Source: Candidatus Heimdallarchaeota archaeon B3_Heim
GTDB lineage: Archaea > Asgardarchaeota > Heimdallarchaeia > Hodarchaeales > Hodarchaeaceae
DNA length: 32,000 bases
Assembly: GCA_003144275.1 (NCBI GenBank)
Contig: NJBF01000040.1
Coordinates: forward strand, 1 to 32,000
Direction of reading: 5' to 3'
Part shown: positions 1 to 32,000 of the stretch, piece by piece
Numbering within the stretch: position 1 is the stretch's first letter
Layout of the letters: the number at the start of each line of letters is the position of its first letter
The notes under the pieces: model-generated
Databases searched by the model: none
Seen by the model: the letters and a program-made list of their open reading frames with translations, nothing else
What the model was told of the DNA's origin: nothing
Made by a program: the position numbers and the translations under genes

Positions 1-782
1 AGCTCCTTAGCGGATGTATTCATTCCTCCCGCACTGGATATAAAAGGACTTGACAAATGAGGTGTTGGTGTACGCTTAATATTCTTCCCATCTAAATCAT
101 AAACATAACCCGATGAGACATTTGGGTCCGTATCTAGATCCTCTCTGAAAAATGTGCTTCGTGACATTCCCAACTTATTGAAAATTTCTTGTTTCATATA
201 TTCTGCATACGACATTCCAGTTACTTTTTCGATAATTTGACCAAGGAGGGTAAATCCACCGTTCCAATAATAGTATTTAGATTCGGGAGGTGAGAGTAAT
301 TCACTTTGTGCTTCGTTCACAAGCGAATAGAAGTCATCCCACGTACCAAGAGGCAAAGTCGGGATATTCGCATTATATCCTTGATTAACCATTATAAATG
401 CATATGTATCTAAACTCGGCATACCTGATGAATGGCTCATTAAGTGGTGAAGTGTTATTGGTTTATCCTTGAAGTTCAATTCTATTGGGAGATATTTAGA
501 AATAGAATCATGGATGTTCAGTTTACCATTTTGAAATAATTGTAAAATAGCTAAACAGGTCATTGATTTCGTTATAGAAGCAATACCATAAAGTGTATCG
601 CTTGTTGCAGGTTTCCGCTTAGTCAGGTCTCCATATCCAAATCCCCTGTCATAAATTACATCATTATCTTTTGTTATAAGAACAGACATTCCGGGAACTT
701 TGAAATCTCGCATTACGTCTATTACTTCATGCTCAAAGATTTTTCTAAAAGGCTGCATGTTTATCGGATCCATATCGGTCAT
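1..782 (-). CDS. Serine hydrolase, beta-lactamase class C / penicillin-binding-protein-like family (runs off the left edge, 3' part missing)
   Basis: Not in the ORF track; translated by hand from ATG at 782: MTDMDPINMQPFRKIFEHEVIDVMRDFKVPGMSVLITKD...TLYGIASITKSMT (SxxK = SITK)...ITLHHLMSHSSG...KYYYWNGGFTLLGQIIEKVTG (YxN = YWN)...SAGGMNTSAKE. The frame stays open to the window edge. Confidence 0.92.
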   Translation of the reverse strand, partial: MTDMDPINMQPFRKIFEHEVIDVMRDFKVPGMSVLITKDNDVIYDRGFGYGDLTKRKPATSDTLYGIASITKSMTCLAILQLFQNGKLNIHDSISKYLPIELNFKDKPITLHHLMSHSSGMPSLDTYAFIMVNQGYNANIPTLPLGTWDDFYSLVNEAQSELLSPPESKYYYWNGGFTLLGQIIEKVTGMSYAEYMKQEIFNKLGMSRSTFFREDLDTDPNVSSGYVYDLDGKNIKRTPTPHLSSPFISSAGGMNTSAKE

Positions 783-935
783 ATATTTTTAAAATCTTTA
801 AGTTTCTTATGCTTAAGTAAAAAACCACTTTCTAACTTACGAAAAACCAAATCTTAGCACTAACATAAATAAGAGGTAATAGTGACTAGAGCTTCAAAAG
901 AGTTTCACCTCTTGAATATAGGAAAGGGTTGAAAA

Positions 936-1937
936 ATGGAGAAGAAGTTAAAAATTAAACCTAAATACAATCCATGTTGGATTTCATTCTTAGGTGCCGT
1001 TTCAGGAGTTTTACAAGCTTTAGATAAACAAGAATATGATCTAGTTAATACGGGTGGATATACCGGTTATGCTTTTGCCTTACCCAATGTTATGAATAAC
1101 TGTACCTGCCCCTCGGGTCCAACATCACTGGGAGAGATGTGGAACGAAATATTAACGGGAACTAATTCCTTGGGGTATGAAACTACACTGTATAATGACC
1201 CAATCTGTTTTCCTGAGAAAGAGGGAGAACTTACTGAAAAAGATCGTCAGCGTGCTTTGAGAATTTTTAAGACTGTAAAAGCCTCCATTGATGCCGACTA
1301 TCCCGTTGTTCTCTGGGGACTTCCAATCCCCGAATATGGAATTGTAGCTGGTTATCAAGGAAATTTTTACCTTGCTAGCACATATCGTAGTCTAATGAAA
1401 ATCCCTGAGGAGCCTGTTCATTATGAATCCCTTCAAGCACCGGGTGGTCTTCATGCTATCACTTTTAAAAACTTAATTGGTGATACTGATCCTGATTCAG
1501 ATAGAATAAGCTTACAAAGGGCAGTTACTCTCGCAAAAGGTGATGTAACGGAGAAAAATTATAGTGCAGGTATTCAAGCATACATAGAATGGACAAATGT
1601 GCTTGAGAACGCACCAGAAAAAGATGTAATATATCATGGTAATGCATACGTGAATGAGTGTACTCTAGAGGCAAAAGAAATTGCATTTGCGTTTTTGCAG
1701 AGACTTGCAGAGAAATATCTGGAAGAACCTTTCTCACTAAAACTGCAAGCGGCAGGAATGAAGTATCAGAAGGTTGTCGAACAATTGAAGGAATTCCAGA
1801 AATTGTTTCCGTTTGCCATGGAAGGTGAAATTACTAAAGAAAAGCGGCTCGAAGGTGCAAAGGTACTCCGAAATGCTATTCCATTTGAGGAGGAAGCTTT
1901 AAAACTCATGAAAGAAGCACTATCTCTTTGGAAATGA
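936..1937 (+). CDS. Hypothetical protein, 333 aa; N-terminal half has a weak BtrH_N/papain-like (C39-like) layout, C-terminal half is helical
   Basis: Long ORF divergent from the serine hydrolase and followed by a T-rich tract. The 'PVVLWG...EYGIVAGY' strand pattern suggests the fold, but no catalytic Cys/His is evident. Confidence 0.6.
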   Translation: MEKKLKIKPKYNPCWISFLGAVSGVLQALDKQEYDLVNTGGYTGYAFALPNVMNNCTCPSGPTSLGEMWNEILTGTNSLGYETTLYNDPICFPEKEGELTEKDRQRALRIFKTVKASIDADYPVVLWGLPIPEYGIVAGYQGNFYLASTYRSLMKIPEEPVHYESLQAPGGLHAITFKNLIGDTDPDSDRISLQRAVTLAKGDVTEKNYSAGIQAYIEWTNVLENAPEKDVIYHGNAYVNECTLEAKEIAFAFLQRLAEKYLEEPFSLKLQAAGMKYQKVVEQLKEFQKLFPFAMEGEITKEKRLEGAKVLRNAIPFEEEALKLMKEALSLWK

Positions 1938-1953
1938 ACTTTACCAAAACTAC

Positions 1954-1968
1954 TCTTTTCTTTTTTCC
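1954..1968 (+). terminator. Oligo-T archaeal-type terminator candidate
   Basis: TCTTTTCTTTTTTCC about 17 nt after the stop at 1937. Confidence 0.4.
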
Positions 1969-2182
1969 AAAATTTTTCAAGTTACTGTAGAATTTTGACT
2001 CCACATACGTTAACATTGAATGAGATATCCTTTCAATACGTGTACTTAAAGGAAATTTTGAAGGGGTCGGTAGATTACTTTTACTTTAGTATACTGAAAG
2101 ATTAAAAAGAACAATATATGAATTGTGTTTGATTGCTTCTGATCTATTAGTAGGTTGGATTAAAACGGGTTAGGAGTAGTAA

Positions 2183-3232
2183 ATGGTGAAAAAATCTTTT
2201 CATAATTTTTTGGAACAGATCCAAAACACACAAAGACAGGCTATAGAGCAAGTTGAAAGGGTACAGTCTGATAGACTTCAAGATTTTGATTATCAAGAAG
2301 ATCCTCCAAAAATGATTGCGATCGACGGCTCGAATCGCTGGATCTGGAATAATCCCGACATTAATGCACGTATTGCAATTATTCGTACCGCTTATGTTGT
2401 TTATGAGTTTAATAGCGACTTTTCCCCTCCTATGCAGATTCTTAATCAAGGTTCTCAAGATGAAGCGGTTCTGATTGCACCTGATAACCCCAACATTCAT
2501 ACTTATGATCAAGATTTCCAGAAATTGCATACTGAAATACAGAGAATAATTGGTCGCAAAAATCCATTAGGGGAAACCCTCTCTTTGCTTCGTTCACTTG
2601 CTGAATTCAAAATGGTGGAGGAATTGGCTAGTAATTATACGGAATCACTGATTGTGATGGATGGCGCTTTGACTTATGTACAGATAAAAGAATTTGAAGA
2701 CACCATTAGGAATATTGTCAAGGCCTGCAAGAAAAATAACAATATTTTGATTGGAGTATCAAAAAGGAATATTACACGGTGGCTTGGATCCGAACTAACT
2801 GATGAAGCAGTTATGAGAGAAATTGCCCGAAATGACCAAAAAATGATGTATATGGATATTCCAACGATACCCAAATCCCAACAGAAATTCCCATCTATTG
2901 GTAAGACTTATCTAGCGAAATTGCATGCAAAACCTGTTAAAACCTTTAGAGTGGATATTTATAACCCTTTAAATGTAAATGATAATAAAGTTCTGTCACA
3001 TCTAGCATACTACTCACAGGTGAACACATTTCCTGGATATCCATTTCCCTTAGTAGATGCACATACTATTGCAGCCCTTTTAAGGCGTGTTCCGGATATG
3101 TATAATCACGAATTACTAGAAGTCGGCATTCAACTTGGTTTCACAGAAGATGAATTACTCCAATACATGATAACACATGAAAATATGGAAACTGATCCAT
3201 TCCACAGATATTTAGACGATGCAACAAGATAA
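2183..3232 (+). CDS. nurA: NurA 5'-3' nuclease
   Basis: Motifs IAIDGS, LAE, LIVMDGAL, IGVSK and C-terminal GYPFPLVDAH; AGGAG upstream of the ATG; directly upstream of herA. Confidence 0.9.
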   Translation: MVKKSFHNFLEQIQNTQRQAIEQVERVQSDRLQDFDYQEDPPKMIAIDGSNRWIWNNPDINARIAIIRTAYVVYEFNSDFSPPMQILNQGSQDEAVLIAPDNPNIHTYDQDFQKLHTEIQRIIGRKNPLGETLSLLRSLAEFKMVEELASNYTESLIVMDGALTYVQIKEFEDTIRNIVKACKKNNNILIGVSKRNITRWLGSELTDEAVMREIARNDQKMMYMDIPTIPKSQQKFPSIGKTYLAKLHAKPVKTFRVDIYNPLNVNDNKVLSHLAYYSQVNTFPGYPFPLVDAHTIAALLRRVPDMYNHELLEVGIQLGFTEDELLQYMITHENMETDPFHRYLDDATR

Positions 3233-3259
3233 CATTCATTAAAATAAGAGGACAAAAAT

Positions 3260-4846
3260 ATGAAGAAAGATATTGAAGAAAAGATAGCTCTAGGTGAAGT
3301 TATTTCGGGTGCTGTAAGTGGTGCAATCCAATTAAAGCTCAGGACCGATAGTGAGGAAGTGAAAATAGGATTTCCTGCAGTCATTGAGGGGAAAAAATAT
3401 GATTTCTTTTCCATTATTTCTGATATTCAATTCCCAACAAGTAATGCGGTCACTATGTTAGCAAATGCAGAAAAACTGCGAAATACGATACCCTTGAATA
3501 CCATCGACACTTCTAGGGGACGTACATTTTATAGTATTGCTGAGCTCCAGTGTGTTCAAATGATTGAGCAGACATCTGGCAAAGCTTTTGAATTTGAGAC
3601 CCTTCCCCCTTATTTTTCATCAGGTCGATTAGCGAGTAAATCTGATGTGCAACGGGTATATCAAACAGACCTCCCTGAAAATACTCAATCAGTTGGAACC
3701 CTCAGAGGGGTAGAAGGATTTGAAATTCCAATTGATTTCAAAAAACTCGTAGAGGTACCGTTTGGGATTTTTGGTCGAACACACTCGGGAAAAACTTTTC
3801 TCAATAAGATAATCCTTGGAAATATTATTAAAACTGAGGTATCGCAGATTCTGGTTTTTGATATGCAATCCGAATATGGGTGGCGATCCCGCGCTGATAA
3901 TTCCCCTGGTCTGAAGTTTTTCTTTGAAGATCAAGTCACTCTATTAAGTCTTGACCCGAGCACAAGTAAAAGCCACGATGAGGATTTATTGATAGGAGAA
4001 AACGAAATAGAACCTGAGGATTTAATCGTAGCTTTCCAAGATCTTTCACCTACAATGATTGATGCAATTTATGAGATAAATCGAACGAAACCCTCATCAC
4101 AAACTCTTATGGAAGGAATTCATGCAGCACTGATAGCCGACCCCCCTCCTCAACGCATTAATCGTGGAACTTTGAACGCTTTGAGTAGACGTATCATGAG
4201 ATTAGATCGCTTATCTTTTGTAGTGAAATCCGATAAGGGAAATTTGAATAACATACTAAAATATATACAATCAGGCCAGAATATTGTAATCGACTTTGGG
4301 AAGTTTGGAGCGGATTTCTTCGCGTATGTGTTTGTGGCAAACATAATTTCTCGTCGATTATATAAAAGCTATAGTGAAATGGTCGATATGAGTGATTATC
4401 CTAGACTAGTTGTCCTTCTTGAAGAGGCTCATAAGTTTTTAGACCCCAGAATCTCGAAAAATACCATTTTTGATAGGCTTGCACGAGAAATGCGTAAATT
4501 TAATCTAGTATTGGCAATGGTCGATCAGCGACCTTCGAGAATTGACCCTGAGATATTATCACAACTCGCAAATCGATTCATTCTTTCCTTAACAGATCCT
4601 AAAGATACCATTAATGCTTTAACGGGCCCTGTTGATCCGGCGGCATGGCGAGCAATTGTACGTGCTATGCCTCCTCGTACTGTATTAATGTTTGGTGACG
4701 CAATCCGCGCACCGACGGCCATGGATGTTCTGGAGTATAATGAAAGCACAATGACTCAAAAATGGCAAATTAGCAGTACGTCCCAGGAGTTACGTGATAC
4801 TCTTGATTCCCTATCGGATGATGATAAAAGAAACATGTTCAAGTGA
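3260..4846 (+). CDS. herA: HerA (FtsK/HerA superfamily) DNA translocase/helicase
   Basis: N-terminal HAS-barrel-like region, Walker A GRTHSGKT, FDMQSEYG, Walker B VVLLEEAHKF, AREMRKF and DQRPS motifs; GAGG RBS. Confidence 0.93.
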   Translation: MKKDIEEKIALGEVISGAVSGAIQLKLRTDSEEVKIGFPAVIEGKKYDFFSIISDIQFPTSNAVTMLANAEKLRNTIPLNTIDTSRGRTFYSIAELQCVQMIEQTSGKAFEFETLPPYFSSGRLASKSDVQRVYQTDLPENTQSVGTLRGVEGFEIPIDFKKLVEVPFGIFGRTHSGKTFLNKIILGNIIKTEVSQILVFDMQSEYGWRSRADNSPGLKFFFEDQVTLLSLDPSTSKSHDEDLLIGENEIEPEDLIVAFQDLSPTMIDAIYEINRTKPSSQTLMEGIHAALIADPPPQRINRGTLNALSRRIMRLDRLSFVVKSDKGNLNNILKYIQSGQNIVIDFGKFGADFFAYVFVANIISRRLYKSYSEMVDMSDYPRLVVLLEEAHKFLDPRISKNTIFDRLAREMRKFNLVLAMVDQRPSRIDPEILSQLANRFILSLTDPKDTINALTGPVDPAAWRAIVRAMPPRTVLMFGDAIRAPTAMDVLEYNESTMTQKWQISSTSQELRDTLDSLSDDDKRNMFK

Positions 4847-4880
4847 TTAATCCTTATTTTTAATTCGAGATTTGATTAGA

Positions 4881-6104
4881 ATGGCAAAAATCGTCATAGT
4901 GGGAGATGTCCATATTGGAAAGCGATATGCATATCGTGTCAATTTGAAAACAGGCATTAGCGACCGTACTTTAGATTTTATTAATGCTCTTTCTAGAGTA
5001 GTTGCTTATGCAATCAATAATAAGGCCGATATATTTATCATTGCAGGGGATCTGTACGATCGCGTCACAGTCGGTCCAACACTTCTTCGACAAGTTAGAG
5101 AAACAATTTGGCAGCCTCTTATTGAAGCAAAAATTCCGATAGTTTGTATTGGGGGAAATCATGACTCACCACAAATATTTGAGAAAGGATCACCATTGGG
5201 AGAAATTTCTCTTTTTCCGAATAGTATTGTAGCACGATCTCCACAAACCGCTATAGTACACACTATGACTACAAAGGAAGAAATTGGTTTTCTTCTCCTA
5301 CCATATCTAACGGCATCCCAAGTTGTGAAGTTTGTAGAAGAACGTCTTGGTAAATCTGTCGAGAAGGAAAGACAGATGGTTTTAAGTCAAGAATATCTTA
5401 AATACTTTATAGAAAATGAATTAAAACAACTTCCCACTAAGACAAATCTTCTTGTTGGTCATTACTTCTTTCAAGGATCCAAAATTAATATTATTCCATA
5501 CCCAGATCATCTTCCTCATGAATTCAAATTTAAGAAAGATATGCTACCATTAGATAAAATTGACTTAGCAATATTCGGTCATATTCATACCACTCAAACT
5601 TTACATGGTGGAAAAGTTTTAGTTCCTGGATCATTGGAACGAGTAGATTTTGGTGAGGTGAACGAGGATAAAGGATTTTATGTATTCGAAACTACAACAG
5701 GAAAGCTAGAATTTATTACAAATAATCCTCGTTCGTTAGTTAAACAGTTTATTGAAGTACCAAGGGTAGAGGATCCTACAAATTACATAATTCAAAATTT
5801 ACCAAGAACATTAGAAGAGTCTATTGTCCGTATAATTATAAAAATATCCCCCGAATTAAAGAAGAAAGTACGTCTGCCACGTATTCATCAAGCGTTAGAT
5901 TCAACATTTCATTTTGAATTGTTCTGGGATACTTCTATAACTCAACGTGAAATAGTTCTCACTGATTTTGTTCTAGATCCATTAGTCTTATTTAATGACT
6001 TTATTACGAGAAAACTTGATCAAGACCCCAATTTGGAACAATTACGTCAAAAAGGATTAGAAATTCTTGATCGAGCACTCGCTCAGGTGGAAGAAAAGCT
6101 ATGA
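4881..6104 (+). CDS. mre11: Mre11/SbcD metallophosphoesterase nuclease
   Basis: Phosphoesterase motifs GDVHIG, GDLYD, GNHD, GHY and GHIH, plus PGSLERVDFGE. ATG at 4881 preferred over the TTG at 4872. Confidence 0.93.
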   Translation: MAKIVIVGDVHIGKRYAYRVNLKTGISDRTLDFINALSRVVAYAINNKADIFIIAGDLYDRVTVGPTLLRQVRETIWQPLIEAKIPIVCIGGNHDSPQIFEKGSPLGEISLFPNSIVARSPQTAIVHTMTTKEEIGFLLLPYLTASQVVKFVEERLGKSVEKERQMVLSQEYLKYFIENELKQLPTKTNLLVGHYFFQGSKINIIPYPDHLPHEFKFKKDMLPLDKIDLAIFGHIHTTQTLHGGKVLVPGSLERVDFGEVNEDKGFYVFETTTGKLEFITNNPRSLVKQFIEVPRVEDPTNYIIQNLPRTLEESIVRIIIKISPELKKKVRLPRIHQALDSTFHFELFWDTSITQREIVLTDFVLDPLVLFNDFITRKLDQDPNLEQLRQKGLEILDRALAQVEEKL

Positions 6105-8476
6105 GCGATACAGCCCATCACTCTTTCGGGGGAGGTTTTGATCTAATTTCTCTAGAAATATATCGCTTCATGAATTATCTGGGGAAACCAGTTAAATTTG
6201 CTTTCAATGCTCCCAATATCGTCATCTCTGGTCCAACCGGTTCAGGAAAAACAACAATTTTAGATGCCCTAACATTTGCTCTATTCGGTAGAAGCTCCCG
6301 ATTGGATCTAACTATTGTTAAAACAGAAGATATATGTGGGAATAATGGAAGAGTAACTTGTGAATTCCATATAGACAAAATCTATTACAAAATTATCCGT
6401 GGGAGGGACAGTAAGGGCAAAAGCTTTTTAGAACTGTTTATCAACAATGAACGGATTAATGGGAAAATTCCTGAGTTAAATGAGAAAATTCGGTCTACCA
6501 TCCTTGGAATGAATTATGCTGCTTTTGTAAATTCGACTATCATTCGCCAAGATGAAATGAAATCACTGGGATCTAAATCCTCAACAGAACGATTAAAAAC
6601 ATTACAAAACCTATTTCGACTGGATATTTTTAATAAAGCTATACAAGACACTCAAGAACAACTAATGACAATAAATGGCTTGAAAAATAAAGTAGAGGGT
6701 GAATTGCAAACAAATAAGAAGAATTTTTCCTCTAAAATACTTTTAGAAAAGAAAGTAAATCAATTAGTTCCTCAATTACAGAAATTGAAGAGTGAGGAAA
6801 AGAAGTCATTCAAGATAATCGGTGAAAAGGAACTAGAGAAGAATGAGAAACAAGAATTACATGAAAAATTCCAAATCACTTTAGATAGTATGAAAAACTC
6901 TGAAAAACAACTTATGAAGCTTGAAAATTCAGAGAGGAAATCAGAAGAAGAATTAAAAAAATATATGAAATTAAAAAATAATTCTATGGTTTTAGAGAAG
7001 CAAATTGAAGTAATTCGTAATCATGATGAGGAAATAAGATCTCTTGAAAGCAAGAAAAAAGAGTATACATTTATAAAATCTGGGATAGAAAAATTGATCC
7101 AGAGACGAAGGAAAGATGAATTACGACTCATAAAAGATACAGAAAAGAAGAATAATCTGAAAGCAGAAACAGTAAAGCGAATTGCGAACCTTACGACCGA
7201 TATCGATCATAAAAAGGCTTTTCAAATCTTGCAACAGGAGGGAAGATTAGGGGAACGAATTCAAAGAATTTCTCTTGAAAAATCATGGAAATTACCCGAT
7301 AAACTCATTCAGGAATTACTACAGGAACAATTAAACGCAAGATCTGATCTCAAAGAGTTATTAACGGAGAAAACAAAGATCAATATCGACTCTTTTAGAT
7401 TATCTGAAATCCAAGACACGGAAAACCAGTTAATAGCGGAAATCGAGAAATTAAATGAACGATTAAGCGAGTTAAAGGAATCTTCAGAGAAGGAAATCCA
7501 AGAGGAGAAAAACAAGCAAAAGAAGATTGGATTTTCTCCAGAAATACAGAAACATCTTGATATGTTGAAAAACTCACAAATTACTAATGAAAAGATAAAA
7601 AAAGAGTATACTACAGCAAAACATAACTTTGAGTCAATAATTGATCCTACAAGCAAAATAAATACTCTACAAAATCAAATCAAAGTGATTAAAGAGGAGA
7701 GAGTAAGATTTCGAGAGGAACTTAAAGATTATCGACAATTTCAAAAGGAGTTTGAATTTCTTAAAACTGACTTGAAAGAAAAAAAAGAAAGTGTCGAAAA
7801 ATTACAGATCCAATGTGTTCGTATGGATCAGGATATTAAGAACCTGCAATTTAATATTCTAGAACTTCAAAAATTAAAGCCAGAAATTAAAAAACTTGAG
7901 AAAAAGTTGGACAAGTTTATTCAGGAAGAAAACGTTTTAATTAAACTGAAGAATGAGGTGTTTCATATAAGGGGCGCTCCTTTCTATGCAATTAACAAGA
8001 TACTACCTCATCTTGGTAAGCGTGCTTCCCTAATTTTGTCAGATTTAACAAGCCGAAAATTAACTAGTGTTCAATTAGAAAGAATTGATAAAGGAAAACA
8101 AGGTTTGGGATTCAACATTAACATCCAAACTCCTCAAGGACCTCGGGATATTTCAACCTTTTCTGGTGGTGAACGTACTCAAATTAATGCGGCATTAAGA
8201 TTAGCGATCAGTGAAGAACTTTCCTATTTTGGTGGAGAAAGAGCTCAAGAATCAGGAACAAAGAAGACACTATTTATTGATGAGGGAGATTTGGGATCCC
8301 TTGATACTATGGAAGCTCAACAAGCATTCGTCAAGAAGCTCTTTGAATTAAGTAATAAATTTAAGATCATATTAATAACCCACATCACAGAAATTGCGGA
8401 TCAATTTCCACATTCCATTCAGATTACACGTGATACTTACGGGAGATCTATGAAAAATGCTGCGAGTGATACTTAG
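6101..8476 (+). CDS. rad50: Rad50/SbcC SMC-like ATPase without a CXXC zinc hook
   Basis: Walker A GPTGSGKT, Q-loop IIRQDE, ~450-aa coiled coil, signature FSGGE, Walker B LFIDE, D-loop SLD, H-loop ITH; ATGA overlap with the mre11 stop. Confidence 0.93.
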   Translation: MSDTAHHSFGGGFDLISLEIYRFMNYLGKPVKFAFNAPNIVISGPTGSGKTTILDALTFALFGRSSRLDLTIVKTEDICGNNGRVTCEFHIDKIYYKIIRGRDSKGKSFLELFINNERINGKIPELNEKIRSTILGMNYAAFVNSTIIRQDEMKSLGSKSSTERLKTLQNLFRLDIFNKAIQDTQEQLMTINGLKNKVEGELQTNKKNFSSKILLEKKVNQLVPQLQKLKSEEKKSFKIIGEKELEKNEKQELHEKFQITLDSMKNSEKQLMKLENSERKSEEELKKYMKLKNNSMVLEKQIEVIRNHDEEIRSLESKKKEYTFIKSGIEKLIQRRRKDELRLIKDTEKKNNLKAETVKRIANLTTDIDHKKAFQILQQEGRLGERIQRISLEKSWKLPDKLIQELLQEQLNARSDLKELLTEKTKINIDSFRLSEIQDTENQLIAEIEKLNERLSELKESSEKEIQEEKNKQKKIGFSPEIQKHLDMLKNSQITNEKIKKEYTTAKHNFESIIDPTSKINTLQNQIKVIKEERVRFREELKDYRQFQKEFEFLKTDLKEKKESVEKLQIQCVRMDQDIKNLQFNILELQKLKPEIKKLEKKLDKFIQEENVLIKLKNEVFHIRGAPFYAINKILPHLGKRASLILSDLTSRKLTSVQLERIDKGKQGLGFNINIQTPQGPRDISTFSGGERTQINAALRLAISEELSYFGGERAQESGTKKTLFIDEGDLGSLDTMEAQQAFVKKLFELSNKFKIILITHITEIADQFPHSIQITRDTYGRSMKNAASDT

Positions 8477-10740
8477 TGATCTCTGAATTCATTAAGAAAA
8501 TCAAGAATACATCTTATTATAAAGACCAAATTATATTCCAAAGGAGTATTCCTGAGAAAGACCCCCAATTTGGATCGCTTGCCTTCCAATTAGCTCCAGA
8601 ACTTGAGCAATGGCTGCGAGAGAACGAATGGAAGCTTTATTCTCACCAAGCCGATGCCCTGAATATTATAAATAAAGGAAAAAATGTTGTTGTAACCACT
8701 TCAACAGCATCGGGTAAAACATTAATTTTTTCATTGGCGGTAGCTCAAGCAATCACTCAAAGAGAAAATTCAACAGCATTATTCTTATATCCTATGAAAG
8801 CCCTAGCTAATGATCAGCTCAGTAAAATGGAAGAACTGAACGCAGTGTTGGAGGGGAGACTGCGACCTTTTATTTATGATGGAGACACACCATCCGAAAG
8901 ACGACCAGCGATTCGAAATACGGCCCGGGTTATTATCTCAAATCCATATGCCTTCCATCGCTATTTAGACTGGCATTCAAAGTGGGAACGATTTTTTCGA
9001 AATCTAAGATTTATAGTTATTGATGAGGCACATACCTACCGAGGAGTGTTTGGTTCAAATGTAGCACAACTTATTCGGAGATTACAACGGATCTGTGAAT
9101 TTTATCGTTCCCAACCACAATTTATTCTCTCTTCAGCTACAATAAACAATCCAAGAGAATTTGCTGAGAAGCTTATTGGTACTCCTCTTCATATCATCAC
9201 GAACGATGGTTCTCAGCAAGGTTCAAAGGAATTAGTTATATGGAACCCTCCCTTTGTCGATCAGTTTAATTCAAAACGAAGATCACCACATCAAGAGACA
9301 CGTGATTTACTTTTTAGCCATTTAAGTGAACATTATCAGACGCTTTGCTTCACCCTTTCAAGAAAAATGTCGGAAATCATTGCAGTCTGGGCGCGTCAAG
9401 ATCTCGAGAAGCACGAATTAGATCCTGAACAAGTAATGGCTTATCGAGCAGGGTATCGTCCCCTAGAACGAAGGAGAATTGAGAGCCAATTAAGGAATCG
9501 GGAAATATCTGCAGTCGTTAGCACAAATGCTCTTGAAGTAGGTATTGATATTGGCAATCTAGATGCAGTGCTTCTAAGTGGATTCCCAGGTACAATAATT
9601 TCAACTTGGCAACAAATCGGACGTGTCGGTAGAACTACTCGTCCTTCTCTTGCCACTCTAATTCTCTTTGAAGACGCTTATCAGCAGTTCTTAGGGCGTC
9701 ATCCAGAATATTTCCTAGAGAAGACCCCTGAGAATGCTATAATTGATTTAAACAATCCATATATCGTAAAAGGACACATTTTGTGTGCAGCTTCAGAACT
9801 ACCTATTAAAAAAGCTGAAATCAGCAAAATATGGGGAGAAGTTGGGATGAAAGTTATCAAAGAGTTATTAAATCAGGATGTACTAAAACTAGTTCCTGCA
9901 GGTATAGTTCCCAAGTCAATTAAGCATCCTTCACAACAAGTCAGTTTAAATTCAGCATTTACAGAGTCTATTGAGATTATAGTGAGTGAAAAGTTGTTAG
10001 AAACGATGACAACGGCCCAAGCATATCGTGAAGCGCATGAGGGAGCGATTTTAATCCATCAAGGGGAGAAATATCTTATTGAGACTATTGATTGGGAGAA
10101 TAAGAAGGCTTATGCATCTCCCCATCGGGTTGATTATTATACAGAAGCCATTTCTATAAGTGATGTAGAAATTATTGCCCAAGAAAACGAAAAGGATATT
10201 GGGTACTTATTGACCTTTGGTGAAGTTAAAGTAACTGAGTTCTATCATTCCTACAGAAAAAAAACATACGATGAAGTGCTTGAAATAGTACCATTCGACC
10301 TTCCCCCACTGGAATTTAATACGAAAGCTGTGTGGATTAATCTTCCTTCATCTATAGTAACTAAAGTAAAAGCGGAGAAGAAAGATTTTTCTGGGGGAAT
10401 TCATGCATTAGAGCATGCAACGATCGCTTTATCTCCCTTATTTGCTCTTTGTGATCGCTGGGATATCGGAGGCACGTCTTACCCTAATTTTCCAGATGAT
10501 GGAACAGCTAAAATCTTTATTTACGATGGATTCCCGGGGGGCATTGGAATTGCAGAACAATTATTCGAAAAGTGGGAAGTCCTCTTATCAAATGTGCTAC
10601 AGCTAATCCAAGAATGTCCTTGTAGTGAGGGATGTCCTTCTTGCATTCAATCGCCTAAATGTGGTAATGATAACTTTCCTCTAAGTAAAGAAGTGGCAAT
10701 TGACCTTTTGAAAGAATTAAAATTGCTTTCAAAGAACTGA
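8476..10740 (+). CDS. SF2 DEAH-box helicase with C-terminal DUF1998 (MrfA/YprA/SftH/Hrq1 family)
   Basis: TSTASGKT, YPMKAL, DEAH, SAT, YRAGY, TNALEVGIDIG, QQIGRVGR, HALEH, IYDGFPGGIG and the Zn-binding CPCSEGCPSC..SPKC. The GTG start shares one base with the rad50 stop (TAGTG). Confidence 0.93.
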   Translation: MISEFIKKIKNTSYYKDQIIFQRSIPEKDPQFGSLAFQLAPELEQWLRENEWKLYSHQADALNIINKGKNVVVTTSTASGKTLIFSLAVAQAITQRENSTALFLYPMKALANDQLSKMEELNAVLEGRLRPFIYDGDTPSERRPAIRNTARVIISNPYAFHRYLDWHSKWERFFRNLRFIVIDEAHTYRGVFGSNVAQLIRRLQRICEFYRSQPQFILSSATINNPREFAEKLIGTPLHIITNDGSQQGSKELVIWNPPFVDQFNSKRRSPHQETRDLLFSHLSEHYQTLCFTLSRKMSEIIAVWARQDLEKHELDPEQVMAYRAGYRPLERRRIESQLRNREISAVVSTNALEVGIDIGNLDAVLLSGFPGTIISTWQQIGRVGRTTRPSLATLILFEDAYQQFLGRHPEYFLEKTPENAIIDLNNPYIVKGHILCAASELPIKKAEISKIWGEVGMKVIKELLNQDVLKLVPAGIVPKSIKHPSQQVSLNSAFTESIEIIVSEKLLETMTTAQAYREAHEGAILIHQGEKYLIETIDWENKKAYASPHRVDYYTEAISISDVEIIAQENEKDIGYLLTFGEVKVTEFYHSYRKKTYDEVLEIVPFDLPPLEFNTKAVWINLPSSIVTKVKAEKKDFSGGIHALEHATIALSPLFALCDRWDIGGTSYPNFPDDGTAKIFIYDGFPGGIGIAEQLFEKWEVLLSNVLQLIQECPCSEGCPSCIQSPKCGNDNFPLSKEVAIDLLKELKLLSKN

Positions 10741-10770
10741 ATGCTTTCAGTAAATGGGGATAGTTCATTT

Positions 10771-10992
10771 TCAGACCAATCGAATCCGAGGATCCAAATA
10801 GCCATACAATAGGTCAACAACTAGATTTGTTAAGACAAAAATCAGAGCAGAAATTATTACAAAACCTTGGATTATCACCATATCTATTGAATTGATTCCA
10901 TCTGTAGCAAACGTACCTAATCCTGGCCACTTAAAGACAGTCTCAATCAGTACAGACCCTGTAAGTAATGTGGCTAGAATAATAGATCCAAT
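10771..10992 (-). pseudogene. 3' remnant of a peptide/nickel ABC transporter permease (DppB/OppB family)
   Basis: Hand translation: IGSIILATLLTGSVLIETVFKWPGLGTFATDGINSIDMVIIQGFVIISALIFVLTNLVVDLLYGYLDPRIRLV*. This matches the DppB C-terminus (ETVFxWPGLG...DLLYxxLDPRIR). An in-frame TAA at 10993-10995 lies immediately upstream and there is no start codon for the homologous region. Confidence 0.85.
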
Positions 10993-11021
10993 TTAAATAT
11001 ATTTACTGATGCAAGAACGAT

Positions 11022-11044
11022 TTGGAACTTCTCTTCAGTTCCAA
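11022..11044. terminator. Hairpin, 8-bp stem and 7-nt loop, 25 nt downstream of the subtilase stop
   Basis: TTGGAACT-TCTCTTC-AGTTCCAA perfect inverted repeat. Confidence 0.3.
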
Positions 11045-11068
11045 CAGGAATCAAATGGTTCAACACAG

Positions 11069-14000
11069 TTATGAGTTGAATGTTTTTCCACAACTACTAC
11101 AAAACTTTGCTTCTAGAGGCATTCGAACGCCACATTGGACACAATATTTGTGCAATGGAATCTGGGGTTTTGGGGTGATTTCTAGGGATTGCTTACGTTG
11201 ATAAGAGTACGAATAGGGGTCATATCGTTTCCGTTCATTTCGACGAATAAAGTATATAATTGCAATCGTAACTCCCAGCGCAAATACGACTGCGAGAATG
11301 AGAAGGGGAATATCAATGAAGCTAGGATTTGATATTTGAAAGAAGATTGGTTCGAGAATTGAATTCCCTTGAGCGTCACGAACATAGAAAAGAAGAAGAA
11401 AATATTCCCCCTGAATCTTTACTTCTAGATCTTCCTCATCTGGTAAAGGTATAGGGAGATCAGGTACAGTAAATATACCTGTATGCACGCTACTATCTAA
11501 AGAGGATGGATTAAGAGTAAAACTGTCAAAAACAATTCGATCAGCGGCAAAGAGGTAATAATGGATAAGCTGGTAATAAACTTCAAATTTTACTGAGTTT
11601 TCATCGTATAAGCTAAGCGAAATCTCTATCTCTTCTGCAGGTTTCCATTTAGGGACATCTTGAAAAGTTAAGATTTGCAGATAATCATCAACAGTACGAT
11701 CCCCAATAAAGCTCTGAGACCCTAGAATTACTGGTTCTTCGTCAGGAACATAAAAATAGTCACGATCTGTTTTTATTAACATCGGTTGTTTTTGCTCATT
11801 TTCCCACCATACTTGGATTTCATAAGTGTAATATCCTGGATGCAATCCTCCTGGAACTAACCAACTCGTCAATTTTAAGGTCGAATTATAATTGTAAAAT
11901 TTCTCTTCAATCATGTAACTACTAGAGAAAATCTCTGAATCCAATGGAGGAATTATAACGTCCAGTGAATCTTCATATTGGCTGGAGATGATAAGAATTG
12001 CTGAAATATTGGAACTTGAGGTATGCGTTACGGCCACGTCTAACCCCCTATCAAGAAGAAGATCATCTGAATTATCCCACCAAGAGGGAGTAGGTATTTC
12101 AAGAGACGTTATAGGGTGGACTTCAATTTCTTCAACAGTCGGAATTTGAGAAGTAGAGAGAGGTACATCTGACGTAACATTTAATGTTCCGAGAATAACA
12201 TCCCCCACAAGGTTTATTCTCACATGTGTTCCATCAACACCAGCTAACGAAAAGTCAAGATAGGCAAAAGTAAGTGTACCATTATATGGGACATTAATAT
12301 CATTGATTTGTGATCCATTTTCGAGTTCGATTGTAAGTGAGAAATTCTGTTCTAAAGATGGGTAAATGGCAACCTCCATTGCCAAAGAATCTGGAGCTAC
12401 TTGAACATTGAATGTGGTATGATTTGGAGATAACCAATCCAAAACATTGGACAGAAAGATCTGTCCTGAGGTACTTCGGAGATAAGATGAATAAATCCAC
12501 TCTTCACTGCCTAAAAGAAGCACCTTTCCCTTCCCCTCTGGCTCCAAACCTGCCAGTACAAGTTGGGTGTCGACTTGAGCATAATGCGCTAGTGACTGGT
12601 CAGTTTTATTTCCGTAAAAAGCAGTTCCCCCCAATCTTGGAAGATTTTCTACTCCAACAAAGAATGGATTGTCACTACTTATATCTAAATCATCTTTTGA
12701 TAGAAAATATGGTACTGGAATTCTATCTTGTCCATCATCGATGTATTCAACTAGCTCTGTTCTATCAGAAAGGTTGAGAGGTAGATTCAAGGCACTAATC
12801 AATTTTTCATATGGATCGAGAGTGTAATATGGAAGGAAAGATGTTACTAATAGAATTGAACCATTATTTTTGTGAAAATCGATAATACAGTCAATTTCAC
12901 GATAAGTAAGGGGATCTTCAAGATCGGTTAGGACTAAGATTCCATTTTGGGTGAGATTTGAGCTTAGTATTGGGGAATTATAGTCAATTATATCATATCG
13001 AGAACTTTGGAATAGTTGATTCAAGTAGTGATAATTATAGAAATATGAATCATCTTTTCCAGTATGGTACGTATCCCAATAAATTTTCTCATCAGGTAAT
13101 TGTACCTCAAATGCTATGGGTAATTCAAAGGTCTGATCTTCAAAAGAATAACGAATAAACCCTTGATAGGAGTCTGGGGGAGCATTAAAGGGAATATCGA
13201 TAGCAAGAACCTTTTCAAAATAAGTGGCAGAAGATATAATCGTAGGAGAGAGATCAAAATCGATAAATGGAATTAGATCATTACTTACTTCCCATGTAAT
13301 TGTTCCACCCGTTCCAGTTACAAAGGGCAGAGTAATTTCAACGTGATCACCAGGAAATGAAACTGGTTGAAAAAACTCTATTTCATTCCCGTTTGCTTCT
13401 GGTACTGTGGAAATTAGCTCATAACCTGAACTTAGTTTCGAATTTTTTAACATGTCAGCTGCCATCCCTACATTTACCAGTCCACTTCCTTGGGTGTAAA
13501 TAGATTCACTACCCCCTAGATCTGAGGCTGATTCCTGTAAGGCTGCACGTATGGCATAAGGAGAAGCATCTGGAAACTGATCCAAAAGCAATGCTACTGC
13601 TCCACTTACAACTGGTGCTGCCATCGATGTCCCTGACAATACAATATAATCAGAAAGGTAAACATCCACTAATGCATTATAAGCCAAGTCAATTACCCCT
13701 CCTGATGCAAGAGGGCCAATGATTTGGTATCCTGGAGCCACAATATCTGGATCTGGTCGAAAATCATAGGTAGGTCCTTGACTGGAAAAAGAAACGACAT
13801 TTTGACTCCCATTTGTCGCACCTACTGTTAACGCTTTTTTTGCAGAAGCAGGTGTATTAATTGTCATGAAAGGAATAGAACCATCTGCTTCATTCCCTGC
13901 AGCCGTTACAACAGTAATACCATGACCCACAACAGAATTTACTGCAAGAGCTAGAATATCCTCTGACTCCCAAGGAGCAGTAAGTCCAAATCCTAAAGAA

Positions 14001-14782
14001 ATTGAGATTATATCAACATTTAATTCAACAGCCCTATCTAAAGCGGCAATTACTGCAGAGCTGGAGGCACTCCCAAACATATCAGCCACTTTGAGATTTA
14101 CTAACTCAGAACCAGTAGCTACTCCTGGGAAAGGCCCTCCACCCGCTGCAATCCCCGCAACATGAGTACCATGCCCATGTAGATCAGAAATGTCCTCTTC
14201 AGAAGAATATCCATAATCTGATGTTACAAATGATTCTTGATATCCGACGTTGACAAAATCTGAGTGTGAAGTATCTAATCCCGAATCTAGTATAGCTATT
14301 TTTACACCCGAGCCATCATATCCAGAAATTGTTAATGGAGATGCATTAATAATATCACTAGGGAGTTCATAATCCTGTTGTATATCTTGAATATACTTCG
14401 GGGTTAGTTCCTCTAATGAAGGTAATACTGTCATCAGTTTTGAGGATTGTACACGAGAGAATATTTGTCCAAAATCATTTTTCAGTATAGATAGATCATT
14501 TTGTGATAAAGAAACCTTACCAATATGTAAATTTTCAAAGAATTTTAGAGAGGAATTACCATTCTGCTCAAAATGTTCTTTTAAAAGCTCCTTTTCTTCT
14601 GGGTGGTATGTAAATAAATAAACAGAAGTACTCTCGATATTTGAAGACATATTAACAGAGTTATCCGTTGATATTTGGAGCGTTTCCCCTCCTAAAGCGA
14701 CCTTCGGAATCGGGAGGATCATTAAAAGAATTAAAACTATTTTACTTGCAAGATAAAAGGTTCTATGTTTTGCTAGATTCAA
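11069..14782 (-). CDS. Membrane-anchored S8 subtilase, 1237 aa: signal peptide, propeptide, S8 domain, Ig-like domain, GATase/IFT52(GIFT)-like domain, C-terminal TM helix and zinc ribbon
   Basis: Catalytic triad ILDSG / HGHGTHVAG / SGTSMAAP, oxyanion AAGN; N-terminal hydrophobic stretch; TM IPLLILAVVFALGVTIAIIYFI followed by RRNERKR; terminal CVQC...CSSC; TTG start preceded by GAGG. Confidence 0.92.
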   Translation of the reverse strand: MNLAKHRTFYLASKIVLILLMILPIPKVALGGETLQISTDNSVNMSSNIESTSVYLFTYHPEEKELLKEHFEQNGNSSLKFFENLHIGKVSLSQNDLSILKNDFGQIFSRVQSSKLMTVLPSLEELTPKYIQDIQQDYELPSDIINASPLTISGYDGSGVKIAILDSGLDTSHSDFVNVGYQESFVTSDYGYSSEEDISDLHGHGTHVAGIAAGGGPFPGVATGSELVNLKVADMFGSASSSAVIAALDRAVELNVDIISISLGFGLTAPWESEDILALAVNSVVGHGITVVTAAGNEADGSIPFMTINTPASAKKALTVGATNGSQNVVSFSSQGPTYDFRPDPDIVAPGYQIIGPLASGGVIDLAYNALVDVYLSDYIVLSGTSMAAPVVSGAVALLLDQFPDASPYAIRAALQESASDLGGSESIYTQGSGLVNVGMAADMLKNSKLSSGYELISTVPEANGNEIEFFQPVSFPGDHVEITLPFVTGTGGTITWEVSNDLIPFIDFDLSPTIISSATYFEKVLAIDIPFNAPPDSYQGFIRYSFEDQTFELPIAFEVQLPDEKIYWDTYHTGKDDSYFYNYHYLNQLFQSSRYDIIDYNSPILSSNLTQNGILVLTDLEDPLTYREIDCIIDFHKNNGSILLVTSFLPYYTLDPYEKLISALNLPLNLSDRTELVEYIDDGQDRIPVPYFLSKDDLDISSDNPFFVGVENLPRLGGTAFYGNKTDQSLAHYAQVDTQLVLAGLEPEGKGKVLLLGSEEWIYSSYLRSTSGQIFLSNVLDWLSPNHTTFNVQVAPDSLAMEVAIYPSLEQNFSLTIELENGSQINDINVPYNGTLTFAYLDFSLAGVDGTHVRINLVGDVILGTLNVTSDVPLSTSQIPTVEEIEVHPITSLEIPTPSWWDNSDDLLLDRGLDVAVTHTSSSNISAILIISSQYEDSLDVIIPPLDSEIFSSSYMIEEKFYNYNSTLKLTSWLVPGGLHPGYYTYEIQVWWENEQKQPMLIKTDRDYFYVPDEEPVILGSQSFIGDRTVDDYLQILTFQDVPKWKPAEEIEISLSLYDENSVKFEVYYQLIHYYLFAADRIVFDSFTLNPSSLDSSVHTGIFTVPDLPIPLPDEEDLEVKIQGEYFLLLFYVRDAQGNSILEPIFFQISNPSFIDIPLLILAVVFALGVTIAIIYFIRRNERKRYDPYSYSYQRKQSLEITPKPQIPLHKYCVQCGVRMPLEAKFCSSCGKTFNS

Positions 14783-14995
14783 TGGAATATCCTCAACTTC
14801 TTTGTAGTGCCCTGTGACCTATTAGACTATTACAAATCTCAATAACTGTACAGAGAATCTCTATGTAAAAACGCTTGCTAGAGATTATCTGTAATGAATA
14901 TTAATAAATAATCAAATCTGCAAGAAATATCTTTGTGTTTAACTGAGATCACCTAGATCTAGCAAAAGAAATCGAGAGGAAATACTCAGGAAGCC

Positions 14996-15024
14996 TAAAA
15001 ATAAAAAAGGATCAAAAAAGGACT
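14996..15024 (-). terminator. Oligo-T terminator candidate for the 74-aa ORF
   Basis: Several T tracts on the minus strand immediately after the stop at 15025. Confidence 0.4.
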
Positions 15025-15249
15025 TTATTGGCTAGTTCTGTCTCTTAGTTCTTTCATTCCCTCATGTAGCTGCTTCGCAGCATTCTCTTTTCTACGTTGA
15101 TATTCTTGGTCAATTTGTATCTGTCTTTCTCTCTCTTGTCTGACGACTTTCAATTGATCTTCAACGGGAATATCGCTTTTCCTCTGTTTTTGCTCCTCTA
15201 CTGAACGTTTTAATCTTTTAACTATTTCTTGGAAATTTGTATTGCTCAT
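15025..15249 (-). CDS. Small highly charged coiled-coil protein, 74 aa
   Basis: ATG start, E/K/R/Q-rich helical composition, co-oriented with neighbours and followed by oligo-T tracts. Confidence 0.6.
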   Translation of the reverse strand: MSNTNFQEIVKRLKRSVEEQKQRKSDIPVEDQLKVVRQERERQIQIDQEYQRRKENAAKQLHEGMKELRDRTSQ

Positions 15250-15401
15250 TTTGAGAGGACGTCCAACTTTATGTTCTTCGGAGCCATTTCGTGAGTATTT
15301 TATTGTCGTAATTTTCTACCTTTTCATTAGGATTTCCTTTCTTATAAGGCTTATTGCTTTGACCAGTGTGGGTCTCAAAGAGATTTTCCAATAGAATATC
15401 G

Positions 15402-16361
15402 CTATCGTTTGGGAGCTTGGCGGACTCTTCGTGTTCTTTTCTCTACTAGATTATTTCTATATTCGCCTTTACCCAAAAAAGATTCAGAGGGAATTAACTC
15501 ACCTGGATAAATGTCCAGAGTTTTTTCAAAAAGATATTCCTTAAGATTAAAAGGTAATTCCGAAACAATCTCATCTCTAACCTCCTCAGGATCGATACCT
15601 ATCTTATATATTCGCTTAAAGAATTGATTAACATTAATTATATCGGTTTCAAGCATTTTGACTGCTCTATCAATACGAATTCGTACAGGTGTGTTAGTAA
15701 ATGTCTTAGTGTTATATTCTATGGATTGAGAGACGTCCATTGTAAAGAGCTCACCAGAATGTGTTTGAATCATGAGATTATGTTCAGAAAAATCGCCATG
15801 GATCATCCGACTTTTTAAAAAGATTTGAGCTATTATATCGATTGCCGAAAATAGGATTTCTTCTGGATTGAAAGATAAGAGATTTACATCCCGGATTAGC
15901 GGGGCTGGAGTCATTGGTGCAGAGGGACTTTCGGGGATAAAGTCCATTAAAACAATATTTTGTAACAAACCACGAGGTTTTGGTACAGCGGTGAATTTTG
16001 CCATTGCATGTAAATTCCAGTACTCTTGTTTCGCTGCAATCACTGCCATATCGCTAGGTAGGAGATGAATTGTTCCTCTAAGTCGTTTTTTGATGGTACT
16101 AGTATAATACCGAAATACTTTTGCACAGATAAGGCCATCCTTCGGATCCTCAGCCAATAAAACTGTCGCTTCTTTTCCCCCTCCTATAACAGAGTAGACC
16201 TGTTTTACTTTTTGAGTTTCAAGGAGCTGGGTTATTGCATCAGCAATACGTACTTCAGCAGGGCTTACTTTGAACTGTCGTTTTTTACGATGTTCCTCAC
16301 GTCCTGGAGCAATTTTTCCATATCTTTCAAATCCAATTCTTTGATTATGATCCGTGCTCAT
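15402..16361 (-). CDS. rio1: RIO1-family atypical Ser/Thr kinase
   Basis: GGGKEATV P-loop, CAKVFR lysine, VPKP, LMDFI hinge, catalytic IHGDFSEHN, metal-binding MDVSQS; no N-terminal wHTH (so not RIO2); GGAGG RBS at 16370-16374. Confidence 0.88.
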   Translation of the reverse strand: MSTDHNQRIGFERYGKIAPGREEHRKKRQFKVSPAEVRIADAITQLLETQKVKQVYSVIGGGKEATVLLAEDPKDGLICAKVFRYYTSTIKKRLRGTIHLLPSDMAVIAAKQEYWNLHAMAKFTAVPKPRGLLQNIVLMDFIPESPSAPMTPAPLIRDVNLLSFNPEEILFSAIDIIAQIFLKSRMIHGDFSEHNLMIQTHSGELFTMDVSQSIEYNTKTFTNTPVRIRIDRAVKMLETDIINVNQFFKRIYKIGIDPEEVRDEIVSELPFNLKEYLFEKTLDIYPGELIPSESFLGKGEYRNNLVEKRTRRVRQAPKR

Positions 16362-16369
16362 AGTACAGA

Positions 16370-16374
16370 CCTCC
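16370..16374 (-). promoter_or_regulatory. Ribosome-binding site GGAGG for the RIO kinase gene
   Basis: CCTCC on the plus strand, 8 nt upstream of the ATG at 16361. Confidence 0.7.
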
Positions 16375-16968
16375 TGGTGAAATAATAACCCATAAATTCT
16401 ATGATGGCAAACAGGATTATTCGAAAACGTTTATTTAAAGGCAATTTTTCCTTCAATTTTATTTTTCACCGTAAATTTCTGCTTTTAAACAGTGAGTCGT
16501 CATCTTTTCAACTGAATTTAAAAATATTTCCATCTAATCATCTATATAAGTTAAAGACGGTATATCCACTTATCAGAGATGAAATTACACCTAAATCTGT
16601 CAAATTTTGCATATTGAATTCTCCACGTTCAAAATTTAACCAATTAACTTAATGTATCAAAGGATACCTACTTTTCAAGCCATTTAATCAAAAAAGATCC
16701 ATCTATCAAGGAAATCTCAAGCTAACTTTGCAAACAAATTGAATATCCTTGAGAAAAGAGAGATTATTTCCTTAACTCACGTTACCCGCGGTTTGTGTGC
16801 AAGTAGACTTGACTAAACGGATTTTCATTATCATTTTATTTCTTAACATTGCACCAATTCACCTCGGAGTTTTAGTTTTCATAAACAAGACGGAAAAATG
16901 GTCTCGTGCATTATAATTGATAATTCATGCAAGATGAAAACTCAAATTATGTGTTATAAAGTCTTTCG

Positions 16969-17574
16969 TTATGGCAAGTCCATTGCCTTCAGAAAGTCTT
17001 CGAGAGCTAGTAATACATTCCAAGCAATTTCCTGACGCATCAATAAACGGGAAAGTTCCATATTTAGTTCCAACTTAATAGTGGTACTTTTGGTTACCGT
17101 GTCAATTGCCAAGAAAACCTCTCCAGCTCTTTTTTGTGTTCGGCGACTTTTAAAATTTGTAGGTAACATTCCAGTCTCCGCAAGGCCAATCTCAGATTTA
17201 GAGTACTGACGAACTTTTTGTGCAAGAGCATGAGCAGATTGAGGTGATACTGTTCCTGGCCCATCATGGGTTAGCAGATCAGGGGAAAGTCCAAGCTTAA
17301 TTTTCATTTCCGAGGTGTAAGGGGTAATCCCAAGAATAAAAAAGTCAGAGGCTCCACTCTTACCTGTTAAGAGATCACTCACTAACCCACACGTAGTCAG
17401 TTCAACAGTTGAAATTGTTTTTTTGGCTTTGATGAATAAAGGGATTACAAATCTTTGGGAATACTGGTGCAACAAAGAATATCCTTCCCCAACAAGCGAT
17501 TCGTATTCAGCGGTTGAATCTTCTAAGGAGTGTCTTAATTTATCAAGGAATGTTCCTTTAGTAATTCGTAACAC
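16969..17574 (-). CDS. CinA C-terminal / PncC (NMN deamidase)-like protein with a divergent active site
   Basis: TISTVELTTCGLVSDLLT..SGASDFF..GITPYTSEMKIKLG....GTVS....ALA.......IGLAETG follows the PncC pattern. GTG start overlaps the upstream gene by 40 nt. Confidence 0.8.
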   Translation of the reverse strand: MLRITKGTFLDKLRHSLEDSTAEYESLVGEGYSLLHQYSQRFVIPLFIKAKKTISTVELTTCGLVSDLLTGKSGASDFFILGITPYTSEMKIKLGLSPDLLTHDGPGTVSPQSAHALAQKVRQYSKSEIGLAETGMLPTNFKSRRTQKRAGEVFLAIDTVTKSTTIKLELNMELSRLLMRQEIAWNVLLALEDFLKAMDLP

Positions 17575-18560
17575 CTCTTTTCCAAAAATAGATTATTTTT
17601 CACTCGATATTCACTGAGGATACGTGTTTGAATTTTCTTATCATTCCCATTTTTTGAAATGAAATTATGGATAATATCTGAACATTTATTCCGATCTACC
17701 CCTTCTTTAAGCAATATTCTTACGAATATTTGTACAATTATCTGTATTACGATGATGGAAGGATTTTTTGAATAGAGGTGATTTTTATGAATGAACAGTA
17801 ACGTTTGTGAGTTCAAGGAAGAGATCTCAATTGACTGATCTAGTGATAATTGCTTTCTTACCTTTGTGGAACTCTCAAATTGAAATTTCTTTTGTAAAGG
17901 TAAGAAAATTATATTATCAGTCTCTTTTATCGCATTCTGAGATTCAGATGGGAGTGAATTGATATAGAATAAGAAATCGTCAATATCTACGATATCTCCT
18001 CTCCCTGCAACAATGTAATCAGTTTGAAAAATCTCAGGAAGAATATCTCTCAGTGGTTTGGAATAATAGACCCCCTGGAATAATTTGTCAAATACATCAA
18101 TGCCCATAATATAGGTGTTTTTACTTAATTTTTGTAACAATCGCTTAATGGCTACTGTTAGATCAATATATCGTCCACTGTTGGAAATTCCAATCATCCA
18201 TGGTACACTAAGATCTGTTTGTGACAACAAACTTTCCAACATTTCAACACGTAAGCCTAATAATGAGTGAATGAATAAATCTGTCTCCTTTTCCACGTGA
18301 GACAGCGAAAGAAGAACCATGAGAGCTACTTTAGCATTAGGTAATTGTTTTTGATATAAAGAAATTGATTGATTGATTAATTCAGTATGAGAAAGGAGTG
18401 GGGGGTCAAAAGATCCCTGAATAACCAATATATGATCATAATGGTTACTGTCTGTATTGCCCCTTACTATGTGAATAAGAGGCCCTTGGGTCTTGAAATC
18501 TTGTAGAAGTTTTTGGGCTATCCACTCTACTTCAATAGTCGATTTTAGATACTTTTCCAT
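17535..18560 (-). CDS. HIGH-superfamily nucleotidyltransferase (NadD/NMNAT-like, Pof1-like)
   Basis: VIQGSFDPPLLSH (HxGH-equivalent), HVEK, LRVEML, GRYID, YIMGIDVFDKLF...YY, IVAGRG, ESSTKVR. Confidence 0.8.
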   Translation of the reverse strand: MEKYLKSTIEVEWIAQKLLQDFKTQGPLIHIVRGNTDSNHYDHILVIQGSFDPPLLSHTELINQSISLYQKQLPNAKVALMVLLSLSHVEKETDLFIHSLLGLRVEMLESLLSQTDLSVPWMIGISNSGRYIDLTVAIKRLLQKLSKNTYIMGIDVFDKLFQGVYYSKPLRDILPEIFQTDYIVAGRGDIVDIDDFLFYINSLPSESQNAIKETDNIIFLPLQKKFQFESSTKVRKQLSLDQSIEISSLNSQTLLFIHKNHLYSKNPSIIVIQIIVQIFVRILLKEGVDRNKCSDIIHNFISKNGNDKKIQTRILSEYRVKNNLFLEKRCYELLKEHSLIN

Positions 18561-18724
18561 CTATTTTCTCCACGTAATAACAAAAAAAATCAGGTAACTG
18601 TTTCAATCTGTTATCAGAAAACACGAGTTAAAATATTCGTGTGTGACTCAAAAGGACAAACCCAAACCTTTTTTCTCATAGCTTAAAACTCGCTATTCGC
18701 TATCTATTATGGAAGTGTCAATCA

Positions 18725-19804
18725 ATGATTGAAGAAACAGAATTTCTAGACTTGTTTATTCCAGGACCAGTTAATGTATCAAAGGATAGTCGTGAAATGA
18801 TGACTTATCCAATGATTGCTCATCGAAGTAATACCATGAGCGAATTACATAATGATATCGCACATTACTTGCAGAAAATGCTCTTTACTACCAACCAGAT
18901 AATTCTCTCTACTTCTTCATCAACGGGATTAATGGAAGCAGCGATGCGGAATTGTGTAAATAAGAATTCAGTACTAAATGTAGTAAACGGGGCATTTGCT
19001 GAACGATGGAGTAAAATCGGTTCGGCAAACGGAAAAAAAACGGATATTCTACAAATTGACTGGGGAAAGGCAGTAACACCTAAACAATTACAAGAAAAGC
19101 TTGAAAGTAATACATACGACGCAGTCTGTCTAACACATAATGAGACATCAACTGGCGTTGCTACACCACTTCAAGATTTATATAAAACTGTTAAAGACAA
19201 TAATTGTCTTCTTCTGGTTGATGCTGTATCTGGGGCAGGTGGATTAGAGGCCCGAATTGATGATTGGGAGATCGACGTTTACCTATTTGGACTTCAAAAA
19301 TGTATTGCCCTCTCTCCAGGTCTAGCTGTTGCCTCAGTGTCAGATGCTGCATTAGAGATGGCAAAAAAAACTCCAAATCGAGGATTATATTTTGACTTCT
19401 TAGATCTCAAGAAATATCATGATCGTGGCATGCAACCAGCGACCCCTGTTATTCCTATCTACTATCAACTTCAATACAAGCTCCATCAGATCGTTGATGA
19501 AGAAGGAATAGAAAACCGGTGGGCACGACATCAACAATTGGCAGATTATACCCGAGATTGGGTGAAAAGTAAGAAGTTGTCACTATTTGCAGAGGAGGCG
19601 GTTGCTTCAAATACCGTTACCTGTGTAAACAGTAAAGGTATTGATGTAGCAAAGCTCAAAGCAGATCTCATGAAAAAAGGCTATTTCTTCGCAACAGGAT
19701 ATGGAAAATTCAAAGAAACTAATTTTCGTATTGCACACATGGGGGATCGTACATTAGACGAAGTGAAAGCCTATTTAACCACAATTGAAGAATTGACGAG
19801 TTAA
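18725..19804 (+). CDS. Class V PLP aminotransferase (serine-pyruvate/alanine-glyoxylate type)
   Basis: FIPGPV, AHRS, SSSTGLME, NGAFAERW, HNETSTGV, VDAVS, GLQKC (PLP lysine), FRIAHMG. Confidence 0.92.
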   Translation: MIEETEFLDLFIPGPVNVSKDSREMMTYPMIAHRSNTMSELHNDIAHYLQKMLFTTNQIILSTSSSTGLMEAAMRNCVNKNSVLNVVNGAFAERWSKIGSANGKKTDILQIDWGKAVTPKQLQEKLESNTYDAVCLTHNETSTGVATPLQDLYKTVKDNNCLLLVDAVSGAGGLEARIDDWEIDVYLFGLQKCIALSPGLAVASVSDAALEMAKKTPNRGLYFDFLDLKKYHDRGMQPATPVIPIYYQLQYKLHQIVDEEGIENRWARHQQLADYTRDWVKSKKLSLFAEEAVASNTVTCVNSKGIDVAKLKADLMKKGYFFATGYGKFKETNFRIAHMGDRTLDEVKAYLTTIEELTS

Positions 19805-19975
19805 ATTAATGAGAATTTAGAGCTACTTATGATTTCAATTGTGCTTATATCGCATCAAGAGAGACAGAGGTTACTTCAAATAAGACCGTCAGAATTCGCA
19901 GATGTTATAAAGGCTTAAATTTTGATGACAGGTACTACTATTCAAAAATGAGATTAACGTCGGACAGTATCAGCA

Positions 19976-22288
19976 GTGGCTGAAATATTTGATGCAATCA
20001 TCCTTGGCAAAGTAAATCCTTTCCGGAGTACCTCAATTGGGGATCCTTGGCAGACGGATGTAATTGATGTACCTGAGTACAACGAGAAAGCAACACGTAT
20101 CGTACTGGAAACTCTAGATGAAGTACGTTCCACAGGACGATCAGGTATGTGCATGATCTTAGGGGATGCTGGAGTAGGTAAAACACATGTTCTAGCGCGT
20201 TTACGTCGCATTGCTGAAGAAAATAAGTACTTATTTGTGAGTGTACGCCCTCTTGGTGACCTAACCAGAATTTACGGCCATATTCTCCAAGAATTGATGA
20301 TATCTCTCAGAAAAAAGGATGAGGAGGATCAATACAGCCCATTAGAACATTTTATTGGTGATGTTATTTCACGGGCATTAAGCGATGGTCTGCCAGATAA
20401 CCCTTCAGCGCAACATCTAGCCTCCAGCTTTGACCAAAATCCGATGAAAATCTTTTCTTATAAGCCTGAACGATTCTATTCATCAAATCTGAGGAAAATG
20501 GCTATCAATTATCTCGCTTCTTCCGCTCCCGACATCGATATACAATTTTTAGAAGTTCTGTTCCATGTTCTGAACCCCACCATGCGTGCTACAGCTTTCA
20601 AGTGGTTATCTGGGATAGAAATTTCCCAAAAAGATTTGGATAGATTAGAAGTTCCTCATTCGATTAATTCCGAGAATCGAGCATTATCGATCATTCAAAC
20701 AATAGCCTCACTCGCTCAAAGACCTATCTTACTTTCATTTGACCAATTAGAGTCAATATATATTCGTTTTAAGCGTGATAATGGCATTCAACTTTTATTT
20801 GATTCATTAACTAATCTATATAACCAATGTCGGCATCTTCTCGTTCTTGCTATGTGTCAATCACTTGTTTGGAATGAATCCATCACCAAAGAAGTTCCAG
20901 AATATGCCCGTCAGCGTATTGACTATATCACACGTCTAGAACGGTTGTCACACAAAAATGCGGTGGCTTTAGTTAAAGCACGTTTTGATACCATGTTTTT
21001 AGATTCGGGAGTTATCCCTCCGTACGCTACTTACCCCTTTAAAGATGATTTTATTGCTAAAACCGCTGATAAAACCGATGGAAATCCACGATTGTTCCTT
21101 CGACATTTAAGGGATCGAATAAACGAATTTAAAGATCAAGGAGAAATCCGAGAACTTACAGTGGTAGATATTACAACAGAAGTTCAAAAGGAAGCTGTTG
21201 CTGGGGTTCCCCCTATGACTCCGGATGAGGTTGTTTCGGCAGCTTCTTCGTCGCTTTCTCAAGATAGCGTAAATGCTTTACAATCCTTATCTGAAGTAGA
21301 GAAAGAAGCTCTTACCGGATTATTCACTGAACCAGATATGATGTCGGTCGAACCAGCTCCACTAGCCACAAGAGCTGAAGAAGCATTAGAAGTTTTAGAT
21401 GATTTGGCCCCAGTGATGCCTTCTTCATCAACACCAACTGAAATAATTTCTTTTCTCGAATCAAAATGGGCAAAATATGCCCAAGAATTTGAAATGGAAA
21501 TATTTGCTTTTCCCCATCCAGTTCGCCGAGATTTCTGCAAGGGAGTTCTTTATGAAATCTTAAACGCAGCCATCGAGAAAAAGCGTCCGATTTATGGAAT
21601 CAATCTACTGAACGTGCGCATCGATCGGAATCTTGTTGAGAAAGATACCAAAGGATTGGACCTTGTATTTACATATCAAACTCCTCGTGGGCCAACTTCA
21701 GTGGGCATTGAAATAAATAACAGTGAACACGGCTCCACAGTATTTCAGAGTCTTCGTCGGTTAAAAAAATTAGTAAAGGGTAATATTCGGTATGCCTTTA
21801 TTCTCAGAGATGAAGAATTGTCTCTACAAAGGACCGCTACAAAATCTTTGGATCTCGCTGAATCTTTAACCGATTATGGCGGTCTCTATTACATAGATTT
21901 TCTATCAAATCAAGCTTTACTCGCTACGAAGAAATTACTTGATCTAGCGTCTGCTGGCGATTTAGTTTTAGGATCACAGACTGTAAGTAGAAATCAAGCA
22001 TTATCATTTATCTTTGAGGAATGTTTAAGTCGAATAACAATTTTTCAAACAGTATTCTCTCATTTACAATCTTCTCAGGAACCCGGTGTTCGAAGAACGG
22101 GTTACACGTCCGAATCATCTGAAGCAGTTGAAGCAATTGTCACCATTCTGAAATTTAATCCTAGGATGACAACTGATCGTTTATGTATGCTTCTCAATCG
22201 TAATGAGCAAGAATTAAACCCGATTCTAAAAATGCTTGCCATCCGCGGTTTGATTTCATTCGATGGCAAAAATATTAATTTGCTTTAA
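19976..22288 (+). CDS. AAA+ (Cdc6/ORC/STAND-like) ATPase with acidic linker, restriction-endonuclease-like domain and C-terminal winged helix
   Basis: Walker A GDAGVGKT, Walker B LLSFDQLE, ARQRI, GNPR; ~95-aa acidic/Ser/Pro linker; 'LDLVF...VGIEINN' segment; terminal 50 aa with wHTH pattern. Confidence 0.75.
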   Translation: MAEIFDAIILGKVNPFRSTSIGDPWQTDVIDVPEYNEKATRIVLETLDEVRSTGRSGMCMILGDAGVGKTHVLARLRRIAEENKYLFVSVRPLGDLTRIYGHILQELMISLRKKDEEDQYSPLEHFIGDVISRALSDGLPDNPSAQHLASSFDQNPMKIFSYKPERFYSSNLRKMAINYLASSAPDIDIQFLEVLFHVLNPTMRATAFKWLSGIEISQKDLDRLEVPHSINSENRALSIIQTIASLAQRPILLSFDQLESIYIRFKRDNGIQLLFDSLTNLYNQCRHLLVLAMCQSLVWNESITKEVPEYARQRIDYITRLERLSHKNAVALVKARFDTMFLDSGVIPPYATYPFKDDFIAKTADKTDGNPRLFLRHLRDRINEFKDQGEIRELTVVDITTEVQKEAVAGVPPMTPDEVVSAASSSLSQDSVNALQSLSEVEKEALTGLFTEPDMMSVEPAPLATRAEEALEVLDDLAPVMPSSSTPTEIISFLESKWAKYAQEFEMEIFAFPHPVRRDFCKGVLYEILNAAIEKKRPIYGINLLNVRIDRNLVEKDTKGLDLVFTYQTPRGPTSVGIEINNSEHGSTVFQSLRRLKKLVKGNIRYAFILRDEELSLQRTATKSLDLAESLTDYGGLYYIDFLSNQALLATKKLLDLASAGDLVLGSQTVSRNQALSFIFEECLSRITIFQTVFSHLQSSQEPGVRRTGYTSESSEAVEAIVTILKFNPRMTTDRLCMLLNRNEQELNPILKMLAIRGLISFDGKNINLL

Positions 22289-22305
22289 ATCCAAGAAAAT
22301 TAAAA

Positions 22306-22767
22306 TTATGAGATTTCCCATGGCTTAAACGCAAATTTTTGGGGAAATCGTTTTCGTTCTATGAAAAATTGCCCTTTTTTGGTTATCAGAGATAAAAATT
22401 CTAGCTCCTTTTGAGTTTCTGCTGTATCCCGTCCATTAATAGATATTAATTCTTCGATTGGGACAAAATCATTAGAAAGATTTTGAATTAAGAGATCAAG
22501 TCCTTTAATATAATCAATTCGAATTCTTGATTGATTACGTTCTATGTTAAATGGAGAAACAATAATTTTCCAATTTCCATCGGATTCAACAACTTTTCCA
22601 AAGGAAGTTAGATAAACCATCAATTTAAGTACTTCACTTGCATCTGGACTGCAAGATCCAATCGTTCGAGCAATTTGAAAGGAGGAAAGTCCTTTATCAA
22701 TTCCTTCAAACATTTCAACGATTCGTGGCATCCATTTAAAAGGATATTTACGCTCATCGATTCTCAT
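22306..22767 (-). CDS. Hypothetical protein, probably tandem winged-helix
   Basis: Two similar halves ending 'EVLKLMVYLTSFGKVVE' and 'ETQKELEFLSLITKKGQFFIE'; ATG start with GGAGAG upstream. Confidence 0.65.
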   Translation of the reverse strand: MRIDERKYPFKWMPRIVEMFEGIDKGLSSFQIARTIGSCSPDASEVLKLMVYLTSFGKVVESDGNWKIIVSPFNIERNQSRIRIDYIKGLDLLIQNLSNDFVPIEELISINGRDTAETQKELEFLSLITKKGQFFIERKRFPQKFAFKPWEIS

Positions 22768-22860
22768 AACTGCTCTCCACGTTATACTATGTCATTCGAA
22801 AGATAATTCGACAGTTGAGACTCCAATTATTAGATATTCTTTAGATTTTTCGTACACATC

Positions 22861-23067
22861 GGTTCTTCCTCGAAAAATGTAATAGTTAAAGAAATATGGT
22901 CGTCAGGAGTAATGGGTGAGAATACTAAAGAACATTCACTATTTCTCCAGTTGTCCAATGAACGAATTTTAATCGTAACAGGATGTAGTCACCCGTCTCT
23001 AACTCAATTTTTGAATAGTGCACGTACTTTAGACAAAAACCACGGTATTTTAGATAGGTTTCATTAG
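22861..23067 (+). pseudogene. Remnant of a COG1237-type metallo-beta-lactamase-fold hydrolase
   Basis: Hand translation: ...EIWSSGVMGENTKEHSLFLQLSNERILIVTGCSHPSLTQFLNSARTLDKNHGILDRFH*. This matches 'STGE.G..EQSL...VTGCSHPG...GGFH'. The HxHxDH N-terminal half is absent, in-frame stops flank it, and GGFH has decayed to DRFH. Confidence 0.75.
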
Positions 23068-23108
23068 CTTAAAGAATTACTAATGATCATAATAAATCTC
23101 ATTATACT

Positions 23109-23906
23109 TTAATCAGGTGTAATCGGCCGATAACCCTCCAGATCAAGGGTGACATAGCGATAACCCAATTTTTTCAACTCCTGTACGATCAAGGTGATAT
23201 CTTTTGTGCAGATATCTTTAATCGACTCTGGAGCTAACTCAATACGTGCAAGATTTCCATGATTACGTATTCTTAGCTGGGATGATAAGTTTAATGTCCG
23301 TAGGAAGGTTTCAGCATTTTCTACTCGTGTTAGACCTTTAATCGATATATCTTCTCCATACGGAATTCTTGAAGCAAGACACGCCATCGCAGGTTTCTTC
23401 GCAACGGATAATTCATAAAATTCAGCAATTTGCCGAACTTCCAGTTTAGTAAGTCCACCTTGGCGTAAAGGGCTGTATACAGATAAAGTTTCAAGAGCTT
23501 TCAATCCTGGCCTATGACCATCTGTATCAGAGGCGTTAGTCCCATCAACAACAATTTCATAGCCTTCTCTCATCGCTAAATCATGTAATTGTGAAAAAAT
23601 TAATCTCTTACAATGAAAACAACGATCAGGAGGGTTTTTCCAGAAAATATGCTCCTTATTCACCTTTACATTTAACACTTCATGAGGGAGATCCAGTTGG
23701 TTCGCAATTTCCTTTGCTTCGTCTATTTCCTGCCTTGATATCCACTCAGAAGTGACCGTAATAAGTTTTAAATTGCTAGTAACGTCTTGTATAATTCTAG
23801 CAACGACAGTACTATCAACTCCTCCCGAAAAAGCAATAAGAACCGCTTTACCAACGAGAGGAGAAATGGCTTGAGTAATTTTATATTTTAGTGCAGTTGT
23901 TAACAT
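23109..23906 (-). CDS. larE: LarE-family ATP-dependent sulfur transferase (PP-loop)
   Basis: AFSGGVDS, NPPDRCFHCK, DGTNASD...RPG, SPL, ACLASRIPYG, RIRNHGNLARIE, YVTLDLEGY. Confidence 0.92.
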   Translation of the reverse strand: MLTTALKYKITQAISPLVGKAVLIAFSGGVDSTVVARIIQDVTSNLKLITVTSEWISRQEIDEAKEIANQLDLPHEVLNVKVNKEHIFWKNPPDRCFHCKRLIFSQLHDLAMREGYEIVVDGTNASDTDGHRPGLKALETLSVYSPLRQGGLTKLEVRQIAEFYELSVAKKPAMACLASRIPYGEDISIKGLTRVENAETFLRTLNLSSQLRIRNHGNLARIELAPESIKDICTKDITLIVQELKKLGYRYVTLDLEGYRPITPD

Positions 23907-23923
23907 AATTCTATACTCCTGTT

Positions 23924-24976
23924 CTATTTTTTTATTCTAGCTCCAGGAACAACATGACCAGAATACACCACTCCCCCGGAAAGCTCCATAGCTTGTTGTA
24001 CTTCTTTCTCACACCCTGGACAAAAAGCAATCATACATCCTCCATTTCCACTCCCCGTTATTTTGCATCCTAATGCGCCTGCTTCTTTAGCAGCCTTAAT
24101 CATCTTTTCAATCTTTGGTGTACTAATGTGAAGAAGATCCTTGAGCGATGTGTGATGAGAATTAATTAGATCTCCAATAACTTGATGGTTAAAATTTCCT
24201 TTGTTTGTCTTAAATTCAGAGTAGGCACTTTTAGTAATATTAAAGTTCTGGACTGCAGCTGTTAGGCAGGATCGAGCATACACATCTCTAATTTCTTCAG
24301 GATTAAACTTTGACTTATCAATATCCATAATACTGTTTGATCCAAGTTCATGAAGAGCATTATTAACGCCTTGTTTGATCATTGCTAATGTAGTCAGAGT
24401 ATCCTTTTTTTCTTGGGAATCACCAATCAATAAGCTAGGGAATGAATCCAAAAGCTTCGTACACCGAACAGGATTAAATTCCTCATAATTGACAAAACCA
24501 TGAGCAATCACCATGTGATCCTGCATTCCTCCAGGTTCATTAAATTCTACGACTTCTGCTTGATAAGCGAATTCAGTCAGTTCCATTGGAGACAATGAGT
24601 GATCAAATAGCTCGGACAAGAATTTGAGCCATACAACTACCAAAGCACTGGAGGACGACAAACCTGCCTGAATTGGAATTCCACTCTGAATCTGAGCATT
24701 TATACCAATTTTGTGGGGAAGAATTCCCTCTCGTTGAAGAATACGAACGCTTGACTGAAGATAAGCCCTTTCTGGGAGAGGGTTATCCATAGTTGGGGTA
24801 AATGATTCTACATATCCTAAATCATCTAGTATTATCGAAATACGTGAACCTTGAGCTTTCTGACCACTAACTTCGATTTGTAAATCAATAGCTGCTGGGA
24901 TAACTGGTAAACCTAAATAATCCTGATGTTCTCCGAAAAGTACGATTCTTCCTGGCGCAGAAGCTTTTAAAACCAT
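23924..24976 (-). CDS. GHMP kinase, galactokinase-like
   Basis: APGRIVLFGEHQDY, IPIQAGLSSSSA, GCKITGSGNGGC. Confidence 0.88.
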   Translation of the reverse strand: MVLKASAPGRIVLFGEHQDYLGLPVIPAAIDLQIEVSGQKAQGSRISIILDDLGYVESFTPTMDNPLPERAYLQSSVRILQREGILPHKIGINAQIQSGIPIQAGLSSSSALVVVWLKFLSELFDHSLSPMELTEFAYQAEVVEFNEPGGMQDHMVIAHGFVNYEEFNPVRCTKLLDSFPSLLIGDSQEKKDTLTTLAMIKQGVNNALHELGSNSIMDIDKSKFNPEEIRDVYARSCLTAAVQNFNITKSAYSEFKTNKGNFNHQVIGDLINSHHTSLKDLLHISTPKIEKMIKAAKEAGALGCKITGSGNGGCMIAFCPGCEKEVQQAMELSGGVVYSGHVVPGARIKK

Positions 24977-25256
24977 TTTACTTCATCTACTAGGTGTTTA
25001 GAAGGTCACCATTGTGTAAATATTACCTAATTCTTTGAAATCTCTCAGATTACGAAAGACCTACTTAGGTTATAAGAAAGATTTTTCGATTTTTTCGGAT
25101 TTTGATGAGAAGTTCTAGATTGATTATTTCTATGCAAATTATCGATAATTAAAACTAGGGAGGATTATGTCGGAAAATTATTGCTTATTTATGCTTTATG
25201 TCGAATCTTTTCAGGCAGAACACAATTTATTCTCTTCTGTGAATCGTACATATGTA

Positions 25257-25291
25257 GTCAGTAGATTACTGACATATTATACGATATTATA
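25257..25291. promoter_or_regulatory. Palindrome plus tandem TATA-like element upstream of the REase-like gene
   Basis: GTCAGTA-gat-TACTGAC (25257-25273), followed by ATATTATA twice at a 10-bp period (25274-25281 and 25284-25291). Confidence 0.35.
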
Positions 25292-25344
25292 AATAAGAAA
25301 TCAGTGAATTATCTGAAGTTAATCCTTTAAGTGAGAAATAGATC

Positions 25345-25725
25345 ATGACAATGAACATTTTATCAGATAACCTCCAAGAGTTAACTGTTACAGTTTTTGA
25401 ATCACTTGGATTTTCCACACATCATCCAGCTTTAATCTTTCAACACCCTCTTGCAGATTCCCGCTTGAATTTAGTAGTCAAATTACCGAATTCAACTGAT
25501 TTTGTCGGAGTTGCGATAAGGGACTTCAAACGAGTCGTGGGTATTAGACAGATAAGGTGTGTTGAAGAACTCATTGTAGCTTGTCCAGAAATTTCAAAAT
25601 TAATTGTTGTTTCATCCATGGGCTTTTCTTCAGCAGCAAAAAAGCTTGCAGAAGAGTTAGATATCAGTTTAGCAACAAAAAATGAACTAATTTCAATGCT
25701 TGTCAAACGCATTGAATTATCTTAA
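25345..25725 (+). CDS. Stand-alone Mrr-like (restriction endonuclease fold) domain with degenerate PD-(D/E)xK motif
   Basis: LQELTVTVFESLGF...LNLVVK...VGVAIRDFKRVVGIRQIR...KLIVVSSMGFSSAAKKLAEELDISL follows the Mrr_cat pattern. Confidence 0.75.
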   Translation: MTMNILSDNLQELTVTVFESLGFSTHHPALIFQHPLADSRLNLVVKLPNSTDFVGVAIRDFKRVVGIRQIRCVEELIVACPEISKLIVVSSMGFSSAAKKLAEELDISLATKNELISMLVKRIELS

Positions 25726-25744
25726 TTTTTACTACAAATATTAA

Positions 25745-27079
25745 TTAATTCTCCTTTGAGATTTGAGGTGTAATTGTCTCAATTACCTGTTGTAAATATT
25801 GCAATTGTTTTTCAGTATGAGCAAAGGATAAAGCACCAACACCATGCATACCAGTAATATGTCGATTTAACAAGGCTAATTGTGTCAAGGCCTCTTTTTT
25901 CTTGTCACCAAAATGAACAATTTCAGCAGGATCAGACCCATCTAATACTTTTGAAAGTGAATGAAGTGTAACAAGTGATTTGTGACCTACTGCTAAGTAA
26001 GAGAACTGTTTTTCAATGAAGAACTGATTTAAATTCATAATAAGCGATGTACCAAGTTTATTGATCCGATTGTATTGTTCTGAAGAAGTTTTCAGTACAT
26101 TGAGCATTTCTAAACCAGCGATCATTGAAAGAGGGTAGCTAGAAAAGGTTCCACCACCAATCCAAACACGGTCGTGTAAAGTTGGATTCGCCTGCTCAAC
26201 AATATCATGTCTTCCACCAATAGCACCGATCGGAAAACCCCCGCCAATAATTTTTCCCATTGTGGTAAGGTCAGGGTACACTCCTAATTCATTTTGGTAC
26301 AATGAATTACAGAATCGATAACCTGTAATTATTTCATCAAAGATTAAAAGAATATTATGACGTTCTGTTTCCTCCCGAAGCAGCTGTAAAAATTCAAGCT
26401 CAAGAGAAAAGCCACCTCCACCTCCCTGCACGGGTTCAACAATGATAGCAGCTAAGTCGTTCTTGTGTCGTTTTAAAATCTCTACAACAGCTTGGTCGTT
26501 AATATCTATTGATATCACTCCAGCCTCTTTATCATCTAAAATTCCTCGGGTTTCTTTTCCCGTTAATGGTGCACGTACGTCATAGAATAAGGTATCTGCT
26601 GCCCCATGCCATCCAAATTTAGCTTTAGCAACTTTTTTCTTACCAGTAAATGCACGAGCTAATCGAGTAGCATACATAGTAGCTTCTGTACCACTTGTAC
26701 AAAATCTTATATTCTCTAAACTTGTATTATCTTCAATTAGCTTCTCTGCCAGCAAGACTTGATACTCCAGAACTGTTCCTAAATGCCATGTGTTCTCCAA
26801 CTGTTGTTCAACTTTTTTCTGGATTGTGGGATTGGAATAACCTGTAATCATAGCATAATGGGCTCCCCAGTAATCATCATATACTATATCATCGATATCC
26901 GTCACAGTCGCTCCATGCCCCTCCTGTATAAACGGGGGGAAAGCTCCTATAAGAGGAAGATTTAGATTCCGTATATTATGGGATACACCCCCAGCAAGAA
27001 CGTTATTCGACCGGTTCCACATTTTCTTAGAGTTTGGATGGGAAGTAATATATTTAGTCAACTCTTTCTTTAAAAACAA
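25745..27079 (-). CDS. Class III PLP aminotransferase, glutamate-1-semialdehyde aminomutase (HemL)-like
   Basis: RFCTSGTEATMYATRLARAFTG, WHG, IIVEPV, LIFDEIITGYR, TMGKIIGGGFPIG (PLP lysine), GGTF; TTG start with AGGTGA at 27087-27092. Confidence 0.88.
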   Translation of the reverse strand: MFLKKELTKYITSHPNSKKMWNRSNNVLAGGVSHNIRNLNLPLIGAFPPFIQEGHGATVTDIDDIVYDDYWGAHYAMITGYSNPTIQKKVEQQLENTWHLGTVLEYQVLLAEKLIEDNTSLENIRFCTSGTEATMYATRLARAFTGKKKVAKAKFGWHGAADTLFYDVRAPLTGKETRGILDDKEAGVISIDINDQAVVEILKRHKNDLAAIIVEPVQGGGGGFSLELEFLQLLREETERHNILLIFDEIITGYRFCNSLYQNELGVYPDLTTMGKIIGGGFPIGAIGGRHDIVEQANPTLHDRVWIGGGTFSSYPLSMIAGLEMLNVLKTSSEQYNRINKLGTSLIMNLNQFFIEKQFSYLAVGHKSLVTLHSLSKVLDGSDPAEIVHFGDKKKEALTQLALLNRHITGMHGVGALSFAHTEKQLQYLQQVIETITPQISKEN

Positions 27080-27193
27080 TTGAAAGTCACCTACTCCATG
27101 CGAATATAAGAGATTAAGCTAATATGTGCTAATATTATTGCTGTGATTAAAAAGAAATCCGGTTAACCTATTTTCGATTATAGCTGAAATTAT

Positions 27194-27224
27194 AAAAAAA
27201 AAGAAGAGAGAAGAATGGAAAAAA
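27194..27224 (-). terminator. Oligo-T/pyrimidine-rich terminator candidate
   Basis: Pyrimidine run ending in T9 on the minus strand right after the stop at 27225. Confidence 0.5.
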
Positions 27225-28661
27225 TTAAAGCTTCTTGAAGAAACTCTCTTGAGATAGTTGTTCCAGTTCCCTGATTTTTGGCAAGACACTATACAACATT
27301 ATTTGCTCTAAATCGTCTCGAAAAGAAGTAAAATGCTCATCTTCCATAAACGGGTCCTGAAATTTCGAACGTATCTTAAAGGAAGGTTCTTCCCCTTTCA
27401 AATTCCAGAAGATATTGAGTTTTGTGTCTGTGATATGATAAATATGATTACGTAGATCAATATCTTTATCTACTATATCTGTAGGCCACTTCGAAAAAGC
27501 CAGATAAGCACCAAAGAATAGTAGTAAGGGCACAATCACAAATCTTATGGTTGTGGCAGCAACACGAGCATTCTCAGCTACACTTCCAAAAGAAATAACA
27601 GCTAAGACCACTCCAAGCAAGAATATCAATAATCCAAACGTGACAATAAGCTTGGGTGCTCTAAGAACTTTTGGTTCAAAAGAATGCCAGAAATTTGGAA
27701 TAGTAAATCGAGCTCGCTTTTGATCACCAGAAAGTGCCTTTAACTTTCTAAGCTCCTTACGCGTTTTATTTCCTGCGTAATAATGAAAACTATCATACCT
27801 GACTTTCTCAAGCTCCCATTCTGAATTTACTTTTCGAATATATACAAAAAATGGTGCATAATCCATATCGTGGGTCGCATGGGTAAACGCGGGTGGTTCT
27901 CGCCACCAAAAGTATAATGCAATTATACCTGCAATGATAAACACCGCGGCTACATAACTAAACCTTAGTTGATATTCTAAAGTTACGAATTCTCCAATAA
28001 TATCCTCACTTAGAATTGTAGGATGCCATGCTTCAGCTCCTTCAACTACTTCTCCAGTTGGTTTCGTGAGAAACATTTCAATAAGAAGCGTCCACATCAC
28101 AAGGCCAAAGACCAAGAAAAGATGTTGATTACTGAAGTAAAAAGAACCTTTAGGTAACCCACGTAAAGCTTTTGAAAATTGAACAGCGCCAAGAATGGAA
28201 AATAATGCTCCAATAAGAATAATACTCATGACTGCTGATTGATAAGATAAATAAGAGTAAATTAAAGTACCTATGATTCCAAGAATAAATAGAGGCAGTA
28301 CAGTAACCCAAAAGGAAATGAAGAAGCGTTGTTTTGTCCACACATAAACATGCTGAATGCATTTATGGTCAGGATTATTCAATTCTTCAATCACACGGAA
28401 GTAAGAGCCTCCCCATGCTTTACTTTTACGTTCAGATCGCAATTCCAATCCTGATAATCGTATCTCTGGCATGAACTCCTTAACTAAATCAATATTTTCT
28501 TTTGTGACATCTTCACCGTCTAAGGGAAGAAATAGTCCTTTTTTTCTCATTCCTGCTTTTTCAATCTGTTTTTTCATTGATTTAGTTTGCCATTTAACAT
28601 CCTTAACGTCCTTCTCAGTCTTCTGTAGATCTACAATTTTTCCGAATAGAATTTCTTGCAT
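27225..28661 (-). CDS. Multi-pass membrane protein, 478 aa, unknown function
   Basis: About six hydrophobic helices in two blocks separated by soluble segments; GGTGA RBS upstream of the ATG. Confidence 0.8.
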   Translation of the reverse strand: MQEILFGKIVDLQKTEKDVKDVKWQTKSMKKQIEKAGMRKKGLFLPLDGEDVTKENIDLVKEFMPEIRLSGLELRSERKSKAWGGSYFRVIEELNNPDHKCIQHVYVWTKQRFFISFWVTVLPLFILGIIGTLIYSYLSYQSAVMSIILIGALFSILGAVQFSKALRGLPKGSFYFSNQHLFLVFGLVMWTLLIEMFLTKPTGEVVEGAEAWHPTILSEDIIGEFVTLEYQLRFSYVAAVFIIAGIIALYFWWREPPAFTHATHDMDYAPFFVYIRKVNSEWELEKVRYDSFHYYAGNKTRKELRKLKALSGDQKRARFTIPNFWHSFEPKVLRAPKLIVTFGLLIFLLGVVLAVISFGSVAENARVAATTIRFVIVPLLLFFGAYLAFSKWPTDIVDKDIDLRNHIYHITDTKLNIFWNLKGEEPSFKIRSKFQDPFMEDEHFTSFRDDLEQIMLYSVLPKIRELEQLSQESFFKKL

Positions 28662-28840
28662 GCGTTATCACCAGTGAAAATTTCTGTAGTAATTTTAAAT
28701 CATGATAGATAGGATAAGAATAATAGTCGTTTTTTAAGGTTGCTTATTCAATAAATTCATACTAACATGTGTTCCGACCATCAGAACTACCCTATAGATG
28801 AACCAATAAGTTTTAAGTACAGTAATTTAGCTAGCTTCTT

Positions 28841-30133
28841 ATGGAAATTCTACTTAAAGATATTAAATTACTAGTAGATCCCCATGAAGGGGTAGATCAA
28901 AAACGGGTGAATATTGTCATAGAGGAAGATCGAATTACCGAAATTAGTTCTAATGCACAAATACCCTCACCTGAATATGTGATTGATGGAAAAGCGTTAA
29001 TTGTCCTCCCTCCATCGATAAACAGCCATACACATTTACCTATGACTCTTTTACGAGGATATTCTGACAATAAAGTGTTATACGAGTGGTTAGCCGACAT
29101 TTGGGCCATTGAGGGAAAATTTGATGCCAAATGGATTGAATTAGGCACAAAATTAGCTTGTCTTGAAGCAATTAAAGCAGGAACAGGTGGAACATTTGAT
29201 TTTTATTTTCAAGAAAGTGTAATTGGACGAGTATTGGACCAAGCAGGAATTCGTGGCTGGTTAGGGGCAGGATTATTACCCAGTGCTTTTGTTGACCAAG
29301 GAGGATTAGAATCTCAGCTAAAGGATTTCGAACGGGTGATTGAGGAAGTAAAAACATCCTCCTTACTAAATGCAGCGATTGCTCCCCATTCTCCAACAAC
29401 TGTGGAGGAAGAACACTTGTTACAAGCGAGAGATCTCGCTGCAAAACACAATATTCCCATTTCGATTCATGCTTCCGAAACTAGAAAAGAAGTCCTTGAC
29501 TGTGAAGAAAAGCATGGAGTTCCTCCCGTTGAAAGACTTGATCAAATAAGCTTTTTTCAGGAGGGGACAAAAGAAGTAGTTGCTCATTGTGCTTGGATCA
29601 CGCAACGAGAAGTAGAAATTTTAGGAAAACATCATGCCATGGTCGCCTGGTGCCCGACCTCAGCCCAAAAATTAGCATATGCAGGAGTTACACCCATACC
29701 AGAATTAAGAAAAGCTGGAGCTGTAGTTGCACTGGGAACGGATGGAACAGCCTCAAATAATACATTAGATCTATGGCGAGAGATGCGTGAAGGTGTGAAC
29801 ATGGTTTCTTTTACCCGTTGGGATCCTGCAATCTATCCTGCTGAGGAAGTACTTGAGGATACTCATTGGTCATTTCGAAATTACTTCCTCCCCGAATCAC
29901 AAATAGCAGTAGGAAACAAAGCAGATTTAGTGGTAGTGAATTTCCATTCTCCCCATCTACAACCGATTCACAATGTTGTATCCAATTTAGTTTATGCTGC
30001 GAATGGTAGTGATGTGCATTCATTAGTGGTTGATGGGAAATTACTCATGCATGAACGGAATGTGCTTTCTTTAGATGAAAAGAAAATATTGGATGAGATT
30101 GAAACCAAAGTTCCAGATCTAATAAAGGATTAA
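28841..30133 (+). CDS. mtaD: Amidohydrolase, 5'-methylthioadenosine/S-adenosylhomocysteine deaminase family
   Basis: INSHTHLPM (HxH), WAIE, APHS, IHASE, AHC, LGTDGTASNN, ADLVVV, SNLVYAA. Confidence 0.85.
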   Translation: MEILLKDIKLLVDPHEGVDQKRVNIVIEEDRITEISSNAQIPSPEYVIDGKALIVLPPSINSHTHLPMTLLRGYSDNKVLYEWLADIWAIEGKFDAKWIELGTKLACLEAIKAGTGGTFDFYFQESVIGRVLDQAGIRGWLGAGLLPSAFVDQGGLESQLKDFERVIEEVKTSSLLNAAIAPHSPTTVEEEHLLQARDLAAKHNIPISIHASETRKEVLDCEEKHGVPPVERLDQISFFQEGTKEVVAHCAWITQREVEILGKHHAMVAWCPTSAQKLAYAGVTPIPELRKAGAVVALGTDGTASNNTLDLWREMREGVNMVSFTRWDPAIYPAEEVLEDTHWSFRNYFLPESQIAVGNKADLVVVNFHSPHLQPIHNVVSNLVYAANGSDVHSLVVDGKLLMHERNVLSLDEKKILDEIETKVPDLIKD

Positions 30134-30160
30134 CTTTTGATTAATGAGAGTACGATTGGC

Positions 30161-31474
30161 TCAACAATCGATATATCGGTCAAGTTCCCAGGGAGTGATT
30201 TCCTTCTTCTCAAAACTATATTGGCTTGTAAAATGTTCCCATTCTAACTTTCGTGCCTCATAGAACTCTTGATGGAGATCTTTACCAAGAACAGACTTTG
30301 CTAATTTACTCTTGTGAAATACTTCCAACGCATTAATTAATGTACGAGGAAGTAAATCCACATTTTTCTCTTTAAGTTCACGAGGACTTAATAAATCAGC
30401 ATCAAAATCAGCAGCTGACGGAGGTTCTATTTTTTTTCTTACTCCCTCAAGACCTGCAGCTAATAACATGGCTAAGGTAAAATAGATATTACTGGCAGCA
30501 TCAGCTGCTCGGTACTCAAGACGCCCTGATTCGTACCCTGGAACTCGGATTAATGCTGTTCGATTGGCAATTCCCCAATTAATGTAAACAGGAGCTTCTA
30601 TCCTAGGGACCAATCGTCTATATGAGTTCACGATAGGATTGGTTATAGCTGTAATTTCTCTGGCATATTTCAACTGTCCTGCAATAAAATGTAGAACAAA
30701 TTCGGATAAATCGTTTGCACTTTCCTTAAATAGATCAGTTTTCTCTCCTTTTACCATTTGATGGATATGCATTCCGTTACCTGAGTCATCAATAAAGGGT
30801 TTAGGCATAAACGATATGATCCAGTCCTCTGTGTTGTTTAACGCAACCATCTTGGCAACTTGCTTGAACATCTGAACTCCATCAGCAGCAGCTACCGCAG
30901 GTAATGCCTGAAATTCAATTTCGTGTTGTGATTTTCCCACCTCTGAGTGGAACGTTTTGAAAGGTAAATTAACCAGCTCTAAAGTTTCAATAATCATTTT
31001 TCGGACAAAATATCCCCGATCTCGTGGAGGTAATGCCATGTAAGTGGCAGTATCCACAGGTTTAAGATCAGAGGTTAAGATATAAAACTCCATTTCAGGC
31101 CGAGCATAATAATTCGCATTATATTCCTCTAGTAATGAACGATTGACTTCTGAAAGAATTCCCCTTGGATCAGTCGCAATTCTTTCATGTGTATCAGTAC
31201 TTCGTAAATCACAAAAGACACATGCAGTATTATCTTGCCATGGAACAAGTGTAACAGTAGAAGGATCGGGTACAATAATCATATCAGACCGTTTAGTTCT
31301 AAGAAATCCAATGGACGACCCATCAACTCCAACCTGTTCAATTTTGCTGAAAGCTCTTTTAGAAAGTTCCACACCTTTTAAATTTCCATCTGCTCCCGTG
31401 AATTGTAGTAAAAGGTATTTAGAACCGATTTTTTCCATCTTTTTAATGATATTATCCCTTATTTCTACGGACAT
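30161..31474 (-). CDS. glnA: Glutamine synthetase type I family
   Basis: DGSSI, PEMEFY, HSEV...QHEI, FMPKPF..SGNGMHIH, NSYRRLVP..EAP, NRTALIRVP, RLEYR; AGGTGA RBS at 31481-31486. Confidence 0.92.
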   Translation of the reverse strand: MSVEIRDNIIKKMEKIGSKYLLLQFTGADGNLKGVELSKRAFSKIEQVGVDGSSIGFLRTKRSDMIIVPDPSTVTLVPWQDNTACVFCDLRSTDTHERIATDPRGILSEVNRSLLEEYNANYYARPEMEFYILTSDLKPVDTATYMALPPRDRGYFVRKMIIETLELVNLPFKTFHSEVGKSQHEIEFQALPAVAAADGVQMFKQVAKMVALNNTEDWIISFMPKPFIDDSGNGMHIHQMVKGEKTDLFKESANDLSEFVLHFIAGQLKYAREITAITNPIVNSYRRLVPRIEAPVYINWGIANRTALIRVPGYESGRLEYRAADAASNIYFTLAMLLAAGLEGVRKKIEPPSAADFDADLLSPRELKEKNVDLLPRTLINALEVFHKSKLAKSVLGKDLHQEFYEARKLEWEHFTSQYSFEKKEITPWELDRYIDC

Positions 31475-31590
31475 GTTAGCTCACCTTGAAACAAAGACCT
31501 TGGTACTTAGGTCCGAGATTTCTTTTGAGAGTAAATAATTTTCGTGAGAAAAAAAAGAGGGAGATTGAGGTTTAATTTAATAAAAAATAC

Positions 31591-31971
31591 CTATTCTTTT
31601 AAATTTTCGTAAAATGGGACGAATGGATAGATATACACTCCGATTATTCCCCCTAACCCCGAAAAACTCGCTAAAATTAACAAAATTACGATGTGTACTA
31701 AAAATCCTAATCCTGAATAACCGACAGCCGCTCCCATTAACGCTTCGACAGCTTCTATACCTGTAAATAGGGCAAAATTACTATAAACCAGTAATGCAAC
31801 CAGCATCCCAACAAAACCTGCGAAAAACCCACGAATTGCTCTCTCACTTATAATCAATCCTCCAAATATTGCAGGAACGAAATAAAGCTCCCAATAAGGA
31901 AAGAAAATTAGTTCAAGCCATAATCCTACTGCTGTAATCCCGATTCCTATATGGTATCGATAAGGAAGCAA
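31591..31971 (-). CDS. Small integral membrane protein, 126 aa
   Basis: Four Gly-rich hydrophobic segments; TTG start is uncertain because it lies near the window edge. Confidence 0.7.
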   Translation of the reverse strand: MLPYRYHIGIGITAVGLWLELIFFPYWELYFVPAIFGGLIISERAIRGFFAGFVGMLVALLVYSNFALFTGIEAVEALMGAAVGYSGLGFLVHIVILLILASFSGLGGIIGVYIYPFVPFYENLKE

Positions 31972-32000
31972 TTTAATAATGTTAGCTGTAATTGTTTCTC

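Follow-up and report, generated by a model that had tools for sequence, protein, structure and literature searches.

Why a helicase gene of the YprA/MrfA type should be joined to nurA, herA, mre11, and rad50 in an Asgard archaeon is the question raised by this locus, which lies in a 32,000 nt stretch of DNA (here called the window) from a Hodarchaeum-type organism; the group was placed in the Hodarchaeales/Heimdallarchaeia by the submitters. An earlier sequence-only reading had proposed an undescribed system, serving either repair or the destruction of foreign DNA. That description was too strong: what is found is a genus-level joining of two known repair modules, although the conserved five-gene unit itself is real.

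Layout of the locus

The five co-oriented genes, identified from the ORF list and by reading the sequence, occupy positions 2183-10740 (Table 1). The gaps between them are 27 nt (nurA/herA), 34 nt (herA/mre11), -4 nt (mre11/rad50), and -1 nt (rad50/helicase), the last two being overlaps (ATGA at 6101-6104, TAGTG at 8474-8478), all as originally described. Because of these gaps, and because tight spacing is maintained across the genus, the five genes are predicted to be one transcription unit. Its sole gap with room for a promoter is the region 5′ of nurA (1938-2182), and a Shine-Dalgarno-like GGAG motif is found 8 nt ahead of the nurA ATG. A scan for bacterial-type promoters and terminators, a model not applicable to archaea, gave hits fewer than or equal in number to those in shuffled sequence. 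The ORF upstream of the operon (936-1937, 333 aa) is without a family match and is non-syntenic in the other genomes of the genus. On the 3′ side, the S8 subtilase gene lies outside the module; in most loci of the genus synteny places it after the helicase, and so it forms a conserved 3′ boundary. The neighbours in the window are this protease, a RIO kinase, aminotransferases, and glutamine synthetase.

Table 1. Features of the nurA-herA-mre11-rad50-helicase locus and its flanks (positions within the window).
Feature	Position	Strand	Description
Upstream intergenic region	1938..2182		245 nt, AT-rich, 5′ of nurA
nurA	2183..3232	+	349 aa, NurA-domain nuclease; first operon gene; PF09376 E 6.4e-14
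herA	3260..4846	+	528 aa, HerA/FtsK-type ATPase; DUF87 (PF01935) E 2.3e-19
mre11	4881..6104	+	407 aa, calcineurin-like phosphoesterase nuclease; Metallophos E 6e-15; SbcD-like TIGR00619 76 bits
rad50	6101..8476	+	791 aa; ABC-ATPase head and coiled coil, without Zn hook; AAA_23/SMC_N
Rad50 apex region	7190..7411	+	residues 364-437; consensus TDIDH..AF.IL.QEGRL.ERIQRISLE ... IN.DSF.LSEI; sits where a CxxC hook would be
YprA/MrfA/Hrq1-type SF2 helicase	8476..10740	+	754 aa, GTG start overlapping rad50 TAG by 1 nt
MZB/DUF1998 domain of helicase	10408-10647	+	from domain search
S8 subtilase	11069..14782	-	1237 aa, C-terminal zinc ribbon; Peptidase_S8 E 7e-55; convergent

By their motifs, all five enzymes look active. 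NurA orthologs keep the same position across the genus at 47-81% identity, with the D48/D160-type residues invariant; HerA, at 70-92% identity, has invariant Walker A (GRTHSGKT) and Walker B (LLEEAH) motifs. The start of mre11 was placed at the ATG at 4881, an in-frame TTG upstream at 4872 being less likely, and phosphoesterase motifs I-V (GDVH, GDLYD, GGNHD, GH194, GHIH234-236) are invariant in 11 genus orthologs. Rad50 has the ATPase-head motifs (Walker A/B, signature, and H-loop) GPTGSGKT, FSGGE, LFIDEG, and ITH, and its profile matches the M. jannaschii Rad50 head structures (E 2e-41). The helicase, encoded by the genome's sole MZB gene, has the Pfam domains DEAD, Helicase_C, WHD_HRQ1, and MZB (DUF1998), a DEAH box at residues 183-186, and a cysteine cluster at 714-729 (Cys 714, 716, 720, 723, and 729), in agreement with the YprA/MrfA architecture (RecA1-RecA2-WH-OB/CON-MZB and a Zn-binding Cys cluster). 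It scores 723 bits against TIGR03817 and 494 bits (E 9.6e-147, residues 53-726) against B. subtilis YprA/MrfA (PDB 6znp). An exact-sequence lookup among recorded contigs gave no match to it. Longer homologs of the helicase carry DnaJ, PLD-like, or NERD domains as fusion partners; no fusion with Rad50, Mre11, NurA, or HerA was found among them.

The operon contains the only Mre11-Rad50 of this genome, and no second canonical resection operon was found there. The possibility that it is simply the sole, vertically inherited resection locus, which had been named as speaking against a special system, is borne out only in part: most members of the genus carry a second pair, NurA2-HerA2, which has decayed in this genome. 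Three further candidates in the search for resection genes were rejected: a second NurA-domain ORF (C35) encodes no more than part of the domain and is an orphan, an SMC protein of 838 aa that contains CPTC (C4), considered as an Mre11 partner, is LmuB-like instead, and a 956-aa ORF (C32) has only a weak metallophosphatase match. In the HerA tree the genus forms its own clade, while other Asgard members are scattered among the Euryarchaeota, a pattern indicating neither donor nor direction.

A Rad50 without a zinc hook

The first four genes resemble the archaeal Mre11-Rad50-HerA-NurA operon of Sulfolobus, Pyrococcus, and Thermococcus in their protein families, their intact catalytic and ATPase motifs, their operonic arrangement, and the mre11/rad50 overlap. 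They differ in order (nurA-herA-mre11-rad50 here, herA-mre11-rad50-nurA in the archaeal end-resection operon), in having a YprA/MrfA helicase coupled to rad50 as a fifth gene, and in a Rad50 that has a conserved helical apex motif but no CxxC zinc hook. This Rad50 has only three cysteines (79, 87, and 572); there is no CxxC motif among them, and a PF04423 search was likewise empty. It is therefore hookless, as the sequence-only reading had noted, but the specialised role deduced from this does not follow, since CxxC is absent from all 74 members of the family that were examined. In complete Thermoplasmata and Methanomassiliicoccales chromosomes this family provides the sole Rad50, and therefore a housekeeping one. 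The missing hook marks a widespread archaeal Rad50 family, and is not a sign of specialisation.

Operons with a hookless Rad50 are found in Thermoplasmata, Methanomassiliicoccales, Methanocellales, Hydrothermarchaeota, Bathyarchaeia, and scattered Asgard lineages; within Asgard the type is patchy, occurring in 9 of 85 genera. Their Rad50s are 29-36% identical to this one over the full length and have the same apex motif, and their Mre11, NurA, and HerA families are related to those here. Their gene order is different, either mre11-rad50-nurA-herA or, in some Asgard, nurA-herA with a fused mre11::rad50 (~1190 aa) after it. A helicase near one Thermoplasmata operon (L212), considered as a possible MZB helicase, was identified as Hel308.

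In the AF2 model of Rad50 (mean pLDDT 82), long antiparallel arms (H176-362 and H430-620) lead to a coiled-coil tip that is modelled as two short helices (370-393 and 400-424). Five apex residues (A373, G381, E385, I427, and E436) are invariant in 44 family members from several phyla, and an apex homodimer is predicted to form via exactly the conserved apex residues, with a score of 0.62 as against 0.01 for the best of three controls. Of separate interest for the structure of Rad50 is thus a hookless family that spans phyla, has a conserved apex predicted to dimerise, and is the sole Rad50 in some lineages; no paper describing a hookless Rad50 was found among those searched.

The helicase linkage and the loss of MrfB

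The five-gene order and tight coupling are present in all genomes of the genus whose contig is long enough (~19 species), so that the adjacency is no peculiarity of one genome, an outcome that would have weakened the original proposal. The mre11/rad50 overlap is without exception, rad50-to-helicase spacing ranges from -4 to +21 nt, and the coupling persists despite identities as low as 43-45% for Rad50 and 64% for the helicase. Operon and helicase are both present in 19 genomes of the genus and both absent in three (G010, G006, and G012), one of which (G012) has a canonical Mre11-Rad50 in place of the operon. A gene-neighbourhood survey, called for in the sequence-only reading, found the arrangement conserved within the genus but not elsewhere: among 61 related operons with Mre11, Rad50, NurA, and HerA in other archaea, including those with the hookless Rad50, none has the helicase next to it, and a rad50 operon adjoins none of the ~36 helicase loci of Asgard from other genera. 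As the association has a single origin, within one genus, its conservation may partly reflect shared ancestry, and not selection for co-function.

In the helicase tree the genus forms a clade (support 100) that is sister to helicases of the same order (91), and that pair is in turn sister to an MrfB-adjacent clade (98); this topology fits vertical inheritance with a single relocation. The helicase is a full-length homolog of MrfA, of the B. subtilis MrfAB (YprAB) mitomycin-C repair pair, with DEAH, winged-helix, and four-Cys MZB elements. Six sister lineages of Asgard retain the coupling to MrfB: directly upstream of the orthologous helicase gene, or overlapping it, they encode an MrfB-like exonuclease of the 3′-5′ DEDDh type (PF13482; 360-446 aa; E 1e-23 to 5e-40); here MrfB is missing, and rad50 and mre11 are coupled upstream instead. 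Of 400 Asgard genomes, 148 gave MrfB with a profile of Asgard MrfB-like proteins, as against none of the 22 of this genus. In the present genome PF13482 matches lie only within two genes for family-B DNA polymerases (PolB). The absence of an adjacent MrfB-like gene had thus been correctly reported, and no MrfB partner encoded elsewhere turned up. The flanks are non-syntenic with those of the sister family, and so give no sign of an in-place displacement of mrfB.

Possible functions

With moderate confidence, the locus is read as a lineage-specific repair operon, in which the lineage's own MrfA/YprA helicase has become translationally coupled to the 3′ end of nurA-herA-mre11-rad50 and Mre11-Rad50 and/or NurA-HerA may have taken over the role of MrfB. 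MrfA binds MrfB in two-hybrid assays, and in the proposed model the helicase offers a free 3′ end to the 3′-5′ exonuclease (PMC11194089). In the operon described here, the helicase would most likely load on the single-stranded DNA of a lesion, gap, or blocked end, move 3′-5′, and pass the 3′ strand or flap so displaced to Mre11-Rad50 (3′-5′ exonuclease and endonuclease), and/or open ends for NurA-HerA. Mre11-Rad50/NurA would then stand in for MrfB in the repair of adducts, crosslinks, or blocked ends as well as in break resection; in this genus, which has lost MrfB, the slot directly upstream of the helicase is now taken by rad50 and mre11. Of the dedicated module first proposed, the conserved unit stands (~19 species) and the version acting in defence does not; co-function in repair is what we infer, along with contact between the helicase and the operon proteins, the substrates, and the choice of nuclease partner.

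A bolder version, unlikely as a whole, would make the helicase a working subunit of a Mre11-Rad50/NurA-HerA machine, with MrfB swapped for Mre11-Rad50, and would have the Rad50 family tether DNA by a zinc-independent helical apex dimer. If true, it would be a case of a prokaryotic Mre11-Rad50 teamed with a 3′-5′ SF2 repair helicase, parallel to eukaryotic MRN/MRX with RecQ-family helicases or Hrq1, and a zinc-independent apex tether would replace the supposedly universal zinc hook in a large archaeal Rad50 family.

The helicase could conceivably be a hitch-hiker, placed in the operon by a rearrangement, its product acting in a pathway of its own (MrfA-type adduct repair as against break resection) and with no direct cooperation. 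The single evolutionary origin of the arrangement would be in keeping with this, as would the many prokaryotic repair-branch YprA helicases that lack a conserved gene context (the "YprA only" class of PMC12458937) and the location of MrfA and MrfB on separate contigs or loci in most Asgard genomes that have both. Such hitch-hiking is nevertheless somewhat unlikely: an overlap or a spacing of ≤21 nt has been kept between species whose Rad50s are only ~45% identical, helicase and operon are co-present or co-absent within the genus, and the clade bearing the helicase-operon join is exactly the one in which the otherwise frequent MrfB has been lost. Cooperation might also take another form, with the helicase as a long-range 3′-5′ resection motor (compare Sgs1/BLM-Dna2 and RecQ-RecJ) working chiefly with NurA, a 5′-3′ nuclease, and not as a partner to an MrfB substitute. 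NurA-HerA is indeed encoded in the operon, the second pair lost from this genome is retained by other members of the genus, and two other lineages encode Hel308, a different 3′-5′ SF2 repair helicase, at a distance of 2-5 kb or less from resection genes; but in characterised systems NurA already has a translocase in HerA, and the helicase gene is coupled to rad50 and not to nurA. Such a motor seems quite improbable.

The sequence-only reading had also suggested that the system destroys foreign DNA. In this case a YprA-family helicase would guide Mre11-Rad50/NurA-HerA to invading ends, and the SF2 core with a DUF1998/MZB module is in fact shared with defence systems (DISARM DrmA/B, Druantia DruE, Dpd, and ARMADA). 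PADLOC matches are partial, with 150 bits to DruE (stretches of the helicase core only, in a model of 1776 positions), 68 bits to DrmA, and matches to the HerA and LmuB models. The patchiness of the Rad50 type in Asgard and the lack of the operon in 3 of the 22 genus genomes might be taken in the same sense. The matches to repair-type MrfA given above are far better, however, and by the definition in PMC12458937 the helicase is one of the repair branch; it is compact, and the domain search detected nothing beyond the usual DEAD, Helicase_C, WHD, and MZB domains. None of the signature partners of defence systems (DrmB/C and a methylase or other methyltransferase; DruA-D/H; BrxHII and PglX or other Brx/Pgl genes; a Dpd cluster) is found in the window, the neighbours are housekeeping genes, with the S8 protease flank syntenic across the genus, and the sole Mre11-Rad50 of the genome lies in this operon. 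A defence function is therefore highly improbable, and this part of the earlier proposal is set aside.

For the favored reading as a repair operon, the interest is in what it suggests about the nuclease partner. The roles and partners of MrfA/YprA/Hrq1-type helicases are poorly understood outside B. subtilis, and a helicase without MrfB that is linked to Mre11-Rad50/NurA-HerA provides a concrete hypothesis as to which nuclease the helicase feeds. The Asgard NurA, HerA, and Mre11-Rad50 proteins are uncharacterised (PMC13748450); the operon as extended here therefore supplies a defined five-gene set for biochemistry. No literature linking DUF1998/MrfA with Rad50, Mre11, HerA, or NurA was found among the papers searched, and the evidence points to this putative pairing of two known DNA-repair modules being new. 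There is also some resemblance to eukaryotic Hrq1/RECQL4-type helicases: plant and algal Hrq1-like proteins are 36% identical to the helicase over 96-99% of its length, WHD_HRQ1 is detected, and all belong to a common broad family of 3′-5′ repair helicases, although those of eukaryotes have roughly double the length and are not encoded in operons.

The nurA-herA-mre11-rad50-helicase operon

The window is contig C97 of a 3.95 Mb assembly, 94% complete. Five co-oriented genes near its start encode NurA, HerA, Mre11, Rad50, and a YprA/MrfA/Hrq1-type helicase; their ORFs and junctions (intergenic gaps of 27 and 34 nt followed by the overlaps ATGA and TAGTG), read directly from the sequence, agree with the arrangement described in the sequence-only reading. 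Catalytic and ATPase motifs are intact in the encoded proteins and invariant among orthologs in the Hodarchaeum-type Asgard genus to which the genome belongs. The helicase scores 723 bits against TIGR03817, and matches Bacillus subtilis YprA/MrfA (6znp) with E 9.6e-147. The remainder of the window is housekeeping: RIO kinase, aminotransferases, GHMP kinase, and glutamine synthetase. A 770-aa protein with matches solely to AAA_16/AAA_22 (STAND-like NTPase) is also present.

Features of the operon, its surroundings, and related loci (window positions unless a contig, C, or locus, L, is named; G, genome)
Feature	Position	Strand	Description
Upstream flank of nurA			245-nt intergenic region
nurA	2183-3232	+	PF09376
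herA	3260-4846	+	DUF87
mre11	4881-6104	+	Metallophos/SbcD-like
rad50	6101-8476	+	AAA_23/SMC_N; family profile vs. archaeal Rad50 head structures, E 2e-41
Rad50 apex motif	7190-7411		Residues 364-437; replaces hook; family members L145-L150, L156-L234
helicase	8476-10740	+	DEAD, Helicase_C, WHD_HRQ1, MZB (DUF1998) domains
S8 subtilase	11069-14782	-	1237 aa; convergent to helicase; C-terminal zinc-ribbon or double-zinc-ribbon tail
STAND-like NTPase	19976-22288	+	770 aa
HerA2 remnant	C88:30190-30398		C-terminal, ~70 aa
SMC/Rad50-like ATPase	C4, L012:7704-11807		838 aa
Hel308/Hjm-type helicase	L139:13571-15856	-	Same-class Asgard genome
Hel308/Hjm-type helicase	L212:1021-3153	+	Thermoplasmata chromosome
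mre11::rad50 fusion ORF	L146:8560-12135	-
mre11::rad50 fusion ORF	L147:1282-4851	+
mre11::rad50 fusion ORF	L148:6743-10393	+
mre11::rad50 fusion ORF	L150:8345-11908	-
CELC Rad50 with Mre11	G028 C1:399304-408061		Two tandem copies
CELC Rad50 with Mre11	L153 (G038 C1:468000-482000)

The placement of the helicase beside the resection genes is not peculiar to the window genome: the five-gene order is kept in every genome of the genus with a sufficient contig (~19 species), at ortholog identities down to 64% for the helicase and 43-45% for Rad50. The mre11/rad50 overlap is found in all of these operons (-4 or -1 nt), and rad50-to-helicase spacing ranges from -4 to +21 nt. The S8 protease 3′ of the helicase is syntenic across the genus. 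The ORF upstream of nurA is not, so nurA is taken as the 5′ boundary of the unit. Three genomes of the genus lack both operon and helicase: no Mre11-Rad50 was found in G010 (87% complete) or G006 (71% complete), and G012 has a canonical Mre11-Rad50 in place of the operon. In the single-contig assembly CP070760 (G015, 70% complete), rad50 is split between two sites, with residues 1-188 beside nurA-herA-mre11 at ~240 kb (L152) and residues ~257-789 beside the helicase at ~759 kb (L151/L235); an inversion running through rad50 or an assembly error would explain this.

A second, separate nuclease-ATPase pair, NurA2-HerA2, occurs in most members of the genus and in the class generally. NurA2 was not found in the window genome, and HerA2 is reduced to a C-terminal remnant 78% identical to its G020 ortholog, so that the five-gene operon is the sole complete end-processing set there; the pair appears to have been lost. 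A protein encoded on contig C4 was considered as a second Rad50 and set aside. This SMC/Rad50-like ATPase carries a CPTC motif resembling a hook, along with an additional domain at its C terminus, and scores best against Lamassu LmuB (107 bits). The next gene encodes a 525-aa AAA ATPase, and the two look like a possible Lamassu-type defense pair.

Descent of the helicase and absence of MrfB

In six other Asgard lineages (L059, L079, L080, L081, L087, L095), a PF13482 RNase_H_2 gene lies directly upstream of the orthologous helicase gene, usually overlapping it. The products (360-446 aa, E 1e-23 to 5e-40) are predicted to be exonucleases of the MrfB/YprB type, and a profile built from them has matches in 148 of 400 Asgard genomes, including one of the same order (G023) and one of the same class (G035), and in none of the 22 genomes of the genus. 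As the sequence-only reading had noted, no MrfB-like gene adjoins the operon; elsewhere in the window genome, a PF13482 search matches two PolB genes only.

When 49 Asgard helicases are placed in a maximum-likelihood tree, those of the genus form one clade (support 100), sister to same-order helicases (91), and the two together are sister (98) to a clade containing MrfB-adjacent helicases. The tree and the upstream MrfB-like genes therefore indicate vertical descent of the helicase from an MrfB-partnered lineage. MrfB has been lost in the genus, and rad50 is now immediately 5′ of the helicase gene; no synteny with the sister family is seen in the flanks that would point to mrfB having been displaced in place.

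Helicases with the MZB domain are widespread among Asgard archaea, present in 337 of 400 genomes, and none of NurA, HerA, Mre11, or Rad50 is encoded near ~36 helicase loci of other Asgard families and classes. When a single genome of each GTDB species was scanned with Rad50 as the anchor, 80 loci of the window Rad50's family were recovered. The helicase is present in the 19 from the genus wherever the contig allows, and adjoins the operon in none of the other 61 (Thermoplasmata, Methanomassiliicoccales, Methanocellales, Hydrothermarchaeota, Bathyarchaeota, and one Aminicenantes-labeled bin). The association arose once, since it was not found outside the genus in the loci searched. The single helicase-like ORF near a Thermoplasmata operon was rejected as an MZB case, being Hel308. 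It is one of two Hel308/Hjm-type helicases, each from a different lineage outside the genus, that sit at a distance of 2-5 kb from resection genes: this one near an Mre11-Rad50 operon, the other near NurA2-HerA2. Such loose linkage may or may not be meaningful.

Possible functions of the operon

No paper linking an MrfA/DUF1998 helicase to Mre11, Rad50, HerA, or NurA was found in the literature searched. A survey of the YprA family gives two contexts for its repair branch and no others, “YprA only” and MrfB-linked (PMC12458937), and a 2026 review describes the Asgard NurA, HerA, and Mre11-Rad50 proteins as uncharacterized (PMC13748450). The operon is a variant of known repair systems.

In B. 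subtilis, MrfA binds MrfB, and in the working model the helicase offers a free 3′ end to the 3′-5′ exonuclease (PMC11194089). By extension, an MrfA-type 3′-5′ helicase co-expressed with Mre11-Rad50 and NurA-HerA could have either or both of these nucleases standing in for the lost MrfB. Mre11 has the same exonuclease polarity as MrfB (3′-5′), plus endonuclease activity. A genus-specific repair module, in which the helicase would work with Mre11-Rad50 and/or NurA-HerA, is the reading we favor, with moderate confidence; its co-function, contacts, and substrates are inferred. The main rival is that the helicase is merely co-transcribed with the resection genes and does not cooperate with them; the single origin of the arrangement is in keeping with this, and we consider it a possible, rather unlikely explanation. 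The sequence-only reading was right as to a five-gene unit without an adjacent MrfB-like gene, but the defense role it also entertained seems very improbable: in the scheme of Bell et al. (PMC12458937) the helicase sits in the repair branch, PADLOC matches are partial, the partner genes of defense systems are absent from the window, and the locus is syntenic and set among housekeeping genes. Its proposal that the hookless Rad50 marks a specialized role also fails, on the family-wide evidence below.

A hookless Rad50 family

The window Rad50 is indeed hookless, with three cysteines and no CxxC, and so are all 74 full-length members of its family. Among 400 Asgard genomes, a profile of the genus Rad50 finds matches in just 30, spread over 9 of 85 genera. 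Members are frequent in a number of euryarchaeal and other lineages, there with the gene order mre11-rad50-nurA-herA, and the family supplies the sole Rad50 of three complete euryarchaeal chromosomes (Thermoplasmata, Methanomassiliicoccales); hooklessness is therefore normal for housekeeping Mre11-Rad50 in those lineages. In a HerA tree, the genus operon forms its own clade and other Asgard members are scattered. No description of the family was found in the literature searched.

In place of the hook is an apex motif whose core (A373, G381, E385, I427, E436) is invariant in 44 family members drawn from several phyla. Modeled with AlphaFold2 (mean pLDDT 82), the motif forms a pair of short helices capping the antiparallel arms at their tip. 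Two copies of residues 320-480 are predicted to form a symmetric homodimer via the conserved apex residues (score 0.62; best of three controls 0.01), with 100% contact agreement between runs and a partner pLDDT of 86. Among proteins of known structure, 20 of 30 one-chain pairs and 1 of 23 single chains reach the mark used for dimer scores. The prediction supports a putative zinc-independent Rad50 apex dimer, a side result worth separate study.

Several other Asgard genomes encode hookless Mre11-Rad50 fusions, as a single ORF of ~1190-1217 aa downstream of nurA-herA. Hooked Rad50s occur in other families of the same class, either encoded in canonical nurA-herA-mre11-rad50 operons and bearing CPKC or CPTC, or as a 720-aa form with CELC. 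The CELC form is found with a different Mre11 in two genomes, in one of them as two tandem copies.

Follow-up and report, generated by a model that had tools for sequence, protein, structure and literature searches.

A Mre11-partnered Rad50 of a Hodarchaeales archaeon lacks the zinc hook and carries a conserved apex module predicted to dimerize

Rad50 relatives with and without a hook

Across Rad50/SbcC proteins, from those of phages to those of humans, the CXXC zinc hook is generally taken to be a defining and universal element, and opinions still differ on whether this hook has a special function of its own or simply serves as a stable clasp. The archaeal order of the present host, Hodarchaeales, is regarded as closest to eukaryotes. 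Canonical archaeal Rad50s (M. jannaschii, 3AUX, 3AV0, and 5DNY; P. furiosus, 1F2U, 1L8D, and 6ZFF) have a full ABC head and a long antiparallel coil, and both features were shared by P0001, the Rad50-type protein (791 aa) encoded within a window of 32,000 nucleotides from the Hodarchaeales archaeon B3_Heim, the whole stretch of DNA analyzed here. Also shared were the operon partners NurA, HerA, and Mre11, with mre11 lying upstream and overlapping the rad50 gene. In contrast, P0001 had no CXXC but a 75-residue apex module (predicted to pair with itself in parallel and free of metal), its operon in this genus had an extra downstream MrfA/Hrq1-type helicase, and P. furiosus Rad50 is longer by ~90 residues.

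Hook loss as such has precedents with different apexes, namely SbcE/YhaN (PMC2811018) and some Lamassu LmuB proteins (PMC12663957), and the uniqueness implied by an earlier, sequence-only reading of this DNA was overstated, since both were already published with other apexes and partners. SbcE (YhaN) of Bacillus subtilis is, like P0001, a CxxC-less SbcC/Rad50-like ATPase with its own conserved central domain; it pairs with the Mre11-family nuclease SbcF (YhaO) and acts in double-strand-break repair (PMC2811018). The SbcE domain, however, is hydrophobic and insoluble with a conserved Pro (PMC2811018), whereas charged residues made up 35% of the P0001 apex and its hydropathy over 19 residues peaked at -0.27, on which ground a membrane hairpin of SbcE-like design was rejected. 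P0001 had no match to PF13514 (AAA_27, the SbcE/YhaN head), and, unlike SbcE, its heads fell in the archaeal Rad50 clade and its gene in a HerA-NurA operon.

The short forms of Lamassu LmuB (e.g., Vibrio cholerae DdmC/Vc-Cap4) are likewise Rad50/SbcC-derived SMC-like ATPases with a CxxC count of 0, 1, or 2, some clades having lost the hook (PMC12663957). In phage defense, LmuB acts together with LmuC and the effector LmuA, and a hookless LmuB apex binds LmuA/LmuC rather than simply dimerizing (PMC12663957); in contrast, the partners of P0001 are Mre11, HerA, and NurA, and its match to the PADLOC LmuB model (53 bits) covered the head only. The archaeal ASRPs (ClsN and Sph1/2) are Rad50-like ATPases of similar size, nearly all of which keep the zinc hook without a link to Mre11 (PMC9389158), unlike the hookless, Mre11-linked P0001, which scored 18.8 bits against a cutoff of 300 with the ASRP model NF045487. 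Finally, S. pombe Rad50 chimeras in which the hook was swapped for a MukB or B. subtilis SMC hinge retained repair (PMC6969161). They share with P0001 the idea that an unrelated protein module replaces the hook, but they are artificial and carry a globular hinge, whereas the P0001 family is natural with a predicted small helical bundle. In the literature consulted, with incomplete coverage, on Mre11-linked Rad50s without a hook and on the hooks of Asgard Rad50s, no description of the family was found.

The rad50 gene and its operon

On the strength of its sequence and gene neighbors, P0001 is the Rad50 partner of Mre11 in this Hodarchaeales (Asgard) archaeon, encoded in a co-oriented run of genes in the order NurA-HerA-Mre11-Rad50-helicase (Table 1). 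The bipartite head was complete, with Q150, D730, and H761 accompanying the Walker A, signature, and Walker B motifs, and these motifs were invariant or nearly so in an alignment of 53 sequences. In the full-length AlphaFold2 model (pLDDT 78), a long antiparallel coiled coil splits the head halves (helices 176-362 and 430-620, with the fold-back at aa 394-399). The family profile matched M. jannaschii Rad50 (3aux; E, 3.8e-36) as well as 3qf7 and E. coli SbcC (6s6v; E, 1.8e-20), and the top Foldseek match of P0001 was C. thermophilum Rad50 (7zr1). P0001 fell far under the cutoff of every NCBIfam Rad50/SbcC equivalog or subfamily model, the best being TIGR00618 (101 bits versus a cutoff of 478.5); motif-based annotation (PF04423, NCBIfam Rad50 equivalogs) overlooks these proteins and labels them only "AAA family ATPase." In a head-domain tree, from which the apex columns were left out, P0001 was nested in the archaeal-type Rad50 clade (100/100) with bacterial SbcC outside, and the hookless family together with Mre11-Rad50 fusions formed one clade (100/99). 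The position of this hookless clade inside the hook-bearing archaeal-type Rad50s (100/100) means that the hookless state is derived.

Table 1. Coordinates of the operon genes and of the Rad50 features within the window
Feature	Position	Strand	Remarks
NurA nuclease gene	2183..3232	+	First gene of the operon; Pfam PF09376 NurA, E 6.4e-14
HerA-type hexameric ATPase/translocase gene	3260..4846	+	PF01935 (HerA central domain), E 2.3e-19
Mre11/SbcD nuclease gene	4872..6104	+	Metallophos, E 6.4e-15; TIGR00619 sbcd, 75.8 bits
Rad50-type ABC ATPase gene, no zinc hook	6101..8476	+	791 aa (P0001); start ATG overlapping mre11 stop (ATGA)
Walker A GPTGSGKT, aa 44-51	6230..6253	+	G44, T46, G47, G49, K50 invariant
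Conserved apex module, aa 363-437	7187..7411	+	Break, helix 370-393, tip, helix 400-424, break, DSFxLSE
Apex helix A, aa 370-393	7208..7279	+	Core of the predicted homodimer interface
Tip loop K-S-W-K-L-P, aa 394-399	7280..7297	+	Loop in AlphaFold2; position of CPxC in relatives
Apex helix B, aa 400-424	7298..7372	+	Returning strand of the hairpin (AlphaFold2)
ABC signature SGGE, aa 688-691	8162..8173	+	S688, G689, G690, E691 invariant
Walker B LFIDE, aa 724-728	8270..8284	+	D-loop and H761 downstream of the motif
DEAH helicase gene, C-terminal MrfA zinc-binding domain (MrfA/Hrq1 type)	8476..10740	+	GTG overlaps rad50 stop (TAGTG)

The phosphoesterase motifs of Mre11 were visible (GDVH, GDLYD, GNHD, and GHIH), and its true start is likely the ATG at 4881 (MAKIV...), where the equivalent Met of orthologs lies. 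Recoding, considered for the Mre11 of genomes G280 and G102 with one TGA inside, was rejected, as the stop sits just upstream of the true ATG. The HerA protein scored far under all NCBIfam HerA cutoffs. The helicase, which matched the Pfam domains DEAD, Helicase_C, WHD_HRQ1, and MZB as well as TIGR03817 (723 bits), was the sole MZB-domain gene of the genome. The pairing of mre11 with rad50 was kept in all related loci, as a single fused open reading frame in L031 to L033. A search of the 94%-complete genome with this Mre11 as the query recovered a single Mre11 homolog, which, together with the presence of the operon in 17 of 20 same-genus genomes, fits a housekeeping role. A Rad50/ASRP-like paralog that bears a hook (contig C4; 838 aa; CPTC) is present in the same genome among defense-like neighbors, and apex-to-apex functions could in principle be shared out between the two proteins.

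Absence of the hook and conservation of the apex

The sequence-only reading had counted two Cys residues in the head and one in the returning coil, and the translation bore this out: the only Cys residues of P0001 are C79 (EDICGNN), C87 (RVTCEFH), and C572 (QIQCVRM), CXXC occurs nowhere in the protein, and the nearest Cys is ~170 residues from the tip. The stretch singled out by that reading, 7193-7405, encodes aa 365-435, and the coiled-coil midpoint was found as it had been given, GERIQRISLEKSWKLPDKLIQELL. Close homologs carrying CXXC, which would have spoken for a recent loss or an error, were looked for and none appeared: the motif was absent from all full-length Asgard homologs (0/53; 28 to 78% identity) and from the ~20 same-genus genomic copies. 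Every more distant relative examined had CPxC at the midpoint, and in hook-bearing Asgard Rad50s this CPxC aligned into a gap between W396-K-L and P399. The two groups had arms of equal length: spacing in the hookless family versus these hook-bearing Rad50s was 343 to 349 versus 344 to 351 residues from Walker A to the tip and 291 to 297 versus 296 to 300 residues from the tip to the signature. Hook absence rests on regular-expression and alignment checks; the lack of a PF04423 match in P0001 or its own genome carries little weight, and this model also missed the CPTC of the C4 paralog. An alternative His/Asp metal site was rejected, H370 not being conserved (H, Q, Y, S, A, or K across the family). 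Judged by the alignments, hook absence is a family trait, neither a sequencing error nor a recent loss, and the core proposal of a zinc-independent apex held, with dimerization and the absence of metal as predictions.

The apex had been described as a plain helical hairpin, a description that does not stand: by alignment it is a sharply conserved, family-specific module. Conservation at aa 376-390 reached 3.4 bits versus 1.5 to 1.9 bits in the arms; across aa 363-437 it was comparable to that of the ATPase motifs, forming the most conserved stretch outside the head between poorly conserved arms. In the homolog alignment, which the same reading had suggested for the tip, W396 is invariant within this island, as are L377, E380, G381, R389, I390, E393, and F432 (53 sequences). 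AlphaFold2 modeled the apex fragment as a helical hairpin (pLDDT 89; helices and tip loop as in Table 1), and the symmetric breaks proposed to flank it coincide with modeled helix breaks at 363-369 (NLTTDID) and 425-429 (KINID). An apex profile searched against 1.84 billion proteins matched only the hookless family. Foldseek of the fragment against the PDB returned nothing significant; the best match was the ING4 dimerization domain (E, 0.12), followed by designed hairpin dimers and lower down the P. furiosus Rad50 rod (6zff; E, 0.76), all of them generic helical hairpins, and no solved structure was found to resemble the apex by sequence or fold.

Predicted pairing of the apex and competing readings

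In the structure prediction that had been proposed for the apex dimer, two copies of aa 330-465 paired in register with a score of 0.62 (0.62, 0.62, and 0.64 in the runs) versus 0.00 for the best control, the score being the model's own confidence in a class of elongated helical fragments that are readily placed side by side. Partner pLDDT was at least 87 and contact agreement between runs was 100%; contacts were limited to aa 370-436 and were parallel and in register, with self-contacts 377-377, 381-381, 385-385, 389-389, and 393-393. In the calibration, 20 of 30 proteins with solved structures as one-chain pairs scored at this mark, versus 1 of 23 solved as single chains; these counts apply only roughly to the apex model because a custom alignment was supplied, and they are compatible with as many as ~19 in 100 single-chain proteins scoring this high. 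The interface held 12 of 16 conserved apex residues (Fisher P, 1.5e-5; descriptive only), and because the alignment was fed to the model, conservation and interface are nonindependent lines. Because the apex has no counterpart among solved structures, the model probably did not pass by reproducing a solved hook. The best reading is that the apex is a predicted zinc-free dimerization module in place of the hook; homodimerization of P0001, its geometry, its metal independence, and a role in repair are what we infer.

Overall, we lean toward the explanation, in our judgment somewhat probable, that a protein-only dimerization module replaced the CXXC hook in this Rad50 lineage. The coiled coil would end in a conserved hairpin unit of ~75 residues (aa 363-437), which a break on either side separates from the arms, and two such hairpins, lying parallel and in register, would associate laterally as a four-helix bundle involving F374, L377, G381, E385/R386, R389, E393, W396, and F432. 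The bundle would join the distal arm ends of one Mre11(2)-Rad50(2) complex into a metal-free closed ring or rod, which is the hook's job elsewhere. The usual cycle would then proceed, in which ATP drives head engagement, DNA ends are sensed, and Mre11 cleaves, with hand-over from Mre11-Rad50 to HerA-NurA and, in this genus, to the coupled MrfA/Hrq1-type helicase. That the hook-to-hinge swap works in yeast (PMC6969161) argues that only stable dimerization is needed. The only Mre11-partnered Rad50 found here, in an apparently normal repair operon, appears to have naturally swapped the hook for a helical module; if this module dimerizes without metal, it would be a natural counterpart of the hook-to-hinge swaps and a compact, testable metal-independent dimerizer. 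A eukaryotic-type hook cannot be presumed in every Asgard lineage.

The sequence-only reading had left dimerization and helicase docking side by side as roles for the apex; the former is now favored by the two-copy score and an interface on invariant residues, and the latter is disfavored. We regard it as unlikely, though to be taken seriously, that docking is the main role of the apex (with the MrfA/Hrq1-type helicase, HerA-NurA, or, if the arm folds back, Mre11 as the bound protein), as in hookless Vibrio Lamassu, where the LmuB apex touches LmuC and the LmuA C-terminal domain (PMC12663957). Several invariant residues form a charged patch (E380, E385, R386, R389, and E393) that would also suit a partner-binding surface, and the helicase gene, overlapping the rad50 stop, comes after rad50 in all same-genus loci for which downstream DNA is available. 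However, neither L030, whose genes run Mre11-Rad50-NurA-HerA, nor any of the Mre11-Rad50 fusions L031 to L033 has a helicase within the available locus sequence, yet all of them kept the apex motif, and the invariant hydrophobic or aromatic residues F374, L377, W396, and F432 map to the symmetric self-interface of the two-copy model. Docking and dimerization can coexist in one apex. A wider reading, more doubtful than docking, would have an Asgard Mre11-linked Rad50 clade (the Hodarchaeales-type family, the natural Mre11-Rad50 fusions, and an Atabeyarchaeia family) lose the hook once and the Hodarchaeales-type apex act bifunctionally, as a metal-free, possibly reversible clasp and as a recruiter of resection partners, either HerA-NurA or the coupled Hrq1/MrfA-like helicase. 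If true, the archaea nearest to eukaryotes would have an end-resection machine of new architecture; support for the sisterhood of the Hodarchaeales-type and Atabeyarchaeia families was only 89/70.

We consider it improbable, more so than either docking or the wider reading, that the apex is a mere stable turn, with free arm ends and dimerization only through the ATPase heads and Mre11. Much Rad50 biochemistry resides in the head, as short phage gp46 and head-only constructs indicate, and the apex matched only generic hairpins in Foldseek, none significantly. Yet a turn would not require residues spread over ~60 positions to be as invariant as the Walker motifs when the rest of the coiled coil drifts, and the two-copy model passed its controls; moreover, Rad50 with a disabled hook (CC to GG) does not function in vivo but is rescued by any stable dimerizer (PMC6969161).

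Very improbable is a Lamassu-like or HerA-type anti-phage or anti-plasmid role of the five genes, with the odd apex reflecting defense. The best NCBIfam match of the HerA protein was "HerA_antiphage" (66 bits versus a cutoff of 800), and beside the PADLOC LmuB match of P0001, the helicase matched DruE, SngC, and BrxH models; these matches are weak and generic, however, and P0001 scored higher with Rad50 models and solved Rad50. NurA had no PADLOC match, no LmuA or LmuC was found, the genome's only detected Mre11 sits in this operon, and the operon's spread through the genus, with identities tracking relatedness, is unlike that of patchy defense islands. An assembly or sequencing artifact, or a decaying gene with recent hook loss, has nothing in its favor except the missing motif and a negligible probability, given an intact reading frame with all ATPase motifs kept, the hookless state of 53 independent homologs from many assemblies, and a 97%-identical copy in another genome.

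A Rad50 protein lacking the zinc hook

P0001 is the fourth gene product of a tightly packed, co-oriented operon, preceded by NurA, a HerA-type ATPase, and Mre11/SbcD and followed by a DEAH helicase; the mre11 stop overlaps the rad50 ATG (ATGA), and the rad50 stop overlaps the helicase GTG (TAGTG). It is a Rad50 by its head motifs, head phylogeny, coiled coil, and Mre11 linkage, and it lacks the CXXC hook, the single feature usually held diagnostic of Rad50. Pfam matches were to AAA_23, SMC_N, and AAA_29, with weak, subthreshold matches to the SbcC and Rad50 models; because it scores below every curated Rad50/SbcC cutoff, the protein is annotated merely as “AAA family ATPase.” A profile of the P0001 family matched solved Rad50 heads (M. 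jannaschii 3aux, E = 3.8e-36; also T. maritima and E. coli SbcC), and the solved structure closest to the full-length AlphaFold2 model (pLDDT 78) was Chaetomium Rad50 (7zr1). The nearest homologs carry source names that assign the organism to the Hodarchaeales within the Asgard archaea.

The sequence-only reading, which quoted the sequence correctly, had reported no zinc hook and only three cysteines, and this was borne out: C79, C87, and C572 are the only ones, and no CXXC occurs anywhere in the 791 residues. The hairpin with symmetric breaks that it placed at 7193-7405 (aa 365-435) was likewise recovered in AlphaFold2 models of the full-length protein and of the apex fragment (fragment pLDDT 89), as helix 309-362, break 363-369, helix 370-393, tip loop 394-399 (KSWKLP), helix 400-424, break 425-429, and a helix from residue 430.

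Coordinates of the operon, adjacent reading frames, and related genes at other loci (positions without a locus prefix refer to the window)
Feature	Position	Strand	Remarks
ORF directly 5' of the operon, 333 aa	936-1937	+	
NurA	2183-3232	+	PF09376
HerA-type ATPase	3260-4846	+	
Mre11/SbcD	4872-6104	+	phosphoesterase motifs intact
P0001, Rad50-type, 791 aa	6101-8476	+	
Antisense ORF overlapping the apex-coding region, 115 aa	7309-7656	-	probably spurious
DEAH helicase with HRQ1 winged helix and MrfA zinc-binding domain	8476-10740	+	TIGR03817, 723 bits
Mre11-Rad50 fusion ORF	L031:1492-5067	-	
Mre11-Rad50 fusion ORF	L032:262-3831	+	
Mre11-Rad50 fusion ORF	L033:1492-5070	-	
Atabeyarchaeia Rad50	L034:1426-3858	-	
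Second Rad50/SMC-like gene, contig C4, 838 aa	L011:9704-12220	+	CPTC hook at aa 337-340

Spread and origin of the hookless state

About 60 relatives (780-830 aa; 28-78% identity) were recovered when 5.8 billion proteins were searched; all those with a named source were from Asgard archaea, and not one carried CXXC. This shared absence excludes an assembly or sequencing artifact or an accident. The next, more distant matches all carried CP[VLT]C at the midpoint, plus PF04423. Among 301 scanned Asgard genomes, hookless Rad50 was found in 17 of the 20 from the window's genus and in a few from three other families, in two of which it takes the form of a natural Mre11-Rad50 fusion. These single-ORF fusions (approximately 1190-1207 aa; also proteins P0155, P0157, P0158, and P0160) bear a related Cys-free apex (AFxxLxxxGxLTERLxRL ... 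KDIFI). A 2011 survey described Mre11-Rad50 fusions in eukaryotes, bacteria, viruses, and plasmids, with archaeal ones unmentioned in the part of it considered here (PMC3175470).

Other families of the same class encode a hook-bearing Rad50 beside Mre11 and HerA (CPKC in genome G178, CELC in G074). In a tree built from head-domain columns only, the hookless family and the fusions formed one clade (100/99). This clade lay within the archaeal-type Rad50s that bear hooks (100/100), and bacterial SbcC fell outside them; the hookless state is therefore derived. The Atabeyarchaeia also encode Rad50s beside Mre11 without any CXXC (about 809 aa; 16 proteins, P0164-P0179; loci L034 and L035), whose apex is conserved but different (HxxSIDxLE ... 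LVxELPKLS) and which were placed as sister to the Hodarchaeales-type family with support of only 89/70.

Hook loss itself is already known: SbcE/YhaN of B. subtilis has a central domain of its own and no CxxC (PMC2811018), and the number of CxxC motifs in LmuB clades ranges from zero to two (PMC12663957). A literature search of incomplete coverage found no account of the P0001 apex module, of the hook status of Asgard Rad50s, or of any NurA-HerA-Mre11-Rad50 operon whose Rad50 is hookless. In this family, which belongs to an evolutionarily interesting lineage, a textbook motif has clearly been replaced in nature by a conserved alternative, whose mechanism is so far only predicted.

The window's own genome also encodes a second Rad50/SMC-like protein, on contig C4, which is ASRP-like (84.7 bits) and whose hook was missed by the PF04423 scan. 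It lacks an Mre11 partner, and its neighbors (AAA, AAA_15/AAA_21, and Schlafen AlbA_2 genes) form a defense-like neighborhood.

A conserved apex module and its predicted self-pairing

The apex had been described as plain, which it is not: per-column conservation over 53 sequences revealed an island at aa 361-437 that peaks at 3.4 bits (aa 376-390), the level of the ATPase motifs, compared with 1.5-1.9 bits in the arms. L377, E380, G381, R389, I390, E393, W396, and F432 were invariant, and A373, F374, L383, E385, R386, I427, D430, and E436 were at least 90% conserved. The CPxC of hook-bearing relatives aligns into a gap between W396-K-L and P399, and arm lengths are equal in hookless and hook-bearing forms (Walker A to tip, 343-349 versus 344-351 residues; tip to signature, 291-297 versus 296-300), so that the module sits exactly where the hook sits. 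Judged by composition (35% charged, maximum hydropathy -0.27), it is soluble in character, unlike the hydrophobic central domain of SbcE. A 97-residue apex profile searched against 1.84 billion representative proteins gave 48 matches, all of them members, fragments, or fusions of the same family, and none outside the hookless family.

Folding aa 330-465 as a pair gave a score of 0.62 (runs 0.62, 0.62, and 0.64) against 0.00 for the best control, with partner pLDDT of at least 87 and runs agreeing in 100% of contacts. For calibration, 20 of 30 proteins whose solved structures are pairs of one chain attained this mark, as did 1 of 23 solved single-chain proteins, counts that are only a rough guide because the apex model used its own alignment. 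No solved structure resembling the apex by sequence or fold was found, so memory of a solved hook is an unlikely source of the result. The modeling supports binding of two apex copies to each other. Predicted contacts involve residues 370, 374, 377-386, 389, 393, 396, 398, 402, 428-429, 432-433, and 436, with none along the flanking arms; the closest are the self-pairs 377-377, 381-381, 385-385, 389-389, 393-393, and 396-396, which implies that helix 370-393 of one chain packs against its counterpart in the other in parallel and in register, with two-fold symmetry. The paired hairpins would form a bundle of four helices from which the two arms exit on the same side. The predicted interface includes 12 of the 16 conserved residues (Fisher p = 1.5e-5), an overlap that is descriptive only, as the model saw the alignment. 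Of the two alternatives in the sequence-only reading, the new dimerization interface is thus favored as a prediction: the two-copy model passes its controls, and the interface falls on conserved residues.

The most economical reading, and one we somewhat favor, is that the module would act as a constitutive clasp that needs no zinc and closes the ring or rod formed by Mre11(2)-Rad50(2), since yeast Rad50 works with a MukB or SMC hinge in place of its hook, but not with the cysteines removed (PMC6969161). Docking of some partner protein, which is rather unlikely, would fit the charged invariant residues and has a precedent in Lamassu, where LmuC and LmuA attach to the apex of a hookless LmuB (PMC12663957). 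The case for docking of the coupled helicase, as had been suggested, loses weight because locus L030 (Mre11-Rad50-NurA-HerA) and the fusions retain the apex motif with no helicase adjacent. At every same-genus locus for which downstream DNA is available, rad50 is followed by that MrfA/Hrq1-type helicase with its MZB zinc domain. The helicase is the product of the genome's sole MZB gene and is better conserved than Rad50 (63-97% versus 43-97% identity). A purely structural turn is improbable, as it would leave the head-level conservation of the apex unexplained. That the operon is a defense system is highly improbable: weak generic matches are all that speak for it, whereas the operon is conserved across the genus and its Mre11 is the sole one detected in a genome that is 94% complete.

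Several minor features of the region were also recorded. The ORF directly 5' of the operon had no Pfam match. The listed mre11 ORF starts at TTG 4872, whereas orthologs begin at the Met equivalent to ATG 4881 (MAKIV), and a “1 TGA inside” flag in mre11 of two relatives reflects a stop upstream of the true start. The sense strand over the apex-coding region, which the antisense ORF overlaps, is extremely purine-rich (AT skew 0.25, GC 0.32), as expected of sequence coding for a Lys/Glu-rich coiled coil.

Follow-up and report, generated by a model that had tools for sequence, protein, structure and literature searches.

A predicted membrane-anchored subtilase with the domain order of site-1 protease in a Hodarchaeales archaeon

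Described relatives and the protease locus

Site-1 protease (S1P, also SKI-1 or MBTPS1; SBT6.1 in Arabidopsis), which has SPRING as a cofactor, is represented by the structures 8UW8, 8UWC and 9CSD. In 8UW8 its domains follow the order S8 / P-like / GIFT / transmembrane (TM) helix, and it is the sole member of the proprotein convertase group with a GIFT domain (PMC11231238). Other GIFT domains, those of IFT52, OST48/WBP1 and the GldG-type ABC accessory proteins, have the same fold as the one described below and weak sequence similarity to it, and come without a protease. The closest catalytic domains by sequence and structure to the protease described here are those of Tk-SP of Thermococcus kodakarensis (3AFG, 9UES) and of bacterial subtilisins, which are secreted, soluble enzymes lacking both a GIFT domain and a membrane anchor. 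Within the library that could be searched, combining Asgard with S1P, MBTPS1 or GIFT found no paper linking S1P to archaea.

The window, a stretch of 32,000 nucleotides from the B3_Heim genome (contig NJBF01000040.1), comes from an Asgard archaeon of the Hodarchaeales, which are usually taken to be closest to eukaryotes. One open reading frame coincides exactly with positions 11069-14782 of the minus strand, to which all features below belong, and encodes a protease of 1237 aa from a TTG start codon. Because the frame stays open for 12 more codons upstream, up to a GTG, the start is slightly uncertain; aligned relatives begin with a methionine at the signal-peptide segment. The gene is under purifying selection (dN/dS 0.32 overall), and promoter and terminator scans around it gave results at chance level. 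Members of the family were detected in 103 of 301 Asgard genomes, including 19 of the 20 genomes of the host's own family, and all named relatives combining S8 with GIFT are Asgard. The B3_Heim genome holds three further S8-GIFT-TM paralogues and, thus, at least four in all.

The locus is syntenic across Hodarchaeales, and the neighbouring genes, which encode DNA-repair proteins and a RIO kinase, are functionally unrelated. A candidate for a link to the protease is a 74-aa charged, probably helical product encoded directly upstream on the same strand (15025-15249). Its reading frame occupies the same place at 8 of 13 related loci, including loci at which the other upstream neighbours have changed, and retains an invariant pattern (I..EY.RRK..AA..L..G). 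The product has no Pfam family, and a complex prediction pairing it with the zinc-ribbon tail of the protease returned no verdict (score 0.00).

Domains of the 1237-aa protease

The protein begins with a signal peptide or N-terminal hydrophobic segment recognised by reading the sequence (aa 1-33; 14684-14782), composed of a KHR n-region, a hydrophobic run and ALGG; whole-protein and part-wise Pfam and NCBIfam searches gave no match at the N-terminus. The propeptide (aa 46-138; 14369-14647) was delimited by profile alignment and by a conserved junction. Unprocessed pro-subtilisin E (3whi_A) is matched by the family profile from the propeptide onward (query 71-441 against chain 33-364), and relatives keep the pro/catalytic junction motif QQxxY/xxPxxIINA, in which P141 is invariant; cleavage is predicted to follow Tyr138. 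An RxxL-type autoprocessing site, which the earlier note had proposed to look for, is not conserved at this junction, nor is any Arg-based motif conserved between aa 100 and 145 in an alignment of 15 relatives. S1P autoprocesses at basic R-x-hydrophobic-x sites in a two-part prodomain; here the junction (QQxxY/xxP) instead resembles that of pro-subtilisin and is of the type shared by Tk-SP and the subtilisins.

The Peptidase S8 catalytic domain (aa 145-445; 13448-14350) contains the Asp-His-Ser triad in order together with the oxyanion Asn, and PF00082 (Peptidase_S8) matches at aa 157-434 with an E-value of 7e-55 and 186.8 bits against a Pfam cut-off of 21.8. D166, H204, N297 (the oxyanion residue) and S386 are all invariant across the 15 aligned relatives, and no other part of the gene is as strongly constrained (dN/dS 0.12 in S8). 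From its intact S8 site, the protease is apparently catalytically competent. The nearest solved S8 domain is that of Tk-SP (39% identity, rmsd 2.1 A, E 2.6e-38), and identity to Tk-SP and subtilisins lies at 38-40%, versus 22% to S1P.

An Ig-like beta-sandwich, or P-like domain (aa 455-562; 13097-13420), follows the S8 domain; it is all-beta in both AF2 models and aligns to S1P residues ~503 to 616 by Foldseek and hhalign. The next domain (aa 563-795; 12398-13096) was assigned to the GIFT type (GldG/IFT52-type, GATase1-like) by sequence similarity and by its GATase1-like alpha/beta fold. All strings quoted in the earlier note, from S8 and FFQPVSFPG through the Ig-like stretch to the WDTYH region, are present, WDTYH being encoded at 13064-13078 (13078-13064 in reading direction). 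IFT52_GIFT (PF23355) matches the GIFT domain at E 0.0014 and 18.2 bits, under its Pfam cut-off of 27.2, and the family profile reaches IFT52 (5fmr) among PDB sequences at E 5e-4. By structure, Foldseek matches the GIFT region to S1P (8e-14), IFT52 (4e-10; TM by target 0.58-0.67 against the GIFT model) and OST48 (1e-6). Unlike in IFT52, OST48/WBP1 and the GldG-type proteins, the GIFT domain here stands behind S8 and Ig-like domains, as it does in S1P.

The C-terminal TM helix with a basic tail claimed earlier was borne out as a single uncharged hydrophobic window (aa 1158-1181; 11240-11311), found at the same position in nearly all full-length relatives and followed by RRNERKR. The predicted cytosolic tail of 56 aa (11069-11239, stop codon included) comprises this stop-transfer stretch, a PYS motif and a zinc ribbon of the form CxxC-x10-CxxC (aa 1214-1231; nt 11090-11143; Zn_Ribbon_1, E 1.7e-5). 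Cysteines 1214, 1217, 1228 and 1231 are invariant in the tails of 13 relatives, and most members of the wider ~1250-aa family have the ribbon. The signal-like N-terminus, the single helix and RRNERKR suggest a type I topology. The excess of N-glycosylation sequons (15 versus 8.6 expected) and the distribution of cysteines (one in the ectodomain, four in the cytosolic tail) hint, as far as sequence can, at an extracellular ectodomain.

Two parts of the protein had gone unnoticed in the earlier note: the four-Cys cytosolic zinc ribbon, and a beta-rich stalk of about 360 aa (aa 796-1157; 11312-12397) between the GIFT domain and the TM helix. The stalk has no Pfam or NCBIfam match, is conserved within the Hodarchaeales family and is patchy across the wider family; its language-model look-alikes, which are Ig-like families, score <=0.81, at noise level.

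Likeness to S1P in fold and in sequence

The order S8 / Ig-like (P-like) / GIFT / TM in the 1237-aa protease equals that of S1P, with which it also shares a predicted signal peptide, a propeptide and one C-terminal TM helix with a basic stop-transfer sequence. It differs in its additional stalk, in a zinc ribbon in place of the short basic tail, in the absence from its family of a conserved basic autoprocessing motif, and in the presence of several paralogues per genome on the Asgard side. An AF2 model of the S8, Ig-like and GIFT domains (pLDDT 90, pTM 0.84) found human S1P as its best PDB match in Foldseek (9csd_A, E 2.6e-40; 8uw8_A, E 1.6e-38), with a TM score of 0.69 by query (0.62 by target), whereas the next non-S1P entry reached E 6e-30 and TM 0.46. 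VIA-align superposed 573 of the 661 model residues on 8uw8_A (192-874) at 4.2 A, and all other entries aligned over at most 371 residues. In the ESM Atlas, the best row of the shape search was a eukaryotic S1P cluster (TM 0.75, 583 residues aligned); the model is also matched by an archaeal cluster carrying the label Methanobacteriota (TM 0.65). Adding the GIFT domain raises the TM score to S1P by 0.22 over S8 and Ig-like domains alone, the Ig+GIFT region aligns to S1P residues 503-874 by Foldseek, and its top five matches among Swiss-Prot models are all S1P, Arabidopsis SBT6.1 among them. The predicted model thus packs its S8, P-like and GIFT domains as 8UW8 does. The fold evidence for S1P likeness is model-based, in that the query and the Atlas cluster are predicted models and 8UW8 is an experimental structure.

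At the level of profiles, hhalign aligns the family collinearly with S1P (138-646 against 192-725, E 4e-30). The human S1P motifs given in the earlier note proved to be real, and the alignment pairs them as proposed there: QPVSFPG with QPIYYGG, KIYWDTYH with RVLWDQYH, ILVLTDLE..REI with a 12-residue S1P stretch, and NNGSILL with DNGLSLI. A 61-aa bait of these human motifs retrieved 465 proteins, and nearly all of those listed with a name are site-1 proteases. With the Ig+GIFT region only, the profile-profile alignment to S1P has P = 0.004.

Other searches returned no S1P-specific signal. PF23001 (MBTP1_N), PF23094 (MBTPS1_3rd) and PF23090 (MBTPS1_4th) gave no match up to an E-value of 10, either to the whole protein or to its parts. 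PF23090 matches in none of the 20 genomes of the host's family, in 27 of 301 Asgard genomes and in none of 14 controls, and in relatives it scores on par with ABC_transp_aux and DUF4350. The Ig+GIFT profile did not reach an S1P chain among PDB sequences up to an E-value of 10, local HMM-to-sequence searches that set Asgard Ig/GIFT regions against those of S1P stayed at noise level (~3 bits), and in a profile search of 1.84 billion representatives eukaryotic S1P was absent from the best 150 of 212 matches. Against an S1P S8 profile, bacterial subtilisins reach 100-107 bits and the 1237-aa protease 74, and tblastn with the S1P S8 domain scores Streptomyces S8 proteins that have no GIFT domain at 128-135 bits. 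By these measures the sequence signal of the 1237-aa protease is not S1P-specific.

One S8-GIFT-TM paralogue, of 827 aa (G000, contig C33, L030:218-2701:-), is more S1P-like by sequence. No other protein of the genome scores as high against the S1P S8 profile as it does (101 bits), its alignment with S1P covers 628 columns, from the prodomain to the end of GIFT, and it matches the S1P GIFT domain in hhalign at E 4e-5. It has the body plan of the 1237-aa protease and a clearly homologous Ig+GIFT region (hhalign, E 2.8e-13), but is shorter, lacks the stalk and the zinc ribbon, and has a short basic tail like that of S1P. Its Hodarchaeales family is likewise confined to Asgard archaea among named matches. 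Trees of the S8 domain, both quick and careful maximum likelihood (ML), in which S1P was sampled from animals only, have an unsettled backbone. AU tests rejected neither S1P with the clade of the 1237-aa protease (p 0.24), nor S1P with Streptomyces (p 0.235), nor S1P with all Asgard sequences (p 0.28). The careful ML tree unites S1P with the 827-aa family at 86/90, a support that is not decisive, both branches being long.

The earlier suggestion of an S1P relative is therefore upheld in domain order, predicted packing and Asgard host, and not in S1P-specific sequence models or in being the closest copy: the 1237-aa protease is neither the S1P orthologue nor the paralogue nearest to S1P. Of the two refuting conditions set in the earlier note, one holds, in that the GIFT domain fits a generic model and not those of S1P; on the other, the trees place the S8 domain neither with S1P nor away from it.

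Possible shared origin, alternative readings and likely role

Two accounts of the likeness compete. In one, an Asgard-wide S8 / P-like / GIFT family is the prokaryotic source of S1P, with the 827-aa Hodarchaeales paralogue as its closest living relative; this is a tentative proposal, to which we give somewhat less than even weight. In the other, which we regard as unlikely while taking it seriously, the 1237-aa protein serves protein degradation or peptide uptake as an ordinary protease of the archaeal cell surface, and gained a generic Ig+GIFT module independently of the S1P lineage. Such convergence would agree with a GIFT domain that fits generic models at least as well as those of S1P, with an S8 domain closest to Tk-SP and subtilisins, and with an S1P S8 domain equally close to bacterial enzymes without GIFT in a tree that does not settle its placement. 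Because bacteria commonly encode Ig+GIFT pairs that lack S8, and because of the Methanobacteriota cluster, there is room for an independent fusion. It accounts less well for three domains that share both order and rigid packing with S1P, for the long alignment of the 827-aa paralogue, and for the confinement of the named prokaryotic S8+GIFT relatives found to Asgard archaea. The Asgard family and S1P probably share the origin of their body plan, and the likeness hints that this plan is older than eukaryotes; the claim is limited to the same build, as sequence data do not separate inheritance from independent fusion.

For the protein itself, the reading that we favour, and consider reasonably probable, is a type I membrane-anchored, catalytically competent surface subtilase with an S1P-like packed ectodomain, belonging to a family spread among Asgard archaea. 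It is improbable that it acts as a functional counterpart of S1P, making the first extracytoplasmic cut in a membrane regulator that S2P/M50 would then cleave in regulated intramembrane proteolysis. The body plan and predicted topology would suit that role, and the zinc ribbon hints at coupling between inside and outside. The M50 genes that the earlier note proposed to look for do exist, four in number, but none is linked to the protease gene and M50 genes occur in all 14 control genomes. Furthermore, the protease gene lies among DNA-repair genes and a gene for a RIO kinase, the junction is subtilisin-like with Tyr at P1 in place of a conserved basic RxxL-type site, no candidate substrate was identified, and the presence of four paralogues in a genome speaks for broader roles. 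A role as a non-catalytic scaffold or as an accessory of a transporter, suggested by the GIFT domains of GldG-type ABC accessory proteins and by matches of relatives to PF09822, is very improbable given the invariant catalytic residues, the strong constraint on S8 and the absence of ABC transporter genes among the neighbours (positions 2183-22288 of the window) and in syntenic loci.

As a surface subtilase, the protease would be exported and its propeptide probably removed autocatalytically at the subtilisin-like site that follows Tyr138. Once mature, the ectodomain would form a rigid unit in which the S8, P-like and GIFT domains pack as in eukaryotic S1P; by analogy, GIFT may buttress the S8 loops that surround the oxyanion hole and restrict access to the active site. 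The stalk would lift this unit above the membrane, in which the single helix would anchor it, and the zinc ribbon may serve as a handle for a putative intracellular partner. Its likely job is to cut surface or secreted proteins near the membrane, so as to mature them, shed them or supply peptides.

Proteins built like S1P thus occur widely among Asgard archaea, and Hodarchaeales carry several paralogous copies. If the Asgard family is the source of S1P, the protease that initiates SREBP and ATF6 processing would be an Asgard inheritance, and a secretory-pathway protease could be counted among the candidate eukaryotic signature proteins; the family would also offer a tractable prokaryotic model for the control of a subtilase by its GIFT domain.

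Domain organization and conservation of the membrane subtilase

The subtilase gene at window positions 11069-14782 (minus strand) is a single ORF encoding 1237 amino acids; the coordinates and sequence strings reported for it in the earlier note, including WDTYH at 13064-13078, proved correct. As read from the sequence, the protein begins with a signal peptide, followed by a propeptide (aa 46-138) that aligns with that of unprocessed pro-subtilisin E, and a subtilase catalytic domain (Pfam Peptidase_S8, aa 157-434, E 7e-55). After the S8 domain lie an all-beta, Ig-like domain (aa 455-562) and an alpha/beta domain of the GldG/IFT52, GATase1-like type (GIFT; aa 563-795), which includes a weak Pfam match to IFT52_GIFT (aa 593-646). 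A beta-rich stalk that matches no family (aa 796-1157) leads to a single transmembrane (TM) helix (aa 1158-1181), the sequence RRNERKR, and a tail with a Pfam zinc ribbon (aa 1213-1233), in which the pattern CxxC-x10-CxxC is invariant.

Across 15 aligned relatives (39-67% identity), the catalytic residues Asp166, His204 and Ser386 and the oxyanion residue Asn297 are invariant, and the relatives share a conserved junction, QQxxY/xxPxxIINA, at the end of the propeptide. Because dN/dS relative to a 92%-similar orthologue is 0.32 over the whole gene and 0.12 in the S8 domain, the gene is real and constrained. The protein is an intact, conserved and apparently surface-anchored subtilase. Synonymous divergence from the nearest orthologue (locus L014) is very uneven, with dS of 0.56 in the stalk (window 11312-12397) and 0.04 in the Ig-like domain (13097-13420), a pattern that recombination, or a mosaic origin of the stalk, could explain.

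Comparison of the ectodomain with site-1 protease

A cryo-EM study of human site-1 protease (S1P; MBTPS1/SKI-1) described pro-domains A and B, an S8 domain, a non-canonical "P-like" beta-sandwich (residues 479-616), a GIFT subdomain (617-998), a TM helix and a short tail, and regarded the GIFT subdomain as a feature that sets S1P apart from the other proteases of its group (PMC11231238). An AF2 model of residues 450-800 of the archaeal protein (pLDDT 77) found S1P as its best PDB match (8uw8_A, E 8e-14), with IFT52 behind it (4e-10), and its five best Swiss-Prot matches were all S1Ps, Arabidopsis SBT6.1 among them. A tri-domain model covering residues 140-800, for which 34 sequences were used (pLDDT 90, pTM 0.84), matched S1P with an E value of 2.6e-40 and TM scores of 0.69/0.62, compared with 6e-30 and 0.46 for the next non-S1P entry. 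Its TM score was 0.38 for matches confined to S8, 0.47 for an S1P structure without resolved GIFT (8UWC) and 0.69 for full S1P; because the score rises from 0.47 to 0.69 when GIFT is present, this domain is predicted to be placed as in S1P. VIA-align superimposed 573 of 661 residues on 8uw8_A at 4.2 A, while all other entries reached at most 371. In these models, the ectodomain is built and packed like that of S1P. The ESM Atlas likewise returned a eukaryotic S1P cluster as the best shape match (TM 0.75). Next was an archaeal S8 cluster labelled Methanobacteriota (TM 0.65 over 509 residues), a label that reflects the commonest phylum among the only 5 of 202 members for which it is known; this match suggests that a similar build may exist outside Asgard archaea.

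For sequence comparison, the S1P motifs quoted in the earlier note served as bait and fetched genuine S1Ps, 12 of which were aligned. The hhalign alignment of the archaeal family with S1P was collinear, running from S8 across the Ig-like domain into GIFT (138-646 to 192-725, E 4e-30), with the score carried by S8; Ig-like plus GIFT alone gave P 0.004, and E 0.03 in a separate local run. The S1P-specific Pfam models found no match on the window protein. MBTPS1_4th matched other Asgard members in 27 of 301 genomes (18 above the curated cut-off), among them P0040, a close sister of the clade of the window protein, with 31 bits, and had no match in 14 control genomes. Where MBTPS1_4th matches Asgard proteins, its scores equal or fall below those of ABC_transp_aux, DUF4350 or IFT52_GIFT.

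Paralogues and placement of S1P

With Tk-SP and subtilisins the S8 domain of the window protein shares 38-40% identity, with S1P 22%. An S1P S8 profile scored subtilisins at 100-107 bits and this protein at 74 bits, and tblastn with an S1P S8 domain scored Streptomyces S8 proteins that have no GIFT domain at 128-135 bits. A maximum-likelihood tree was computed from 51 S8 domains, which came from animal S1Ps, six Asgard groups, five bacterial S8s and, in the genome of the window itself, three short S8s. It placed the family of the window protein firmly within an Asgard group of ~1250-aa proteins (98/98). In this tree S1P, represented by animals only, joined the family of an 827-aa paralogue (86/90), but on long branches and with an unresolved backbone. 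Approximately unbiased (AU) tests rejected neither S1P with the clade of the window protein (p 0.24), nor S1P with Streptomyces (p 0.235), nor S1P with all Asgard S8-GIFT proteins (p 0.28). Because S1P sampling was confined to animals, the S8 domain is neutral on S1P placement.

The genome carries eight S8 genes, three of which, besides the one in the window, encode long, membrane-anchored proteins with GIFT/DUF4350-type regions: the 827-aa paralogue (contig C33, L030:218-2701, minus strand), a 904-aa paralogue with a zinc-ribbon tail (C33, L032:240-2954, minus strand), about 17 kb apart, and a 1052-aa paralogue (contig C38, L031:273-3431, minus strand). Within the genome, the 827-aa protein scores highest with the S1P S8 profile (101 bits); it has a tail like the short basic tail of S1P, and its named relatives are all Asgard. 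The alignment of its family (16 sequences) with S1P spans 628 columns, beginning in the prodomain and taking in all of GIFT (E 4.6e-30; GIFT alone, E 4e-5), and over Ig-like plus GIFT it also matches the family of the window protein (2.8e-13). The 827-aa paralogue thus links the family of the window protein to S1P and is the more S1P-like of the two. Orthology of the window gene with S1P found no support, nor did a tie to S2P or an S1P-like basic specificity. Unlike S1P, the archaeal family has a stalk, a zinc-ribbon tail and multiple paralogues.

Distribution, gene neighbourhood and proposed function

Close relatives with names all come from Hodarchaeales, Heimdallarchaeota or Hermodarchaeota MAGs. 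With an Ig-like plus GIFT profile, members were detected in 19 of the 20 further genomes that were scored from the organism's own family and, for Asgard archaea as a whole, in 103 of 301 genomes, mostly as ORFs of 1220-1350 aa. Among the best 150 matches of a profile search against 1.84 billion representatives, about half have S8 and GIFT, most of these also with a TM helix and a zinc ribbon at the C terminus, and all whose source is named are Asgard (Promethearchaeota, Lokiarchaeia, Ranarchaeia, Sigynarchaeota, Asgardarchaeia or Hodarchaeales). Among named prokaryotic matches, the family is so far found only in Asgard archaea.

The gene occupies a conserved position in Hodarchaeales, with a NurA-HerA-Mre11-Rad50-helicase cluster on one side and RIO kinase, CinA and aminotransferase genes on the other; these neighbours offer no functional hint, and ABC transporter genes are absent from the stretch scanned around the gene (2183-22288). 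At 2183-10740 (plus strand) the window encodes a cluster of NurA, HerA, an Mre11-type phosphoesterase and a Rad50-type ATPase and, after it with overlapping stop and start, a DEAD/Hrq1-type helicase with an MrfA zinc-binding domain; Hodarchaeales loci show synteny for the helicase-Rad50 part. A RIO-type kinase gene (15402-16361, minus strand), located upstream of the protease gene and in the same orientation, is probably unrelated to it, being adjacent only in the closest relatives. Directly upstream of the protease gene (15025-15249, minus strand) is a 74-aa ORF, highly charged and probably helical, for which no Pfam family was found; it is conserved there in 8 of the 13 related loci that were inspected, some with otherwise different upstream neighbours, and has the invariant motif I..EY.RRK..AA..L..G.

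The protease would be autoprocessed after Tyr138 and may cleave surface proteins close to the membrane, with GIFT, by analogy with S1P, perhaps serving a supporting or gating role. We infer that the body plan of S1P and that of the Asgard family share an origin.
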